Shown here in pieces: positions 1-64,000 of a stretch of DNA of 64,000 nt. How positions within the stretch are numbered: position 1 is the first letter of the stretch; the number at the start of each line of letters is the position of its first letter. A model generated the notes under the pieces. The model did not search any database. It had not been told where the DNA came from and saw nothing but the letters and a program-made list of their open reading frames with translations. Source of the DNA: an uncultured virus (IMG/VR IMGVR_UViG_3300018080_000012) (taxonomy: Duplodnaviria > Heunggongvirae > Uroviricota > Caudoviricetes); the IMG/VR virus record IMGVR_UViG_3300018080_000012; one strand, given 5' to 3'. Both the position numbers and the translations under genes were made by a program.

Positions 1-450
1 ATTTTTTTTTTTTTTATAAACTTTTCGAACAATCTCTCCAAATTCCTGTCTTATTGTATTCTTTGATACATTCTATAATCCAATCAACTTGAAATTTATT
101 TAAATAAACAAAATCTTTTTTAAAAATAGATATTCTTCTTGAATCGTCTAAAACATCTTTTAAATGAATTCTTAAATCTCCATTTACTTTTTTATATAAA
201 TTTTCAATCCATTTTGTTGGAAACTTTGCATTCATGGTACCATAAATATTTATATCATATTTAACATTTTTAAATAGATTCATTTTTATCAATCATTTTA
301 ATTATATCTTTTTTATTTATTTCAATCAAAAACGATTTATTAATTAATACTTTAAAATCTTTATATACTCCTACTCCCATTAATATACCCAACTCTTTTT
401 GCTTCCTATAAAAAATTTCTAATTTTACTCCTATTTTTAATTTCATAAAC

Positions 451-478
451 AAAAAAAGGCGCTTTGAGAAGCGCCTTC
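451..478 (-). terminator. Intrinsic terminator after DUF932-like gene
   Basis: Minus strand AAGGCGCTT-CTC-AAAGCGCCTT hairpin followed by a T-run, just downstream of the stop at 487. Confidence 0.8.
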
Positions 479-486
479 CCTTTAAC

Positions 487-1320
487 TTATCTTCTGATCT
501 TTTTTGATTTTACAAGAACATTTAGAATTTTCAAAGAATCAGCTAATATAGAGGGATATATTATACCTGCCGATATCTCTCTATTTCTTAAATACTGAGT
601 TACAGCTCCATAAATTCCCAAGAGAGTAAGCGAATAGTCTGTAGAAAGAATATCGCTAATATTTTTAGATACTCTTTTTCCAAATTTCATTCTCTCAAAA
701 ATACTTACTAATTCTTTTTCGTTAACTCTTTCATTAGATAAATTTGAAAGAACATCAAGATGTTGCTTGAATACAACGTCATATTTAAGTAAGCTTTTCA
801 TTATCATATCTTTAACGATCTTAGGCTCTCTGTTTCCTGCATGTACGATTCTAAACATCTCGACGCTTTCCATAAAAACACCTGCTCCATTCTCGCATAT
901 AAGTCTCCAAGCTCCAAAAAGCATTTTTAAAGATGATCTACGATTGTAAGAATTAACAAAGACAACTCTTTTCTTGTAAACTTCATCTTTCTTATTTCCG
1001 GGTATTTTGTAATCATCTTTAGAAAGACAATCAACAACAGTTGTCTCTCCTTCTTTATTGAGACTGTAACGATTGATAAGATAGTTATTCTTCGAAGAAG
1101 TAATAACTTCAAGCGGAACTGAAAAACATCTTTTATTGTCTAAAAGATTGTATCTGTCAGTCACTATGCTTAAAGGTTTATTGATATCTTTCCGAATAAC
1201 AGTTTTATGATTGTCGATCTTTCTCCCATCAGCAAGAAACACATCTTGAAGCTCTACTGGAAAGTTGATTTTCTTTAGTACTTCATTTGCAGTTAACTCT
1301 TTCATAATTTTAACCTCCAT
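487..1320 (-). CDS. DUF932/DUF945-family protein
   Basis: VIRKD..KPLSIVTDRY.LLDN and VNSYN...LKMLFGAWRLICENG motifs; start may be the second Met (MKELTA, 1305). Confidence 0.7.
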   Translation of the reverse strand: MEVKIMKELTANEVLKKINFPVELQDVFLADGRKIDNHKTVIRKDINKPLSIVTDRYNLLDNKRCFSVPLEVITSSKNNYLINRYSLNKEGETTVVDCLSKDDYKIPGNKKDEVYKKRVVFVNSYNRRSSLKMLFGAWRLICENGAGVFMESVEMFRIVHAGNREPKIVKDMIMKSLLKYDVVFKQHLDVLSNLSNERVNEKELVSIFERMKFGKRVSKNISDILSTDYSLTLLGIYGAVTQYLRNREISAGIIYPSILADSLKILNVLVKSKKIRR

Positions 1321-1336
1321 AAAAAATTTAAAAGGA

Positions 1337-1492
1337 TTATTTACAAAGTATGAAATTTCTACAATTAAAAGTATTAATTAAAGTTTCTCTTACTTTAAAA
1401 AACTTTCTAGCTTTTACATAGATCTTGCCATTGCGATAAATTGCAACAGTCTCTCCATTCTTTGTTTTCATAACATTTTCAATTTTTTCCAT
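1337..1492 (-). CDS. Small hypothetical protein (51 aa), not in ORF track
   Basis: MEKIENVMKTKNG...FILCK*, with AAGGAG SD, directly after a class-I promoter copy. Confidence 0.6.
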   Translation of the reverse strand: MEKIENVMKTKNGETVAIYRNGKIYVKARKFFKVRETLINTFNCRNFILCK

Positions 1493-1509
1493 ACTTTTTT
1501 TTCTCCTTT

Positions 1510-1546
1510 ATTGTTATAATACTCGAAAAGAAGCAAAAAGTTAACT
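1510..1546 (-). promoter_or_regulatory. Putative class-I (early-type) promoter, divergent copy
   Basis: GTTAACT-N17-TATTATAA, same boxes and spacing as copies at ~38357 and ~57912. Confidence 0.6.
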
Positions 1547-1548
1547 GC

Positions 1549-2934
1549 TTATTTATTCATAAATTCATTTTTAGCTATATTGATTGTCTCTTGATTTAGC
1601 ATCATTATATTAAATTTAGGATGCAATATTATAGGTCTTTTTATTTTTTCAAAATCTCTACATTTCAATATCCATAATTTCATTATATCTTGAAGAGAAT
1701 CATCTATTGATTGATGTAATGCTACGATAACGGGTGAAACTTCTGAAATAACTCTAGAGTATTTAAGATGTTTTGTTTCTAATTTTTTTGCAGAAGATCC
1801 TTCATCTGTTATTTGATTCGCAGTCCATATAGGTATCCCAATTCCGTTAAATTCCATAGATAAATTTTTCAAATCCCATGCTATTTCTCCTTGTTGCTTC
1901 CAGTCTCTCTTATCTCTTCCACTTTCGTTCGAGCTCATAAGATTAAGATAATCGACAATTATAAGATCTATCTGTGCATTTTTTCTAGATTGTAATTTCA
2001 TAGACTCTTCTTCTATTTCTAAAGCGCAACATCCTCTAGATAAACATAAAACTTCTAAAAAATTCTTTCTTTTCTCTCTTAGTCTCTTTACTTTTATATC
2101 CCATATTTTCAAATCTTTTTCATCTAAAGTAGCTTTTCTAAATTTCGTATGCATTATTTTAGAAATTCTACTATCTATTCTAAATTGTATCTGATGCTTT
2201 GTCATTTCTAAAGATACTATTAAAACATTATATCCTCTAAGCCAAGCATTCGTCGCAAAATTACCTAACGCAACAGACTTTCCCATACCCGTAGCTGCAA
2301 TAACAACTCCGAATTCTCCTCTCATAATGCCACCAGATAGCTCATCAAATTCTTTTATTCCTGTTGGAACTCCGACCAGCATTTTAGGATTTTCTTTTCT
2401 ATCAACTATCAATTGCTTTCTTTCTTCAAAATCTTCTAAAAAATCTCCTGAATATCTAGTATTTTTAGAATAATCACTATATATACTTCGATGTAATATC
2501 CTTTTTGCTTTTTCTACTGAAAATTTATCTATATCTGTAATTACTTTTCTCACTCCATTTATAATATTTCTTGCTTCTTGAAGCTCTTTTAATTTACTTA
2601 TTAAAACTTCGACTGAATGTCTATTTACTTGAGATATATCTTCATCATATATTTTTATTATATATGTCTTGTAAATATCTCTTCTATTCTCATCGACAAC
2701 ATTTTTAATAAACTTATAAATTATATCTTTAGAAAAAGTCATTCTATTTTTTTTTATTATTTCAAAAATTACTTTGAAAGGCTCTATTGTAAAATATTCT
2801 TTTGTAAAAGAAAAAACGATATTATAGTCTTTTCTTAATGCATACGATATTACTTGTATTTCTAACTTTAAATCCCTAAATTTTTTTTCAATTGTATTGT
2901 CAATTTCAGCTTCAAAAGCATCGTCCATCGTCAA
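1549..2934 (-). CDS. DnaB-like replicative helicase
   Basis: GVPTG..EFD, Walker A AATGMGKS, SLEM, IIVDYLNLM, WTANQ. Confidence 0.92.
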   Translation of the reverse strand: MTMDDAFEAEIDNTIEKKFRDLKLEIQVISYALRKDYNIVFSFTKEYFTIEPFKVIFEIIKKNRMTFSKDIIYKFIKNVVDENRRDIYKTYIIKIYDEDISQVNRHSVEVLISKLKELQEARNIINGVRKVITDIDKFSVEKAKRILHRSIYSDYSKNTRYSGDFLEDFEERKQLIVDRKENPKMLVGVPTGIKEFDELSGGIMRGEFGVVIAATGMGKSVALGNFATNAWLRGYNVLIVSLEMTKHQIQFRIDSRISKIMHTKFRKATLDEKDLKIWDIKVKRLREKRKNFLEVLCLSRGCCALEIEEESMKLQSRKNAQIDLIIVDYLNLMSSNESGRDKRDWKQQGEIAWDLKNLSMEFNGIGIPIWTANQITDEGSSAKKLETKHLKYSRVISEVSPVIVALHQSIDDSLQDIMKLWILKCRDFEKIKRPIILHPKFNIMMLNQETINIAKNEFMNK

Positions 2935-2939
2935 GCCTC

Positions 2940-3761
2940 CTAAAATAATTGATCGAATTCTTTTTCATTAGCAATAATTGTTTTTTCATGAAAAATTGAA
3001 GCATTTCTTAATATGTTTTCTGAAAAATAATTCGATTTGTCTCTTTTAAGTCTATCCATCCACTTTTCTTGTAAATTATCACTGTAATCTGTACCTGTCA
3101 TTGGAACTATTTTTATATATCTTTTTATCAATGATAGAATTTTAAATTTTTCTTCAAGCTCTTCTTCTCCAGACATATTTGTCGCCATAACAATAGACTT
3201 TTTGTTTGGAAGAAGTTCTCTTAAAAGATTTTCTATTTGCTTGGGTATATTGCTATTTTCTCTCATAACGACTTTATCTAATTCGTCAATTATTATCATA
3301 TCAGAATTTTTTATTCTTTGAATAATATTTTTATCTTCACTAAATTTATCGTCTACTATACTTTGCGCTATTTGATAGTAGACAGAATATCTTTTTATTA
3401 CTGCTGATTTTGCAACTTCACATGCTAACGAAGTTTTCCCTATACCTCTTTGTTCTCCCATTAAAATTAATCCTAGACCATTTAAAACTGCATTATCTAT
3501 ATTTAATACGAACTCTTCAATTATTTTTTTATATGTGATATCTACCTTAAGAGATTTCAAATCAAGATCCCAATAATCAGCTGGAATATTTGATTTGTAA
3601 AGTTCTTTAAGATAATTAAATATTTTCATACAATCGCAACATTCTACTTTTCCATTTATAAAATCGTATCCTACTCCTTTACACTTTTTATGAGACTCTA
3701 CAATATTTTTCTTAAGCCATAATAGAAATCTCAAATCTTTATTGTTATATTCGTATTCCAT
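2940..3761 (-). CDS. DnaC/IstB-like AAA+ helicase loader
   Basis: N-terminal H..C.G.G...C.C Zn motif, Walker A GIGKT, Walker B IIIDEL, sensor ATN; adjacent to helicase. Confidence 0.85.
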   Translation of the reverse strand: MEYEYNNKDLRFLLWLKKNIVESHKKCKGVGYDFINGKVECCDCMKIFNYLKELYKSNIPADYWDLDLKSLKVDITYKKIIEEFVLNIDNAVLNGLGLILMGEQRGIGKTSLACEVAKSAVIKRYSVYYQIAQSIVDDKFSEDKNIIQRIKNSDMIIIDELDKVVMRENSNIPKQIENLLRELLPNKKSIVMATNMSGEEELEEKFKILSLIKRYIKIVPMTGTDYSDNLQEKWMDRLKRDKSNYFSENILRNASIFHEKTIIANEKEFDQLF

Positions 3762-4582
3762 TAGAAATTCAACCTCATATCTTTATTTTGCGAAATTATT
3801 AAACCTTCATCAATAGATTTATCTATAAACTCTTTATCTGAATCTGAAAATTTATATTCTCTTTTATTTTTTTTAGCATCTTCAATATTTCTAAACAATT
3901 CAATAAGCATTTCTTTTTTCATTTTCAAAAGTCTTTCTTTTGATTTAGAACTATCTTTACTTTTTGATATATTTCTTTTATTTTTTATCTTGTACTCTTC
4001 TATAATAGGAATGCAAGCTATTATTCCAATATTCAATCCTGAAATTTTATTTGATTTATTCTTCAACCACCAGTCTAAATAATCTTCAATAGAATCTACA
4101 TTCTTCAAAAGTGTTTTTACATGCATAATTTCTCTTTTTCCAAACTTAAATTTTCTACTTCTATAATATTTATTATTATATCTCTGATAATCAAGAGCTC
4201 TCTTAATAATATTATAATATATATCTTTATACTTAGAATATTTATATAAGTTATTAGTATCTTTATTATTTATATATAGTTTAATATATATATTATTATA
4301 CGATGGTAAAGTTTCTTTACCTATCTTGTTATTTTTTACGTAAAGAGATTTTTTTCCATTTTCTATAACTATTTTTATATCAATAAATTGACTTTTTTTA
4401 AGCTTTTTTAGATATTCTATAACAACAGGCTTAGATACGTTTAAGGTTTCGGTAAAGTTTCTTAACCGAAACATTTTGAATTTTCCTTTTGATTTAGATT
4501 TAATATAACAGAAGATAGAAAATGCAGTAGTTCCTATCACTTTTATACTTTTTTCTATCAAAAAATCATTAATTTGAACCAT
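3761..4582 (-). CDS. Putative replication initiator (N-terminal winged HTH)
   Basis: HTH-like TLNVSKPVVIEYLKKL, N/Y/K-rich linker, position upstream of loader and helicase. Confidence 0.65.
   Translation of the reverse strand: MVQINDFLIEKSIKVIGTTAFSIFCYIKSKSKGKFKMFRLRNFTETLNVSKPVVIEYLKKLKKSQFIDIKIVIENGKKSLYVKNNKIGKETLPSYNNIYIKLYINNKDTNNLYKYSKYKDIYYNIIKRALDYQRYNNKYYRSRKFKFGKREIMHVKTLLKNVDSIEDYLDWWLKNKSNKISGLNIGIIACIPIIEEYKIKNKRNISKSKDSSKSKERLLKMKKEMLIELFRNIEDAKKNKREYKFSDSDKEFIDKSIDEGLIISQNKDMRLNF
4305..4467. repeat. Two palindromic 17-mers GGTAAAGTTTCTT(T/A)ACC, candidate origin sites
   Basis: Copies at 4305-4321 and 4451-4467 inside the initiator gene, next to a very AT-rich tract (~4200-4300). 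Confidence 0.5.
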
Positions 4583-4589
4583 ATTTCCC

Positions 4590-4778
4590 TTACTTTTCTA
4601 TAAATATTTTATTGTAATTTTTAATATTTTTTTCAATAGATTCTCTTACAAACTTAGCTAATGTAATATCTCTTTTAGCACATATTACTCTTGCTTGCAT
4701 TTTCAATTTTTTTGGAAACATAAACGGATAGAGTTTCTTTATATCGCTTTCGGGCTTTTCAATATAATGAGTTTCCAT
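4590..4778 (-). CDS. Ribbon-helix-helix type DNA-binding protein
   Basis: YPFMFPKKLK..AR..CAKRDITLAKFVRESIE pattern; first gene of replication operon. Confidence 0.6.
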   Translation of the reverse strand: METHYIEKPESDIKKLYPFMFPKKLKMQARVICAKRDITLAKFVRESIEKNIKNYNKIFIEK

Positions 4779-4808
4779 ACTCCCTCCTTTTTAGTTCATT
4801 TATATAAA

Positions 4809-4837
4809 TTATATACACATATTTTAGTTTATAAACA
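4809..4837 (-). promoter_or_regulatory. Putative promoter of replication operon
   Basis: TTTATA-N16-TATAAT between the upstream terminator and the SD of 4778. Confidence 0.45.
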
Positions 4838-4850
4838 AAAAATTTTTTTA

Positions 4851-4892
4851 AAAAAGAAGACGTCCTTGCAATTAAGCAAAAGACGCCTTCTT
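4851..4892 (-). terminator. Intrinsic terminator ending structural/lysis operon
   Basis: AAGAAGGCGTCTTTTGC-TTAATT-GCAAGGACGTCTTCTT plus T-run. Confidence 0.8.
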
Positions 4893-4921
4893 AAAGGATG
4901 AAACTATGAAAGAGTAGAGTG

Positions 4922-5590
4922 TTATTTTATTCTTATTTTTTGTCCTATATATATAAAATCGGGATTTTTTATACCATTCAATTTAGATAATTCCATCGTT
5001 GTCGTTCCTAATGAATTAGCAATTTTAGTTAACGTGTCTCCAGATTTCACAACATACACTGAATCTTCTTTTATTATATTGTTTTCATTTATTATTTTAT
5101 TGAATTCTTTTTCATATTTTAAAACATTATCAACATATTTTTGATTATTATAAACTTCATTTTCGTCTTTAATACCATCTTTATCCAGATCTTTAAATCT
5201 ATTGTTTCCTTGATTATAAGCTGCAATTGCATCTGTTTCGCTTCCTTTATATCTGTTTAATAGTTTAATAAAAAATTTACAGCAATAATAAAGATTTATT
5301 ATTGGATCTACTAAATCGTCTCTATATCCTCTATATCCAATTTCACGAGCTGTTTGTCCCATCAGTTGCATTAATCCCCAACTTGTTGCTCTCCATGTTT
5401 TCTCTTCTTGAGGAATATTAAATTTTTCAACATATTTTTTATAGAATGCAGGCTCATATCTTTTTGCTTTTTCTTCAAATCTACTCTCTTGATAACAAAA
5501 TGCACATATTAATTCTTGTGACATATTCCATCTTTCTGACATAAGTTCAATTTGATTCTTATACTTTTTATATCCTTCTTTCTTATCCAT
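4922..5590 (-). CDS. Endolysin: SLT lytic transglycosylase plus C-terminal LysM
   Basis: QES catalytic motif, GLMQL, AAYNQG; LysM YVVKSGDTLTKIA...LNGIKNPDFIYIGQKI. Confidence 0.9.
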   Translation of the reverse strand: MDKKEGYKKYKNQIELMSERWNMSQELICAFCYQESRFEEKAKRYEPAFYKKYVEKFNIPQEEKTWRATSWGLMQLMGQTAREIGYRGYRDDLVDPIINLYYCCKFFIKLLNRYKGSETDAIAAYNQGNNRFKDLDKDGIKDENEVYNNQKYVDNVLKYEKEFNKIINENNIIKEDSVYVVKSGDTLTKIANSLGTTTMELSKLNGIKNPDFIYIGQKIRIK

Positions 5591-5603
5591 AAGATCCTCC
5601 TTT

Positions 5604-6440
5604 CTAACTTTTCAAATATTGAATTTTACCTTTATTCATTTTAAGAATTAATTCGAATTCATTATTAAAATGAGTTTTCGTAAGTCCAAACATACACGGA
5701 TATGTGTTTTCAACATTCCATCTACTCCCATCTTTTTCGAATTTCTTAATGAATTCTTTGTCCCATCTTTTTTTATTTAATTTAGAAAATAATCTTGGAA
5801 ATTCTTGAATTTGTTCTATATCTTTTCTCCATTTTTGATAAACAACTGCAACTCCTACTGAACATACTTTTCTTTTAGATCCTAAATCGAACCATTTTAC
5901 TTTTTCATCATAAGGATATCCAAGCGTCTGATTTACAAGAATATTCATAAGCTGGCCATAATCATAATCAGTTAATAAAATAGGAAGTGTTGCTAAAAGT
6001 ATTCTTTCAATATCATTTTCGTCGAGTTCTTTATTTTTATATCTGTAAATAGTTATATCATCTAAAGCGTATTCTTCTGTAGGGATATATAATGCTTTTG
6101 GAGGCTCTACAGAAAAAGTCTTCGCGTATTTTTCTTTTGAAAATATTTGTATTACTTTATCTTTATCTTTATCAGAAACTTTAACATTATTCAATATGCA
6201 TTTCACTATAGTCTCTTTTTTAAATTTAACCATAGAATGAGTATCATCATTAGGTGTAAATTTAAAACCATTTGATAATGTTATTTTTGCATCTTTAAAT
6301 AATTTTTTTTGAGCACGTCTTATTCCCCATCCTGCGATTACTATATGTAGCTTCCAGAAAGCAGGATGATTTGAAATATTAATAACATCTCCTTCTTTTG
6401 AATGTTTTTCAATAATTTTTGCTGCTTCAAATTTGTTCAT
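5604..6440 (-). CDS. Permuted papain-like (NlpC/P60, YiiX/YebB-like) amidase
   Basis: GDVI, early His (DTHS), YDY motif, late Cys (KVCS). Confidence 0.55.
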   Translation of the reverse strand: MNKFEAAKIIEKHSKEGDVINISNHPAFWKLHIVIAGWGIRRAQKKLFKDAKITLSNGFKFTPNDDTHSMVKFKKETIVKCILNNVKVSDKDKDKVIQIFSKEKYAKTFSVEPPKALYIPTEEYALDDITIYRYKNKELDENDIERILLATLPILLTDYDYGQLMNILVNQTLGYPYDEKVKWFDLGSKRKVCSVGVAVVYQKWRKDIEQIQEFPRLFSKLNKKRWDKEFIKKFEKDGSRWNVENTYPCMFGLTKTHFNNEFELILKMNKGKIQYLKS

Positions 6441-6449
6441 AAAATCCTC

Positions 6450-6887
6450 CTAAAAAACTTTGCTTAATCCTACCTTAACTTTTATATTTACTTTTTCATT
6501 TGAATCTTTAAATATCTTTTTATATAATTGTTTTCCAGTATCAATTACATCTATATAACCACCTAACGAAAACTCTTTATCTCCTGAAACTTTAAAATCT
6601 TTTGATATTCCTAACATAACATCAAAGTCATTATTAACACCTACATCAATATTTATACCATCAAGAATTTTAATGTCAGTATCTGTTTCAAAAATTTCTA
6701 CACATCCACCAAATTTTTTTTCATTAGTTATTGGATCAATCCATGTCGTTGCTTTTATTTTCATCCCTGCTTTTTTAAAAGCTTTTTTATTGTTTTTTAA
6801 AAGTTCAACAACTTTACCATCTTCTTTAATTTGTCGTGTAATTTCTCGTTCAATATTTTTCTTATCTTTCTTAGAAATTTTAATCAT
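6450..6887 (-). CDS. Hypothetical protein in lysis region
   Basis: Overlaps holin-like gene; beta-strand-rich C-terminus ending VKVGLSKVF. Confidence 0.5.
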   Translation of the reverse strand: MIKISKKDKKNIEREITRQIKEDGKVVELLKNNKKAFKKAGMKIKATTWIDPITNEKKFGGCVEIFETDTDIKILDGINIDVGVNNDFDVMLGISKDFKVSGDKEFSLGGYIDVIDTGKQLYKKIFKDSNEKVNIKVKVGLSKVF

Positions 6888-7131
6888 CTTTATGTAACCA
6901 TTTTGAAATTTTATCTACAAAAAATTTATTTAAAACATTATGAAATGGATATGCAATAAGAACTATTGCATTTAAATAAACATACCATTTTCCAACAATT
7001 TTCACTGACTCAGTTTTAAATCGTAAAATAATATAAAATAAAAGTAACAATTCAAGAAAAGCAAAAACAAACCCATATATCCATTTTCTTTTACCAAATA
7101 TTTTATCTTGTGGTGCTTCTATTTTTTTCAT
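6880..7131 (-). CDS. Holin-like two-TM membrane protein
   Basis: GKRKW followed by two hydrophobic segments; near endolysin. Confidence 0.5.
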   Translation of the reverse strand: MKKIEAPQDKIFGKRKWIYGFVFAFLELLLLFYIILRFKTESVKIVGKWYVYLNAIVLIAYPFHNVLNKFFVDKISKWLHKDD

Positions 7132-7143
7132 ATGTATGCCTCA

Positions 7144-7368
7144 TTAAAAAACTAATGTTAACATAAAATTTAAAATAGAAAAATTTATCTTCTTAGTTGA
7201 TTTTTTGTCTTTTTTCTTTTCAACAAAATAACTAAAAGAAATAAAGTTGACACCAAATAAACATATTATAAGCTCAATACGATACAGCCACTTTAATCTA
7301 ATATTGATAAAATTGTATAATACTTTTAATTTGTAATCGTCCCATAAATTACTAAATGATATTTTCAT
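7144..7368 (-). CDS. Hypothetical protein
   Basis: 74-aa ORF with GGAGG SD. Confidence 0.45.
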   Translation of the reverse strand: MKISFSNLWDDYKLKVLYNFINIRLKWLYRIELIICLFGVNFISFSYFVEKKKDKKSTKKINFSILNFMLTLVF

Positions 7369-7383
7369 AATAAACCCTCCCTA

Positions 7384-7665
7384 CTATTTGTTTACCATTG
7401 CTATAACAATATTAACAATTAAAGTTATTGCAGACAATATAATAACAGCAACAGTAAAATAGCCTTTAATTGTTTCTTTCATATTATCAATTGACTGTCT
7501 ATTTAGTTTAATGGCAGTATCATGTCGATTAAGTGTGCTGTTGATTGCATCAATTTTATCTTCATGCTCTTTCTGTTTTTTCCGGACATCTTCAAAGTTA
7601 GCTTTTAAAACATAATCAATAGCATTACCAACATCTTTTCCATCAATTTTATTACCATTACTCAT
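7384..7665 (-). CDS. Coiled-coil plus C-terminal TM protein (holin/XhlA-like)
   Basis: Heptad region then a hydrophobic C-terminal helix; first gene of lysis region. Confidence 0.5.
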   Translation of the reverse strand: MSNGNKIDGKDVGNAIDYVLKANFEDVRKKQKEHEDKIDAINSTLNRHDTAIKLNRQSIDNMKETIKGYFTVAVIILSAITLIVNIVIAMVNK

Positions 7666-7691
7666 TGTTTTACTCCAAGATATAAATTGTA

Positions 7692-8348
7692 TTATTCATT
7701 TATTCTTATATAATGGTTCCCAGCTCCATTATCACTAATAGAAACAGCACTGCCACCTTGTGAAGTGCTTAACTTACATTCATTTTCAGAAACATTTATA
7801 ATATAATAGTCAGTATCTTCACTCAACCCAGCAGGAAGAGTATCATCGCTAAATACTTCTACTTTTGTATTTTCTGCTATAATATTATCTAATGTTAATT
7901 TATTAGTTGAATAATTTGTTATAAATGTGTTTGGATTTTCTTTTGCTAAAATCTGTAATTTCCTTTTAGCAATCAAAACGCCAACAGAAATAAGATAATC
8001 TAAAGAACCTTCAACGTCTGCATCACTTAAATCTACTTCAAGAACTGAATTGAAATCTTGAATTATAGTTTCTGCGATATCATCCGTTTTTGATTTTGTT
8101 ATAATTGAGGCTCTTTCAATAATAGTGAATAATTTTCTAAACGCCCATTTTGTCAATGGTTTGTTAATTAAAACTTCATTTTCGGGTGAAGTAAAATTCT
8201 GACCGTCATACGTCCATCTTTTACTTGGTTGTGGATCTTCATTAGTTATATCCACAATATTATCATAACCAAGACTTTCAGCAAATTCTAAAGAATCTGA
8301 TATAATTACATTTTCAACAATTCCATTATTTATTAAAGCTATTATCAT
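7692..8348 (-). CDS. Tail-fibre-associated protein
   Basis: ALINNGIVENVI...WTYDGQNF N-terminus and LPAGL...YYII module; follows Gly-rich fibre gene. Confidence 0.5.
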   Translation of the reverse strand: MIIALINNGIVENVIISDSLEFAESLGYDNIVDITNEDPQPSKRWTYDGQNFTSPENEVLINKPLTKWAFRKLFTIIERASIITKSKTDDIAETIIQDFNSVLEVDLSDADVEGSLDYLISVGVLIAKRKLQILAKENPNTFITNYSTNKLTLDNIIAENTKVEVFSDDTLPAGLSEDTDYYIINVSENECKLSTSQGGSAVSISDNGAGNHYIRINE

Positions 8349-8358
8349 AATTTTCTCC

Positions 8359-8988
8359 TTATCTTATAAATTCTATAATACATCCACCAGAACCACCATC
8401 GCCACCAGCAGCATTTTGGTTCACACCACCACCGCCAGCTCCACTATTAGCATCAGCATCATTTGCGGGTGAAGTTTCACTGCCATCAGCCCCGTCACCA
8501 TTAAATCCAGCAGCACCACCACCAGAATTGACAGTAAGGGCGCCACCATTATATAAATGCATCCCAGCACCATCATTTCCTTCAGAACCACCACCAGAAC
8601 CAAATACTATATTATTAATATTGTCTCCTTCAGTGTCAAGCGCACCACCTAATCTTCCGCCACCAATACCACCAGCCTGCGCTCCATCAGCAGTTATATA
8701 GGAACCAAAAGTACTATCATTACCTGCACTCGGCCCACCAGAAGAGCTACCAGCACCGCCTGCACCAACTACAACAGCTATAGTTTCTCCTGGAGTTACT
8801 GTTACTGATTCTCTGACAATCGCCATCCCTGAGCCTCCTCCTTCTGCGGACACATCATTATCTGCACCACCGCCGCCACCCCCCCATATAGTAACCCATA
8901 CTAGCGATACACCTGCTGGTACAATAAAATTGCCACTAGTTGTAAAATATATTGATTTTGATTTTCCTGGACTTAACCATTCTTTCAT
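8359..8988 (-). CDS. Glycine-rich tail fibre/receptor-binding domain protein
   Basis: FTTSGNFIVPAGV...GGGGGG...VTPGETI.V.VGAGG...GGSGGCIIE. Confidence 0.75.
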   Translation of the reverse strand: MKEWLSPGKSKSIYFTTSGNFIVPAGVSLVWVTIWGGGGGGADNDVSAEGGGSGMAIVRESVTVTPGETIAVVVGAGGAGSSSGGPSAGNDSTFGSYITADGAQAGGIGGGRLGGALDTEGDNINNIVFGSGGGSEGNDGAGMHLYNGGALTVNSGGGAAGFNGDGADGSETSPANDADANSGAGGGGVNQNAAGGDGGSGGCIIEFIR

Positions 8989-8999
8989 TTTATTTCCTC

Positions 9000-9338
9000 C
9001 TATACATCTCTTTCTAATCCAACAGCATTAAACGAAACATTTACTGTTGAAGCTCTTACTGTCAAATAGCTTATTGTTGAATTTAAAATAAGATCTTCAT
9101 AAGTTTTCGGATTATCCTGATCTATTTGAACATCATACGCAATATTCTCTTTAGCTAATAATCCTGCTTTTCCAGCCGTACTCAAATAAATCCGTACCAT
9201 TGCTGGAGTAGTCGACCTATTAGAAATTATTAACTTAAACTGAAATTCCTTATTTGCTCCAACTTGAAATACATCTTCATCAACTCCAGCACCAGGAGTC
9301 GTTGAATCTAATTGATAAACTTTTGCTTCAACTGACAT
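9000..9338 (-). CDS. Tail-associated beta-sandwich protein
   Basis: Beta-rich 112-aa ORF within fibre cluster. Confidence 0.5.
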   Translation of the reverse strand: MSVEAKVYQLDSTTPGAGVDEDVFQVGANKEFQFKLIISNRSTTPAMVRIYLSTAGKAGLLAKENIAYDVQIDQDNPKTYEDLILNSTISYLTVRASTVNVSFNAVGLERDV

Positions 9339-9351
9339 TTCTTACCTCCTT

Positions 9352-10674
9352 TTAACTGTAAAAATATCCGAAATATATTGCATCATCTTCATTATCTATT
9401 TGTATATCAACAATAAAATCTGTTGTAGATGCAGCATATCCAATTTGAATTTTTGTTCTACTTGTTGTTAAATTTCCAGAACTATCCATATAATACCATG
9501 TATTAGCAATAAAACCAGAAAGTCCCGACTTCCATCCTCTTAATGTCACTTCATTTGAGCTTGAATCTGTATACATTGCACTTGGAGGATTTGCAAATGA
9601 CGCGTTTTCCCATTTACCAGTACTATTATTATAATATACAGGATCTTTAACTGAAGCACCTACATCAACCGCTTGCGCTGTTAATCTTAAATTTCCAGCA
9701 TTTAATTGAAATGTTCTTAGATCTTCAAGTCTTATTATGTTGTTTACATCAGCGGTCCAACTTCCTCTATCGTCTACATCTCTTAAATCAGCTGAAACTA
9801 AATTTGCAGAACCTCCTTGTGTTCTTATTTCTCCTAATTTAAAGAAAGCGACGCCTCCTACGTAATCGTATTCGTAGTTGGGTATTATCGTTAATCCCAA
9901 TAGATCATTCAATGCATCGTCAGCTGTTGAGGGGTAGAACGTTACATGTGAATCGCCGCCAACCGTTGTTGACGTTATAACTAAGTGATCTGATCCATCA
10001 TTTGTTGCTATTACTCCAAATCCTGCTGCATTAATAAGAGCTATAACTTCTGCTATTGTTGTTGCCGATGGCGTTCCTCCTCTACAATCTATCGTTACAG
10101 GACTTCCACTTTCATCTATATCAAATTTTAAATTATAATTTGTTGATAAATCAACTGTTGTTATTACTGGAATTCCTGTTATCGTTGCAGCATCTCCTCC
10201 TGTTAATGACGGTGCGACTCCTGCACCCGCAGTTCCTTTTGTAACTTGAACTTCTAGTTCTATCCTTCTATCTATATTTTTAGATTGTTGAGTCAACGTT
10301 CCAGTAGAAGGATCTATTATATCTACTGTTGACGCATTTTCATCTGTGACGCTATATCTTGCTTCAATAAGATCATATCTATCAAGCGTTGCATGTGCAG
10401 CATCTACTGTAATCACTTTTTTATCTTGTTGTGCTATACAATAAACTTGCTCAGTATCTTTTTTCTGAATAAAAAATCCGCTTGCTTCTAACTCAAACGT
10501 CCATCCAGAAGGGTTTTCAAAATTTCCACCTCTAAATACTGCATTTTCTTCAGATATTAAACCAGAAACTAATGAGCTTAAATTATCTCTAGCAAGATCT
10601 CCAATTCGAGTTAGAGTTCTATTAGCAGCAATTCTTTGAAATTCGTTATGTTTTAAAAATATAAAATCTTTCAT
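9352..10674 (-). CDS. Baseplate-proximal tail fibre protein
   Basis: Follows baseplate wedge genes; DAAHATLDRYDLI motif. Confidence 0.65.
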   Translation of the reverse strand: MKDFIFLKHNEFQRIAANRTLTRIGDLARDNLSSLVSGLISEENAVFRGGNFENPSGWTFELEASGFFIQKKDTEQVYCIAQQDKKVITVDAAHATLDRYDLIEARYSVTDENASTVDIIDPSTGTLTQQSKNIDRRIELEVQVTKGTAGAGVAPSLTGGDAATITGIPVITTVDLSTNYNLKFDIDESGSPVTIDCRGGTPSATTIAEVIALINAAGFGVIATNDGSDHLVITSTTVGGDSHVTFYPSTADDALNDLLGLTIIPNYEYDYVGGVAFFKLGEIRTQGGSANLVSADLRDVDDRGSWTADVNNIIRLEDLRTFQLNAGNLRLTAQAVDVGASVKDPVYYNNSTGKWENASFANPPSAMYTDSSSNEVTLRGWKSGLSGFIANTWYYMDSSGNLTTSRTKIQIGYAASTTDFIVDIQIDNEDDAIYFGYFYS

Positions 10675-10691
10675 CTATCTTTCTCCCTCCT

Positions 10692-11321
10692 TTAAACGAT
10701 TATAACTGTAAATAAAATACCGCATGCCCTATAAGCATTTATTAAATTTAATATTGTCACATAATCTCCCGGGTCTACATTCTCCATAATTATAATTATA
10801 AAAAACGGACTTCCATTCTCTTCCATAGTTATTGCTGATTTTACTACCCAAACTCCAGGTATATTGAATTCTCTATCACTATCTGCAAATGAAACATCAG
10901 CAAAAGCACCATCCATTCCTCCTTCTATTATTTGTACATTATCAGCATAATCATCTAAAGGAATTTTTATCCCTATAGGAGAACATTTTACTGTTGTCGT
11001 ATTAGTAAAGATCCTGTTTCTATAATCTGTATCACTTTCTCCAGAAAATCTTATAACATTATATATTACTCCACCCATATAATCCAACCAACTATCTACT
11101 GTATTTCTTAAATCTAATTGATTAATCAAGAAACTAAAAAGCCTTCTTGAATATTCTAATGGATTACTTATTGCTCCAGTATTGATATTATTTATTTTAA
11201 CTTCAGTAGAAAACGAAGGAGTTACAAGACTACTGTCTCCTACAAGATTTAAATATTCTCCAGATTCTCTATTATATATTTTTAATAGATCATTTAATAA
11301 TTCAATCGCTCTATCTGACAC
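10692..11321 (-). CDS. Baseplate wedge protein (P2 gpI/Mu gp48-like)
   Basis: WLDYMG...R.SGESDTDYRNRI motif, downstream of baseplate J. Confidence 0.7.
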   Translation of the reverse strand: MSDRAIELLNDLLKIYNRESGEYLNLVGDSSLVTPSFSTEVKINNINTGAISNPLEYSRRLFSFLINQLDLRNTVDSWLDYMGGVIYNVIRFSGESDTDYRNRIFTNTTTVKCSPIGIKIPLDDYADNVQIIEGGMDGAFADVSFADSDREFNIPGVWVVKSAITMEENGSPFFIIIIMENVDPGDYVTILNLINAYRACGILFTVIIV

Positions 11322-11324
11322 TTT

Positions 11325-12443
11325 TTACTCCGTTACTCTTGAACTTGTTACGATTACAGTTCCCGTCTTTGCAACTTTTTCATCTGTTATAATTACATTA
11401 GCTGCAGGTAAAGTTACATCAACATCATAAATTTCTTCATCTGCTAATTTTATTACTTTAATTATTTCAGTCACAACAACATCTTGTCCTAATCTTAATG
11501 TATTAATATAAGTTTCTAAAGCATTTTGTGCTGCGATTTCTAAAGCTGAATCATCAGCAAGACTATCAATTAATATTTTTATTTCTACAGTCGCATTAAT
11601 AGTCTCAACAATTGGAGCTACTACTCTTACTTTTATTCCTGCAGCTCTGTATCCCGGATAATTTGCTTCATCATTTGGATCTCCATTAATTACTTTCTCA
11701 ATTTCTTCTTTTAATACTGTTGATATTGTTCCAGTCCCATCATCTGCATATATCGTTACCCACCCCGGAGTAGGTGAATGCTCTACTGCTGATGCAGACA
11801 CAATACCTGATACTGAAAGAGCTCCAGCAATTAATCCATTAACAGTGGCTCTCGCTAATGAACTTACATATAATCGGAATCTTTCTATTCTATCTTCATC
11901 TGATTCTTCAGCAGTTCCTCCTGCAAAGACTGTTGCGTTATTACACGCTTCGACTCCATCTGGTTGATTTGCAAAACTACCTTGCCCTATTAAAGTATTT
12001 ATTGCTCCAATTGAAATATTTCCATCAACTCCTGTTTGAGTACATTGCGCATTTATATTTCCACTTGATGTATTGCCTATTAGAATACTTCCTGCTGCAA
12101 TTGTTTCAAATCGTATACCATTTAATATCACTGCAGTCCCTATTGGTATAGTATATGTTTGACTCGCCGGAGTGACTCTGGTGAATTCTAAAGAACCCGA
12201 GGATTGATTCCCTGGTTTTCGTTCAAAATCAAAAGCATTATAAACTGATGTTGGAATTGCTAATTTTAAACCTTGATAGAAATCATTATGTGTTTGAGAT
12301 GTTATTAGAGAAATAGCTTCTAGTAGAACTAATAATCTTGATCCTTCATTAAAATTATTCAATGTAGAACTAGCTCCAACTAAATATCTCTTCATAGCAT
12401 CTAGTATCTGAAGAAAAGTTTTTGGTTTATATATTTCAGCCAT
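11325..12443 (-). CDS. Baseplate J-like protein
   Basis: NFNEGS, IPIGT, G.DGN, GG..EESDE..IERF, L.LGQDV. Confidence 0.9.
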   Translation of the reverse strand: MAEIYKPKTFLQILDAMKRYLVGASSTLNNFNEGSRLLVLLEAISLITSQTHNDFYQGLKLAIPTSVYNAFDFERKPGNQSSGSLEFTRVTPASQTYTIPIGTAVILNGIRFETIAAGSILIGNTSSGNINAQCTQTGVDGNISIGAINTLIGQGSFANQPDGVEACNNATVFAGGTAEESDEDRIERFRLYVSSLARATVNGLIAGALSVSGIVSASAVEHSPTPGWVTIYADDGTGTISTVLKEEIEKVINGDPNDEANYPGYRAAGIKVRVVAPIVETINATVEIKILIDSLADDSALEIAAQNALETYINTLRLGQDVVVTEIIKVIKLADEEIYDVDVTLPAANVIITDEKVAKTGTVIVTSSRVTE

Positions 12444-12455
12444 ATTATTTCTCCT

Positions 12456-14348
12456 TTATATTAAAAGACCCGCAATTACATCTCCCACATCAATTACTTC
12501 TTCTTTACCAGAATATGGTTTTAAATGTAATGGGATCCTTAATGTATCTCCAGTCAAATCGGCTTCTTCTTTACTTACAAAAGCTTGTTTTGTTCTGGGG
12601 TCGCTTAATGCTTGTGTTTCTATATTTTCAAATATTCTTTGTATTGCAACACTCGAAGGAGCATTCCCTATTTCTAACATTATTCCCCAATTTGGATGAA
12701 TCGGATTAAGTGTTCCTCTAGAATATTTGCATCTATCCTCTATATTTTCTAAATAACAATTTTCTCCATATACTAATCCCAAATCTCCAGTTCCATCTAC
12801 AACAATTTCTCTATTGTTGTTTAAATCAAAATCGTTTCCTAATATTTGTAATTGCCTCTCTTTAGGAGTAGCTTGTTTTAATTTTTTATAATATACTAAA
12901 TTATTATCAAGTAATTTAGATGGAGACTTATAATCTAATGGAATAATTATATTTCTTCCTAATAAAACTTCATTTTCAAAATCAGAATTTTTTAGATCAT
13001 TAGCTTCACCTATTATATTCCCTTTAGTATAATCTCCATAGAATTTATTTCCTAATTTTGGTAATGTATCTCCTTGTTGGACTTCATAATAAACTCTGTT
13101 TCTACTTATAAAAGCATTTTCTTGCTTTTGAATTTGATCAGACAGAAAATCTGTATCTTCTAAAGTTTTATCATCTACATTATATATTTTTTCTTGTTCT
13201 GATATTCCATAATATTTTTCAGTTCCCTTCATTTCATTCAATTTTATTTTATTCTGCTCTAATGCATCTTGTATATTTAAAAGATCTTCATCAAGCTGTG
13301 CTGTTTCATTTTCTAAGTCTGTAATAGGTAATCCTGAAGTTGAAGTAAAAAGTCTTTCTTCAAAATCATCATTCTTTTCTTCTACACCATTTATTTTAGA
13401 AACAAAATTATTCCAGTTTGCAGATACATTATCTCCAAATAAAACAAGATCATTATATAAATTATTTGCTGCTGTTTTCAATGCAGTAAAATAGCTTACA
13501 ATTTGGTTCGGAATATTAGTTATCTCTTCAAATGTATTTAACAATGTATTATACGTATTTCTAAAATCATCTATTATTTCAAAAGGACTTTCTTTTTTAG
13601 TAACTTTTCCCAAACCTAAATAGATATTTTTAAATTCCCTCATACAAGTCATTTCGATAGTATAATTGATTGTAAAAGGATCATCTTTCGTCCTATTCAT
13701 AGTGAAGTTAGTAAAAATAACTTCATAATGATTATTATCATCATAATCATGATATACAATTACTAATTTATCGTATAATGCATTCCCACCTTCTAAACTA
13801 AGAATTGTATTTAGATCTGATATATCATTTGGTGCTTTTGAAAAAATTTGTTGACCTTGATCTCCAATGTAAACATCTCTTAATCTTGAAACTATCCATC
13901 TCAATTTAAAAAACTCATCTAATCCGCTTAAACCTGCAAGACCCGGAATATTTATCCCAACAGTATTTAGAAGACTATTTCCTAGTCTTTTTCCTTGTTG
14001 TATAATTCCCTCGCCTGTTTTCTTTACAAAATCTTTAGCACTCGATAAAGCTCCTGATTCTATATTCGGTTTACTTACCGGGTATCCAGAATAATAACTA
14101 TGCAGACTTCCAGATAATCTTAATGTTTTAAAATCGTTTCCGAAATCATCTACCCAACCACCACCTGATGTTTTCGTTACAGTCACTTTATATCCTTCTG
14201 ACATACTGTATTCTTCAGGAGGAAGTAAAAAGAAAATCTCTTCACCTAACTTTGAACCTATAGCTCCAGAAGATGTTCTCTCAAAGAATTCAAATGAAAA
14301 AGCTGCAGTTGGAGTGTATTCGTTACCAAGGAGCTTTAAAAGACTCAT
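12456..14348 (-). CDS. Multidomain baseplate protein (tube-initiator-like, LysM, gp25-like)
   Basis: LPPEEY...TSGGGWVDDFG N-terminus; LysM YEVQQGDTL; C-terminal GDL..V.G...GTL..HPNWG...DPR. Confidence 0.7.
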   Translation of the reverse strand: MSLLKLLGNEYTPTAAFSFEFFERTSSGAIGSKLGEEIFFLLPPEEYSMSEGYKVTVTKTSGGGWVDDFGNDFKTLRLSGSLHSYYSGYPVSKPNIESGALSSAKDFVKKTGEGIIQQGKRLGNSLLNTVGINIPGLAGLSGLDEFFKLRWIVSRLRDVYIGDQGQQIFSKAPNDISDLNTILSLEGGNALYDKLVIVYHDYDDNNHYEVIFTNFTMNRTKDDPFTINYTIEMTCMREFKNIYLGLGKVTKKESPFEIIDDFRNTYNTLLNTFEEITNIPNQIVSYFTALKTAANNLYNDLVLFGDNVSANWNNFVSKINGVEEKNDDFEERLFTSTSGLPITDLENETAQLDEDLLNIQDALEQNKIKLNEMKGTEKYYGISEQEKIYNVDDKTLEDTDFLSDQIQKQENAFISRNRVYYEVQQGDTLPKLGNKFYGDYTKGNIIGEANDLKNSDFENEVLLGRNIIIPLDYKSPSKLLDNNLVYYKKLKQATPKERQLQILGNDFDLNNNREIVVDGTGDLGLVYGENCYLENIEDRCKYSRGTLNPIHPNWGIMLEIGNAPSSVAIQRIFENIETQALSDPRTKQAFVSKEEADLTGDTLRIPLHLKPYSGKEEVIDVGDVIAGLLI

Positions 14349-14481
14349 TGTCGCCCTCCTCTTCTTTTTTATCTTTATCTTTTCCTATAATAGCGTCTTT
14401 AAATAAATATGAAGTTATAAATATAAATATTGCAAATCCAATAATAGATAAAACCATTATAGTAATAAATTCTTTATCCAT
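14323..14481 (-). CDS. Small single-TM protein (52 aa), not in ORF track
   Basis: MDKEFITIMVLSIIGFAIFIFITSYLFKD...APW*, GGAGGA SD. Confidence 0.55.
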   Translation of the reverse strand: MDKEFITIMVLSIIGFAIFIFITSYLFKDAIIGKDKDKKEEEGDNESFKAPW

Positions 14482-14694
14482 CTATGATATTCCTCCAGTA
14501 CCCGATGCTGCCACCGGCCCGTTTGGAAGCGTCCCTGTAACAGTTGTAGAAACTTCTGCATTAGCTACTATATAATTTACAATAGCATTCATTTCAGCTT
14601 TTCTTACTTTTGTCATATCTCGTTTGTCCGCTTCACTTAAAGCATCAATTGCATTTTGAACTGCTGTTGCTAAATCATCTCCAACTAATGGCAT
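14482..14694 (-). CDS. Small baseplate/spike-associated protein
   Basis: AIVNYIVANAEV...GTGGIS; near spike gene. Confidence 0.5.
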   Translation of the reverse strand: MPLVGDDLATAVQNAIDALSEADKRDMTKVRKAEMNAIVNYIVANAEVSTTVTGTLPNGPVAASGTGGIS

Positions 14695-14713
14695 TTTTTT
14701 CTCCTAATATTTA

Positions 14714-15214
14714 TTAATATTGATCTTCTTCAAAATCATATATTTCTTTTAAATCGTTATAATTTATACCATATTTATTCAATATAGTATTTATTTTTTT
14801 TATTTCATCTTTTGATTTTTCAGAGCTAAAACCTATTGTAGAAAAAGTTCCAAAATCTTTTCCATTTATTTTAATTTTTTCTATTCCTTGAAATTCTTCT
14901 ACAATTATTTTAATATTATCTTTTTTTAATGTAGTAGTAGTAACAGATGTAGGATCTGCCATTCCGACTACTTTACTAGTTGTATTAAAATCCCATCCTT
15001 TTGATTTTAATTTATTCAATCTTTCTCCTTTTTCTTTCTTATCTTTTGATTGTTTATCAGATACTAGTTTTCCTGTCTTTGTATCTTTGTACCAGTATTT
15101 ATAGTTACCTTTAACACCAGTACGTTTGACGTACTTAGCTTTCATTAAATCACCACCTTCAGTGACTGCGTTTGATTTGAAAAATCCATCATCATTTAAA
15201 AAAGGTTGTTTCAT
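14714..15214 (-). CDS. Tagged putative virion-cargo protein (leader A plus tag C)
   Basis: MKQPFLNDDGFFKSNAVTEGGDLMKAKYVKRTGVKGNYKYWYKD, shared with genes at 42-48 kb. Confidence 0.65.
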   Translation of the reverse strand: MKQPFLNDDGFFKSNAVTEGGDLMKAKYVKRTGVKGNYKYWYKDTKTGKLVSDKQSKDKKEKGERLNKLKSKGWDFNTTSKVVGMADPTSVTTTTLKKDNIKIIVEEFQGIEKIKINGKDFGTFSTIGFSSEKSKDEIKKINTILNKYGINYNDLKEIYDFEEDQY

Positions 15215-15223
15215 AATATTCTC

Positions 15224-15853
15224 CTATACTTTTACTTTAGTATTTCCTATTGTATGTTGTGCGCCTGAATAAATACAATTAGGCAAATTATTTACTAATT
15301 GTTTTGCTATGTTCTCTCCAAATTCTATACTTTCGTTATTAGGAGTATCTATAACAATCTTTCCTGTTTGAAAATCTATTTCTAATCTACGATACGTCGA
15401 TCCATCTTTTTTCCCTATTTCAACCTTACCATCTTTCTTCAATAATACTCTTGTTCCAGAAAAATGGAATAATGCAATGTCTTCAAGATCTTCTAAAATT
15501 TCATTATATTTATAATCGTCCTTCTCTTCAACTTCCCATGAAGGATGTGGCAATGGAAAACATCCTACGGGATTTTCAGAATTCCCTCTTAGAAATAAAA
15601 TTCCTATCAATTGATTTTCCCTAGGAGGTATAAATAATCCATGAGGATATTCAGTTTCTAAGTCTATTCCGCCTCCATAATAAGGTACATTGTTTAGATA
15701 CCCTCCAACTCCAAGTTCTATATCAACCACAAGTCTTTTTTTATCAGTATCTTCTCCTATTTGCTGTTTGCTTCTCACAACTCTACCTAAAAATAACTCA
15801 TAAGCTTCTTTATCTGGAAATTCATTATCTATTTCTATAAAATCATTTGGCAT
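15224..15853 (-). CDS. Baseplate central spike (gpV-like)
   Basis: OB-fold-like N-terminus, HFSGT beta-helix start, C-terminal CIYSGAQH; follows hub. Confidence 0.7.
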   Translation of the reverse strand: MPNDFIEIDNEFPDKEAYELFLGRVVRSKQQIGEDTDKKRLVVDIELGVGGYLNNVPYYGGGIDLETEYPHGLFIPPRENQLIGILFLRGNSENPVGCFPLPHPSWEVEEKDDYKYNEILEDLEDIALFHFSGTRVLLKKDGKVEIGKKDGSTYRRLEIDFQTGKIVIDTPNNESIEFGENIAKQLVNNLPNCIYSGAQHTIGNTKVKV

Positions 15854-17511
15854 TAATTCTCACCCTTCTTTAAAATTTTACTTGAGACTCCTCTCTCTAA
15901 AGTTAATGTTGACTCAAATATTCCGCCATAAACATAATTTTGTATGATCCCAGTTATATAATATTTTCCTTCTTCATAATCATCATCAATCTGCCCAGAT
16001 TCTCTTTCATAAGATAATACATTCCCAACTCTTATTTTTTCATTCCCTTGAATCGTCATTGTTCCAGAAAGATATCTATCTGAATTTTGATACCAGCTTC
16101 TTAATTTCTTTTGAAAAACATTACAAGTGCTGATAATTCCTCCGTGTTTATAACTTTTACTGCCAATATCCATTGCATCTAATTTAGCCTCTAATGAGTT
16201 ATAGCCATATCTTCTTAAAGCATTTTCATCATATTCTGCATTCGCAACTATTTTTGCACAATCTCCAGTTATTAATCCATTGCTAGGAGTAACTGAATAA
16301 AATGTAGGCTTGTTATTCCGTCCAATCATTAAGTTCTTTTCAACAATTAAAGAATCATAAACTACATATTTATTAAGATCTTTCATCATCAATAAACTTT
16401 CCATTCCTGTAAATATATTACTTTCAACAGAATCATCATCATAAGGAGTAGGCCTTAAAACAATATAAGCTTTTCCTTTTAAAAGCTTTTTTGTTCTCTT
16501 TCCTTTTTTTAAAGTAGATGTACTTGAAAGTTGTATATTCTCTCCTTTTCCATCATTTGCATTCGCATCATAAAAGCTATTAGCCTCTGTCCATATTGTT
16601 CCAGAGAATTCTCTTAAATTTCCTATTACAACTTCTGTATCTCCTGTTTCTACATATAATTCATTAAAAGGATACGAAGCGAATTGCTTAATGAAATTCA
16701 TTAGATCACCTTGATAATTCCATACAGAAAATTGCATAGGATAATAGTTTCCATAAGTTATTTCAGAAAGAGCTCCAGATCCTTTTACAGTGCTTAATAT
16801 ATCTCCTTTTTTTACTATCTGCCTCTTTCCTTTTTCATTATAATACATAACATCTGAATCTGCTAATACATTAAAAAATCCATCACTTTCTGTTATTCCA
16901 ATCAATTTATCCTGAATCTCATCTCCGTCTACAAATCCAAACTTACTATTTACAACATCAGGTTGGATTTGATTCATTACTTTAACCATCCAAGTATTAT
17001 ATATTTGCATTATTAATCTTGCTGGACTTTCACCTCCAATCAAACCGAATGCAAGAGCTCCACCCATCATAGCATAATTATATAATCTTCCTTTAGACAA
17101 TTTATTATCGTACCATACTTTATGTTCTAATAATAATGCTGTCATATCTCTTCCCATTATAGTAACGATTCTTGAAGGCTTATCTCCTCTAAAAGATTCT
17201 GATTTTGAAACACTATCAATTATTCCAAGCATTTGTTCTTTACCATTTATATAAATATCTACTAATCCCATAGGCCTAAATATATCGAAAGCATGAACAT
17301 CTTCTTTAACATTTAGTTTAAAAAAATCTTTATATCTTTGCCTTCCAACTAATTGTATTGAAAATCCTCCAGCTGAAACTCCTAAATTTTTTTGAGTTCT
17401 TAATGAGATTATATCTCCTCCAAATTCTCCGCTATTAACAGAAAACTTATCTCCTTTGACTGACGTAAAAGTTACTTCAATATATGGTGCTGAATAATTT
17501 GCTTTTGTCAT
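15853..17511 (-). CDS. Baseplate hub protein (gp27/gp44-like)
   Basis: GGFSIQL, GRD, LRPTP, RRYG, GN..IRVG..L, YYITGI...T.LTLERG. Confidence 0.75.
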   Translation of the reverse strand: MTKANYSAPYIEVTFTSVKGDKFSVNSGEFGGDIISLRTQKNLGVSAGGFSIQLVGRQRYKDFFKLNVKEDVHAFDIFRPMGLVDIYINGKEQMLGIIDSVSKSESFRGDKPSRIVTIMGRDMTALLLEHKVWYDNKLSKGRLYNYAMMGGALAFGLIGGESPARLIMQIYNTWMVKVMNQIQPDVVNSKFGFVDGDEIQDKLIGITESDGFFNVLADSDVMYYNEKGKRQIVKKGDILSTVKGSGALSEITYGNYYPMQFSVWNYQGDLMNFIKQFASYPFNELYVETGDTEVVIGNLREFSGTIWTEANSFYDANANDGKGENIQLSSTSTLKKGKRTKKLLKGKAYIVLRPTPYDDDSVESNIFTGMESLLMMKDLNKYVVYDSLIVEKNLMIGRNNKPTFYSVTPSNGLITGDCAKIVANAEYDENALRRYGYNSLEAKLDAMDIGSKSYKHGGIISTCNVFQKKLRSWYQNSDRYLSGTMTIQGNEKIRVGNVLSYERESGQIDDDYEEGKYYITGIIQNYVYGGIFESTLTLERGVSSKILKKGEN

Positions 17512-19310
17512 TGTGCTCTATTTCCCGTCAATTTCTTTTTTAAACTACTCCTATAAGTAGGGCTGAAAATCATTCTCCATTGATTAATTGGGTTTGTTAA
17601 ATCTGCTTGAACTTGTTGCTTTGGTGTCATTTCTCTATATCTATCAAGACTTTTAATTAAATTTTGTATAGAAGTCTTTAATTCTTGAGTTGTTTTTACC
17701 ATAGTTTCATTAACGCCAATCAATGCGATATTTGAATCTCTTACATCTTGTGCTTTTGTAAGTTCTATTGCTCCAGTAAGTTTTTCAAGACGAGATTCTA
17801 CAACACCTTCTCCTTTAGCTGCTAAAGCTTCTGGCGTCATTTTACCACTTTTTGAAGCATCGAATGTCTTAACAGATTCCATTATACTTTTCATGACGTC
17901 TACATCTTGAACTCTACCAAATGCTCCTGATTTCTGCAACCAAAGAGCAGCAAGATCTTTATTTCCTGGAAAAAGTTTTTCAGCTTCTTCAACCATTGAT
18001 TTTGTACCATATAATGGATTTCTTACCATTTGTTTCTGTACATCAAAAAATGAAACTGGGCCTTGTTTTTCTCTTTTCATTTTATTCCATACAGATTGCA
18101 TTGCAAAAGATTCTGCCGCTCCTCCTTCCATCATTGCCGCTCTACCAAAAAGAGTTGTAGATGCACTCATTATTTGAGGAGCTAAAGCTTTTATTCTTTC
18201 ATCTGAATTACTTGAAAAAGCCATCAATGAAGTTATAATATCTTTATTTGATCTTTTAGTTCCCGAATATACTGCATCACTTAATGCACTTTTCACATTA
18301 TCTAAAAACTCTACAGTTCTTGCTCCTCCCATTCCTACTTCTTCAGCAGCTCCTAATGACATCATCATTGTGTTATTTTTTATTTCTTCTTGTTTTCTAA
18401 ATCTGTCAAAAGTTCCTGCATACCCTCCAACTTGACCTGCAGACAATCCATAAGTCGCCATTGCTCTCATCATTTTATCAACTCTAGAACCTGCAGGGCC
18501 AAATTGTTCTCCAGTTCTTCCCATTGTTTGTCTTGCATACGCAGCCATTAAATTAACTTTTTCTGCGCCCTGAATTCCCAATAATGGATCACCTTCGTAG
18601 AATCCGCCTTTTCCCCCACCTGCATATCCTAAAGTTTGAATACCTGTCATTTGAGCTCCAGCTCTTTGTCTAAATGCATTTGACATTGCTGACATAACTT
18701 TATAAAGACCCGCAACAGCTGCTAATGCTATACCCACAGCGGGTAATGTTTTGCCTGCTTCTTGAAGCGCTGATGCTTGCTCATTAGTTACGTCTATTGG
18801 AGTTCTGCCTCCAATCCCTGCTCCAGTTCCCGCTCCACCACCACCTATTCCAATTCTCTTAAATATTCCACCTAAATCTTTAGCTCCAGATTTTATTTTT
18901 TCCATTTCTTTAGATGAAGATTGCATATTCTCTTTAAACGTATTAGAACTTGCTTTTAATGCTTTTCCTAGATCACCTATTTTAGATGCAAGAAATACAT
19001 CTTCTCTACCAGTCGTTAACGCTTCTGCTCCAGATATTTGTCCTTCTAATCCTGCACCTCTTCCAGCAGTTCCGGAAGGCCTTCTAAACATTTTTTGAGA
19101 TTCTTTTCCAGCGTTTTTCATCTGATCAACTATTTTCTTAAATTGATTCTCCATTTTCTTAAGAGATTTATGTTCACCAGATGGAGTTAATCCAGCTTTA
19201 GCTAGATCCTTGTATTTTTCAAGCATTTCCCCTGCTCTCTTTTTAGCAGATTCAAATGCCTTTTTAGTGTCATCAACGGCTCCAATTTTAAATTTTAGTT
19301 CATCAGCCAT
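17508..19310 (-). CDS. Tape measure protein
   Basis: IGAVDDTKKAF start, A/G/K-rich helical sequence, follows tail chaperones. Confidence 0.75.
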   Translation of the reverse strand: MADELKFKIGAVDDTKKAFESAKKRAGEMLEKYKDLAKAGLTPSGEHKSLKKMENQFKKIVDQMKNAGKESQKMFRRPSGTAGRGAGLEGQISGAEALTTGREDVFLASKIGDLGKALKASSNTFKENMQSSSKEMEKIKSGAKDLGGIFKRIGIGGGGAGTGAGIGGRTPIDVTNEQASALQEAGKTLPAVGIALAAVAGLYKVMSAMSNAFRQRAGAQMTGIQTLGYAGGGKGGFYEGDPLLGIQGAEKVNLMAAYARQTMGRTGEQFGPAGSRVDKMMRAMATYGLSAGQVGGYAGTFDRFRKQEEIKNNTMMMSLGAAEEVGMGGARTVEFLDNVKSALSDAVYSGTKRSNKDIITSLMAFSSNSDERIKALAPQIMSASTTLFGRAAMMEGGAAESFAMQSVWNKMKREKQGPVSFFDVQKQMVRNPLYGTKSMVEEAEKLFPGNKDLAALWLQKSGAFGRVQDVDVMKSIMESVKTFDASKSGKMTPEALAAKGEGVVESRLEKLTGAIELTKAQDVRDSNIALIGVNETMVKTTQELKTSIQNLIKSLDRYREMTPKQQVQADLTNPINQWRMIFSPTYRSSLKKKLTGNRAQ

Positions 19311-19674
19311 TTAACGATTTCTCCAAACTTTTAATTTCAAGCTTTTTCATTCTTTCACAATGCTCCTTGATTCTTCTTTCGATTTCTTCATCTTGCATTC
19401 CTTGTTGTTTGAATGCATTTCTCATATTCTTTATTAAACCTAAAGATACTAATTCATTCGGTTTCTTTTTCTTTATTCTATCAAGAGCTTTTGTTATTTT
19501 AAGGTGCTTAGAGATCTCTTTATGATCTGGTAAATTATTAACACCTTCAAATAACGCAATTTTCTGCTCTAAATATAAAGATTGAAACTTTATATCAGTA
19601 GGCAAAATATTGAACTTACTTAATATCCAAAAATCAATGAACGTTAATGGGTCTTTAAATTCTGATATCTCTAT
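19303..19674 (-). CDS. Tail assembly chaperone, -1 frame extension (GT-like)
   Basis: Frame is open up to the A10 run at 19674-19683: IEISEFKDPLTFIDFWILSKFNILPTDIKFQSL; no clear SD at the TTG. Confidence 0.75.
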   Translation of the reverse strand: MEISEFKDPLTFIDFWILSKFNILPTDIKFQSLYLEQKIALFEGVNNLPDHKEISKHLKITKALDRIKKKKPNELVSLGLIKNMRNAFKQQGMQDEEIERRIKEHCERMKKLEIKSLEKSLNG

Positions 19675-20021
19675 TTTTTTTTTAATAAATCTTGAAATTT
19701 TTTCTCAGAATCTAAAAAGAATTCCCATAATTTAAATAAAAACTCTTCATCAGCACAGTTATCTGCACCTTTCCACCATTTGGGTGTATCATTTAAAACA
19801 AAATTGAGAGTTATTATCATCCTTATATATTCATATTCTTCCGCCTTTATACTATCAAGGCTTGCTCCACCTAATGCTCTAGATGTTGAAGAAATGATAT
19901 TAGCCTTTTGATATGGGAGAGGCATCAAAATTGAAAACCTCCCCCTTTTATCAAAATTCTTCGTGAATGTTCTCTCTTCTTCAGTTACTTCTAAACTTGA
20001 ATTTTTTTCGTCTTCGTTCAT
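19671..20021 (-). CDS. Tail assembly chaperone (G-like)
   Basis: Between tube and tape measure; P.WW motif; ends TTA AAA AAA AAA TAG. Confidence 0.8.
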   Translation of the reverse strand: MNEDEKNSSLEVTEEERTFTKNFDKRGRFSILMPLPYQKANIISSTSRALGGASLDSIKAEEYEYIRMIITLNFVLNDTPKWWKGADNCADEEFLFKLWEFFLDSEKKFQDLLKKK

Positions 20022-20055
20022 AACGTTCCTCCTTCATTTCATTCATACATTCGAA

Positions 20056-20541
20056 TTATGAAACATTTCCTTCTTGTGGCAATACTTCTCTACAACGCCA
20101 TGTTGTATTCTTCGTTGATAGACTTCCACTATCAAGATTAACTCCAGAAGTAGCACATTTACATTGTCTTAATATGTAAAGTGTTCCACCAGTAATTAAA
20201 TCAATAAGCTCAAAGTCAACTAATCCTGAAGTTAAAATTGTTCTTCTAGTTGGTACTGGAAGACTATCAGAAACATCGCCTTGTAAAACGAACGTCCCAA
20301 CTGTTATTGTACAATTATAACCCTGAGATTTATACCCTCTATCGCCGTGAAATCCTAATGTTCTTATTCCTTGAAGTTCAAAGTCTTCATCAAATGAAAC
20401 ATTTGTAGCCCATCCAATAACTTTTCCATCAAGTTTTACAATAGCATCCAAACCGGCAACAACAGGTAAATCTGGGTCTTCTGCTCCTCTTATTTTACTA
20501 AATAATAAGAGAAAAAGCAAGGATAATTTTGTCGATTTCAT
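20056..20541 (-). CDS. Tail tube protein
   Basis: Follows sheath; VKLDGKVIGWAT.VSFDEDF...IRTLG. Confidence 0.8.
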   Translation of the reverse strand: MKSTKLSLLFLLLFSKIRGAEDPDLPVVAGLDAIVKLDGKVIGWATNVSFDEDFELQGIRTLGFHGDRGYKSQGYNCTITVGTFVLQGDVSDSLPVPTRRTILTSGLVDFELIDLITGGTLYILRQCKCATSGVNLDSGSLSTKNTTWRCREVLPQEGNVS

Positions 20542-20561
20542 ACTGTTTTATACCTCCTTCC

Positions 20562-22340
20562 TTATTTTTTAAACCCAACTACAGTAAAATTATGTGTTAC
20601 AAAGATGAAATTAACTGGTACAACTAATGTACCCTCATAAGTTATCTCAACAGTATCTCCTGTCACAGAAAATTTGAAGTTTCTGTATGCATTTCCTAAA
20701 GCAGGGTCAACAACTAGCCATCCTTGCTCTACATAAAAATCTAATCTCGTTTTTGCTCTATTCTTTATACTTTCAAGAATAGTGTTATCTCCCGGCTCAC
20801 CTACTAAGCTCTCAACAAAAACTCTATGATCTTTAGTGATGTACAGTGCCGTTCTCATTGCACTCCATTCATTTGCTATCAAGTTCGATGCTTGATAAGT
20901 TGTCACTGACCTTATAACTCTTATTCCTCCAAGAGGACTTGGCTGCGATACAATAATTCCAGCTTTAATGTAATCGTCAATATCAGTAGAAGAAAGAATT
21001 GTCTTTATTCCGACTGCATTGATCATTTTATTTGTAGGTGCAAAATTAATTGCATTTCCTGCTGACATTCCCATGATCTCACAAGCTCCATAAAAACCCG
21101 CCCATGTTTGTAAATCACCATTTTTATCATATCTCTTTATTTCACTTCCATAAAATCCAACTAAAGAGTTATTTAGTGAAGCTGCTGCTGCTATTTTTAC
21201 AGATTTTGAATCAGTACTTAATCCTCCAACACAACCTTGCCTTTCATTTCTTCCTACAGAAGATGAAAGTTCTGTTAAATGTGTTGAAAGAACTGCATGA
21301 ATAGCTGCATTTCCTGTCATTACACCAACAAAAGAAGCATCAGTTAAAGCAGCAATTTGGCTAAGAGAATCTGTATAATCTTGTGTCACAACAGCTGCTC
21401 CTTCTGAACCCCCAACAATATATTCATATCCTGTCATGTTTGCGGGTACTCTTCTTTCTGCTGCTGTTGCTAAATCTGCAATTAAATAAGTAGAACTTCC
21501 ATTAAACCAATCTTCACATGCTTGAAGAATTGCAGAAATAGTTTTAGCTGTTTTAATATCAATAGCATCGCCAACTACTATTTTATCAAGTTTTGTAGAA
21601 TCAAATGTTCCATCTCCCAATAAAGTTGCTGAATATACATTTGTTCCACCTGTATTTTGATATGCATTAAAATATGCTACAAGTTCTGCTATTGTATCAT
21701 AAGTTGCTATTGCAATCGAAATATCATCTCCAGATGCTCCACCAACTGTTACAGCATTAAGATTTCCAGTTGGATCGATCGTTAATACACAAGCACTTCC
21801 AGTACCGGTATACTGTACACTAAATAATTCATAAGCAATATCATCTCCTTCAACAGTATTGTTCTCAAACTTCACTGATATTTTCTTCCCTTTGTTTGTT
21901 CCTGCTGAAAGTTTAAATCTTATTTGATTTGTATACAGTCCATAATCTTTACTACTTACATCTAGCACATCATCAGTATCTACATCTTGAATTGTCAATG
22001 TACTTTTTGTAGCTTGATTTACTCTTATAACTCCAACAGAAGGAGCTCCATTAACTCCAGGCTGGTTGGAAGGTGTAAGTGCAAATAAAGCTCCATAATA
22101 AGCAGGGCCATCTCTTAATATTCTATTTAATTCCTCACTATTAGATATCCAATTAATTCTATCTTCAACATTTGGATATTCTGTACTAGCGTTATAAGGA
22201 ATTCCTGCCTTACATTCACCAAGAAGTAATAATCTAGATCCTGTTGCTGCACCAACATCTAAGCCAGATATATTTCTTTTTCCGTAATATCCTGGCCTGT
22301 AAAGATCTTTTCCATCAAATCTTTTGGCTTCTACACCCAT
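20562..22340 (-). CDS. Tail sheath protein
   Basis: FDGK..YRPG, SKDYG..TN, PTNK, IRVIRSVTTY, PVNFI. Confidence 0.92.
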   Translation of the reverse strand: MGVEAKRFDGKDLYRPGYYGKRNISGLDVGAATGSRLLLLGECKAGIPYNASTEYPNVEDRINWISNSEELNRILRDGPAYYGALFALTPSNQPGVNGAPSVGVIRVNQATKSTLTIQDVDTDDVLDVSSKDYGLYTNQIRFKLSAGTNKGKKISVKFENNTVEGDDIAYELFSVQYTGTGSACVLTIDPTGNLNAVTVGGASGDDISIAIATYDTIAELVAYFNAYQNTGGTNVYSATLLGDGTFDSTKLDKIVVGDAIDIKTAKTISAILQACEDWFNGSSTYLIADLATAAERRVPANMTGYEYIVGGSEGAAVVTQDYTDSLSQIAALTDASFVGVMTGNAAIHAVLSTHLTELSSSVGRNERQGCVGGLSTDSKSVKIAAAASLNNSLVGFYGSEIKRYDKNGDLQTWAGFYGACEIMGMSAGNAINFAPTNKMINAVGIKTILSSTDIDDYIKAGIIVSQPSPLGGIRVIRSVTTYQASNLIANEWSAMRTALYITKDHRVFVESLVGEPGDNTILESIKNRAKTRLDFYVEQGWLVVDPALGNAYRNFKFSVTGDTVEITYEGTLVVPVNFIFVTHNFTVVGFKK

Positions 22341-22365
22341 TGTATTTACCTCCTATAGTAAATTT

Positions 22366-22611
22366 TTAAACTTTATGTTTAAGAAAGTTCTTCATTTGTT
22401 TTTTCCAATAATCTATCTTAAATCTTTCTAAAGCGCTTTTCTTTTCAATAATAATATACCATATTCTAAATCCATTTTTCACTCCATTATCTTCATTATT
22501 TGAATCAATAAATGATTCTAAATTTAACTCCTGATCAACTTCTGCAATTTTTTTTGTTTTCTTTTTCGCCATGATTTTCTCCTTATGTTTCAGGATACTG
22601 CCCTTCTCCAC
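22366..22611 (-). CDS. Hypothetical protein
   Basis: Small ORF before sheath; probable start MAKKK at 22572 (AGGAG SD). Confidence 0.5.
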   Translation of the reverse strand: MEKGSILKHKEKIMAKKKTKKIAEVDQELNLESFIDSNNEDNGVKNGFRIWYIIIEKKSALERFKIDYWKKQMKNFLKHKV

Positions 22612-23368
22612 CTATAGAAGTTAATTTTGGCCCACTTTTTTCATTTTCTAAATGATGTTCAATAATTTTTAAAGTTTCAAGATCAGTATCTATTTCAACA
22701 TTTTTATGTAAATTTATAAATGATAAATTAAACTCACTTCCAAATAATGTAGTTCCAAATTCATAATTATATAAAGCATTTTGTCCTTTTATCATTAAAT
22801 TTTTTATACCTTTAGATGATAAATCTCTTTTAGCTCTTTTTAATATACTTCTTAATATCATATATAATATTCTAGTTACCTCTATATGTTCACTCCATAT
22901 AGAAATATTTATTGATATTCTTTCTAAATATCTATCAGACGATGCCCAAAGTTTTTCAGAACCTTTTGCGGTCTTAGCATCTTGTATATTATTCAAAACT
23001 GTGTTACTCATTATCGTACCATTATTAAATCTATCTTTCAATTGAATTGCAGATACTTCATCTATAAAATCTTGAGTTACTTCTTCATTCTTATATCCAG
23101 CTCCTAATAATTGTCTTTCAAAAAGATCATCATCTAAAAGTTCTACTCCAATTGCAGGAAGTATCGATGTATAATTTCCCTCTTCATCTGCTGCTAATGC
23201 ATTTCCATATTCTATAGCTAATGGATGTGCTCCTTGAATAGACGGAATATCACCCGCGTTGCCGTTTGTAAGCTCACTTAATTTATATTCTGCGATATTT
23301 GCAGTTATAAAGTCAATAAAATATTTTACTTCGTCAATAATAAATTGTGTAAAATGTATTTTACTCAT
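22583..23368 (-). CDS. Probable tail terminator/neck protein
   Basis: Position; LPAIGVEL and INISIWS motifs. Confidence 0.55.
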   Translation of the reverse strand: MSKIHFTQFIIDEVKYFIDFITANIAEYKLSELTNGNAGDIPSIQGAHPLAIEYGNALAADEEGNYTSILPAIGVELLDDDLFERQLLGAGYKNEEVTQDFIDEVSAIQLKDRFNNGTIMSNTVLNNIQDAKTAKGSEKLWASSDRYLERISINISIWSEHIEVTRILYMILRSILKRAKRDLSSKGIKNLMIKGQNALYNYEFGTTLFGSEFNLSFINLHKNVEIDTDLETLKIIEHHLENEKSGPKLTSIGGEGQYPET

Positions 23369-23459
23369 AATTAAAATTTAAACCTTTTAAAAATAAATTC
23401 TATAATTTCTTTTCCAAAAATCAGTAATATAATAAGAAAAATTAACATTATTAATTCCA

Positions 23460-24245
23460 TCATGTATTTTCCTTTATAAAATTTAATCCTTCTTCTATAT
23501 CTAATTTTAAACCTGATTGTAATATATCTTTAACTTTTTTATTCATTCTTCTTTTTAAATTCGGATATATTGGTACTGCTTGAGCACCCGGATATATCCA
23601 TCCTGTTGAGTTTTTACTTACAATTCTAAAAGTACCATATACTGTATGTCTTGGAGATCCCGTCTTTACTAATCCTCCATAGATATCTTTTCCACTTGCT
23701 CCTTTATAAACTGCAGGCTTTGTATATACTCTACTTTGTAAAGAAGTTCCTGACATTAACGGGGTTGTTCCGTGAATACCCGTCACTCTATATCTTTTTC
23801 TTATATCGTTTTTATCTAGTTTTTTTACAACAGCATACACAGCTTTAGGCATTGCAGAAACTTGATGAGCTGCAGGAGTAAACTTTCTCATGAATATTAT
23901 ATTATATGGCTCTCCTTTCTCATTTCTTCTTGCATGCGGACCATGCAAAAGACCGGGCTTCATATCAAATCTTTTAACACCTTTTTCTACAAAATTTACA
24001 AACATCCCTTTAGCAGATACTGATGCTTCCATTGGATCTGTTTGTTTATCTATATTAATACTTTCTTTATATTTTCTTTTCCAACCATCTTTAGCATTTG
24101 AATTCTCCACAGATTTAACCCATTCTCTCATCACTTCATTCGTTGCAATTCTTATAGATTGTACTAATCCAGGAAGTCTTTTAGACCCAAGTATAGAGAT
24201 AAGATCACTTAATGGAGTTCCTTCTTGTGTCAAATATATTTTCAC
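23460..24245 (-). CDS. Probable neck/tail-completion protein
   Basis: VEKG..RFDMKPGLL, YGTFRIVS.NS.GWIYPG, as recalled for SPO1/Twort-like neck-region proteins. Confidence 0.6.
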   Translation of the reverse strand: MKIYLTQEGTPLSDLISILGSKRLPGLVQSIRIATNEVMREWVKSVENSNAKDGWKRKYKESINIDKQTDPMEASVSAKGMFVNFVEKGVKRFDMKPGLLHGPHARRNEKGEPYNIIFMRKFTPAAHQVSAMPKAVYAVVKKLDKNDIRKRYRVTGIHGTTPLMSGTSLQSRVYTKPAVYKGASGKDIYGGLVKTGSPRHTVYGTFRIVSKNSTGWIYPGAQAVPIYPNLKRRMNKKVKDILQSGLKLDIEEGLNFIKENT

Positions 24246-25441
24246 AGTATATCTAACTCCTTAGATGTAAATTTATTGAACATTCTTAATAACATTGTTT
24301 GCGGAAATCTTTTATCTTCAGCATTCATTAATTCAACCTCTCTTTTATAAACAATATAAGATGGATGATATCTATAAACAACAGTAAATTTTTTTCCTTG
24401 TATTGGTTTGTTTAATATCCAAATCAAATCATTATATTCTGATAACATAAAATCTGTATCATTTATATATTCTACGCCATCTTCATCTAATATATTTCCA
24501 ACTAATTCAACAACATCAAATTGAGGAATTTCATCTTTAGTCCCTGCACCTCTTGTAATCACTGTACTTTCATTCAAAAAAGATGTCAATAAACTTAATA
24601 TATTCCCTCTTTTTACAAAATGTCCGCCTGCTAAAGTACATTCTAAATCTCCTTGTTTAAGATCTTCTCCCCATTTTGTCAAAGCATTTACAACATTTAC
24701 TCTACCAACAATTACTTTTATAGGTTTGATGTATTCATAATCTACTTGTAAAACGTCCAATACATCTGGAATAGGCGCGGCACCTCCATTATCATCTAAT
24801 ATTATTGATTGTTTTTTGAACGATAGAACTGTATATGTATAATTCTGAGTTACATTATATACCCTAGAAACAGAACTTATATCTCCATGAATATTAAACG
24901 GATTTGAATTTTCTGCGTCTATTTCTACTTCAGTCTCGATAGTATGAATTATAAAAGTTCCATCATGAATAGAATTTTCATTTAAAACTTCTTCTGGAAT
25001 CCTGTATCTATAAGTTACTTTTAATGGCTCATACATTTTTGGTAAAGACCCATTATCAACTAATGTTATAGTGTCATCAGTAAAATTTAAAACATCATAC
25101 AATATTTGATCTCCTCCGCAAAAATCTTTAACAGCTCTTTGTATTTTAATAACTTTAGATATAGGATTCCAAAATGGCTTCACTTCATTCAAAGAAGAGC
25201 ACCCATGAGGGCTATTTTCATCTATAATCTCATAATCTTCCTGAAAACTTAAAATATAACCTTTTCCATTACATAGATTACAAAATAAACTGGGCTTTCC
25301 ATTTTTAATACAAGGGCATTTTTTTGCTTGTATTAAACGAGCATATTGACCATGACGTCTTATAACAGCTTCATGTTCTTCTGGTCTACCTTCTATACGT
25401 GCAAAAGTTTGATTTGCGTATGCGCTTGTATTTCTACCCAT
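24242..25441 (-). CDS. Head-tail joining/neck protein
   Basis: CPC...C..CNGKG motif; C-terminal Y.YHPSY.V and FPQ..LLR. Confidence 0.6.
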   Translation of the reverse strand: MGRNTSAYANQTFARIEGRPEEHEAVIRRHGQYARLIQAKKCPCIKNGKPSLFCNLCNGKGYILSFQEDYEIIDENSPHGCSSLNEVKPFWNPISKVIKIQRAVKDFCGGDQILYDVLNFTDDTITLVDNGSLPKMYEPLKVTYRYRIPEEVLNENSIHDGTFIIHTIETEVEIDAENSNPFNIHGDISSVSRVYNVTQNYTYTVLSFKKQSIILDDNGGAAPIPDVLDVLQVDYEYIKPIKVIVGRVNVVNALTKWGEDLKQGDLECTLAGGHFVKRGNILSLLTSFLNESTVITRGAGTKDEIPQFDVVELVGNILDEDGVEYINDTDFMLSEYNDLIWILNKPIQGKKFTVVYRYHPSYIVYKREVELMNAEDKRFPQTMLLRMFNKFTSKELDIL

Positions 25442-25587
25442 TAGTCGTCCTTCTTTTTATCTTTCTTGTTTTCTTTTCTAGGCTCCTTTTTATCTTCAAC
25501 ATAAGCCTGAAAATCTACACTGCCACAATTATCACAAACATCAACCCTATCACTATGAACTTTACCACAATTTACACACTGTTTCAT
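25441..25587 (-). CDS. Small zinc-ribbon protein (48 aa), not in ORF track
   Basis: MKQCVNCGKVHSDRVDVCDNCGSVDF...; AGGAGG SD; stop overlaps next start. Confidence 0.7.
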   Translation of the reverse strand: MKQCVNCGKVHSDRVDVCDNCGSVDFQAYVEDKKEPRKENKKDKKKDD

Positions 25588-25599
25588 TATTTTTCCTCC

Positions 25600-26478
25600 T
25601 TATAATGCGGTGAATAAAACTCCTCCGTATTTATTTTTATTTGCTTTATAAAATCTTTTTAATTCTTCTCTGTATGAAATTATGCGTGCACCAAAAAGCG
25701 CGTTAGTTGCAGACATAGTCGTACTATAACTTTCTGAAACTCCTGCTAACCCAATCGAACTAGATGCAATCGCCGCTGCTCTACCATCTCCATAATCATT
25801 TAAAAGATTTATTGCTGCTAACATGCCTATAATACTAAACATCTCTTTCCATTTTTTTCTTAAATGTCTTACTGTTTCAAATCCTGATGTAAAGTCTACA
25901 GAAAAAGCATCTGGATAATATTCTACTCCTGCTCCAAATGTTGTTGCTAAAAAAGTCTGTCCTAAAAATATAGGCAACGATTCTAAAGAACCCTGATTTG
26001 GAAAAAATTGCAAACTTCCTTTTTCATGATTTATTTTAACCCAATTTGTTATATCTAAAATTTGATTACTAGCAACATCATTGAATTTTACGTTTTGTAC
26101 ATTTATAACAGGTCTGTGCCTCAATTTAATGAATATATATTCATTAAACTCTTTTCTATTAAAATCATAAGGTTCGTCCCATTCGTAATCTATACCTTCT
26201 TCTCCAGAAAGATCATCGCGAACAACTCCAAAAGCAGGCCTATATTTATATATTCTTTTTAATAATTTAACATTTAAATCTCTTTCACAAGCATCTACAG
26301 CATTATCTATATACCACTTTAAAGTATCATCAGTTATTACTTGAGAATTTGGAGCAACTAATTCATTACCGAACGAATAGACATATCTTAATTCATCAGG
26401 TGTTATTATAGCACCCCATCCTCCATTTGAGACTAAATCGGGATCATTAAATGCATATCCTTTTCTACATTCTGCCAT
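25600..26478 (-). CDS. Head-to-tail adaptor protein
   Basis: YIDNAV..CERDL, LRHRPV..V, ASSSIGLAGVSESY. Confidence 0.65.
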   Translation of the reverse strand: MAECRKGYAFNDPDLVSNGGWGAIITPDELRYVYSFGNELVAPNSQVITDDTLKWYIDNAVDACERDLNVKLLKRIYKYRPAFGVVRDDLSGEEGIDYEWDEPYDFNRKEFNEYIFIKLRHRPVINVQNVKFNDVASNQILDITNWVKINHEKGSLQFFPNQGSLESLPIFLGQTFLATTFGAGVEYYPDAFSVDFTSGFETVRHLRKKWKEMFSIIGMLAAINLLNDYGDGRAAAIASSSIGLAGVSESYSTTMSATNALFGARIISYREELKRFYKANKNKYGGVLFTAL

Positions 26479-26483
26479 CTAAT

Positions 26484-26639
26484 TTACTCCTTATTTTTTA
26501 AGGCCTTTTTTAAAAATTGATTTCTGTTTAAACATTTAAACGGCAATTTTTTTTTCAATTTTTTATCTTTTAATATAGTACTAATTTTTAATTTTTTACC
26601 GTATTTTTTTATTTCTTCTCCATTTATATATATACTCAT
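26484..26639 (-). CDS. Small basic protein (51 aa), not in ORF track
   Basis: MSIYINGEEIKK...KNKE*, AAGGAG SD. Confidence 0.5.
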   Translation of the reverse strand: MSIYINGEEIKKYGKKLKISTILKDKKLKKKLPFKCLNRNQFLKKALKNKE

Positions 26640-26648
26640 GATATCTCC

Positions 26649-27134
26649 TTAATCAATCTTTTCTTCAGCAACTATTCTAAAATGAAAATTTATATTATTT
26701 TGACCGCTACTTTTGTAGCCTATTCTTAAAAAAAGACCTTGATAAATATCGAATTTTCCTCTTCTAACAAATTCAATTTCTTTCTCATCATATACATATA
26801 TATTTCTTACAAAATGACCTAGTTCAAGAACATCAACACCTACAGTCAATCCATAAATAGAAAATAGACCTAATACATCATCTTTATCAATTACATAAAA
26901 ATCCAAAATATCATCTTCATGAATATCGCTATTATTGATGAGTTTTATAATTCCACCTTGTAGCGCTATTTCAGTATCTATTTCGAAATCATTAAATGAT
27001 TCAACACCAGCTTGTGCTATACCTCTAAATCCCTTCCATAAAGGATCATTCGGAGTAGTTTCATAAGTTGGAGCAACTATTTGATTTCCATCTTCTGTAA
27101 ATTTGGGAAAATTTATTCCTTCTTCTTCTGCCAT
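26649..27134 (-). CDS. Hypothetical virion protein
   Basis: Acidic beta-rich ORF with SD in the structural operon. Confidence 0.5.
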   Translation of the reverse strand: MAEEEGINFPKFTEDGNQIVAPTYETTPNDPLWKGFRGIAQAGVESFNDFEIDTEIALQGGIIKLINNSDIHEDDILDFYVIDKDDVLGLFSIYGLTVGVDVLELGHFVRNIYVYDEKEIEFVRRGKFDIYQGLFLRIGYKSSGQNNINFHFRIVAEEKID

Positions 27135-27150
27135 TTTATTATATCCTCCA

Positions 27151-27636
27151 TTATATTCTTTTTAAATCTATAGCTTCAAAATCACCAGAAAGAGTTGAAT
27201 ATTGATAATTTTCTTCTAATCTAACTGTACCATCCATCCAATATTTTTTTATTGTATAACCCATTAATTTATTTGAATTATATGTATAGATTATCTCTTC
27301 AACTTTATTACTATATGTTCCGTCTTCATTATTTGTATGATACCAAGTCTCTTTTATAAGTCTTTTAGAAGTGCTATATTCTCTTCTTCTATAATTTTTT
27401 TCTCCAATAGAAATAAAATTATCTTCCATTTCTCTACTTTGTTCTATCAATAAATTGACTAAAATTTGTTCTTCAGATGTTAAAATTTCTTCATGAAAAT
27501 TAAGAGTGCCTTCAGATCCATTAAGTATTATATCGCACTCCTTCTCAAGAGAACTATCTCTTAATAAATTTTCAAGACATATTGTTTTTATGTCCCATGA
27601 ATCATCTACTAAATTTCTTTGAAAATTAATTTCCAT
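27151..27636 (-). CDS. Hypothetical protein
   Basis: ORF in structural operon with beta-meander-like C-terminal half. Confidence 0.5.
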   Translation of the reverse strand: MEINFQRNLVDDSWDIKTICLENLLRDSSLEKECDIILNGSEGTLNFHEEILTSEEQILVNLLIEQSREMEDNFISIGEKNYRRREYSTSKRLIKETWYHTNNEDGTYSNKVEEIIYTYNSNKLMGYTIKKYWMDGTVRLEENYQYSTLSGDFEAIDLKRI

Positions 27637-27645
27637 TTAAAACCT

Positions 27646-29304
27646 CTACTTTGATAAATATCTCATTCTTATACCCAAATAATGTAAATCTGTTCCAATA
27701 TTTACATGAGCAAGCTGTATCCCACAATAATCTCCTGCTTCAATGCTTGTAAATCTATTAGCTATATTAAATTGAGTTAATTGACCTGCAACAAAATTTA
27801 ACAATGGAATTAACATACTTGATTCAGAATGATTATCATATTGTTCACCTATCGCACCATAATCAGAATAAGTTCTTATAGATTTAAAATTTTGTGATGT
27901 TTCAGGTATATATACTGCATATAAATGAACTAAAGAATTAAAATCTTCGGGAATTTGAAAAGTCATTCTGCATTGATCGCTAGATCCTACAGTTTTTACT
28001 TTAAAATCTCCTTTAGTACCATTATAGTCTGTAGTAAAAAAAACTTCTTTAATATAATTCTTAAATCTACTTTGATTTATATCAATAACATGATCAGCTG
28101 TTATTTTCATTATAGTACCGTCAACACCGTCGCTTATCACATGATATTCTTGTGTTGTTGTCCCGCCTAATTGAAAAATGGCTTTTAATACATTAAAATA
28201 TAAAGCTTGAGCATCATTACCACCCACAGTTATAGAAGCGCTCCCACTTTCCCTTCTAATAGTAAGATATTGTGTATTGTCTGTATGATATAACTTTATA
28301 TAATCTCCATCTGTTTTCGGTTTTATTATAACAGACGCTTCTCTTTCAAATAATATACTATCTAACTCTGAAATTGCATACCCGCTATCTTTTGGAAGTC
28401 CATCAGCATTCAAAGTCATTATATTATCTTCTGTTCCCGTTATTCCATTATGATCATTTGTTTCGTCTAAATCATGTAATCTATTATGATGGTCGTTTTC
28501 TGTTTGTCCTGTTGTGCTTGCATGAGTGTGTGTGTGGCTACTTGAAGCGAAATCTGATGCTTTTGAGCCAGAGTCTTTAGGCAATCCATTGGAATCAAAT
28601 GTTATGAGATCATCTTCTATTGCTCCACTAACTCCGTTATGATCTAATGTAGAATCTATATCATGAACTCTATCGTGTATTTCTCCTAGATCCACATCGT
28701 TATCTGGCATTGTAATAGTTCTTTCATTGCCAGACATTATTCCACTCACTTCAAATTTTATTTTTTTAGTGTTATCTACATCGTCATATATTTCAAAATT
28801 CGTATCTTTAAATAAAGAAATTACATCACCAAGTCTTGTCCATTCTACTCCATCGCTTCTATAAAATCCCTTTCTTTTTCTGTTTATTAAAAAAACTCCA
28901 GTAGCTTGAAGGACTATATATATCTCTCCTGAATGTAATGTTGGATCAGGAAGATCAGCAAATGTATTTACTTGAGGATATCCAGAAACTCCAGGAGTAT
29001 CTAATTCTTCATATTTGACAATTACGTCGCTTCCTTTCTTCCCTTTTGTTGTAATTGTTATTAAAGAAGATTTTCCATTATATAATATAGCGGGTTTTAT
29101 TGTAAGCCATTTCCAGCTTGAATCAAAATTAATTATTCTATCTCCAACAGCTTCTAAATATACTTTAACATTTTTGGCTATATTTGCATCGAGATTATCT
29201 ACACCTATCGATATATCACTCAAAACAGTAATTATCTGAACGTCTGCATCATTTAAATCTATAACATAATTATTTGAAATATTTCCAATGTGTTTTATAT
29301 TCAT
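27646..29304 (-). CDS. Head/collar fibre-like protein 2
   Basis: N-terminal domain paralogous to 29700-31433; HTHTH; two H..HD.D...DHNG...GLPKDSG repeats. Confidence 0.55.
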   Translation of the reverse strand: MNIKHIGNISNNYVIDLNDADVQIITVLSDISIGVDNLDANIAKNVKVYLEAVGDRIINFDSSWKWLTIKPAILYNGKSSLITITTKGKKGSDVIVKYEELDTPGVSGYPQVNTFADLPDPTLHSGEIYIVLQATGVFLINRKRKGFYRSDGVEWTRLGDVISLFKDTNFEIYDDVDNTKKIKFEVSGIMSGNERTITMPDNDVDLGEIHDRVHDIDSTLDHNGVSGAIEDDLITFDSNGLPKDSGSKASDFASSSHTHTHASTTGQTENDHHNRLHDLDETNDHNGITGTEDNIMTLNADGLPKDSGYAISELDSILFEREASVIIKPKTDGDYIKLYHTDNTQYLTIRRESGSASITVGGNDAQALYFNVLKAIFQLGGTTTQEYHVISDGVDGTIMKITADHVIDINQSRFKNYIKEVFFTTDYNGTKGDFKVKTVGSSDQCRMTFQIPEDFNSLVHLYAVYIPETSQNFKSIRTYSDYGAIGEQYDNHSESSMLIPLLNFVAGQLTQFNIANRFTSIEAGDYCGIQLAHVNIGTDLHYLGIRMRYLSK

Positions 29305-29354
29305 GCTTCATCCTTAAACTTTCAAATACTAAACAAAAAATTCTTTCTTACATT

Positions 29355-29669
29355 CTAATATTCTTTTATCTTTAAACAAAGATCTAACATACTTTGTGTT
29401 ATTTTATTTTCTTTATCTAATTTTTCTACTTCTTTCTTCAATAAATCAATTTCAGATTTTGTAAATTCAATTTCTTTTTCTTTTGCTTTTTCATTATTCC
29501 AAACATAACTATTTCCATCTTCTCTAACATTAAAATCAATTTCTTTCATTTCTTCTTGAGTAATTCTTATTTTTTTATCAATATCTCTAACTAATGTTTG
29601 AGATATTAAATTACCTTGATTAGGATATAACTGTGTTATTACAATTCTTTCTTTAATTGATAGTTTCAT
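29355..29669 (-). CDS. Hypothetical protein (possible fibre chaperone)
   Basis: 104-aa ORF between the two fibre paralogues. Confidence 0.45.
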   Translation of the reverse strand: MKLSIKERIVITQLYPNQGNLISQTLVRDIDKKIRITQEEMKEIDFNVREDGNSYVWNNEKAKEKEIEFTKSEIDLLKKEVEKLDKENKITQSMLDLCLKIKEY

Positions 29670-29699
29670 AATTTTCTCCTTTCAATACTTTCATATTTT

Positions 29700-31433
29700 T
29701 TACGGAAGAGCTGCTTTTAGTTCATTTAATGCACCAATAATAGATGTTGCTGTAAATCCTGAAAGTCCAGTTACTCCTGTTTCAGAAATGGTAACAGCTG
29801 CGGATAAATACTGATCTTGAAATTGAACGTTACCACTATAGCTTTTTATTTGAACATTGCCAGTGGCCCATGGTAAGAGACTTCCTTCACATCTAAAAGA
29901 AATATTATCATCTACATCTATCTCCATATAATTATCATTATCTTTTTTTATCTTATATCCACCAAGACTTAAATCAGCAGTTAACGGATTTGATAATCCT
30001 CCTGCCTTCAATTCATTTAATGCACCAATAATAGACGTGGCTGTAAATCCTGAAAGTCCAGTTGTTCCTGATTGTGATAATGTTATTGGGCTTGATAAAA
30101 ATCCATCTCTTAACTGCATTATACCATTTGCAGTGCCAAAAAACATAGCTCCATCAGCACCAAGCTTAAAGTTTAAACCATCTGTTGTATAAAATTCAAA
30201 TCCACCAGCTTGATCTCCAAACCAAAAAATACAGTCATTTATATCTGTCTGCAAAGTTAAATCATCAGTGGTTTTAATACCGATGTTATTATTATTGATA
30301 TCCAAATAACTATCAGCATCATACTGTATCTTATATCCACCAGTTTCTAAATCAGCAGTAAGAGGGCTTGACAAAGCACTGGACATATCAGATGAGAGCG
30401 CATTTATAACACCCATCAATGAGCTTTTACCATCATAGACATTTAAAGCAGTAACACCAGCTTCATCTATAAGAGCAGGACTTCCCGCGCTAAACTCTCC
30501 TGATATACCACCTTTAAATTGAACTTCTTGTGCAAACCACGATTCTTCTCCTATCTGAAACCACTGATCCATACCTGCCCCATAAGAAATTCCAGAAGGA
30601 GTTATTTGGATATTACCATCTGTATCATCACCAATTTTAAGAACAGGAGCACCATCCATATAAAGAAATATGCCTTTTTTTAAATCTTCACCGCCTTCAT
30701 CCCAGTAATGAAAAGCACCCCATATTGTACCAAAAATTTCTTCATAATCTACAGTGGAATGTGCTTCAATAAATAAAGCATTATCAACTACATCATCAGT
30801 AACTTTTACCTTATATCTTATATTCTCATCATCTACATTTATAACTCTTTCTACACCTATCTGTGAATCATATACTTCGTCAAATGTTACAGCTCCACCA
30901 CCCGCTTTTAACTCATTTAAAGCTTTTATAATAGACGTTGCTGTAAATCCTACAAGAGCATCAGTTCCTGTTTGTGATAATGGAATTGCTGCATTTAAAA
31001 AAGAATCTTTTAATAAAACACTTCCAGCTCCAATTTGAATGTATGTATTATTATCTTGTTTTATCTTATATCCGCCAGTTGCAAGATCTCCATCTAAAGG
31101 GTTTTCAACGATTCCACCTTCTACAGTATCAAGTGTTATAAATTTAGCAATGATATCAGTTTTATTACTTCCTATAGATGTTATTTCTAATAATCCTAAT
31201 TTTCCATCCTCAAGACTTGAAGGCTCTGAAGACACCCATCTCCAATTAGAATCAAATGTCAAATTTATGTTTCCTACTGCTTCTATATATAATTTTAATT
31301 CTTTTGATTTTTCTTTTTGTAAGCCTTCTATACCGATTACAATATCAGATATTGCAGAAACTATTTGAACTGGCGCCAGATCAAAGTCTACAACAAGACT
31401 TCCACCTATGCTACCCAGATGTCTAACTTTCAT
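29700..31433 (-). CDS. Head/collar fibre-like protein 1 with internal repeats
   Basis: Three PL..DL..GGYKI and three GFTATSII.ALNELKA repeats. Confidence 0.55.
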   Translation of the reverse strand: MKVRHLGSIGGSLVVDFDLAPVQIVSAISDIVIGIEGLQKEKSKELKLYIEAVGNINLTFDSNWRWVSSEPSSLEDGKLGLLEITSIGSNKTDIIAKFITLDTVEGGIVENPLDGDLATGGYKIKQDNNTYIQIGAGSVLLKDSFLNAAIPLSQTGTDALVGFTATSIIKALNELKAGGGAVTFDEVYDSQIGVERVINVDDENIRYKVKVTDDVVDNALFIEAHSTVDYEEIFGTIWGAFHYWDEGGEDLKKGIFLYMDGAPVLKIGDDTDGNIQITPSGISYGAGMDQWFQIGEESWFAQEVQFKGGISGEFSAGSPALIDEAGVTALNVYDGKSSLMGVINALSSDMSSALSSPLTADLETGGYKIQYDADSYLDINNNNIGIKTTDDLTLQTDINDCIFWFGDQAGGFEFYTTDGLNFKLGADGAMFFGTANGIMQLRDGFLSSPITLSQSGTTGLSGFTATSIIGALNELKAGGLSNPLTADLSLGGYKIKKDNDNYMEIDVDDNISFRCEGSLLPWATGNVQIKSYSGNVQFQDQYLSAAVTISETGVTGLSGFTATSIIGALNELKAALP

Positions 31434-31480
31434 AGTTTTTCTCCTTTATATATATTTTTAAAAATATAATTTCATTTAAA

Positions 31481-31511
31481 ATGTAGCCGATAATTTTCAT
31501 ACCGGCTACAT
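31481..31511 (-). terminator. Intrinsic terminator
   Basis: ATGTAGCCGGTA...TATCGGCTACAT hairpin plus TTTT after 31520. Confidence 0.7.
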
Positions 31512-31519
31512 ATATTTTT

Positions 31520-32002
31520 TTAGTCTTTCTTTATAACAAGAATAGTAACGAGTGCAATTGTACTTGCAATTACGTCACCAGCGCAAACTATCTGTAAAGT
31601 CCCATCTTTTGCAATTTCAGAATAGTCGTTATCAATTGTTGCAGGTTTAACCATCGTTTTATCAACAGCGCAAACCATTGCATTTGTAATATCATTAGTA
31701 CCATCTGTTAATTTAATAGTACCATTTGCAGATGCACCTCGCGGCTGTACAATAACATCAACAATCTCAAATTTAAAAGGAGCGTCTGCATCAAAAATTT
31801 TGATATCAGCAGCTCCAGTTGTCACATCCTCAACTATAGCAATTAAAGGAGCATCTTTACTTTCAAGAGTTCCTAATTTAGCAGCATCTACTTCATCATC
31901 ACCAATATGACGATTTTCCACTGCTTCATCAGAAATATCTTGAGGAGATACGCCTTCTATAGTTGAATCAGGATTATATGTACTAGCTGTTCTTTTAGAC
32001 AT
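31520..32002 (-). CDS. Probable capsid decoration/minor head protein
   Basis: Near MCP; beta-sandwich pattern (APFKFEIVDV, GT..LTDGTN.IT). Confidence 0.45.
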   Translation of the reverse strand: MSKRTASTYNPDSTIEGVSPQDISDEAVENRHIGDDEVDAAKLGTLESKDAPLIAIVEDVTTGAADIKIFDADAPFKFEIVDVIVQPRGASANGTIKLTDGTNDITNAMVCAVDKTMVKPATIDNDYSEIAKDGTLQIVCAGDVIASTIALVTILVIKKD

Positions 32003-32017
32003 TTTATTTTTTCCTCC

Positions 32018-32302
32018 TTATTTTCTTATTGTACAATAAACAACGGTAACAGAAGAACCTGCTGATGCTTGAAAACCCCCATCTAACTTTATTGGAAACC
32101 AAAAATCAACATCGCTTTCAATTACTAGAACTGTACCGCCATCTTTGTCTTTTAAGGTTGCTGCATTTGACCCTGTAGCTCCGTAAATACCTAGAATAAA
32201 AAAAGTAGCATTACTATCTTGTTTATCTAAAGAAGATCCTACTAAATATTCTTGATTATTTAAAGCAGCTATATAAAGGTCGTTTATATTATATATTCTC
32301 AT
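32018..32302 (-). CDS. Hypothetical virion protein (start revised to MRIYN)
   Basis: GGAG SD precedes ATG at 32302; longer track start lies inside the MCP hairpin. Confidence 0.5.
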   Translation of the reverse strand: MRIYNINDLYIAALNNQEYLVGSSLDKQDSNATFFILGIYGATGSNAATLKDKDGGTVLVIESDVDFWFPIKLDGGFQASAGSSVTVVYCTIRK

Positions 32303-32321
32303 AATATTCTCCATATAAAAC

Positions 32322-32349
32322 CTATGCTGGAGTTTTATCTCCAGCATAG
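32322..32349 (-). terminator. Hairpin/terminator after major capsid gene
   Basis: 11-bp perfect stem CTATGCTGGAG/CTCCAGCATAG then GTTTT. Confidence 0.7.
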
Positions 32350-32369
32350 ATATTTATATTGTTAATCCA

Positions 32370-33842
32370 TTACAGATCAAGTAAAGGATTTCTAATTGCT
32401 TGATTTACACCTACGTTTTTAAATAATACATAACGTAAAGGTGCATACCATTTAGGTACAACATAGAAATTAACTGTACCCCATCTGTAAGGAGCGATCT
32501 TTGCATATTCTACCTTATGAATAGGAGCCAATTGTGAAAGAGACATAGTTCTAAGTTCTCCAGCAACTGTATTATCAAGTAATACAGACTGTGAAGTACC
32601 GGGAATCTCTTCATTCTTATCTTGATATGATGCGGCTGCTGCCGTTACCGTTGTCAGATATCTAAAAACACCTGACGCGGGAGATGTTTCACCATAAATT
32701 TCATAAGCTGTAGGTGCATAAGGTCCGCCACCAGATGTTATAGTAATTGTCAAAGCTCCACCAGCTGCAACTGTTTTTACAGTTGTTGCTGCACAAGCTG
32801 CTGATTTACCATATTGATTGATGGCTGAGACTCTATATTGATAATCGCCTGCAATTCTTCCACCACTACCAGAAGCTGCCCATAATGAACCCACAACTGT
32901 AGGAGCATTTATTGCTACTGAAGCTGAAGGTGTTGCGGGAGCTTTTGTTGATGTTGCACCTTCTATTAAAGTAGAAGGAGTTGATGGATCTTTAATTTTA
33001 GGAACGCCTTGAGCTTCAACACTTAAGAAAATATCAGGCTTTAAATTGAAGTTCCCAAAAGCTGTCCTCATCTGTGTCACCGCGTGTCCAAGAGCAAGCA
33101 ACCCGCTTGTTGCAGAAACTGCTTCTACATTAATACGAGCATTGTTTGCTGTTGTACTCAATAACTGATCTATAGAAGTCTGTACAGCAAGTGAATTATA
33201 CATGTCAGTTGGAACACCAAAATTAGCTGCAATTATTTCTGCTCCATCTCTCATGTTTGCTTCTGTAATTGTTGAACCTCTAAGATCTATAACGTGATCA
33301 GTCGAACCGTTATTCTTAATTGTCTTAATAATACCATCAAATGACTGAGGTACCATCGTACTATCACCATAGAATAAATTCTTTTCAGTTGTTCTAAGAG
33401 CTCTCATCATAGCTGCCTGTACTGAAAGAACTTCTGCATTAGAAATTGTTTTGACATACGGTAATACATCAGAAACTTTCCAAAGCGTTCTCACATACTT
33501 AATGACAGCGTAAGCTCTTCGAAAATCAGGATCTCCTTCTTCTGGGTTTTCCATCTGACTTACAAAACCGCCTTCTGTTCCATATCCGTCCTGAACTGAA
33601 TATTCTTCAAGAGTACTATAAGCTTTTGTTATACCTATATCCTTAAAGAGTTTTAAATGCTTTTCCTGAAATGTAAGCATTGCTAACGTACTTTCAAGAG
33701 ATTGCATCTGGAGAGCTCCACCTTGATTAAGTGCAGCGATATCAGTCACGCCTTCCTGAGCTTGAAGGGCTTTAACTAAATCATTAACTTCAGCAAGAGA
33801 GGATTCTCCATAGCCTTCAAACATTTGTTCACGAAAATCCAT
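32370..33842 (-). CDS. Major capsid protein precursor (SPO1/A511/Twort-type)
   Basis: DLVK|AL...GGAL..QSLE..L.MLT, FYGD, FDG, VIDLRG, D.NE.IPGT, LAP, AP....FKNV. Confidence 0.92.
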   Translation of the reverse strand: MDFREQMFEGYGESSLAEVNDLVKALQAQEGVTDIAALNQGGALQMQSLESTLAMLTFQEKHLKLFKDIGITKAYSTLEEYSVQDGYGTEGGFVSQMENPEEGDPDFRRAYAVIKYVRTLWKVSDVLPYVKTISNAEVLSVQAAMMRALRTTEKNLFYGDSTMVPQSFDGIIKTIKNNGSTDHVIDLRGSTITEANMRDGAEIIAANFGVPTDMYNSLAVQTSIDQLLSTTANNARINVEAVSATSGLLALGHAVTQMRTAFGNFNLKPDIFLSVEAQGVPKIKDPSTPSTLIEGATSTKAPATPSASVAINAPTVVGSLWAASGSGGRIAGDYQYRVSAINQYGKSAACAATTVKTVAAGGALTITITSGGGPYAPTAYEIYGETSPASGVFRYLTTVTAAAASYQDKNEEIPGTSQSVLLDNTVAGELRTMSLSQLAPIHKVEYAKIAPYRWGTVNFYVVPKWYAPLRYVLFKNVGVNQAIRNPLLDL

Positions 33843-33843
33843 A

Positions 33844-34587
33844 TTAATTCACCTCCTGTTTTGATATATTACTTTTAATCAAATTAAGAGTATCGGGCTG
33901 AAGTGATTTCAGATCATACCCAGATAACTCATATTTAGTAATCTCGGCAGAATCTACTGAACCTTCCTGAACTGCTTTCATGAGTATTCCTTTAACAGCC
34001 TTTTTTGAAGGCATATTAATTGAATCTTCATTAAATCCAGATTTTTCTAATACATCTTCTTTTGTTATTTTACCTTTTACTCTGTTTGGAGTATTACTGA
34101 TCCCTTCTACTTCTTCTGAAATTGATTTAATCAATTCAGTTGAAGATTCAAAAGTTTCAGCAATACTTTTTTGAAGATCGTTTGCTTCTTCCTGTGATTT
34201 TTTTAAATCACTAATCTCTTCTTTCAAACCTCCAATCTCGTCGATTGCAGTTGAAAGAACATCAATAAATGATTTAAGAACAGGAACAGCATCAATAACT
34301 TCTTCATTATCGGCAATCGTTTCTTTTAAAGATTTTTCAACTTTAGAACTTTCTTCTTCTTCTTCCTCATCTTCGTCTTCTTCGTCATATTCTTTCATAT
34401 AATTCTTGATTTTCTTTCTCATTTTTTCACTTTTTAAAAGCTCTTTGATCTCGCTATGAGATTTAGATTTAATAAGATCTCCCATCTTTTCAAGATTTTC
34501 ATCAAGAGTCTTTTTTAAATCTTTTTCTTCAGAAGACTGATCTTCCTGAGGAGCGGTTGTGGAATCAATTTTTTCCTTATCGCCCAT
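33844..34587 (-). CDS. Scaffold-like protein
   Basis: Acidic coiled coil between protease and MCP, with many hydrophobic-x-K-S/A sites (LIKS x3, LLKS, VEKS, LKKS, LQKS, LEKS, LMKA). Confidence 0.7.
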   Translation of the reverse strand: MGDKEKIDSTTAPQEDQSSEEKDLKKTLDENLEKMGDLIKSKSHSEIKELLKSEKMRKKIKNYMKEYDEEDEDEEEEEESSKVEKSLKETIADNEEVIDAVPVLKSFIDVLSTAIDEIGGLKEEISDLKKSQEEANDLQKSIAETFESSTELIKSISEEVEGISNTPNRVKGKITKEDVLEKSGFNEDSINMPSKKAVKGILMKAVQEGSVDSAEITKYELSGYDLKSLQPDTLNLIKSNISKQEVN

Positions 34588-34602
34588 AATATTTACCTCC
34601 TC

Positions 34603-35514
34603 TTAAAATGTTAATTTAGCTATTGAAGCACTATTTGTTGCAATTAGCTTTATAATTTCTTCGGCTTCTTCTTTATTGAAGCCTTTATCTTCAAAATATT
34701 TTTGATAATCTGAATAATTTCCTTTTAAATTACCTGAGACAAGACTATCCATAATGAATGGAATTGCATTTCTTATTTTTCTATAATCAACGTTTTTCTT
34801 TTTCTTATCCCCTTCAATAGATTGCATTTGAACAGCTTGTCCACCAGAAAGATTTGCTATATTTGTAACGCTCCCTGCTTCTAAAGCTTTATTTAAAAAT
34901 TCTACATCAGAAAATGATTTTAAGAATTCATCATAAGACGAAAATTGTATTTCATAGTTCTCATCTCCATTAAATGACTTTATTAAACTTACTGAAGTTT
35001 CTTGGTGAACAGCTTTCTGCAACGGAGTGATAGCGATATGTTTGAGACTTATCTTAGAAATTGAATTTATTTTTTTCTTCGTAGCTTTATCTACATCAGA
35101 AGATTTTTGTAATATTTTCCCACCCAAAGAAGCTCCAAATATTTTACTTCCATTTCTTAATGCAGGCATTATTGCATTGTCTACATAAGGATTCCCTTTA
35201 AAAAGAAAACCGTGACATACGGGTACTCCTCTCTCTGAATCTATAAACAGTTTCTGAGGCTCACCAATTATTGCAGTCGCTCTTTCTACTGGAGTACTTC
35301 CTAAAATAGAAATATGATCATAGTCTATTACACCATCATAAATGAAAGATTTTATACAATCATCATCAAAAGCTTTTAAAAGTATTTTATCATTTACTCT
35401 ATCTATTGTAGGCTTGTTTGGAATAATTTCGACTGGTATTCTTCCATTTGTTTCTTCTCCAGTCTTTTTAATTAAAGCAGGAAATGAAAATTGATTTAAT
35501 TCCATATTCTCCAT
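34603..35514 (-). CDS. Prohead protease
   Basis: DR.ND.I, G.IDYDH, IIGEP, GASLGG (catalytic Ser), IAIT..AVH..T. Confidence 0.85.
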   Translation of the reverse strand: MENMELNQFSFPALIKKTGEETNGRIPVEIIPNKPTIDRVNDKILLKAFDDDCIKSFIYDGVIDYDHISILGSTPVERATAIIGEPQKLFIDSERGVPVCHGFLFKGNPYVDNAIMPALRNGSKIFGASLGGKILQKSSDVDKATKKKINSISKISLKHIAITPLQKAVHQETSVSLIKSFNGDENYEIQFSSYDEFLKSFSDVEFLNKALEAGSVTNIANLSGGQAVQMQSIEGDKKKKNVDYRKIRNAIPFIMDSLVSGNLKGNYSDYQKYFEDKGFNKEEAEEIIKLIATNSASIAKLTF

Positions 35515-35518
35515 AAAT

Positions 35519-35558
35519 AAAAAAAAGTCCAGTATGCCCTCTTAAACATACTGGACTT
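35519..35558 (-). terminator. Terminator-like hairpin immediately upstream of protease gene
   Basis: AAGTCCAGTATG...CATACTGGACTT plus T-run right before the gene. Confidence 0.8.
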
Positions 35559-35612
35559 GTGTCCTTAAAAATAAGATTGTATACAAAAAAACCTTTGTTA
35601 CTTAATAAGTAC

Positions 35613-35672
35613 AATATATATCAGCTTCATTGAAAAGTAAACCTATTTTTTCAATATTTTTGAAACTTTTTT
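35613..35672 (-). promoter_or_regulatory. Putative class-II promoter with TTTCAA-N5-TTGAAA palindrome
   Basis: TTTACT-N17-TATATT; palindrome at 35649-35665; same layout as upstream of the portal. Confidence 0.65.
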
Positions 35673-35703
35673 AGGTAAGAAATACTGTTAATATTTAATC
35701 TTA

Positions 35704-36261
35704 TCATTTATTTTTATTTTCATTTTGTCCCCTCATAATCCAAACATAAGGCAAATCATCTCTTATATCTGGAAAAAACTGTCTATAATATTTTGGATCC
35801 TTTCTGACGAGATTACTCTTGTGGCTATCAGTAAATACCAAACTATGTATCCATAAAGGAAAATCAACATGACCGTTTATATTCTCATATTCCATATTAT
35901 TTTTAAACCCTCTTGACATCCATACTGATAAACAAATATTATAATATAATTTCAAAGCATTTTCATAATTATACCACATTTTTACTATAGGATGATTTAT
36001 ATAACCAAGCTTTTTTATTTTGCCACCACATATTTTTGATAATTCCACATTAATAATATCATTTAATTTTACAGAAATACAATATGATTTTTTTTCTCTA
36101 TATATAGCTCCACATTTATTACATTTATATTCATACCTATTTTTTTTATTTTTTATTATATTCAATATTTGCTTAGCCTCTACTCTCTGTTTTCCAAGCC
36201 TCTTATTATCAAGTATAGAAATAGATTTATAAAAATCTGAATATGGTAAGAATGTCTGCAT
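35704..36261 (-). CDS. Pyrimidine-dimer DNA glycosylase family (MSMEG_6728/DenV-like)
   Basis: MQTFLPY, LD.KRLGKQRVE..QI, HP.VKMW, SH.SNL.RKD..YY, LPYVW. Confidence 0.85.
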   Translation of the reverse strand: MQTFLPYSDFYKSISILDNKRLGKQRVEAKQILNIIKNKKNRYEYKCNKCGAIYREKKSYCISVKLNDIINVELSKICGGKIKKLGYINHPIVKMWYNYENALKLYYNICLSVWMSRGFKNNMEYENINGHVDFPLWIHSLVFTDSHKSNLVRKDPKYYRQFFPDIRDDLPYVWIMRGQNENKNK

Positions 36262-36267
36262 TATTAT

Positions 36268-36519
36268 CTACTCCTTTATAATATTTCCTCCAAAAAAATT
36301 ATACTCTGGCAACAATGTTTCTCTTTTTTCTATATCTATTTTCATTATGCGTTCAACACTACCATAACACATATTATTATGTATATCGCCTTCAAATACT
36401 TTAACATATATATGCTCATCGTCTTCCTGAAATACATGGCCAATAACAAAACTCTCAATATATGAATAATATTCTGTGTCTCTTCCTTTTAATTTTATTT
36501 TTTGAATATTCCAATTCAT
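36268..36519 (-). CDS. Hypothetical protein
   Basis: 83-aa ORF with SD. Confidence 0.55.
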   Translation of the reverse strand: MNWNIQKIKLKGRDTEYYSYIESFVIGHVFQEDDEHIYVKVFEGDIHNNMCYGSVERIMKIDIEKRETLLPEYNFFGGNIIKE

Positions 36520-36642
36520 TTACTTCTCTCCTTATTTTAATTATATACTACTAATAATATTTGTTAACAACACCCTGCAATAATTGCTGAATACTCTCTT
36601 ATCACTGTAGAGAGATTTAATATATTAAATCAATATTATATA

Positions 36643-36936
36643 TCAAAATTGTGTAATAACCCAAATTCTATAACTATCACAAAAATCATAAAACTCGTCC
36701 CAAAAGTTATTGAATTCTATTAAATTTTCTGAGCATTCAAGTTTATCAACTATTTCTTCATACTCCATTATAGCATCATCACCAAATATTTTTTCAATCT
36801 TTATATTATGTTTTCTAAGTACTTTACAAATCTCATCTCTAGCTTGATTAAAAACTTCTACATGTAAATAAAGAGCTTGATCTGGATATTTTTTCCAAAC
36901 ATCCTTAATATCTAAGTGTAATTTCCATTTTTCCAT
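36643..36936 (-). CDS. Hypothetical protein
   Basis: 97-aa ORF with AGGAGG SD; YDFCD.YRIWV end. Confidence 0.6.
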   Translation of the reverse strand: MEKWKLHLDIKDVWKKYPDQALYLHVEVFNQARDEICKVLRKHNIKIEKIFGDDAIMEYEEIVDKLECSENLIEFNNFWDEFYDFCDSYRIWVITQF

Positions 36937-36951
36937 TTTACACCTCCTATG

Positions 36952-37019
36952 AAAAACAGGGTGGAGAAAACATACAGTCAGTTGAAACTGACGGGAGGGT
37001 ATGTAAAAAACTCCACCCC
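36952..37019 (-). ncRNA. Long interrupted hairpin (terminator or small RNA)
   Basis: Nested stems GGGTGGAG/CTCCACCC, ACATAC/GTATGT, GTCAGTT/AACTGAC, then TGTTTTT. Confidence 0.5.
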
Positions 37020-37041
37020 TACATAACGGTTAGGTTATGTA

Positions 37042-37428
37042 TTATAATTTAATATCAAAATATTTAAGTATATAATCAAACACTTCATAGAAACTTTCTG
37101 GTTTAAAATACTTCGTTTTTGTTTCATAGTCTTTTTCACAATTTTCATTATTCCATTCAAAAGGATATACTACAATACTATCAGAATTTCTATTTTCTGC
37201 AAATGATAATTCTTTTCTAGTAGTTTCTTTAGTTTCATTGTTTCTAATACTAATGCGCAAAGTGTATCCTCTTTCTCTACAATTTTCAAAATTAGAAATT
37301 ACTAAGATCCTTCCATTTAAAACAAACTTAATGCTATCTTTATGCTCCATTATCAAATTGTAAATACATTCAGCCTGCCAATTTCTTTTTACATTGTTAA
37401 TAATAAAACCTTCTTTTTCTTTACTCAT
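37042..37428 (-). CDS. Hypothetical protein
   Basis: 128-aa ORF with SD; NCRERGY and FAENRNSD.IVVY motifs. Confidence 0.6.
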   Translation of the reverse strand: MSKEKEGFIINNVKRNWQAECIYNLIMEHKDSIKFVLNGRILVISNFENCRERGYTLRISIRNNETKETTRKELSFAENRNSDSIVVYPFEWNNENCEKDYETKTKYFKPESFYEVFDYILKYFDIKL

Positions 37429-37440
37429 AATTGACCTCCA

Positions 37441-38343
37441 TTATTTTTTATTTTCATATTCTTCTTTTTTTACTTCAATAACTTCTGGGTCTTTTTCAAG
37501 AACATTTTCATTAAGCTTTGCACGAAGATACTTACTGTAAATAATTTTTCCGTTATCTCGATAATCTTTATCATATTTATAAGTATTAATTAAATGATAA
37601 AATTCAATCAATTCTTCTTTACTAATTGATCTCTTATCATAATAAGATTCATCATCATACTTTGTTCTTCCACAAAGAATAGTAACTTTCTTATCAGTAA
37701 TTTTCTTGATCTCTACATACTTGTAAATTCCTCTTCCTATTTTGTAACATGAAACCCAACTCGCATTAAAATAAATCTTATCTCCTTCTTTGAAAAAATT
37801 GATCATCTCATCATTTTTGATTTTCTGAATTTCTATGTCTATTTCATTAATAGCTTTTTCTAATTCGTGTTTCTTTGATCTTAATTCTTTAATTTCTCCT
37901 CCGAATACATTATTATATCCTTTAATGAGAATACTCTTTAAAGGATGTTTTCCGTTTTTTAAGATCTCTGCAAGTTTTCCTAACATCATCAGATAATCTA
38001 GACATTCTCTTTCATTTTTCTCATCTTCTCTTGTTGAAAACCAGTTTAATTCTAAAGGAGAGTCTTCAATCTTTTTCTTTTCACTCCAACTTCGATGCAA
38101 ATAAATATTAGCTTCATTGTCATATTGATTTTCTCCAATCTTGCGAGAAAATAAAACAACTGTAATATTTCCGAGTGACATATTAACTCTTACATTCTTA
38201 GCTCCAACATCAAGAGATTTAGTAACCTCTTTGTTCGTTTGATCAATAGCATTTTTTTCAAATATGTACAATTTTTTACAGAGTACATCACGTTCTTTTT
38301 CAAAAACTTCCTTTCTTAAATTTAAACTTTCAATCTTATTCAT
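37441..38343 (-). CDS. Hypothetical protein, first gene of accessory island (start revised)
   Basis: GAGGAG SD before ATG at 38343; the track start overlaps the promoter. Confidence 0.6.
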   Translation of the reverse strand: MNKIESLNLRKEVFEKERDVLCKKLYIFEKNAIDQTNKEVTKSLDVGAKNVRVNMSLGNITVVLFSRKIGENQYDNEANIYLHRSWSEKKKIEDSPLELNWFSTREDEKNERECLDYLMMLGKLAEILKNGKHPLKSILIKGYNNVFGGEIKELRSKKHELEKAINEIDIEIQKIKNDEMINFFKEGDKIYFNASWVSCYKIGRGIYKYVEIKKITDKKVTILCGRTKYDDESYYDKRSISKEELIEFYHLINTYKYDKDYRDNGKIIYSKYLRAKLNENVLEKDPEVIEVKKEEYENKK

Positions 38344-38356
38344 AATTTTTCTCCTC

Positions 38357-38414
38357 TTTATTATTATAATACCAAGAAGCAACGAAATAGTTAACCGACT
38401 ATTTTATTTATTTT
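38357..38414 (-). promoter_or_regulatory. Putative class-I promoter, near-perfect repeat of 57912-57969
   Basis: AT-rich UP-like tract, GTTAACT-N17-TATTATAAT, AAATAGT/ACTATTT inverted repeat over the -35. Confidence 0.75.
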
Positions 38415-38625
38415 AAATATCTATTATTTCTTTTACTTGAAGAATATCTGAAGATTTTGTAAAAGATAATGGAAGAGCAACAACATTTTTACATTTTAAA
38501 CATCTGCCCAATACATTTCCATCGTTGTTTAAAAACACTAATCTAGATTTTATTACAATTTCTTTAGAAGTAATATTGCTATTATCAACGATATTACTTC
38601 CACAATGTGGACATTTATATATCAT
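38413..38625 (-). CDS. Small zinc-ribbon protein
   Basis: CPHC...CLKC. Confidence 0.65.
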   Translation of the reverse strand: MIYKCPHCGSNIVDNSNITSKEIVIKSRLVFLNNDGNVLGRCLKCKNVVALPLSFTKSSDILQVKEIIDI

Positions 38626-38816
38626 TTTATTAATATTTTCCTATTCTTTAAATTTACAATCATTGATTTTTTTATTCCACCACCTCCCATTTTCTTATAA
38701 ACTGAAGTTACTATCGCCCAATATTGTTCATCAGACATCCCTTTTTCTCTTTTAACTGCAAATTTTGCTTTAGTCCAAATGCCCTCATCTTTTTTATTTC
38801 TTATAAATCCCGGCAT
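38622..38816 (-). CDS. Small helical protein (ChaB-like pattern)
   Basis: MP...DE.IW.KAK...YWAIVTSVYKKM then IKKS site. Confidence 0.45.
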   Translation of the reverse strand: MPGFIRNKKDEGIWTKAKFAVKREKGMSDEQYWAIVTSVYKKMGGGGIKKSMIVNLKNRKILIK

Positions 38817-38826
38817 TTTATTTCTC

Positions 38827-39204
38827 CTATATTACTTTATATTTTAATTGTAATATTTTTTTATCTTTGTTATTATTGTCCAATCTATATAAAAACAAAT
38901 TTTCTTTATATACTACTATATAAATTAATCCTTCTATCATATTATCTATATCAATAGAAGAAAGTTTATTTGTATGAATATGAACATGATATATAGCAAT
39001 TAAATTATAATTTGTAAAATATATTTTAAGCAATGATTTTAATTTACTACAAAATCCCATTTTAAATTTATTTTTATTTTTTGATTTATTTTTTACTGGA
39101 AATAAATTGTTAATCTTATTTACAATACTAGTAGCAAAGCCACATTCTTCTCTTTCTTTTATATTTATTAATTTATGATATACTTCTTTATCTATTAATA
39201 TCAT
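38827..39204 (-). CDS. JAB/MPN+ metalloprotease domain protein
   Basis: EECGF ... IYHVH ... LSSID, i.e. E, HxH, SxxD. Confidence 0.7.
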   Translation of the reverse strand: MILIDKEVYHKLINIKEREECGFATSIVNKINNLFPVKNKSKNKNKFKMGFCSKLKSLLKIYFTNYNLIAIYHVHIHTNKLSSIDIDNMIEGLIYIVVYKENLFLYRLDNNNKDKKILQLKYKVI

Positions 39205-39531
39205 TTAATATATATCCGTTTTTTTATTAGATTTTTCTATCGATTTATCTATATTCATTTTTTCTTCAGCTCTACTTTGCAACGTTCTTAAATTGTCATA
39301 TTTGATTAATAAAATTTTAAGTTTCTCTATATTTTCTTCTTTTAAAGCTTGTATATTTATTTGATCAAAAAATAAATGTAATACAAATCCTCTCTCTCCA
39401 TAATCAGAACATCTATCAAAATCTATTCTTTGTTTTTTTTCGAGCATTCTAAACAAATTCTCTATTTCTTTTTCTATTCCGTTCAATTCTATCCTGATAT
39501 TTTGATATTCTGCTATATTTTCTACATTCAC
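39205..39531 (-). CDS. Hypothetical coiled-coil protein
   Basis: 108 aa; C-terminal IDKS/IEKS sites. Confidence 0.5.
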   Translation of the reverse strand: MNVENIAEYQNIRIELNGIEKEIENLFRMLEKKQRIDFDRCSDYGERGFVLHLFFDQINIQALKEENIEKLKILLIKYDNLRTLQSRAEEKMNIDKSIEKSNKKTDIY

Positions 39532-39749
39532 TTTTCAACCACCTTTGCTTTTTTAGTTGTTATTTTCAAAGATTTTATTCCTTTCATTAAAGATTGTTTG
39601 GTTAAATACGCTTCACTATTCGCTATAATTTTTCCATTTTTAGCTCTCACTCTAAATCTAAATTGTCCTTGAATATCTTTAAATGTTTCAATTAACGGTT
39701 CTTGATTTTCTTTACCAAAAATATTTTTAAAGAATTTTTTAATATTCAT
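39528..39749 (-). CDS. YegP/DUF1508 family protein
   Basis: KD..GQFRFRVRAKNGKIIANSEAY.TK....KGI.SLK. Confidence 0.85.
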   Translation of the reverse strand: MNIKKFFKNIFGKENQEPLIETFKDIQGQFRFRVRAKNGKIIANSEAYLTKQSLMKGIKSLKITTKKAKVVEK

Positions 39750-39949
39750 TTCTTTCTCCTTAATATTAATTTTTTATCGTTGCCTGGCTTAAATCCAGAA
39801 TGAAAAACCCAATGTCCAAAAGATTCTTTGCTTTCAAATTTATTTGTTATATTTCCTTTATTGTCTTCTATCGTCCAATATACTTTTTCTTTATTCTTGT
39901 TCATAAAAACATTGTAACTATTCCATTTTCCTATTTTAATTCTTTGCAT
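39746..39949 (-). CDS. Hypothetical protein
   Basis: Overlapping-operon ORF. Confidence 0.5.
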   Translation of the reverse strand: MQRIKIGKWNSYNVFMNKNKEKVYWTIEDNKGNITNKFESKESFGHWVFHSGFKPGNDKKLILRRKK

Positions 39950-40133
39950 TATATATAATCCTCAAACCTATTAATTGATCTTCTTTATAATCAAAAGTTC
40001 CATTCGTATCTGACAATAAATGAACTTTATATATTCTACCCTCTTTAGTTTCTTTTATATTCACAACGTGCCCAATTCTATAATGACCTATAATCCTAAC
40101 ATATTCATTTAATTTTATTTTTGTTTTTTCCAC
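39936..40133 (-). CDS. Small SH3-like beta-barrel protein
   Basis: VRI.G..RIGHVVNI...YKV...Y.EDQL pattern. Confidence 0.45.
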   Translation of the reverse strand: MEKTKIKLNEYVRIIGHYRIGHVVNIKETKEGRIYKVHLLSDTNGTFDYKEDQLIGLRIIYNAKN

Positions 40134-43100
40134 TTTCCTTCCTTAAAACTTTTTTCCATATATGGAAGAATTTTTGTATCATTTTCTAATACAGTTATTT
40201 TTATTCCTTTCTTTTCTAAATGACTTTTTAGAATTTTGATATATTCCTTGTAATCTTTTGCTTGATTCATTTTGTCAGCAAATTTTTTATCAGTATCTTC
40301 AAGCTCTGTCATTAATCTTTCAGCTCCTAAATTTCCAATAATAACTTCAGCAAACATACTCGTAGGCACAAAACTTGGAAGATGCCCCTCATACTTTCCA
40401 TGAGACTGTCTATTTAAATAATCATTTATACTCCCTTGAGCTGCTATATCTTTAGCCATATATTCGTAATATTTAGGATTCTCTTTAGCATTAAGTTTTG
40501 ATTTATTAAAATGAATATTTCTATCTTCTTGTCTTGGTTGTATAATTTGTTTTAATTCGACATTAAACATTCTTTCAAAATCTCTAAAGCTCTCTGTATA
40601 GATTTTCCCAATATTTTCTTTTTTGCCAGCACCCAGTTTTCCTTTAGCATTTATATATTTTATTTCTAATTCATCATTACCTTCATCTATCTTAATGATT
40701 TTGAATGTATATTTATCTTCTTGAAATTCATCTCCAACTTTATATCCTCTTTTTTCTTTTGTCCATTCTCTATGATCATACATTTCCCCACTATAAAAAC
40801 TAGTCCCAGCTACTGGCGTCATATTAAAATCTGGATGTTCCATTATCTCAGGCTTTAATATTATACTTATTTCTCCGTATCCACTACCATTTCCGTTTGG
40901 ACCAAGTATACTAAAGACATGTTTATTTGTTCCTAACTCTTTATCTACCTCATACCCTATAGCACCCGTCTCTATTTCTTCCCAATTATCGTATAATTTA
41001 TTTAAGATTTTTGCTAAACGTCCTCCTTTCTTTACATCATAATTTCCACCAAGAAATTTAACAAGATTTGCTCTTGTTCCAGCTATCTTTCCAACATCAT
41101 TTATCTCCTTGTATATTTTCTCAGTTATTTCATCACCAAATTCTGGTCTTATCTCACTTTCAACTATTGCATATCCAGCTTGCTTTCCACTCTCTCCCAA
41201 TTGTTCTAACGATTTCAACCCTCCACTTTTCAATACTCTTATAAACTTTTCTGCTGATAAACTATGTACTGGAGTAAGATTTTTAGCAAAATCTTCTAAT
41301 ACTTCAAGATGACTCATTTCATGAAGTATTTGTTTTCTTTCTTTAAGTCTTTCTTCTTTATTTTTTAGTACACGTTTAAGTTCATCACCTTTAATTTTTT
41401 TCATTGAATAATCTTCATGCCAATAAGTTTTATTTTTAATTGCATTTTTTATATCAGCAATTTGTATTTTATAATGGCTATAAAGTTTTTCATGACCTTG
41501 ATAGATAGAAGAATTCTTATATGAATATTCTTTAATTTCATCATTCAAGAACTTCTCATTAGCTTTAAAATCTATTCCTTTATTCAATCCCTTTACTGGA
41601 ATTTGTTCTAATAAAAATTTTTCTTTTTTTGTTTCTGATTTCTTTTCTTTTATTTCTCCTACAAATTTCCAGGTCTTATTACCGACCTTTTTAAACTTTC
41701 CACCCTTCCAATTTCTCACTGTCCCTATAGGAAGAGTTTTAGCTTTAAGAAAGTTATTTTTATCTGATATTCTTAATTGAAATTTAGACTTTTTTAATTT
41801 TTTTTTATTGATTCTTTTAAATACTTCTATTTCATTTTTATTTAAATAAAGATATGCTATATATCTATGTAATCCATCCATTATTTTATTATTTTCATCT
41901 ACAACAATTGGATGTAATTTTATACCATTTTTTATTTTATCAACTAACGAATGAATTATACCAAGAGATTCTTCTGCATCAGGATCATCAATATAATCGT
42001 TATAAGTTAAATTACTTTCTATGTCGTTTATATTTACTTTTTCTTTTATAAATTTATCATTTTTTTCTGAATCAAATATAATATTCGCAGATTTAACACC
42101 TTCAGACATAATATTTTCTACTTCTTTTAGTGTAAATTGTTTCTTATTTTCATCTTTTAAATCTTCTATTTCATCTTTTACATAATCTACAATTTCTTTT
42201 TTTGTTTTAAATCTTTTACTCCATTCATGATCATTTCCTTCTTTCTTATTAGTAACATATAAATCCCATGTATTTTTCTCGTCTGTTCTTTCTATATGAA
42301 AAGTTGTATCTTTAAATTTTACTTCATATTCTCCAAAATCTATTTTTTTTATTTTAATGCTTTCTTTTTCGTTTGTTGTTAATTTTCCTGTCTTTGGATC
42401 TTTGTACCAGTATTTGTAATTTCCCTTAACCCCAGTTCTTTTAACATATTTATGATTTCTAGATTTAAAAAATAAAGATTTCTTTAATTTTTTTTTATAT
42501 ATCCCCTTTATATATTGTGCTGGAATTTTACTGAAATTATATTCTGATGGATCGTCAATATCATATCCTTTTGATTCTTTAAAATCAAAATTTTCAGCAT
42601 CATTTAATGGAATCTTTATATATAAAATCGTATCTGGCCCATAAGACTCTGCGAATTCAAAATTATCTGTCAAACTAATATCTTCTTGTCCTACACTCCC
42701 AGATATTATTCCAGTTTCAGACGATGGTAATAACCCTTCTTTTAATATTTTATCTTTATTTTTCTTTGATGTTCCATGAAAAGCTCCAATATATTTTACT
42801 CCATTTTCTTCAAACATTCCTGATCTTGGTAAATTATAATAATTAAATTCTTTAAGTTTCTTTTCTATTTTTTGCTCTTCTTTTACAGGTACCCACTTAC
42901 CTTCGGCTACTTTTTTCAATCCAGTCTTCTGGCTTATGTAACCTATTGGATACTTTTTAGCTTTAAAAAAATATAAGCCTGTTGATTTCTGTAATTTCTC
43001 TTTATTTAAAATATCTTCTATTATAAGATATCCTTCAGGACAATAATTTTTTAATACTGTTTCATAAGCTTCATCGATTATTTTTCCTGAAATATACCAT

Positions 43101-43501
43101 TTAAATAATGTAGCTAATATCTCTTTCTCTTCTGAATATACATGATCATTAATAAATATTCTACCATCACCATTATTTTTTTGAAGCTTCTTCTTAAGAT
43201 CTTTTAGTTTTATTTTTGTTAAAGATCTTAAATCATCATATCTACAAATCTGATGTGCAAATTCATGAATGAAATCTCCTCTCCAATCAGAAGTAGATTC
43301 ATAAATGATTATTATGCCTTCATCATATTCAGCTCTAATATCATTTTTTTTATTAATGTCTTTATATAAATGAATAATTATAGGATTTTTTAATTTTATA
43401 TATTGTTCAAGCTTCTCCACGACATCTCTCAGTTCACCATCGAGTGCCTGGTAGCGTTCATTTGACCAGCCCATATTATCTATATACAATTTTACATTCA
43501 T
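40115..43501 (-). CDS. Polyvalent protein: zincin-like metallopeptidase, ART-like, ParB/Srx-like, second ART-like domain
   Basis: HEFAH; FHGTS..ILKEGL..LT...A.SYG; PIVVD...DGLHR; VH.....VLKSGGLKS...VF...YG...EGHLP; domains separated by paired K|S/A sites and tags. Confidence 0.75.
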   Translation of the reverse strand: MNVKLYIDNMGWSNERYQALDGELRDVVEKLEQYIKLKNPIIIHLYKDINKKNDIRAEYDEGIIIIYESTSDWRGDFIHEFAHQICRYDDLRSLTKIKLKDLKKKLQKNNGDGRIFINDHVYSEEKEILATLFKWYISGKIIDEAYETVLKNYCPEGYLIIEDILNKEKLQKSTGLYFFKAKKYPIGYISQKTGLKKVAEGKWVPVKEEQKIEKKLKEFNYYNLPRSGMFEENGVKYIGAFHGTSKKNKDKILKEGLLPSSETGIISGSVGQEDISLTDNFEFAESYGPDTILYIKIPLNDAENFDFKESKGYDIDDPSEYNFSKIPAQYIKGIYKKKLKKSLFFKSRNHKYVKRTGVKGNYKYWYKDPKTGKLTTNEKESIKIKKIDFGEYEVKFKDTTFHIERTDEKNTWDLYVTNKKEGNDHEWSKRFKTKKEIVDYVKDEIEDLKDENKKQFTLKEVENIMSEGVKSANIIFDSEKNDKFIKEKVNINDIESNLTYNDYIDDPDAEESLGIIHSLVDKIKNGIKLHPIVVDENNKIMDGLHRYIAYLYLNKNEIEVFKRINKKKLKKSKFQLRISDKNNFLKAKTLPIGTVRNWKGGKFKKVGNKTWKFVGEIKEKKSETKKEKFLLEQIPVKGLNKGIDFKANEKFLNDEIKEYSYKNSSIYQGHEKLYSHYKIQIADIKNAIKNKTYWHEDYSMKKIKGDELKRVLKNKEERLKERKQILHEMSHLEVLEDFAKNLTPVHSLSAEKFIRVLKSGGLKSLEQLGESGKQAGYAIVESEIRPEFGDEITEKIYKEINDVGKIAGTRANLVKFLGGNYDVKKGGRLAKILNKLYDNWEEIETGAIGYEVDKELGTNKHVFSILGPNGNGSGYGEISIILKPEIMEHPDFNMTPVAGTSFYSGEMYDHREWTKEKRGYKVGDEFQEDKYTFKIIKIDEGNDELEIKYINAKGKLGAGKKENIGKIYTESFRDFERMFNVELKQIIQPRQEDRNIHFNKSKLNAKENPKYYEYMAKDIAAQGSINDYLNRQSHGKYEGHLPSFVPTSMFAEVIIGNLGAERLMTELEDTDKKFADKMNQAKDYKEYIKILKSHLEKKGIKITVLENDTKILPYMEKSFKEGKWKKQK

Positions 43502-43503
43502 TA

Positions 43504-43962
43504 TTATTTTAAATTTTCTCTTGCTTTATCTAACTCTTTCTTTAAAGTCTTAAAGCTGTTATCAGTTATTTCAAAATAATCTTTTATTTCTTCATTTGTT
43601 ATATCAGAAAGTTTTCCTTCTTTTACACCAATTCCATCAACATCAAATTTAAATGTACCGTCTTTCTTTATTATAAAATTACCAGAATTGCCGTGTCCAC
43701 TTACATTATTTAATTTACCCTCAAAACCATTATATTTTTCTTTTTTTTGTACTGGCAATGGATCTTCAGTTTTCTTTTCTTTTTTATATGGAGAAGTTTT
43801 AAATCCTTCCTTCAATTTATGTGTCTTAGGATCCATGTACCAATATTTGTAGTCGCCCGGGACTCCAGTCCGTTTGATATACTTTGCCTTCATAAGATTT
43901 CCACTGTCATAAATTGCGTTTGATTTAAAAAATTCTTCATCATTTAAAAATGGTTGTTTTAT
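43504..43962 (-). CDS. Tagged putative cargo protein (leader A plus tag C), probable ATA start
   Basis: AGGAG-N7-ATA AAA CAA CCA TTT TTA AAT = (I)KQPFLNDEEFFKSNAIYDSGNLMKAKYIKRTG, in frame with track ORF 43504-43893. Confidence 0.7.
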   Translation of the reverse strand: MKQPFLNDEEFFKSNAIYDSGNLMKAKYIKRTGVPGDYKYWYMDPKTHKLKEGFKTSPYKKEKKTEDPLPVQKKEKYNGFEGKLNNVSGHGNSGNFIIKKDGTFKFDVDGIGVKEGKLSDITNEEIKDYFEITDNSFKTLKKELDKARENLK

Positions 43963-43976
43963 TGTTTTTCTCCTAT

Positions 43977-45269
43977 TTAAATTTTATATACCACCTTATT
44001 AATTGAACTGTCCCATTCCTCTACTGTAGGATCAATTTCGGACCAATAGTGAATACATTGCGGATGGGCAGGAATACATATCCACCAATTGGCTCCATTT
44101 CTCCCCACATTATTTTTACCGCGCCATATAGCATATCGAGCGTGTGGGTCGTTTATTTCATCATCGCTTAATGGCTTATCTACATACTTTACTATTGTCC
44201 CTAACCAATTAATACATTGTTTTGATGATGTTGGTATTATACCCCCTGAAAAAACAAAATACGTACTTTTGCCTTCTTTCTTTTTCTGTTGATTTACAGC
44301 TTCTAAGTATCCGTTATTTAATGCGTATGAAATTTCTGTTATACTCACTCTCCTCCAATCTCTGTTTATTGCGTCAATTGTTTTTTGTGAAAATCTTCTT
44401 CCAAGTTCATCTGTAGGATCTATCCAGAATAATCTTTGTGTTAATTCTTGAGCTGTCAACCCATCCTCTAACCCGCCCGTTATTTGTTCTCTAACTAATT
44501 TAACTATTTTGTTTTTTAGACTTCCGTCTTCTATTGCAAGATGTTCTGCAGCGTGTTGTTTTGAATATTCAATTGCTGCAATTTCTGGGTCAGACAGGTT
44601 AAATTTCTTTACTGCATCTTCTGTATTATCAGGAATATAACCATACCTTGATTCAACATCGTCATGCGACATTTTCTTTTGTTCGTCAATTGGAATCCCA
44701 TCTTCTTCCATTACTTGCATTAGTTTTCCCATTAAACCTGCTTTTACAACAAGCTCTTCTTCTAATGTCCCTATTTTATCTCCTAGAAAATCTACAATTT
44801 CTTTTGTCAAATTATTCCATTCTTCTGTCGTTAATGGCATTCCTGTTTCTGGGTTATATTTTAGTTTTCCTTTTATATTTAATGGTTGTAATGGCTTTCC
44901 TTTATTGAACCCAAATTTCTTAAAGAAGTTCTTTGCTATAGTGAATTTCTCTTTTAAATTAGAAAAAAGAGATTTATAAAACAAAGCATTTTCGATCTCT
45001 TCACCATTAGCAGCTTTTTGAAGAATATCTAATGAAACTTTAACAGATTTTTGCATTATATTAGAAGGATCTACATTCAACTTTAATCCAACACCAATTG
45101 CTATTTGTTTGAATACATCCTGAACATATTCCATCAATGCTTCTTGATATTCTCTTACCCATCTGAAATCACTTAATTCTGCTTTAGTTATTTCTTTATC
45201 GGCTTTAATTAAAAGTGATTGTATTTCCCATTCTTTATTTTGTAAATGATTTGGTATAAATAATTTCAT
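43977..45269 (-). CDS. MuF/SPP1 gp7-like head morphogenesis protein
   Basis: RDWRRVSITE...A.N.G, conserved Cys, IPAHPQC.H.W; downstream of portal. Confidence 0.75.
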   Translation of the reverse strand: MKLFIPNHLQNKEWEIQSLLIKADKEITKAELSDFRWVREYQEALMEYVQDVFKQIAIGVGLKLNVDPSNIMQKSVKVSLDILQKAANGEEIENALFYKSLFSNLKEKFTIAKNFFKKFGFNKGKPLQPLNIKGKLKYNPETGMPLTTEEWNNLTKEIVDFLGDKIGTLEEELVVKAGLMGKLMQVMEEDGIPIDEQKKMSHDDVESRYGYIPDNTEDAVKKFNLSDPEIAAIEYSKQHAAEHLAIEDGSLKNKIVKLVREQITGGLEDGLTAQELTQRLFWIDPTDELGRRFSQKTIDAINRDWRRVSITEISYALNNGYLEAVNQQKKKEGKSTYFVFSGGIIPTSSKQCINWLGTIVKYVDKPLSDDEINDPHARYAIWRGKNNVGRNGANWWICIPAHPQCIHYWSEIDPTVEEWDSSINKVVYKI

Positions 45270-46711
45270 TATTCACTTCGACCATGTCTTTGTTCTTTTT
45301 TAATAACTTCTTCTTGTTTATAATTATATAAAAAATCTTTTACTTTATCTTTATCAAATTCTTTAGATAATTCTTTTTTCAGATATTTATCAATCGTATC
45401 TTGATCTGCTTCATGAGGTTCTAATCCACTAAACAAAACAAATTCATCAACTATATTCTTTTCGTCTTGTTTTGATAATTTCTTTTTACTTTCAAATAAA
45501 ATTTTCTGTTTTTCTTTTATTTGTTGTATTGCTTCTCTTTGTTGTTTCTGAAAATTAGCTATTGATTTTTTACTTGCTTCTGGCCAAATTTTTGCAGCAT
45601 TAACAACATTGCTTTCCATCTCTTTTATTTCTTTATCATAAGCATCCATTTCTTGTTTTGTTTTATTTTCTTCTTTTAACCCGTTATTTAAATCTTTAAT
45701 CTCCACTTTATTTATAATACTACCATCTTCCCATTTTACTTTCAATGTTCCATCATTATTGTTTTTAATAACTACTCCCTTATCGATTAATCCCGGCTCA
45801 AAACTTATTTCAACAGAATCTCCTTTTTTATAATCTTTTGTTTTTTTCTTTAAATTTACTTCTTTTGATTTTATTGAATTTATAAATTCTTTTTTATTCA
45901 TTCTAACCGGTTCACTGTCTTTATCAGTTATAAACTGAACAAATTTATCACCTTTTTTCGTAATTTTTATTTTATCATTCTTACGTATTATTACTGATTT
46001 TCCACTTCTAGTTACTACATTAATATCTTTTTTTAACGGTATAAAATCTTTCTTCTTAACTTTTAATTTGCCATCTTTTATGTCAGCACTAATAGTTTCT
46101 TTCTCTACTTGTTTTCCTATTTTCTCTTTCTTAATCGGTATCCACAAACCTTCTTTAACTTTCTTTCTACCCTTACTTACTGTGCCTATAGGCATCTTCT
46201 TTCCTTTGATTAATATTAAACTTCCATCATTTTTATTTGCTAATAGAACTCCCATTCTATCACCTCCTAACGATTTAATCATGCTTCCTTTCCATTTATC
46301 TGAAAATATTTTTTCTTTAAACTCATCCATTCCCATTTCTGTCATGCTACCAAAAAACCCCGGTCTATCGTATTGATTCATATACGCTTTCTTCGCTTCA
46401 TCTGCTGAATTAAAACCCACCATGACTTTATCTTCGTCGTACTGTCTCGAAACTGGATCGTTCTGATGTACGATGTAAACAACGTCACTGTTTTTATTAT
46501 TCCCGATATACGCATCCAAATGCTGTTTATCTTTTCCAATGGTTCCTTTTATATATCCATAAGGATAATGCATTTTAGTTTTCCATTCGCGACCATCTTT
46601 ATCTGTTCCAGATCGAACAGAGCCTTTTTTGTTCTCTATAGAAATATCTAGACCATTTATCTTTGTTCTTCCTTGAAGTTTATATCCTGAAAATGTTAAT
46701 GATTTTTTCAT
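45269..46711 (-). CDS. InPase-family domain fused to a tag-B basic protein
   Basis: GLDISIEN.KGS.RSG.D.DG..W...M...YGYI.GT.G.D..HLD.YIG, YDEDKVMVGF.S..EAK.AY; internal SD+ATG at 46255. Confidence 0.8.
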   Translation of the reverse strand: MKKSLTFSGYKLQGRTKINGLDISIENKKGSVRSGTDKDGREWKTKMHYPYGYIKGTIGKDKQHLDAYIGNNKNSDVVYIVHQNDPVSRQYDEDKVMVGFNSADEAKKAYMNQYDRPGFFGSMTEMGMDEFKEKIFSDKWKGSMIKSLGGDRMGVLLANKNDGSLILIKGKKMPIGTVSKGRKKVKEGLWIPIKKEKIGKQVEKETISADIKDGKLKVKKKDFIPLKKDINVVTRSGKSVIIRKNDKIKITKKGDKFVQFITDKDSEPVRMNKKEFINSIKSKEVNLKKKTKDYKKGDSVEISFEPGLIDKGVVIKNNNDGTLKVKWEDGSIINKVEIKDLNNGLKEENKTKQEMDAYDKEIKEMESNVVNAAKIWPEASKKSIANFQKQQREAIQQIKEKQKILFESKKKLSKQDEKNIVDEFVLFSGLEPHEADQDTIDKYLKKELSKEFDKDKVKDFLYNYKQEEVIKKEQRHGRSE

Positions 46712-47040
46712 CTTTTTTCCTGTTTTTTACCATCTTTTATTATAGGTATAGAAACTACTGAATTTTCAATTATTCTTCTAATAGGTATCCATGTAATACA
46801 ATTTTCATTTTTTAATTTTATCATATCTCCTTTTCTTTCTGTAACTCCTTCTAACCCATCTATTTTTACCCATCTATCTTCTGAGAGTATATTCATTGAT
46901 TTTAATCGAGATATATAAAATACTCTTTTAACCCAATATGATACAAACTTCATTATCAACTGTGCTAAAAAAATTGATACAATTAAATATAATAAAGAAG
47001 AACCTATTATCTGTTTTATTGAAATTACTAATTCTTCCAT
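46708..47040 (-). CDS. Membrane protein with MscS-like beta domain
   Basis: N-terminal TM helix then D.WVKIDGLEGV...WIP. Confidence 0.5.
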   Translation of the reverse strand: MEELVISIKQIIGSSLLYLIVSIFLAQLIMKFVSYWVKRVFYISRLKSMNILSEDRWVKIDGLEGVTERKGDMIKLKNENCITWIPIRRIIENSVVSIPIIKDGKKQEKR

Positions 47041-47051
47041 TCATTTTTTCC

Positions 47052-47546
47052 TTATTTTATTTTTCTATAAATAAATTGATATATGTCGTTGCTTTCAAAA
47101 CCATCTTCTACTAAATCAGCGAATATACCATTAACAGCTTTACTAAATTTATCATAATCATTTTCATTCACTAATCCTCTCATTCTATCATATCTACCGC
47201 CCGTAGGAGTTCTCATTGCTGTACTAACAAGAAATCTTAAAATGTCTACTCGTTCAAATCCTTCTTTATCTAAATCCTTTAATATAGCATTTGAAGATTC
47301 TTTAAGATCTTTTAAATCTTTTATTTTTGAAAGACCTTCCATTCTCTGTTCAGGTTTTAATATCTCACCATTTACTTTAGAATCTTTTTTTTCGTTCTTT
47401 ACTGGTACCCACTTACCTTCGGCAACTTTTTTGTAACCTTTAGATACTGTACCTATTGGCATCTTTTTAGATTTCATTAAGTTGCCACCCTCGTCAATCC
47501 CCACTGATTTGAAAAAATCACTATCATTTAAAAATGGCTGTATCAT
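47052..47546 (-). CDS. Tagged putative cargo protein (leader A plus tag B), duplicated helical C-terminal unit
   Basis: QPFLNDSDFFKS...EGGNLMKSKKMPIGTVSKGYKKVAEGKWVPVK; DL.KEGFE..DI..FL / DL.EDGFE..DI..FI. Confidence 0.65.
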   Translation of the reverse strand: MIQPFLNDSDFFKSVGIDEGGNLMKSKKMPIGTVSKGYKKVAEGKWVPVKNEKKDSKVNGEILKPEQRMEGLSKIKDLKDLKESSNAILKDLDKEGFERVDILRFLVSTAMRTPTGGRYDRMRGLVNENDYDKFSKAVNGIFADLVEDGFESNDIYQFIYRKIK

Positions 47547-47896
47547 TTTTTTCCTCCATACTCTCTAATGTATTTCATAAAACCTGACTTCTCTTCTTTT
47601 CTAATTTCTTTAAGTGCATCATTAAGTTTCATTTCGTTCTTTAAAACTTTATGTGCTAATTTATGTGCTTCATCAGATATTTCGAATTCTTTTTCTTCTT
47701 CAACGGCTTCTTTTGATCCTAACTTCTCCATCTTTTCTCTATTACCTCCCGGGCCTGTTCCATCTTGTGGACCGCCTTGTGCTCCGATAGGATTTCCACC
47801 ACATCTTCCTTTTTTACTTTTAATTAAATTGCCACCTTCATCCATTTCAGTATTTTTAAAAAAATTGTCATCGTTTAAAAATGGTTGTTTATTCAT
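47543..47896 (-). CDS. Tagged putative cargo protein (leader A)
   Basis: QPFLNDDNFFKNTEMDEGGNLIKS then GPQDGTGPGG. Confidence 0.6.
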   Translation of the reverse strand: MNKQPFLNDDNFFKNTEMDEGGNLIKSKKGRCGGNPIGAQGGPQDGTGPGGNREKMEKLGSKEAVEEEKEFEISDEAHKLAHKVLKNEMKLNDALKEIRKEEKSGFMKYIREYGGKK

Positions 47897-48110
47897 GCTC
47901 TCCCTCCATAATTGCTAATTTATCATAATAATCATTAAGCTCTTTTAAATGAACTAATGCTATTTTTTTTGCAAATTCATTTTTATCTATAGGCATTTTT
48001 ATTCCTTTTGTCTTTAAATACTTTTCAAAGTAATTATACAAATCATCATGTTCTCTTTCAACTTTTATACCCGTATTCAATTGAGATTGAGATTTAAAAA
48101 TCAATTTCAT
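47889..48110 (-). CDS. DUF5661-like protein
   Basis: GIKVEREH ... AKKIALVHLKE..DYY.KL; N-terminal LIFKS site. Confidence 0.75.
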   Translation of the reverse strand: MKLIFKSQSQLNTGIKVEREHDDLYNYFEKYLKTKGIKMPIDKNEFAKKIALVHLKELNDYYDKLAIMEGEHE

Positions 48111-48111
48111 T

Positions 48112-48867
48112 TTAAAACTCCTTTAAAAACTGAATAAATTCTTGCCATATTTTAGATTTAGCGAGAAATTCTTTTGCAATCGGTTTTATATGTTTATTGA
48201 CTAATTTTGTTATATTCGCTTTTGATGTCTTTGTTAATCTTGAAATAGAAGCTTTATTATAACCTTGCAACATGTAATCTAAAATCTGTTTTGCTTCTTT
48301 GCTTTTTATTCTTTCTTTCATCAATTCTATATTTCTCTTAAATTCAACTTCTTCTATATCTTTCTTTTGTCTTGGATCTTCTACAATCTCTTCTATTCCT
48401 TTAGAAGTCTCTTCTTCTTTAGAAGAAAATGAAGATATATACGCATCTCTATCTAATCCTTTCATTTCTTTTGCTATTCCTTTGAATATATATCCTGTCA
48501 TATAGCTTCTTACATAAGATAAAAAAGCTTTTGAAGATTTTTTTACATTAAATTTATCTATAGCTTTTATAAAGCCTATATTTGCATTTTGAACTGAGTC
48601 ATCTACATTTTTTATTTTTGACATTATTCTATTAATAACATCCCTAACGAATACTTGATTTTGTGTTATAAATTCATTCCTTAATTCTATATCTTCTTTA
48701 AGTTTTTTTATATCTTTAGAAGAAATAACATCAAGTCTTAATTTGTTTTCTTTTTTACTTATAGATACCCACTTTCCTTTACTTATTTTTTTCAATCCAG
48801 TCTTTTGACTTATATGCCCTATAGGATATTCTTTTGATTTCTCTAATTTCAATATCAATTTTTTCAT
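48112..48867 (-). CDS. Sigma70-family sigma factor carrying tag B
   Basis: Region 2 RNEFI..N..FV...DDSVQ.A.IGFIKAIDKF...FLSY; region-4 HTH GY....IS.....SKANI; N-terminal LEKSKEYPIGHISQKTGLKKISKGKWV. Confidence 0.8.
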   Translation of the reverse strand: MKKLILKLEKSKEYPIGHISQKTGLKKISKGKWVSISKKENKLRLDVISSKDIKKLKEDIELRNEFITQNQVFVRDVINRIMSKIKNVDDSVQNANIGFIKAIDKFNVKKSSKAFLSYVRSYMTGYIFKGIAKEMKGLDRDAYISSFSSKEEETSKGIEEIVEDPRQKKDIEEVEFKRNIELMKERIKSKEAKQILDYMLQGYNKASISRLTKTSKANITKLVNKHIKPIAKEFLAKSKIWQEFIQFLKEF

Positions 48868-50510
48868 GGTAAGATCTCTATATAATCTTGTTTTGATTTT
48901 TCAAATTTAAATTCTTCTTTGGGTTGTTCTTTTTCTTTAGGTGTTTCTTCTATATCTTCTTCAGGTTCTTCACCAAATTCATTTCCAACACTCATCCCTC
49001 CTTGCATCTCACTCATCTGTTTCATTTGTTGTGCTTGTAGAAAGTTTGGATTATTAATTATATCTCCACCGTCTATAGGCTTAAGATCTTTTTCTTTTCT
49101 CTTTTCATTTATTGTCATATATACTTGTGTTTGTTTCTCATCTACATTAAGTTCTGCTAATTGATCTTTAGCTTCTATTCCAGTGAATTCCATTCTATAA
49201 GGATCCCATTCTGGTACTCTTTCAATTATCTTATTAAGAATACTTTGAACGAAAGCTAATATATCTTTTAACCCTCGATCTCTACTATAAGTTATTTCAT
49301 TTTGTCTATTTTCATATAATGTAGCTTGTGTTCTATTAAATCTTAAACCTAATTCTGCTGGGTCTATTCCGTGAATCGCACATATCCATGAAGCTAATGT
49401 CTGTGTATATTCATTGAACTCCATATCTCTATTCGGAGGAGCTATTGGTATCCATTTTGCGTTGTGCTGCAAAAATGGAGTTCTCCACATTCCTTTTACG
49501 CCTCGAAACATTGATATCCATTGTCTTTGAAGTTCTTCTAAATCACCTTGTTCAATTTTCTCTCCTTCGAAAGAAATTACTCCTTTAGGCTGTGAAGACG
49601 AATTAAATATCTCTTTATTATATGCCATTGCAAATAGCCAAGCAGTTATCATATCGAGAGACATTTCAATGTAAGAATATCCATATCCTCTTTGCCTTAT
49701 GTCTGTTCTTCTATTCATAAAATAAAATATTAGATCATCTTTTGTGAATGTCTCTACAAACCTTCCATTTACTTCTTGTACGAATGCAATACTTTTGTCT
49801 CCCTGAAAACCCTTGTCTTTCATCGTCCTTTTAATCGTAGCAGCATCTAATATCCAATAATCTAATATTTTATTTTTTTTATTTCTTCTAAGACTTATAG
49901 CTACTTGATCAATAGTCATCATTTCTCTTGTAATCAATTCAACAACATCTGATAAACCTTCTTCTCTTTCATCTGCACCCTCGAAGTTAGTATATCCAGA
50001 ATATAATAAAAACTCTTCAATCTCTTTCATTATTTTTTCATCTTTCTTAGAAGGCGTTCCTTTTTTATCTTTCAATTTAACCCTAAACCCAACATCGTCA
50101 TCATTATAACTTGTTTCAGAAAAAGGTCTTATCTGCATACATCTTACATTTTGTATTGTACTTATTGGAGCTGTTCTTTGAGCTATTTGTCTAAGTATTC
50201 TAAACGATAAATGAAAGAATTTTTCTCTTACTCCATGAATGCCGTATCCCCATTCTGCCATCCATTCTGCTGGCTCTATCATTCCTTTTGGAGCATTTAT
50301 CGCGCCATTCCCTTTTCTATTTTGTTTATAAAATAATAAATCATTTTGATAACTTTTTAAAAAATCAATCTGTTGAAGTCCTGCATTCTCTATAGCTTTT
50401 AATTTTGCTAATTCGTGAATTGTCTGAGGCTGTGAATCAGAAGAAATATCGTTTTTAATATTGAAAGCTTCTTTAAACTTTCTTTCGCCTAATGAAGATA
50501 AAGACAACAT
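48864..50510 (-). CDS. Portal protein
   Basis: TIDQV, LDAATI, GYGYS.IE, YN..IF....PKG, RDMEF, IDPAELG, MTINE.R...L.PIDGGD.I.NP. Confidence 0.92.
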   Translation of the reverse strand: MLSLSSLGERKFKEAFNIKNDISSDSQPQTIHELAKLKAIENAGLQQIDFLKSYQNDLLFYKQNRKGNGAINAPKGMIEPAEWMAEWGYGIHGVREKFFHLSFRILRQIAQRTAPISTIQNVRCMQIRPFSETSYNDDDVGFRVKLKDKKGTPSKKDEKIMKEIEEFLLYSGYTNFEGADEREEGLSDVVELITREMMTIDQVAISLRRNKKNKILDYWILDAATIKRTMKDKGFQGDKSIAFVQEVNGRFVETFTKDDLIFYFMNRRTDIRQRGYGYSYIEMSLDMITAWLFAMAYNKEIFNSSSQPKGVISFEGEKIEQGDLEELQRQWISMFRGVKGMWRTPFLQHNAKWIPIAPPNRDMEFNEYTQTLASWICAIHGIDPAELGLRFNRTQATLYENRQNEITYSRDRGLKDILAFVQSILNKIIERVPEWDPYRMEFTGIEAKDQLAELNVDEKQTQVYMTINEKRKEKDLKPIDGGDIINNPNFLQAQQMKQMSEMQGGMSVGNEFGEEPEEDIEETPKEKEQPKEEFKFEKSKQDYIEILP

Positions 50511-50531
50511 TTAAAACCTCCATAAATAAAT

Positions 50532-50570
50532 AAAAAAAAAGCCACGCACCGAGATCAAGGTGCGCAGCTT
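50532..50570 (-). terminator. Terminator-like hairpin immediately upstream of portal gene
   Basis: AAGCTGCGCACC-loop-GGTGCGTGGCTT plus T9 right before the SD. Confidence 0.8.
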
Positions 50571-50650
50571 ATAATCAATTGTATAATGGGATGAAAAGTA
50601 TATCTAGCATTATCCTTAATAAGATTTTGCTTTTTTAACATTACATTTAT

Positions 50651-50710
50651 ATTATATATCTTTTAAGTTACAATGTAAACAAGAAATTTCAATATTATTG
50701 AAACTTTTTT
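50651..50710 (-). promoter_or_regulatory. Putative class-II promoter with TTTCAA-N5-TTGAAA palindrome
   Basis: TTTACA-N17-TATAAT; palindrome at 50687-50703. Confidence 0.7.
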
Positions 50711-50714
50711 ATAT

Positions 50715-51230
50715 CTATTTCCCGTATATTTTCATTAATGTTTGAATACTTTCAGGTAAAATCTCTTTCCATTCTTTAGTTCTTTTATAAACAGTAACTG
50801 AAGTTCTTATCGGGCCGTAATTCATATTAGTCAACTTAAGATGAACTATAGTCTTCTTTAATCTCCATATAATATGTCTGGAATCTTCATAATCAGTAGT
50901 TGCTTCTAAATAATCTTTCCCATATTTCTTATTACATTCTCTTACTACATTAAAAAAATTGTGTCCTGGCTGATATGTTACAACCACTGAAAAAAGCTTC
51001 TTTTTCAAAAAGATATACATCACATTTATAGCTTCAAATTTTTTCATCGTCTTTGTTATTAACATTGTCCCGTTATCAAATTTTTCTTTTCTTATAATCA
51101 CAGTCTTTGACTCTTTAATAACTTTTTTCATTGACATTCCCCACTTTAAGTTCTCCCAACCAACTATATCTTTAGCATAAATATTAATACTAAAAATAAA
51201 AATAAAAAATATTATTGTAATTTTATTCAT
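50715..51230 (-). CDS. Exported protein with signal peptide
   Basis: MNKITIIFFIFIFSINIYA|KD; GW.NLKWGMS..KV. Confidence 0.65.
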   Translation of the reverse strand: MNKITIIFFIFIFSINIYAKDIVGWENLKWGMSMKKVIKESKTVIIRKEKFDNGTMLITKTMKKFEAINVMYIFLKKKLFSVVVTYQPGHNFFNVVRECNKKYGKDYLEATTDYEDSRHIIWRLKKTIVHLKLTNMNYGPIRTSVTVYKRTKEWKEILPESIQTLMKIYGK

Positions 51231-52250
51231 ATTACACCTCCAAATTAATTAATCTTTATATTCACCCATAAACTTATCTAAATTTTCTGACTCGCTTCCA
51301 AGCTCCTTTAAAGCTTTATTAATTCTACTCAATTCATCAATGCGTTCATTCTGCATATTTTTTAAATATCTAACAGCAAATTGATACAACATTGATTTTG
51401 CTTCTTTTATTGACTTTACAGTACCAATACCCGAGCCACCTTTAGATATTTTATATTCGTTTTTATTAGCAAAAAATTTACCCTTTTTATAAATTAATAA
51501 CCAACATAGACAGTGAACTTGCTTGTTCTTACTCTGACCTCTTTTATAAGGTTCATCTGGATCGCCAATATAATAACTTTTCAAAACATCGCTCATTATT
51601 ACGCCTCCTTATAAATTGATTTTTGATATCCTTCTCTTTCTTCTTTTGTTCGGCTATTCCAGCAGTCATTACATAATACCGGATATCCATGTGGCTCTTC
51701 AAAATATATGCTACATTCAGCACAACAATATCCTTCAATTATTAAATCAGCTATTTCTCCCATCTCTTACCTCCTTATTTTTATTTATTTCATAAAATTC
51801 TATTACTTTTTTGTATTTTTTAATTATCTCATCAATCTCTTTAATATCTCCCTTTAATTGAACATTTAGTTTATTAATAGATTTTTCTAACTTAACTGCA
51901 ATATTATGCAAATCATTTAATCTCTTTAATATACTTATCATATCATTTTTAATGTATACTAATATTTTCATGTTCTCATCCTCTAAAATGGTATTTCGTC
52001 TCCATCATATTTTCTAGATCTAGATTTTGATTTCTTTTTATTCGGTTCAAATGCTCGTAGGCAATATTCGACTAAATTATATCCATATCTTTCCACAATT
52101 TCTGATAAGTAACTTAAACAATCGTTCATTTCTTTCTCTTGAGCATGTTCTTCTTGTTGTTGTTTATATTCTAATTGTTCTTGTTGTAATGCTTGTTGAT
52201 ATTCATCTTCACTGCTATAATCCACTCTTTCAACTCCCATCCTTCTCCTC

Positions 52251-52991
52251 CTTCACCTTCCTTTTTAATTCTAACATTTCTGATATTAAACCCATTTGTA
52301 ATAATGCCTTGCTTCCACTTTGAATTTTATCTTTTTCATATTTTTTTATCTCCTCATCAATCACCCTCAACACTCTTTCGCTTTCTGCATTCATTCCTTT
52401 ATTATATCCCTCTCTTTGCCAAATAGCCCAAGCAGGAGTATTCCTTTCTCCTATGATCTTCTGCTCCAGCCATTCAGAATATTGTGTCCAATAATTATAT
52501 GATTTTCGCCCATGTTCAAAAATAGCATCTATATCTAATCTATCTTCAAATTTTTCAATTAATTCCTTTTCAAACTCTTTTCTCAATTCCTCAACTGTCA
52601 TTTTTCACCTTCCTTTTTAATCCTTCTTTTGCACTTTCAAATCCATCGCTAAATCCTTTAATATAACTTCCTGCACCACCCATGACAGAGTGCATATTAT
52701 CAATCAGCCCCTCAATCCATTTCTGCATTTCGTCAATGGCACAATTATAGCCTGCTGAATATAATTTATTTTTAGCATAAGCACAAGCTCCATCATATTT
52801 CAAAAATTTAATTACTCCTTCCTTTTTCTGTGGCTTCGGCTTATTCATTCTTTCACCTTCCTTTTTAATTCTTGTAATGCCTCTTTATATCCGGTTCTAT
52901 AAACAACATCATGATACATATATTCTTTTTTAATTATTTTTATCTCTTCATCAATCAACCACTCAATCCATTTCTGCATTTCGTCAATGGC
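52251..52991. repeat. Interleaved direct repeats in three paralogous small genes
   Basis: TTCACCTTCCTTTTTAAT x3 (~52253, 52604, 52852); CTCAATCCATTTCTGCATTTCGTCAATGGC x2 (52711, 52962). Confidence 0.85.
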
Positions 52992-53843
52992 TTCATTATG
53001 CCCTTGATTCCAGTCAAGATTATACCACCGAACTCTATCCTTTGTATGACTATATGTTCCATTGGTCATATCTGGATCACTTGTATATTCCGGCAATTTC
53101 TTCGGTCTCTCCATGATTATTTCTCCTCTTGCGTGCTTCTCAATAAATCAATATATTCCTTTTTCCAAAATTCAGCTTGAAACTTATAACACCTTGAAGC
53201 GCTTCTATACCCTTGCATTAATTCCCATTGCCAAGCCCACATTGACCATCCCGATACTGTCAATATAAATCCAATTATCAAACTCCATATATATCTCTTT
53301 TTCCACTTATCCATCCTTCTTCTCCTTTGCATAACAATTCGTTGAATAATTTCCACTTGTCCATGTGATCTCATACCACGGTCTTATTGGATACGGATTA
53401 ACCGGATACGGATATGGCTGTGGAATATATTCTTTCTCTTTTTCAAAAATGTTTTTTAGCTCATGGTATAAACTTTTTGCCTCTGATTGTTCAAGTTCAA
53501 TCTTTACTCCGTTTTTTGTCTTTATTACAACTTTAATTTCTGCACTCATACCTTCTCCTCCTTAACGCTATCCTTACATTGATCACAAACAACTTCTATC
53601 TCCTCCTTCACTCTCTTGATTATTTCAATGGCTTTTTTAAGGCCATCTACAAGTATATCCAGAAACTGCATTGAAATAATTCGCCAATTTCAATAACTTC
53701 TCTTTTTCTCTTTGTCCACTATAATGCAATATTCTTTCATGCTTACGTCCATAGCAATCAATCATATCTAAAGAACCCCACTCATCCCCATTACATTCTG
53801 GATGTTTGTTTGCACTTAAAAACATTTTTGCTTTTTCATTACC

Positions 53844-54789
53844 CACACTACACCTCCATTATTTAATATTTATTAATTCAAAATAATTATATTCATAATT
53901 AAATTTATATACTGCTGTTTTGACATCACCTGTTTTTTCTCCAATAGAATAAATGTAATACATATATCCATCAGTAGTTGTCAATGTCACCATACTCCAC
54001 CTCCATTATTTAGACTTCAGCTTTCTCTATCTTATTCATGGCTTCTCCTGTCCTACAGATTCCAACCATTTCTCTACTGGTTCATTCATCCACGCTTTCA
54101 ATGCTCTATCAAATTCGCCATTATCCTCTGAAATAATTTTTTCATCCATACTCCCACAACTTGTACATCCTTTGAGTTTAACTGTGTCCGGAAAATAACA
54201 ATTCTTTTTTCCGCAACCAAGACACCTAACAATTCTATATTTATTCACACTCCACCTCCATTATTTAGACTTCAGTAACTCTGTCTTATTCATGGCTTCT
54301 CCTTAATCAATTTAAAGAATCCATAACCCCAGCTTGCAGACCATCTCCATCCTTCTTTCTTTCTTTTTGCAATATATTCATTCCACTTTTTTTCGTCTTC
54401 CTCATTATCGTATCGAACATAAGGCATATTCCAATCCAATAAAATAGCATCACCGTTATCCCCCTCTATTATAACTTCATCACAACCAAATTCCCTGAAC
54501 CCCTCTGTCCAAGACTTTCCTACAAAATTACCTAATTCTATATTTTTTCCCTTTGGTTTTATCTTTACTTTCACACTCCACCTCCATTATCCTCTTTCTT
54601 TTTTATTTACTGCTTATCCACATATTTAAAAATCCAATTAATAAAACCCATATAGAGCCTGATAACTTAAAATTTGATTCCTGAATTATCCCAATTGTAT
54701 ACATTACCATACTAACAACAATACAAATCATTCCGATTACCATATTTAATGCCCTCATACATCCACCTCCATTATTTAGACTTCAGTAA
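53844..54789. repeat. Gene-boundary repeat (stop, SD, start) x5
   Basis: (T)CCACCTCCATTAT(TTAGACTTCAG) at ~53844, 53991, 54246, 54572, 54756. Confidence 0.85.
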
Positions 54790-55200
54790 TCCATTGTCTT
54801 TAAGATAGATCCACATCTTTGCAAGGGCATTGCAGAGTTTTTTATCTACAAAGCTTACCTTTTCATCATTGATATAAAGAGTTCTTTCTTCCCACCTATC
54901 TTTATAAAAACATTCTGATTCTTTTTCATATATTCTCAAATCAAGATAAAAATCATCATACACATCATTTTCCAATACTTTCGGCAACTCCATCAATAGT
55001 TCTTCGGCTGTGGGTGCTGAATATTTATCTACATTACAATTCTTTGCTGTAGTTCTATCAAAAAGAACGACACCATCAGAAGGTCTTTTGGCTATAACCC
55101 ATATCCATAATCCATCCTGCCTAAATCCCTTTTCCTTTAAACTCTTGCTTATCTCTAAATCGCAACAAATGTTTTCTAATTCCATACCTACCTCCTTAAA

Positions 55201-55436
55201 TCAGCCGAGCGGCTACAGCCGTTGAACCTCCGCTTTCGATTTTTCTACTCGCTACCGGGTACCGTTTAAAGCACTGCTCCGCTCGACCTTTGACAGATAC
55301 TCTGTCTTATTATTTCAGGCGGTGCTGACGGAGACACCCAGTCAACCCTCTGGACTTACGCCTTATAAGTCGTGTGAACCCTATAATTATAGGTTGCTTA
55401 TAATTATATTTCTGCTACGATTTCCCGCCAACACCT
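55201..55436 (-). ncRNA. GC-rich intergenic region, probably two structured RNAs
   Basis: Closing stems GGCGG/CCGCC and GGTCGAGCGG/CCGCTCGGCT; no ORF; GC clearly above background. Confidence 0.5.
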
Positions 55437-55454
55437 TATTTGATTTTAAAAGAA

Positions 55455-55838
55455 CTATTTCTTATTCGCTATCTTGCCTGCTTTAATCCAGTTTGACTTG
55501 ATCCAATCCGTCAAAACATATCGTCTATTAATCAGCCAAATAAACCTAGAGATTAAAAGAGTCAAAATTCCAAATGCTACTAATGAAATAGATCCTGTCA
55601 ATATTCTGTTGTCAACAAATTGCGAAATCATAATATCACCCTTTTCAACAAAAAGATTAGCTCCAGTTAAATTCCATATTGGTAATGTCATCCACCCAAG
55701 ACTAAAAAGCAAACCCAATATAACCGATGCAACTACCCCCATTATTAATACAGCTATCAAAAAATACCCTATCCATTTAAATAGAAATTTACCAATCTCC
55801 CACAACTTCAACCCTATAAATATCAATACTCTTTTCAT
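55455..55838 (-). CDS. Membrane protein
   Basis: Two to three hydrophobic segments. Confidence 0.6.
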   Translation of the reverse strand: MKRVLIFIGLKLWEIGKFLFKWIGYFLIAVLIMGVVASVILGLLFSLGWMTLPIWNLTGANLFVEKGDIMISQFVDNRILTGSISLVAFGILTLLISRFIWLINRRYVLTDWIKSNWIKAGKIANKK

Positions 55839-56065
55839 GTTCCCTCCTCTTCTATAAAATCTTTTAAAATTCCTATCTTTTTTACTTCATCATCATAATT
55901 AAATGAATAATTTTTTTGTGTTATCATACTTGTTGCTCTTCCATTTTCGTTTTTAACAAATGCGCTTATCCCTTGTTTCTTACTAGAAGGAAGTATCTTT
56001 ACAAATACATCTTCAGCATTTAAATTTATAAATGTACATATTTCATTATCTTTAATCTTTTTCAT
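55835..56065 (-). CDS. Hypothetical protein
   Basis: 76-aa ORF with SD. Confidence 0.5.
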   Translation of the reverse strand: MKKIKDNEICTFINLNAEDVFVKILPSSKKQGISAFVKNENGRATSMITQKNYSFNYDDEVKKIGILKDFIEEEGT

Positions 56066-56125
56066 TTTTTATTCCTTCTATCTTTGGAACTAAATATTCT
56101 TTTTTCAAATTCTTTTTCTTTTATA

Positions 56126-56497
56126 TTATTTTCCTTTTAATAACTCTGGATTTTCGTATATGTTTCCGATTACTTTCATAAGTCCTACAAGATTAAATAC
56201 AGCATAATTTTGAAACACAGTATCATTTTTCTTTATTGTAAACATTGTATTTTCCCGAATAATTTCCGTTACCGTTGTCCCTCTTTTTGTCTTTCCTCTT
56301 GTCCAATCATATTTAATTATATCCCCCTCATATATTTCAACACCATTCTTATCATGAAGCCCTATATATTGCATAGCCGTATCATTGGTTCCGCCATAAT
56401 GAGTTGATTGAGACAACCATCCTTTTGAATTAATATTGACATCATAATACATTCTTTTTAAACCAGTGTGCCAAGCCCTGAATTTAACCTCTTTCAT
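56126..56497 (-). CDS. YopX family protein
   Basis: KFRAW, MQYIGL.DKNG.EIYEGDI, VIGNIYENPELL. Confidence 0.9.
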   Translation of the reverse strand: MKEVKFRAWHTGLKRMYYDVNINSKGWLSQSTHYGGTNDTAMQYIGLHDKNGVEIYEGDIIKYDWTRGKTKRGTTVTEIIRENTMFTIKKNDTVFQNYAVFNLVGLMKVIGNIYENPELLKGK

Positions 56498-56498
56498 T

Positions 56499-56876
56499 TC
56501 ATTCCTCCTCCCTCAATTCTGGATTTTCATATATGTTTCCGATTACTTCACAAAAACTTGCTTCGGGTCTTACTTCTCCTACATCATCATCTTCATATAG
56601 AGGACATAACAACTTCGCAAAAGGTGAAAACCCACATAAACTATTATCCCATTCTACTTTTTCTATATCTTTAGTAAAAGGATAGTTTCCAAGTCTAACA
56701 ATATCCCCTTCATATATCTCTTTGCCATTCTTATCCTTAAGCCCTGTGTATTGCATAAGAATACAAACTTTTCTTGGATGTATTGAATCTTCAGCGACAT
56801 GATCTTCATTAAATTCATATACGGCAAACATCCTTTTTTGTTCTTTCTCCCATACTCGAAATTTAATCTCTTTCAT
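56499..56876 (-). CDS. YopX family protein
   Basis: KFRVW, MQYTGLKDKNGKEIYEGDI, EVIGNIYENPEL. Confidence 0.9.
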   Translation of the reverse strand: MKEIKFRVWEKEQKRMFAVYEFNEDHVAEDSIHPRKVCILMQYTGLKDKNGKEIYEGDIVRLGNYPFTKDIEKVEWDNSLCGFSPFAKLLCPLYEDDDVGEVRPEASFCEVIGNIYENPELREEE

Positions 56877-56927
56877 AACATTCTCCTATAATATAATTAT
56901 ATACTATTCATATTTTTTTTAAACACT

Positions 56928-57897
56928 TTAATATTTTTTATCTTTACTTAAATAATATATATTATTATCAAAATAATTTTCTTCATAGCTCCTTAATTTT
57001 GTGCTTCTAATTTCTTTCCTATGTTCAAAATAAACAGTGATCACAGATAATCCTATAGAAATAACAATAATCAATCCTAATATAAATATATAGAAAATCA
57101 TATTAAAACCTCCCTGATTAAAATGAGTATATACCACCAATATTTGGTTGTTCAAAATCAAACTCTTCAAAGTGTGTTCCTTTTACTTTTTTAATAGTTA
57201 TTATAGTCTCATCAGTAATTTTCACACCAGTATTTTTGAATGCTTCAAGAGTTTCTAAAAGATCTTTATCTTTGATGTTCTTATACTTTATTCTTTTCAT
57301 TTTTTAACTCCTTATTCATTTTTTTTACTACTTGTTTTGCTTTTTTTCTTTTCAAGACCAGAATCTAATAGTGTATTGCATCTTTTACAAATTGTTCCAT
57401 AACCATATTTGTATGGCCATATTGTTCTTATTACTTCCCATTTGTGCTTACATATAGATTTAATTCTCTTCATATTTTACCTCACTTATTTAATTTTTTC
57501 ATTACTCTTTCGGGAGTGATATCTGAGAATACTTTTTTATTCATTTTTGAATTTTGAGTTTTATCTTCTATCGGAATTAATTCTTCAGCATCAATTAACT
57601 GTAATTGACGATGAGCTTCTTCAACTTTAGCGCATGCTTCTTGTACTTTTTTATTAGCTTCTGTAAAATGAAACCATACACCAATTATATCGTCGTACAC
57701 CCATATCCAATACTTATGTATTCTCATAATATTTTTCCTTTAAATTATTTATTTTTTTCTTTTTCTTTTAAAATTTCATTTACTATATCATTAGTCATAT
57801 CTTTTTGAGGCAATGGCATTGTAAGATCACCAAAATCTTTATCAACATCCCATTGATTTAAAAGAATACCATCATCTGATATTAATGTTAATTTCAT
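56928..57897 (-). other. Small hypothetical genes at head of accessory island
   Basis: Short SD-led ORFs (e.g. 57118-57300, 57482-57727, 57745-57897). Confidence 0.55.
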
Positions 57898-57911
57898 AAT
57901 ATTTTCTCCTT

Positions 57912-57969
57912 TTTATTATTATAATACCAAGAAGCAACGAAATAGTTAACCGACTATTTTATTTATTTT
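57912..57969 (-). promoter_or_regulatory. Putative class-I promoter, near-perfect repeat of 38357-38414
   Basis: ~58-bp identity; GTTAACT-N17-TATTATAAT then SD. Confidence 0.75.
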
Positions 57970-57977
57970 TGGCTGTT

Positions 57978-59909
57978 TTATAGAAGTGGATGTTCTTTAA
58001 TGATATTCTCAGGCGTATCTGAAGATCCCTGGATCACTCCAGCAGACGTTGTTTTATAGATGTTATATAACTTATCAAACCCAATCTTTGCGTAATTGTC
58101 AGCATGTGCATAATGATCTTGTCCAGTCTTTCCTACAACTTCATATAACGCACCAGTCTTATCATCAATATATTTTTCTACGACTAAATTTGCATGATGC
58201 TCTACAAAATCTTCTATATTATTATCTAATCTTGGAAATGAAACTCTTTTTTCTTCGTATTCTTGAATTAATAGTTTAAATGTTCCAACTCTAGAAACTG
58301 TTATCGTCATCGCTCTTTCATTTACTATAGGTGTTATTAGTTCTCTTTTTCTTTTTTGCCGCTGTATTTCGCCTGTATCATAAAAACACCCATAAGATTT
58401 TGTTGGAAATCTTCTAACAAGATACGAGTTTCTATCTACACCTATTCCATTAGCATCATTTATTATTATTTTAGCTCCAAAAAATTCGCATATTTGTTCT
58501 ACTCTTTTTACATGTTCTGTTTGTAAACCATGAAATCCATGCTTTCTTAAACTTTCATCGTCTATTTTTTCTACGTATATTACTTTAGAGTCTTTCATGT
58601 CTGGAGGAAAACCATTTGCTCTAACTACTACCCAACTTGTTTCTCCCCAGTCAACGCCAACACTTACATTTTTTGCCATCCCTATTTTTCTATATTGATT
58701 TACAAACGTTCTATCTTGACATTGTTCAAAAAGATCTCTTGTTAATTTTGACTCAGGACTCACATACGCATATCCCATTACTTCATTCCAGAATTGATGC
58801 AAGAATCTAAATGTATGATATTTGTATAATATTTCTTTTCCTGTTTTCCATGCTAACATCATATATGTAACTCTATATGATGATCTTGTAAGTCTTAAAT
58901 GAGGTTTTTTTGAAATCCATCTTGAAGTTTTCAAATAAAATTGACTGTTTTTATCTATATACTCTCCACAATATTTACACCCTATATATACTTTATCTAA
59001 TTTTTTTATATACTCAGGACTATTTGTATCAGTATTATCTAATTCAAAAAAATTACATAGATTTTCTGGAAATTCCATTATTTGTTCTTTCTTACAACGA
59101 GGACAAGTTATATACCATTCATATTGACATCCTTTCTTAAACGCTCCGTCTATTCCACTATTTGGAAATTTCGGAGTTGATATTCTAGCTCTTCTCGCTA
59201 ATTCACTATGAGAAGTAGACTCTGAATATATATCCTCTATTTGTGGATTTTGACTTTCATATTCATCAAACGTTATTTTATCTGAAGACGGACCTCGTCC
59301 TTGATAATCAGTCCATGAACTATCTACTGTATAAAAACTTCCATTTATAAAAGACTTAGAAGTTAAATTAAAAGGTTTTTTTACTAACCTTACTATTCTT
59401 GGAGATCTTTCTACTGCAATAGTTATCTTTTCTCTTGCCATCTTTTCAGACATTCCACTTGTAGGAAAAATATGTCTTACATTAGTATATGGCCTTGAAC
59501 AGCATAAATATAAATTTTCATTTATCTCGCTTTCGCTAAATTCACTCTGACGACACTTGATGATAGATTTATCTTTCGACTTATCATTTATATATTGTGT
59601 CAAATATGGACGATGAGCTGCTGTAAGTTTTGTATCTTTTTCTCCAAGCATCATTTCGACATCAGCATTCTTATAATTAAAAGGATTTCCTTTAAGTATT
59701 CTATTTGATTCTACCCATTCTTGAAGATTCCCTTTTCCTCTAGCAAACTCATTATATTCGTCTAATCCTATTCCAAATCCGTCGAATAACTTTGATGCTT
59801 CGTCAGAAATATTATCTTTATAATCAATATTCAATAAATCATTTAAATCTTTTAATGCAGATTGTGGAGAAGTCTTATCTATATCGATAGTAGATTTTTT
59901 CATATTCAA
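57978..59909 (-). CDS. Terminase large subunit
   Basis: HRPY, KCRQSEFSE Walker-A-like, FPT, FDEYE, ISTP, CPRC/CKYC, FWNEVMG, GVDWG, DHYAHA. Confidence 0.92.
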   Translation of the reverse strand: MNMKKSTIDIDKTSPQSALKDLNDLLNIDYKDNISDEASKLFDGFGIGLDEYNEFARGKGNLQEWVESNRILKGNPFNYKNADVEMMLGEKDTKLTAAHRPYLTQYINDKSKDKSIIKCRQSEFSESEINENLYLCCSRPYTNVRHIFPTSGMSEKMAREKITIAVERSPRIVRLVKKPFNLTSKSFINGSFYTVDSSWTDYQGRGPSSDKITFDEYESQNPQIEDIYSESTSHSELARRARISTPKFPNSGIDGAFKKGCQYEWYITCPRCKKEQIMEFPENLCNFFELDNTDTNSPEYIKKLDKVYIGCKYCGEYIDKNSQFYLKTSRWISKKPHLRLTRSSYRVTYMMLAWKTGKEILYKYHTFRFLHQFWNEVMGYAYVSPESKLTRDLFEQCQDRTFVNQYRKIGMAKNVSVGVDWGETSWVVVRANGFPPDMKDSKVIYVEKIDDESLRKHGFHGLQTEHVKRVEQICEFFGAKIIINDANGIGVDRNSYLVRRFPTKSYGCFYDTGEIQRQKRKRELITPIVNERAMTITVSRVGTFKLLIQEYEEKRVSFPRLDNNIEDFVEHHANLVVEKYIDDKTGALYEVVGKTGQDHYAHADNYAKIGFDKLYNIYKTTSAGVIQGSSDTPENIIKEHPLL

Positions 59910-60394
59910 TTTTTTTTATTTTCTTTTTCACTTTCAATAACGTTTTTAACTGTATTTAACATATTTTCAAATTGCGATATACTTTGATGCTTCAAACATA
60001 TTTGATTCTTCTTTGATTCGTCTTGTTCAGTATCAAACCATAATCCTTCTGAATTTTTTAAATCACTCAATGCTCTTGATCCAACTATATAAAATTGAGA
60101 CATTATTCTTAATAAATCTAAAACTTTATATTTTTCGATATCTATTCCTATTTTTTTAAGTTTATTTTCTAATATCATCAATAAATTTTCTATCGAAATC
60201 TTTTCTATTAAATCTTCTTTTCTTAAAAATATCAATACGTTCTCGAATCCCGCGCTCCTTAACTCTTCTAACAAAAAATTCATTTCTAACATTGATACTT
60301 CTGGTGAACACTCTTTAAATATCAATACATCATCTTCTTTTATTTTTAATTTCTGTACAGATTCTATAAGTTTAATTATTATTTTTTGATTCAT
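59906..60394 (-). CDS. Hypothetical protein
   Basis: ORF coupled to terminase. Confidence 0.5.
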   Translation of the reverse strand: MNQKIIIKLIESVQKLKIKEDDVLIFKECSPEVSMLEMNFLLEELRSAGFENVLIFLRKEDLIEKISIENLLMILENKLKKIGIDIEKYKVLDLLRIMSQFYIVGSRALSDLKNSEGLWFDTEQDESKKNQICLKHQSISQFENMLNTVKNVIESEKENKKN

Positions 60395-60701
60395 TTTTTT
60401 CTTTAGCTATTTTCTCTCTTTCTTTTTCGATATTCTTTTTTGCTTTTTCTTCTTCTAATTTAAATTTTGCACGTTGTTCTTTTCTTACGTTATATCCTTT
60501 TTCTAATTGTTCAAAAGGAATTTTACTCATAATTTGAGCTACTTTATTTGTAGTATTCATTTCTTCAGCAAATAAATTATAATACTGATCCCACACTTTT
60601 GACATCCATACGTCCATTGAAAAATGATCACCAATTCCATTTTTGTCTAACCATTTAATAAAATCATCAAATACTTTTTCTTTAAGTTCTTTAGCTTTCA
60701 T
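60372..60701 (-). CDS. Hypothetical protein
   Basis: 109-aa ORF with SD. Confidence 0.5.
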   Translation of the reverse strand: MKAKELKEKVFDDFIKWLDKNGIGDHFSMDVWMSKVWDQYYNLFAEEMNTTNKVAQIMSKIPFEQLEKGYNVRKEQRAKFKLEEEKAKKNIEKEREKIAKEKNESKNNN

Positions 60702-60848
60702 CGATATTCTCCTTCTTTTTAATTTCTATTCTTGTAAATAAGTTACATTTCAGACATTGATATTGTCTATACCGTTTTTTATCTTTATCAATTTTAATTC
60801 CAATAAACTTAATTAACTGTGTTTTACAATGCTTACATTTTGGTTGAT

Positions 60849-61112
60849 TCATTTCTCTTCTTCCTTATCTTTATTTACATTAACTTTTATAAATTTCTTC
60901 TTATCTAAACCTTCTCTAAAATAATCAATAATCATAACAATTAAAAAAAACACAAAAAAAAGTTCTACAATGCTAAAAACTATTACTAAAATAATCTTCA
61001 ACCAAGCAATATTAATAAATTTCAATGATATAAATGAAAATATAAAAGCAATAGCAAAATAAAATGCACCCCAAAAAATTAATCGTTGATATTCATTTCT
61101 TTTTATTATCAT
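60849..61112 (-). CDS. Two-TM membrane protein
   Basis: Two hydrophobic helices. Confidence 0.55.
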   Translation of the reverse strand: MIIKRNEYQRLIFWGAFYFAIAFIFSFISLKFINIAWLKIILVIVFSIVELFFVFFLIVMIIDYFREGLDKKKFIKVNVNKDKEEEK

Positions 61113-61282
61113 TTCTTTTCTTCCTTACATTTCGTATTTTTTTAGTACATTTTTCACAATAATGATATCCACTACAATCACAATATATTACTTCATCATC
61201 TCGTAAATCTTCATCACAACAATCACAAGCTACTATATCATCACTACATCGAGAACATGTTTCAACTTCTCTTGTTAATATT

Positions 61283-61534
61283 TTACTTTTTATTAATCGT
61301 CCCGTCTTCTCTCTCCATTTTGTTGATATATCTATTCAAATACCATTGTGCTTTTTTAAGATCTTCTAATTGATTACTTTTTATTTTATGTCTTGAAATA
61401 TATTTTATAACATTACCTAAGTGAAATCCTAAATCCCAATCTTCTATTACATCAATAGTTTCAAATTGGCCCGAAATATAATGTCTAGGATGATTTATAT
61501 TGTCCGTTTTCTTTTCTTTCTTTTCTAACATCAA
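61283..61534 (-). CDS. DUF3310 family protein
   Basis: D.INHP.HY..G..E.IDVI...F.LGNVIKY..R...K...EDLKKA.WYL. Confidence 0.9.
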   Translation of the reverse strand: MMLEKKEKKTDNINHPRHYISGQFETIDVIEDWDLGFHLGNVIKYISRHKIKSNQLEDLKKAQWYLNRYINKMEREDGTINKK

Positions 61535-61654
61535 TTTCTGCCTCTATAAATCTTTTTATTTTTTCTCCTGATGTTTTATTATATAGATCTATTAGTTCAT
61601 TATCAGTAAGTTCTTTTAATTTATATAAATCTTTATCTTTCATATTATCCTTAT

Positions 61655-62341
61655 TCATGTATTGATATAACTAGATAAACCTTCAAAAACATCAAACCCA
61701 GAAGTATAATTATTTTTAATAATAGAATCATATTCAATAGTTTTTAATATTTCTATCATTATATCGGCTATCTCTAATTCATTTTTATTAAATAAAACAT
61801 TAGCACTTAATCTTTTTATTCTTTCATCTATAAACAAATGAAACATTTTCATGTTTTCTTTACTTTTTTTAGATTTTATATTTTTCTTTACTTTTTTAAA
61901 ATGATTTATTTTCGACTCAATATCTTTTACTTTATCGTCTACAGTTTCTTTATTATTTTCTAATGAATCTATAATTATTTTAAAATAATTATCTTCATAT
62001 TTTTCACACGCCTCGTCGAATATTTTAGACAACAATAATATTGCTCTACTTCTTTTATCATCTTTAGAAAAAACCATAGAAAAACCATATTTATCAAAAT
62101 TCTTCCTTGAATCTTTATTTATTAATATATCATAAGATTTTTTTATCTTCATAAAAATATCTGAATCTCCTTTATTAACATCGGGATGATATTTCTTAGA
62201 TAATCTATAAAAAGCTTTTTTGATATCCGTATCAGTTGCTTTTCTATTTATACCAAGAATATCGTAAGGATTATTTGATTTTTCTATTCTCTCTTTCATT
62301 TTCTTAAATATCCTTTTGGACATTCTTTTATATACCAACAT
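61655..62341 (-). CDS. J-domain (DnaJ-like) protein
   Basis: NPYDILG...DIKKAFY.LSKKYHPD.N...F..I..SY.IL...R..FD. Confidence 0.9.
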   Translation of the reverse strand: MLVYKRMSKRIFKKMKERIEKSNNPYDILGINRKATDTDIKKAFYRLSKKYHPDVNKGDSDIFMKIKKSYDILINKDSRKNFDKYGFSMVFSKDDKRSRAILLLSKIFDEACEKYEDNYFKIIIDSLENNKETVDDKVKDIESKINHFKKVKKNIKSKKSKENMKMFHLFIDERIKRLSANVLFNKNELEIADIMIEILKTIEYDSIIKNNYTSGFDVFEGLSSYINT

Positions 62342-62471
62342 AATTTGAATTTATAATATTCTCTATAATATGGCATACATTCATCGTTTTGATTCTTATA
62401 TTTACAATTTTTAAAATCTTCAGAACATATAACTCTATCAACAAACTCATCATAGCTTTTATCTATATCTT

Positions 62472-63975
62472 TCATTTCTTTTTATTTTGCTCTCTTTGTT
62501 TCTCTTTAAGTTTAGGCAAACCAATATTATAAGCTTTTCCCTTTTTCATAATAAATTTAGAAGCTTGTCTTTTTGTTACAGAAATATCTGCCTCTTCACA
62601 ACATTTAATAAAATTACCATCTTTCATAAAATCTCTATTTGTCATTTTATTTCTCCAATAATTATTTATTTTTAAAAGACATATCAATTTTTGGTTCTAT
62701 TTTCATTTCTTCTGGTAATGATATCATTATATCTGGAATACCAACACGAATATCTAATGGAATAGGTATATCTGAAATAGCTTTTCCTGTTGATTTATCT
62801 ATAATCTTTAATTTAAAATTATCTGATTTTATTTTCACTTCTGGAAAAGATATTTCTATTTTACCTAATTTTAAACTTATTGAATTGAAACTTTTTATTT
62901 TAATATCTTTCATTATGTCTTCAGCTAATTTTCCTCCTTGCTTTTGTATAAAATCATATATTTTTTCTTTAGCATTAGAAAACAATCCCATAATGACCTC
63001 CTATAAATTTCTTAATCTTCTCCAAAATAAACTAAACAAACAAACTAAAAATATAAAAAAAGAGATAACTATAAAATCACTATAATCTTTAAAAATAATC
63101 TTATTGAAATCTTTACTTTTACCTATACCCAATAATATATCACCTAAAATTAAAGACGTTACAAATAAAAATGAATTTCTTAAAATTACGATTAATTTTT
63201 TAATAAAATATCTCATATTTATATCACCTTTTCTCAAAATTCAAACTATCTTTAATAGCTTCTTCGCTTATTTTTTTAAATTCTACTTCATTAATAGCTT
63301 CTGTACCTACCATACCCGTTTGTATGCCTTGCATATATGATTTGTAGATTATTTTATATAATTTGTCAAAATCTTCTTCATTATTTATTATCAACTCATC
63401 CACTTTTTTTCTCCTCACTTAACATTTTTCTTAAATATTGCTTAGGATCTTCAAATCTTTTTATATTATATTCTCTTATATCGTTCAAGCATAAGCAGCA
63501 TACAGTTAATTCTTGACCTAAATAATATATCCGTTCACCCTCTTCTATTCCCAATGTTTTTTTACATCTATCACAAATCATTTAAAATCTCTCTTTAAAA
63601 TATCTGTCTATTATATCGAAAATTTCTTTTTTATCAATTTCCATAGCCTCTCCATTTTGATTTGAAAGCATTATAAGACCTTTATAATCTTCATCAAGTA
63701 TATCTATTGTATAACATTCATGTTCTTCTCTAAAAGTTAATGTAATAATAGAATTTTTATACAAATTTTTTTCCTTCTATATTTTTTAATGCTTCAATAA
63801 TCTCTTCTTTTGACGTATTTTTTAAACAATCCATACATACAAAAAATTTATTTCCAGTCTTCTTACTCGTTATAATTTTAAAAATATTATCTAAAAGTTC
63901 TTTTGTTATTTTTTCCTTAAGATCAAACTCATCTTGATATCCACATATATCACACTCAACAACTTTTTTTATCAT
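62472..63975 (-). other. Run of small hypothetical genes
   Basis: Packed 60-110 aa ORFs including CxxC...CxxC proteins (63396-63581, 63757-63975) and a two-TM protein (63001-63237). Confidence 0.6.
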
Positions 63976-64000
63976 AATTTAAATATATATCTTTAAAATA

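Follow-up and report, generated by a model that had tools for sequence, protein, structure and literature searches.

The polyprotein gene and its joints

The window, a stretch of 64,000 nucleotides from an uncultured virus of the Caudoviricetes, carries on its minus strand a long open frame (40115..43501, 1128 aa, P0001) between the portal gene (48864-50510) and the protease, scaffold and capsid genes (32370-35514). An earlier note had read this ORF as an effector polyprotein of four modules separated by paired protease sites, and both the frame and its length are borne out. Its features, all on the minus strand and in the order of the protein, are as follows (arrows mark predicted cuts):

42986..43501: module 1 (residues 1-172), with HEFAH at 79-83, ending at LQK172
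42962..42985: junction 1 spacer STGLYFFK (residues 173-180), between K172↓S and K180↓A
42872..42961: tag B AKKYPIGYISQKTGLKKVAEGKWVPV (residues 181-210)
42479..42871: module 2 cargo FHGT...ISLTDNFEFAESYG (residues 211-341), possible H-Y-E type ADP-ribosyltransferase (ART)
42464..42478: junction 2 spacer SLFFK (residues 342-346), between K341↓S and K346↓S
42383..42463: tag C SRNHKYVKRTGVKGNYKYWYKDPKTGK (residues 347-373)
42179..42382: module 3a, small domain (residues 374-441; phrog_2287, E 3.6e-4)
41789..42178: module 3b, ParB/Srx-like (residues 442-571), with DGLHR at 542-546, ending at LKK571
41744..41788: junction 3 spacer SKFQLRISDKNNFLK (residues 572-586), between K571↓S and K586↓A
41663..41743: tag B' AKTLPIGTVRNWKGGKFKKVGNKTWKFV (residues 587-613)
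40118..41662: module 4, helical region and predicted ART fold (residues 614-1128; conserved core 845-917)

The paired sites were found where the note had placed them, at all three joints: LQK172↓S and FFK180↓A (nt ~42962-42992), LKK341↓S and FFK346↓S (nt ~42464-42487), and LKK571↓S and FLK586↓A (nt ~41744-41797). L.K[SA] and [FY][FL]K[SAN] each have three matches in P0001, all at the joints, where they form three pairs. The wider motif [LIVMFY]xK[SA] has ten matches, six of them inside the three junction windows (68 of the 1128 residues; binomial P ~8e-6), and none of 20,000 shuffles gave six (maximum 4). The other four (residues 756, 998, 1090 and 1115) are in helices of the module-4 model, in blocks of 10 residues with a mean pLDDT of at least 72 and mostly above 90. 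Joint 1 falls in the part of the AF2 model where pLDDT drops under 50 (residues 175-183).

The note had also asked whether the domain boundaries lie on the K↓S/A linkers. The joints are the ends of HMMER homology blocks and the borders at which these blocks shuffle independently (at least 149 relatives among the matches listed). We thus confirm the ORF, its paired sites and the block borders. The SLFFK spacer equals the leaders MRLVFFK↓S and MKLVFFK↓S found at the N-terminus of stand-alone relatives, which start with leaders of 6-25 residues ending in the hydrophobic-x-Lys motif. The junction 3 spacer is kept in P0003 and P0008 as K(I/L)EKSKY(N/D)KIYSD(K/N)KNLLK[AS]. Paired sites also occur in P0002, P0017 and P0029, at tagless joints directly followed by an InPase or HAD domain. 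The Leu of LKKS is encoded by TTA; the modules are therefore not accounted for by internal translation starts. No cultured-phage match to P0001, or to the tagged 164-aa ORF described below, was found by tblastn.

Predicted folds of the four modules

Each block has independent homologues, in support of the four modules proposed earlier, and three have assigned folds. In the models, module 1 is a zincin metallopeptidase with an anthrax LF/PPEP-like fold, matching the HExxH metallopeptidase that the note had named. Its AF2 model has a pLDDT above 90 across most of residues 1-170. Foldseek matched it to PPEP-3, PPEP-1 and anthrax LF (prob 1.0, E 3e-4), and VIA gave Z 10.3-10.6 (LF, Z 10.6, 158 aligned, rmsd 3.7; PPEP-3, Z 10.5), the best rows being nearly all metallohydrolases of the HExxH zincin class, peptidases for the most part, along with YbeY-type proteins. 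H79, E80, H83, H120, E127 and K172 are near-invariant in 18 sequences. By comparison with the residues of LF, E127 is presumably a ligand and H120 presumably stands in place of LF Tyr728. A hydrophobic-x-K[SAG] match ends module 1 in 24 of 27 homologues, whether a tag, an InPase or a HAD domain comes next, and 16 of the 27 have at least two such matches there.

Module 2 may be an ART, to which several matches lend weak support. Its sole clear homologue is P0013 (29% identity, E 2e-9). The PARP Pfam profile matched the window's copy with E 0.017 and P0013 with E 0.019, both under the 26.7-bit cut-off; Tpt1 matched with E 0.06, and the language-model atlas lead is PARP/Arr at 0.92-0.93. The AF2 model of this module has a pLDDT below 50.

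Module 3 combines the small domain 3a, which has a stand-alone homologue of 95 aa (P0053), with a C-terminal domain that is, by its profile and motif, a ParB/Srx domain, as anticipated from DGLHR. In this D-G-x-H-R motif, D, G, H and R are invariant in 14 of 14 aligned sequences. The profile matched Noc (E 0.0027), SbnI (0.007) and plant sulfiredoxin (0.0097), and ParB/Srx proteins make up 12 of the 13 rows listed. Pfam ParB_N matches three of the 14 members, the window's own copy not being among them.

Module 4 is modelled (AF2 mean pLDDT 83.8) with a SopF/DarT/CopC-like ART fold, for which an enzymatic role is predicted. SopF (Z 11.6, 221 aligned), DarT (Z 10.9, 173/209 aligned, rmsd 3.6) and CopC (Z 10.8) scored above all unrelated VIA rows, which bears out the second ART-like fold that had been claimed; ARTs are the nine best rows and the next one (Z 8.3) is on a coiled coil. 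Foldseek alone gave a weak match (E 7e-3). The core 845-917 is the best-matching stretch in most of the 150 matches listed, and its relatives include large proteins bearing PARG, PBZ or ART domains. Conserved residues are D853, T858, F863, G867, Y875, G876, H889, P890, D891 and W913.

Searched against Pfam, P0001 matched no family at E<=1 except a chance Sec_GG, hence no curated polyvalent family (MPTase-PolyVal, ART-PolyVal, LPD). Its homologues carry InPase, ART-PolyVal, RadC, SNF2 and Zeta_toxin domains.

Tags and leaders in P0001 and in other genes

The earlier note had each enzyme carry its own tag. This holds for modules 2-4, headed by tags B, C and B', and fails for module 1, which has neither a tag nor an N-terminal leader. 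The tags are not confined to P0001. Tag B is found at four further places in the window and in database proteins, and heads genes in 24 other viral contigs. Tag C is also in ORFs 43504-43962 and 14714-15214, and in four database proteins, once in P0011 and twice in P0058, P0125 and P0127. Tag B' has four copies in P0072, and three short beta strands in its AF2 model (model residues 9-12, 15-21 and 24-27; block pLDDT 84-90). At least seven further genes of the phage carry a tag or a leader, including (all minus strand):

48112..48867: sigma-70-family protein, MKKLILKLEK↓SKEYPIG... (tag B)
47543..47896: 117-aa ORF with the leader of the 164-aa ORF, without tag B or C
47052..47546: 164-aa ORF, leader MIQPFLNDSDFFK↓S...LMK↓S, then tag B
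45269..46711: 480-aa ORF with MKK↓S, pyrophosphatase domain (InPase, PF18823, E 3.4e-44), LIK↓GKKMPIG (tag B) and a K/E-rich tail
43504..43962: 152-aa ORF when an ATA is taken as its start, full leader, then tag C
14714..15214: 166-aa ORF in the tail/baseplate block, full leader and tag C

The same ATA is found in two other viral records, and the homologue of the sigma-70-family protein in another locus (L007) starts MKLLLK↓AKKMPIG. The InPase domain type is described only from phage polyvalent proteins, according to Iyer, Burroughs, Anand, de Souza and Aravind (2017, PMC5512222). A predicted cleavable leader of 25 residues, PFLNDxxFFK↓S..E.G.L.K↓[SA], is on four ORFs of the window and five of L007, with F11, F12, K13, E19, G21, L23 and K25 invariant in eight of eight.

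K-[SAG] stands 3-6 residues before the tag in all eight tags of the window and in 40 of 40 tag-B copies from 20 other loci, and a further site 10-14 residues upstream is common. Among the tags compared, none had a different preceding residue, because all loci with a visible capsid gene share the head type, which was always the SPO1 type in tag-B loci. Hence, the tag may include K-[SAG]-[KR]-[KR], which would then not be a separate site. P0001 might then remain uncut, with flexible Lys-rich linkers for joints and small binding domains for tags, the full-length chain being packaged and injected like the N4 virion RNA polymerase, an example of the giant uncut virion proteins that exist (PMC5512222). 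We regard this as unlikely: paired sites also occur at the tagless joints mentioned above, the motif is identical to the maturation site of the capsid protein (see below), and the leaders of the stand-alone relatives would be of no obvious use if nothing were removed.

The joint motif in the head genes

The genes on the other side of P0001 (all minus strand) include these head genes:

34603..35514: prohead (head maturation) protease, by tblastn matches annotated as head/capsid maturation protease
33844..34587: acidic scaffold-like protein with 10 motif matches
32370..33842: major capsid protein of SPO1/Twort type (phrog_752, E 1.6e-84), with the site DLVK24↓A

The motif hydrophobic-x-Lys↓Ser/Ala is enriched 4-7-fold in the scaffold (10 matches vs 1.45 expected; equalled by 0 of 2000 shuffles, p<0.0005) and in the head protease (7 vs 1.61, p 0.0005). 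In the latter, the matches are in the C-terminal part, which copies the N-terminus of the capsid protein (residues 200-236 match SPO1 Gp6.1 residues 14-50). A 430-aa ORF of the head block has 6 matches vs 1.45 expected (p 0.003), and the tape-measure protein 6 vs 2.98 (p 0.08). Over 69 ORFs, the head block has 59 matches vs 23.6 expected and the remaining window 45 vs 37.9. In related loci, the scaffolds have 9-11 matches vs ~2 expected (p <=0.001) in five of five, and two protease-scaffold fusions have 12 and 15 vs ~3.4. It should be noted that composition or helix periodicity could account for part of the motif in such helical, Lys-rich proteins.

The capsid protein is homologous to Gp6.1 (PDB 9vel, E 1.8e-36), and DLVK24↓A aligns with ALNK↓A of SPO1 Gp6.1 and with DVVK24↓S of the 463-aa capsid chain 5lii_P. 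The 439-aa chain 9row_B, a solved Twort-type chain of the same protein as 5lii_P, starts exactly after the aligned Lys, as taken from the deposited sequence. L22, K24 and A25 are invariant in seven of seven related capsid proteins. These entries concern the capsid protein only, from which we infer the extension to cargo polyproteins.

The enrichment in scaffold and protease and the invariant capsid site make the prohead protease, rather than the embedded metallopeptidase, the best-assigned candidate for the cutting. The published account predicts packaging of polyvalent proteins, their division into units and injection, and gives the processing to embedded peptidase domains (PMC5512222). Module 1 could be such a domain and cut the joints, whether in cis or in trans and whether ahead of injection or following it, with no involvement of the prohead protease: its zincin fold is well formed, HExxH is followed by a conserved Glu, and there is hardly any variation at K172, which marks its C-terminal border. 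Yet, the motif is enriched or invariant in the classic substrates of prohead proteases, and motif-bearing leaders head many separate genes that have no peptidase. The disordered linker after module 1, placed outside the active site by AF2, is weak evidence in the same direction. Cutting by module 1 thus seems to us distinctly improbable.

A proposed model for packaging and processing

On balance, we favour, as the probable explanation, that P0001 is a packaged polyvalent protein cut at its joints by the phage's own maturation protease. It would be a multi-effector protein of the phage type, encoded by an uncultured myovirus whose head is of the SPO1/Twort type, and it would be made late alongside the head genes and then built into the prohead. 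There, the protease encoded at 34603-35514 would most likely cut after Lys in hydrophobic-x-Lys↓Ser/Ala, by the rule used for trimming the capsid protein, digesting the scaffold and self-trimming. Of the two sites at each joint, 5-15 residues apart, one would belong to the tail of a cassette and the other to the short leader of the cassette that follows. Besides small spacer peptides of 8, 5 and 15 aa, the cuts would yield four products: the zincin metallopeptidase, which has no tag (~172 aa), a probable small ART headed by tag B (161 aa), the unknown domain and ParB/Srx headed by tag C (225 aa), and the helical region and SopF/DarT-like ART headed by tag B' (542 aa). Strong comparative evidence is in line with such proteolytic separation. 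The tags would remain at the mature N-termini, as small, basic, beta-hairpin-like headers common to many cargo cassettes. We infer that the protease is the cutter, that the tags serve to load, hold or eject the cargo, and that the products enter the host together with the DNA.

The packaging step is predicted from the position of the gene, and one leader-plus-tag gene is among baseplate genes. P0001 and its tagged neighbours might always stay outside the capsid, as late proteins of the cytoplasm or of the tail, their likeness in motif to head proteins being coincidental. This we hold to be very improbable, since P0001 sits between the portal and capsid genes, and InPase, ART, ParB and zincin are domain types typical of virion-borne polyvalent proteins. 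Moreover, ART genes of the T4 alt family adjoin baseplate genes, yet Alt is packaged in the head (PMC5512222).

Comparison with known systems

The kinship with polyvalent proteins suggested by the earlier note holds, given the domains of the homologues and the literature. These proteins have 2 to 15 distinct effector-type domains per chain (PMC5512222). Like P0001, they combine several unrelated effector domains, including zincin, ART and ParB (with InPase in the neighbours and homologues of P0001), and are encoded beside head-packaging genes. Iyer et al. (2017, PMC5512222) had already compared them to viral polyproteins. Unlike in the published model, the joints of P0001 bear the motif of the head protease in pairs, and cassettes start with common tags; a term search of Iyer et al. 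2017 (PMC5512222) turned up neither a junction code nor header tags, nor cutting by the prohead protease.

In phage T4, the internal proteins IPI-III and Alt have a capsid targeting sequence that is removed by the prohead protease gp21. The likeness is close: unrelated cargo has a short N-terminal leader ending in the site of the head protease, this site is also in the capsid protein and scaffold (here it was found in cargo, capsid and scaffold), the cargo includes an ART, and the baseplate block may hold a cargo gene. In contrast, the predicted cut in the P0001 system is after Lys and before Ser/Ala/Gly, whereas in T4 it is after Glu; here, internal paired sites join modules and the second element (tag B or C) would stay on the product. 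In HK97, the gp4 protease cuts gp5 at Lys103↓Ser104, and is thus a prohead protease with the same Lys↓Ser specificity, but we know of no cargo in this phage. The giant phages SPN3US and phiKZ resemble the P0001 system in that their maturation protease acts on many proteins of the head interior, which are ejected afterwards; their ejection or inner-body proteins are cut at A/S/G-x-E (PMC10052503, PMC7411985). They differ in protease specificity and head lineage, and the abstracts of these studies mention neither header tags in common nor joints of the cassette kind.

Phages and plasmids are believed to rely mainly on polyvalent proteins for delivering anti-defence and takeover enzymes along with their DNA. 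To our knowledge, self-cleavage is the only proposal made so far for their loading and separation, and the paired-site junction code and portable header tags of this locus offer a concrete, testable alternative to it. If true, it would make mature cargo proteins predictable from sequence across a large group of uncultured myoviruses, account for effector modules shuffling exactly at these joints, and render the tags usable to load foreign proteins into SPO1-type capsids.

More tentatively, and as a possibility only, phages with SPO1-type heads may share a general plug-and-play cargo system, in which an enzyme of whatever kind would turn into capsid cargo once it gained a header, with cassettes strung together or split into separate genes. 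The header would be a short hydrophobic leader for the head protease, ending in Lys↓Ser/Ala/Gly, then a retained basic beta-hairpin tag of type B or C read by a conserved receptor. Such a receptor, serving loading, ejection or both, might be the capsid interior, the portal region or the DNA. The cargo delivered with the genome would comprise ARTs, peptidases, ParB nucleases and a sigma factor, the locus itself pointing to a sigma factor that is possibly virion-delivered.

Paired sites at the joints of P0001

The borders between the four modules of the polyvalent protein P0001 carry a motif consisting of a hydrophobic residue, any residue and Lys, followed by Ser or Ala, with a presumed cut after the Lys (slash). 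The pattern L.K[SA] matches P0001 exactly three times, as does [FY][FL]K[SAN], and together they form the three pairs that the earlier note had read at the junctions.

P0001 and its paired sites
40115-43501, minus strand: P0001, 1128 aa
Junction 1: LQK172/S...FFK180/A
Junction 2: LKK341/S...FFK346/S
Junction 3: LKK571/S...FLK586/A

The wider motif [LIVMFY]xK[SA] has 10 matches in P0001, six of them inside the 68 junction residues (binomial P ~8e-6), and none of 20,000 shuffles of the protein gave six junction matches. The remaining four are placed by the model in helices of module 4 (pLDDT of the 10-residue block at least 72, mostly above 90). In 24 of 27 homologues a motif match closes module 1, and 16 of these 27 have at least two matches. 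The element that follows module 1 varies, being a tag (a short basic header) or else an InPase or HAD domain, and the joints are thus independent of what comes next. Stand-alone relatives open with MRLVFFK/S or MKLLLK/A. A pair may combine the tail site of one cassette with the mini-leader that opens the following one. Translation beginning internally at the joints was ruled out, since Leu in L(Q/K)KS is encoded by TTA.

Modules as evolutionary units

A HMMER search of 1.84 billion representatives with P0001 gave 261 matches at E ≤ 1e-3, of which the 149 listed were re-aligned to delimit homology blocks. Among the matches listed, the blocks of P0001 were found apart and in different orders, and residues 448-565 formed a separate block. 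Residues 2-175 also lie in the interior of other proteins, the longest having 1788 aa, and an InPase domain is a frequent neighbour. The tag blocks (170-219, 341-398 and 571-629) are present in two to four copies in five homologues (P0056, P0058, P0072, P0125 and P0127). The last block spans residues 611-1126, and its core (845-917) is the best-matching stretch in most of the 150 matches listed.

The related contig L007 encodes a syntenic homologue, P0008, with the order module 1, tag B, ParB, tag B' and a Zeta-toxin-like domain. Beyond it, module 4 is split over two ORFs (L007:9473-12219): a 608-aa ORF ends in the helical N-terminal half and has two copies of tag B and a THEISH motif, and a separate gene of 299 aa (P0012) encodes the ADP-ribosyltransferase (ART) half. 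It follows that the joints are precisely where cassettes have been exchanged. The four modules proposed earlier are thus separate homology blocks that recombine in relatives, with borders that coincide with the K/S or K/A linkers.

The joints share a motif with the head proteins

The window is a low-GC myovirus block (23-35% GC per 4 kb) with its genes on one strand, and it also encodes tail sheath and baseplate genes.

Head genes and their neighbours
32370-33842: major capsid protein, SPO1-type (phrog_752, E 1.6e-84)
34603-35514: prohead protease
35704-36261, minus strand: pyrimidine-dimer DNA glycosylase
43977-45269, minus strand: 430-aa head-block ORF (phrog_3759), Cys/His-rich C-terminus, kept in L007
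48864-50510: portal

The closest cultured relatives of the capsid protein are Bacillus SPO1-like phages, at less than 30% identity. ORF 34603-35514 is a maturation protease, as identified by tblastn to annotated proteases. The 430-aa ORF occupies the usual place of MuF/gp7-type minor head proteins; no match to such proteins was found.

We tested motif enrichment in 69 ORFs of the window, with 2000 shuffles each. The scaffold has 10 matches (1.45 expected), the protease seven (1.61 expected) and the 430-aa ORF six, all in its first 180 residues (1.45 expected, p 0.003). The head block totals 59 matches against 23.6 expected, the remainder of the window 45 against 37.9. The tape measure seemed enriched by a crude expectation (5 vs 0.77), but was not significantly so by shuffling (6 vs 2.98, p 0.08). 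The scaffold enrichment recurs in five related loci (9-11 matches, ~2 expected), and two protease-scaffold fusions in related loci have 12 and 15 (~3.4 expected).

In the capsid protein, DLVK24/A aligns with ALNK/A of SPO1 Gp6.1 (9vel) and with DVVK24/S of 5lii_P, a capsid chain of 463 aa. For the latter protein a chain of 439 aa has also been deposited (9row_B), and it starts precisely at the Ser after the aligned Lys. Among related capsid proteins, L22, K24 and A25 are invariant (7/7). The C-terminal part of the protease (residues ~195-240) contains a paired site, FLK/SFSDVEFLNK/ALEAGSVTNIANLSGGQAVQMQSIEG. Its C-terminus copies the N-terminus of the capsid protein, LVK/ALQAQEGVTDIAALNQGGALQMQSLE, and also matches residues 14-50 of SPO1 Gp6.1 (E 0.048). 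Such mimicry is also seen in four related loci (L021, L023, L027 and L029). This capsid-like C-terminus may be a means of loading the protease into the shell.

From these comparisons, which cover the window and its relatives, we conclude that hydrophobic-x-Lys/Ser/Ala(/Gly) is the probable maturation rule of this head lineage. Taken together, the enrichment in head proteins, the capsid site and the identity of the protease indicate that P0001 follows this rule at its joints. P0001 might carry these sites and yet stay uncut, which we regard as unlikely; we favour the prohead protease cutting the joints inside the head.

The glycosylase gene (Pyr_excise, E 5.7e-22) is the neighbour of the protease gene in the direction of the portal. 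The N-terminal ...SDFYKS... of its product resembles a leader, i.e., a short N-terminal stretch ending in the motif, but is part of the enzyme domain, since the Pfam match begins at residue 1.

Folds of the modules

Direct sequence searches of P0001 against Pfam, NCBIfam and PDB gave nothing usable. The HExxH metallopeptidase predicted for module 1 was borne out by its model (AF2 pLDDT above 90 across most of residues 1-170). Foldseek matched it to PPEP-3, PPEP-1 and anthrax lethal factor (prob 1.0, E from 3e-4), and the top rows of a VIA search of all PDB were nearly all zincins (LF Z 10.6, PPEP-3 10.5, PPEP-2 10.3). Residues H79, E80, H83, H120 and E127 are nearly invariant. The sole PDB match of the module-1 profile, portal chain 9b41_L, is uninformative on module 1 because it is carried by InPase columns from long homologues. 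Residues 631-735 of this chain (gp19 Portal) match those columns with E 8e-20, and a solved portal therefore has an InPase-like C-terminal domain.

The zincin embedded in P0001 could itself be the protease that cuts the joints. Self-processing by peptidase domains was proposed by Iyer et al. 2017 (PMC5512222), who defined polyvalent proteins. We hold this to be quite improbable for P0001 and retain the prohead protease, in whose own sequence the motif is enriched.

Module 4 (AF2 mean pLDDT 83.8) has the expected ART-like fold, the nine best VIA rows being all ADP-ribosyltransferases (SopF Z 11.6, DarT 10.9, CopC 10.8); against BFVD the fold search gave weak rows alone (best E 1.1e-3). Homologues of its core occur in large proteins carrying PARG, PBZ or ART domains. 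Its helical part contains a second HExxH string, HEMSH (residues 727-731; 41309-41323, minus strand), which is probably due to chance. In module 3b, all 14 sequences aligned keep the D-G-x-H-R of the ParB/Srx domain unchanged, and the profile matches Noc, SbnI and sulfiredoxin (E 0.003-0.01), in agreement with the earlier assignment.

Module 2 has one clear homologue, P0013, and an unusable AF2 model; a word-index search for further homologues returned just P0001 itself and one tag-only match. Both module 2 and P0013 have sub-threshold PARP matches, and a language model gave a lead to PARP/Arr. Four modules and three folds of the earlier reading stand, and module 2 is a likely but putative ART. 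Tag B' was modelled by AF2 as three short strands.

Tags and leaders beyond P0001

The site pattern is confirmed and generalised beyond P0001, to other genes of the window and to related loci; the earlier reading of it is supported in part.

ORFs of the window with tags
14714-15214, minus strand: 166-aa ORF in the baseplate block, leader and tag C
43504-43962, minus strand: ORF headed by tag C
45269-46711, minus strand: InPase protein (PF18823), tag B
47052-47546: 164-aa ORF with tag B
48112-48867, minus strand: sigma-70-family protein (Sigma70_r2; TIGR02937, E 5.9e-15), tag B header

The sigma-70-family gene adjoins the portal gene, and its product begins with MKKLILKLEK/S and tag B. The homologue in L007 begins with MKLLLK/AKKMPIG, and a third sigma, beside a polyvalent gene in L032, is without tag. 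The tagged protein may be a virion-delivered sigma factor. The InPase protein opens with MKK/S right before its domain, which is followed by LIK/G with tag B and then by an extended tail rich in K and E; in the homologue P0002, the same InPase domain comes after a paired site within a polyvalent chain.

A 25-residue leader, (M)KQPFLNDxxFFK/S..E.G.L.K/[SA], opens four ORFs of the window, with F11, F12, K13, E19, G21, L23 and K25 invariant in the eight aligned sequences. For ORF 43504-43962 the full leader requires an ATA start (43962), which lies 7 nt after AGGAGA and is shared unchanged by two further viral records; with ATG as the start, the product has 129 aa and loses the leader.

All eight tags of the window are preceded by K-[SAG], 3-6 residues upstream. 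A related-locus search by leader alignment used four sequences, and an IMG/VR scan with tag patterns gave 27 loci. In 20 loci outside the window's own phage (L015 being on the same contig as L007), the 40 copies of tag B read are all likewise preceded by K-[SAG], and many have another site 10-14 residues upstream. Because tag and K-[SAG] never separate in these data, K-[SAG] could belong to the tag itself rather than be a separate site. The scan for head genes around tag-B loci covered 110 ORFs; the capsid gene in range was always phrog_752 (6 loci) and the portal always phrog_12 (5 loci). Complex prediction with the mature tag B region, capsid protein and scaffold scored 0.00 without controls, which speaks neither for nor against binding.

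A protein identical to P0001 is present in two IMG/VR records, and its 90% cluster was seen on eight contigs. Among cultured phages, tblastn matched neither P0001 nor the tagged 164-aa ORF, in a search whose low-complexity filter may mask the Lys-rich tag. In the literature searched, with most subscription journals outside its scope, we found neither a published Lys/Ser rule for SPO1/Twort-type phages nor a description of a Lys/Ser/Ala junction code or header tags of polyvalent proteins; a term search of Felix O1, XM1 and Kayvirus papers did not find the Lys/Ser rule. The 2022 survey by the Iyer et al. group stresses head-packaged ARTs in myoviruses. P0001 is to be placed with phage polyvalent proteins and capsid-targeted cargo, for which it suggests a specific mechanism. 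ORF 14714-15214 sits between tail ORFs of 209 and 630 aa and is kept in L008-L010; its position among baseplate genes recalls T4 alt, likewise beside baseplate genes.
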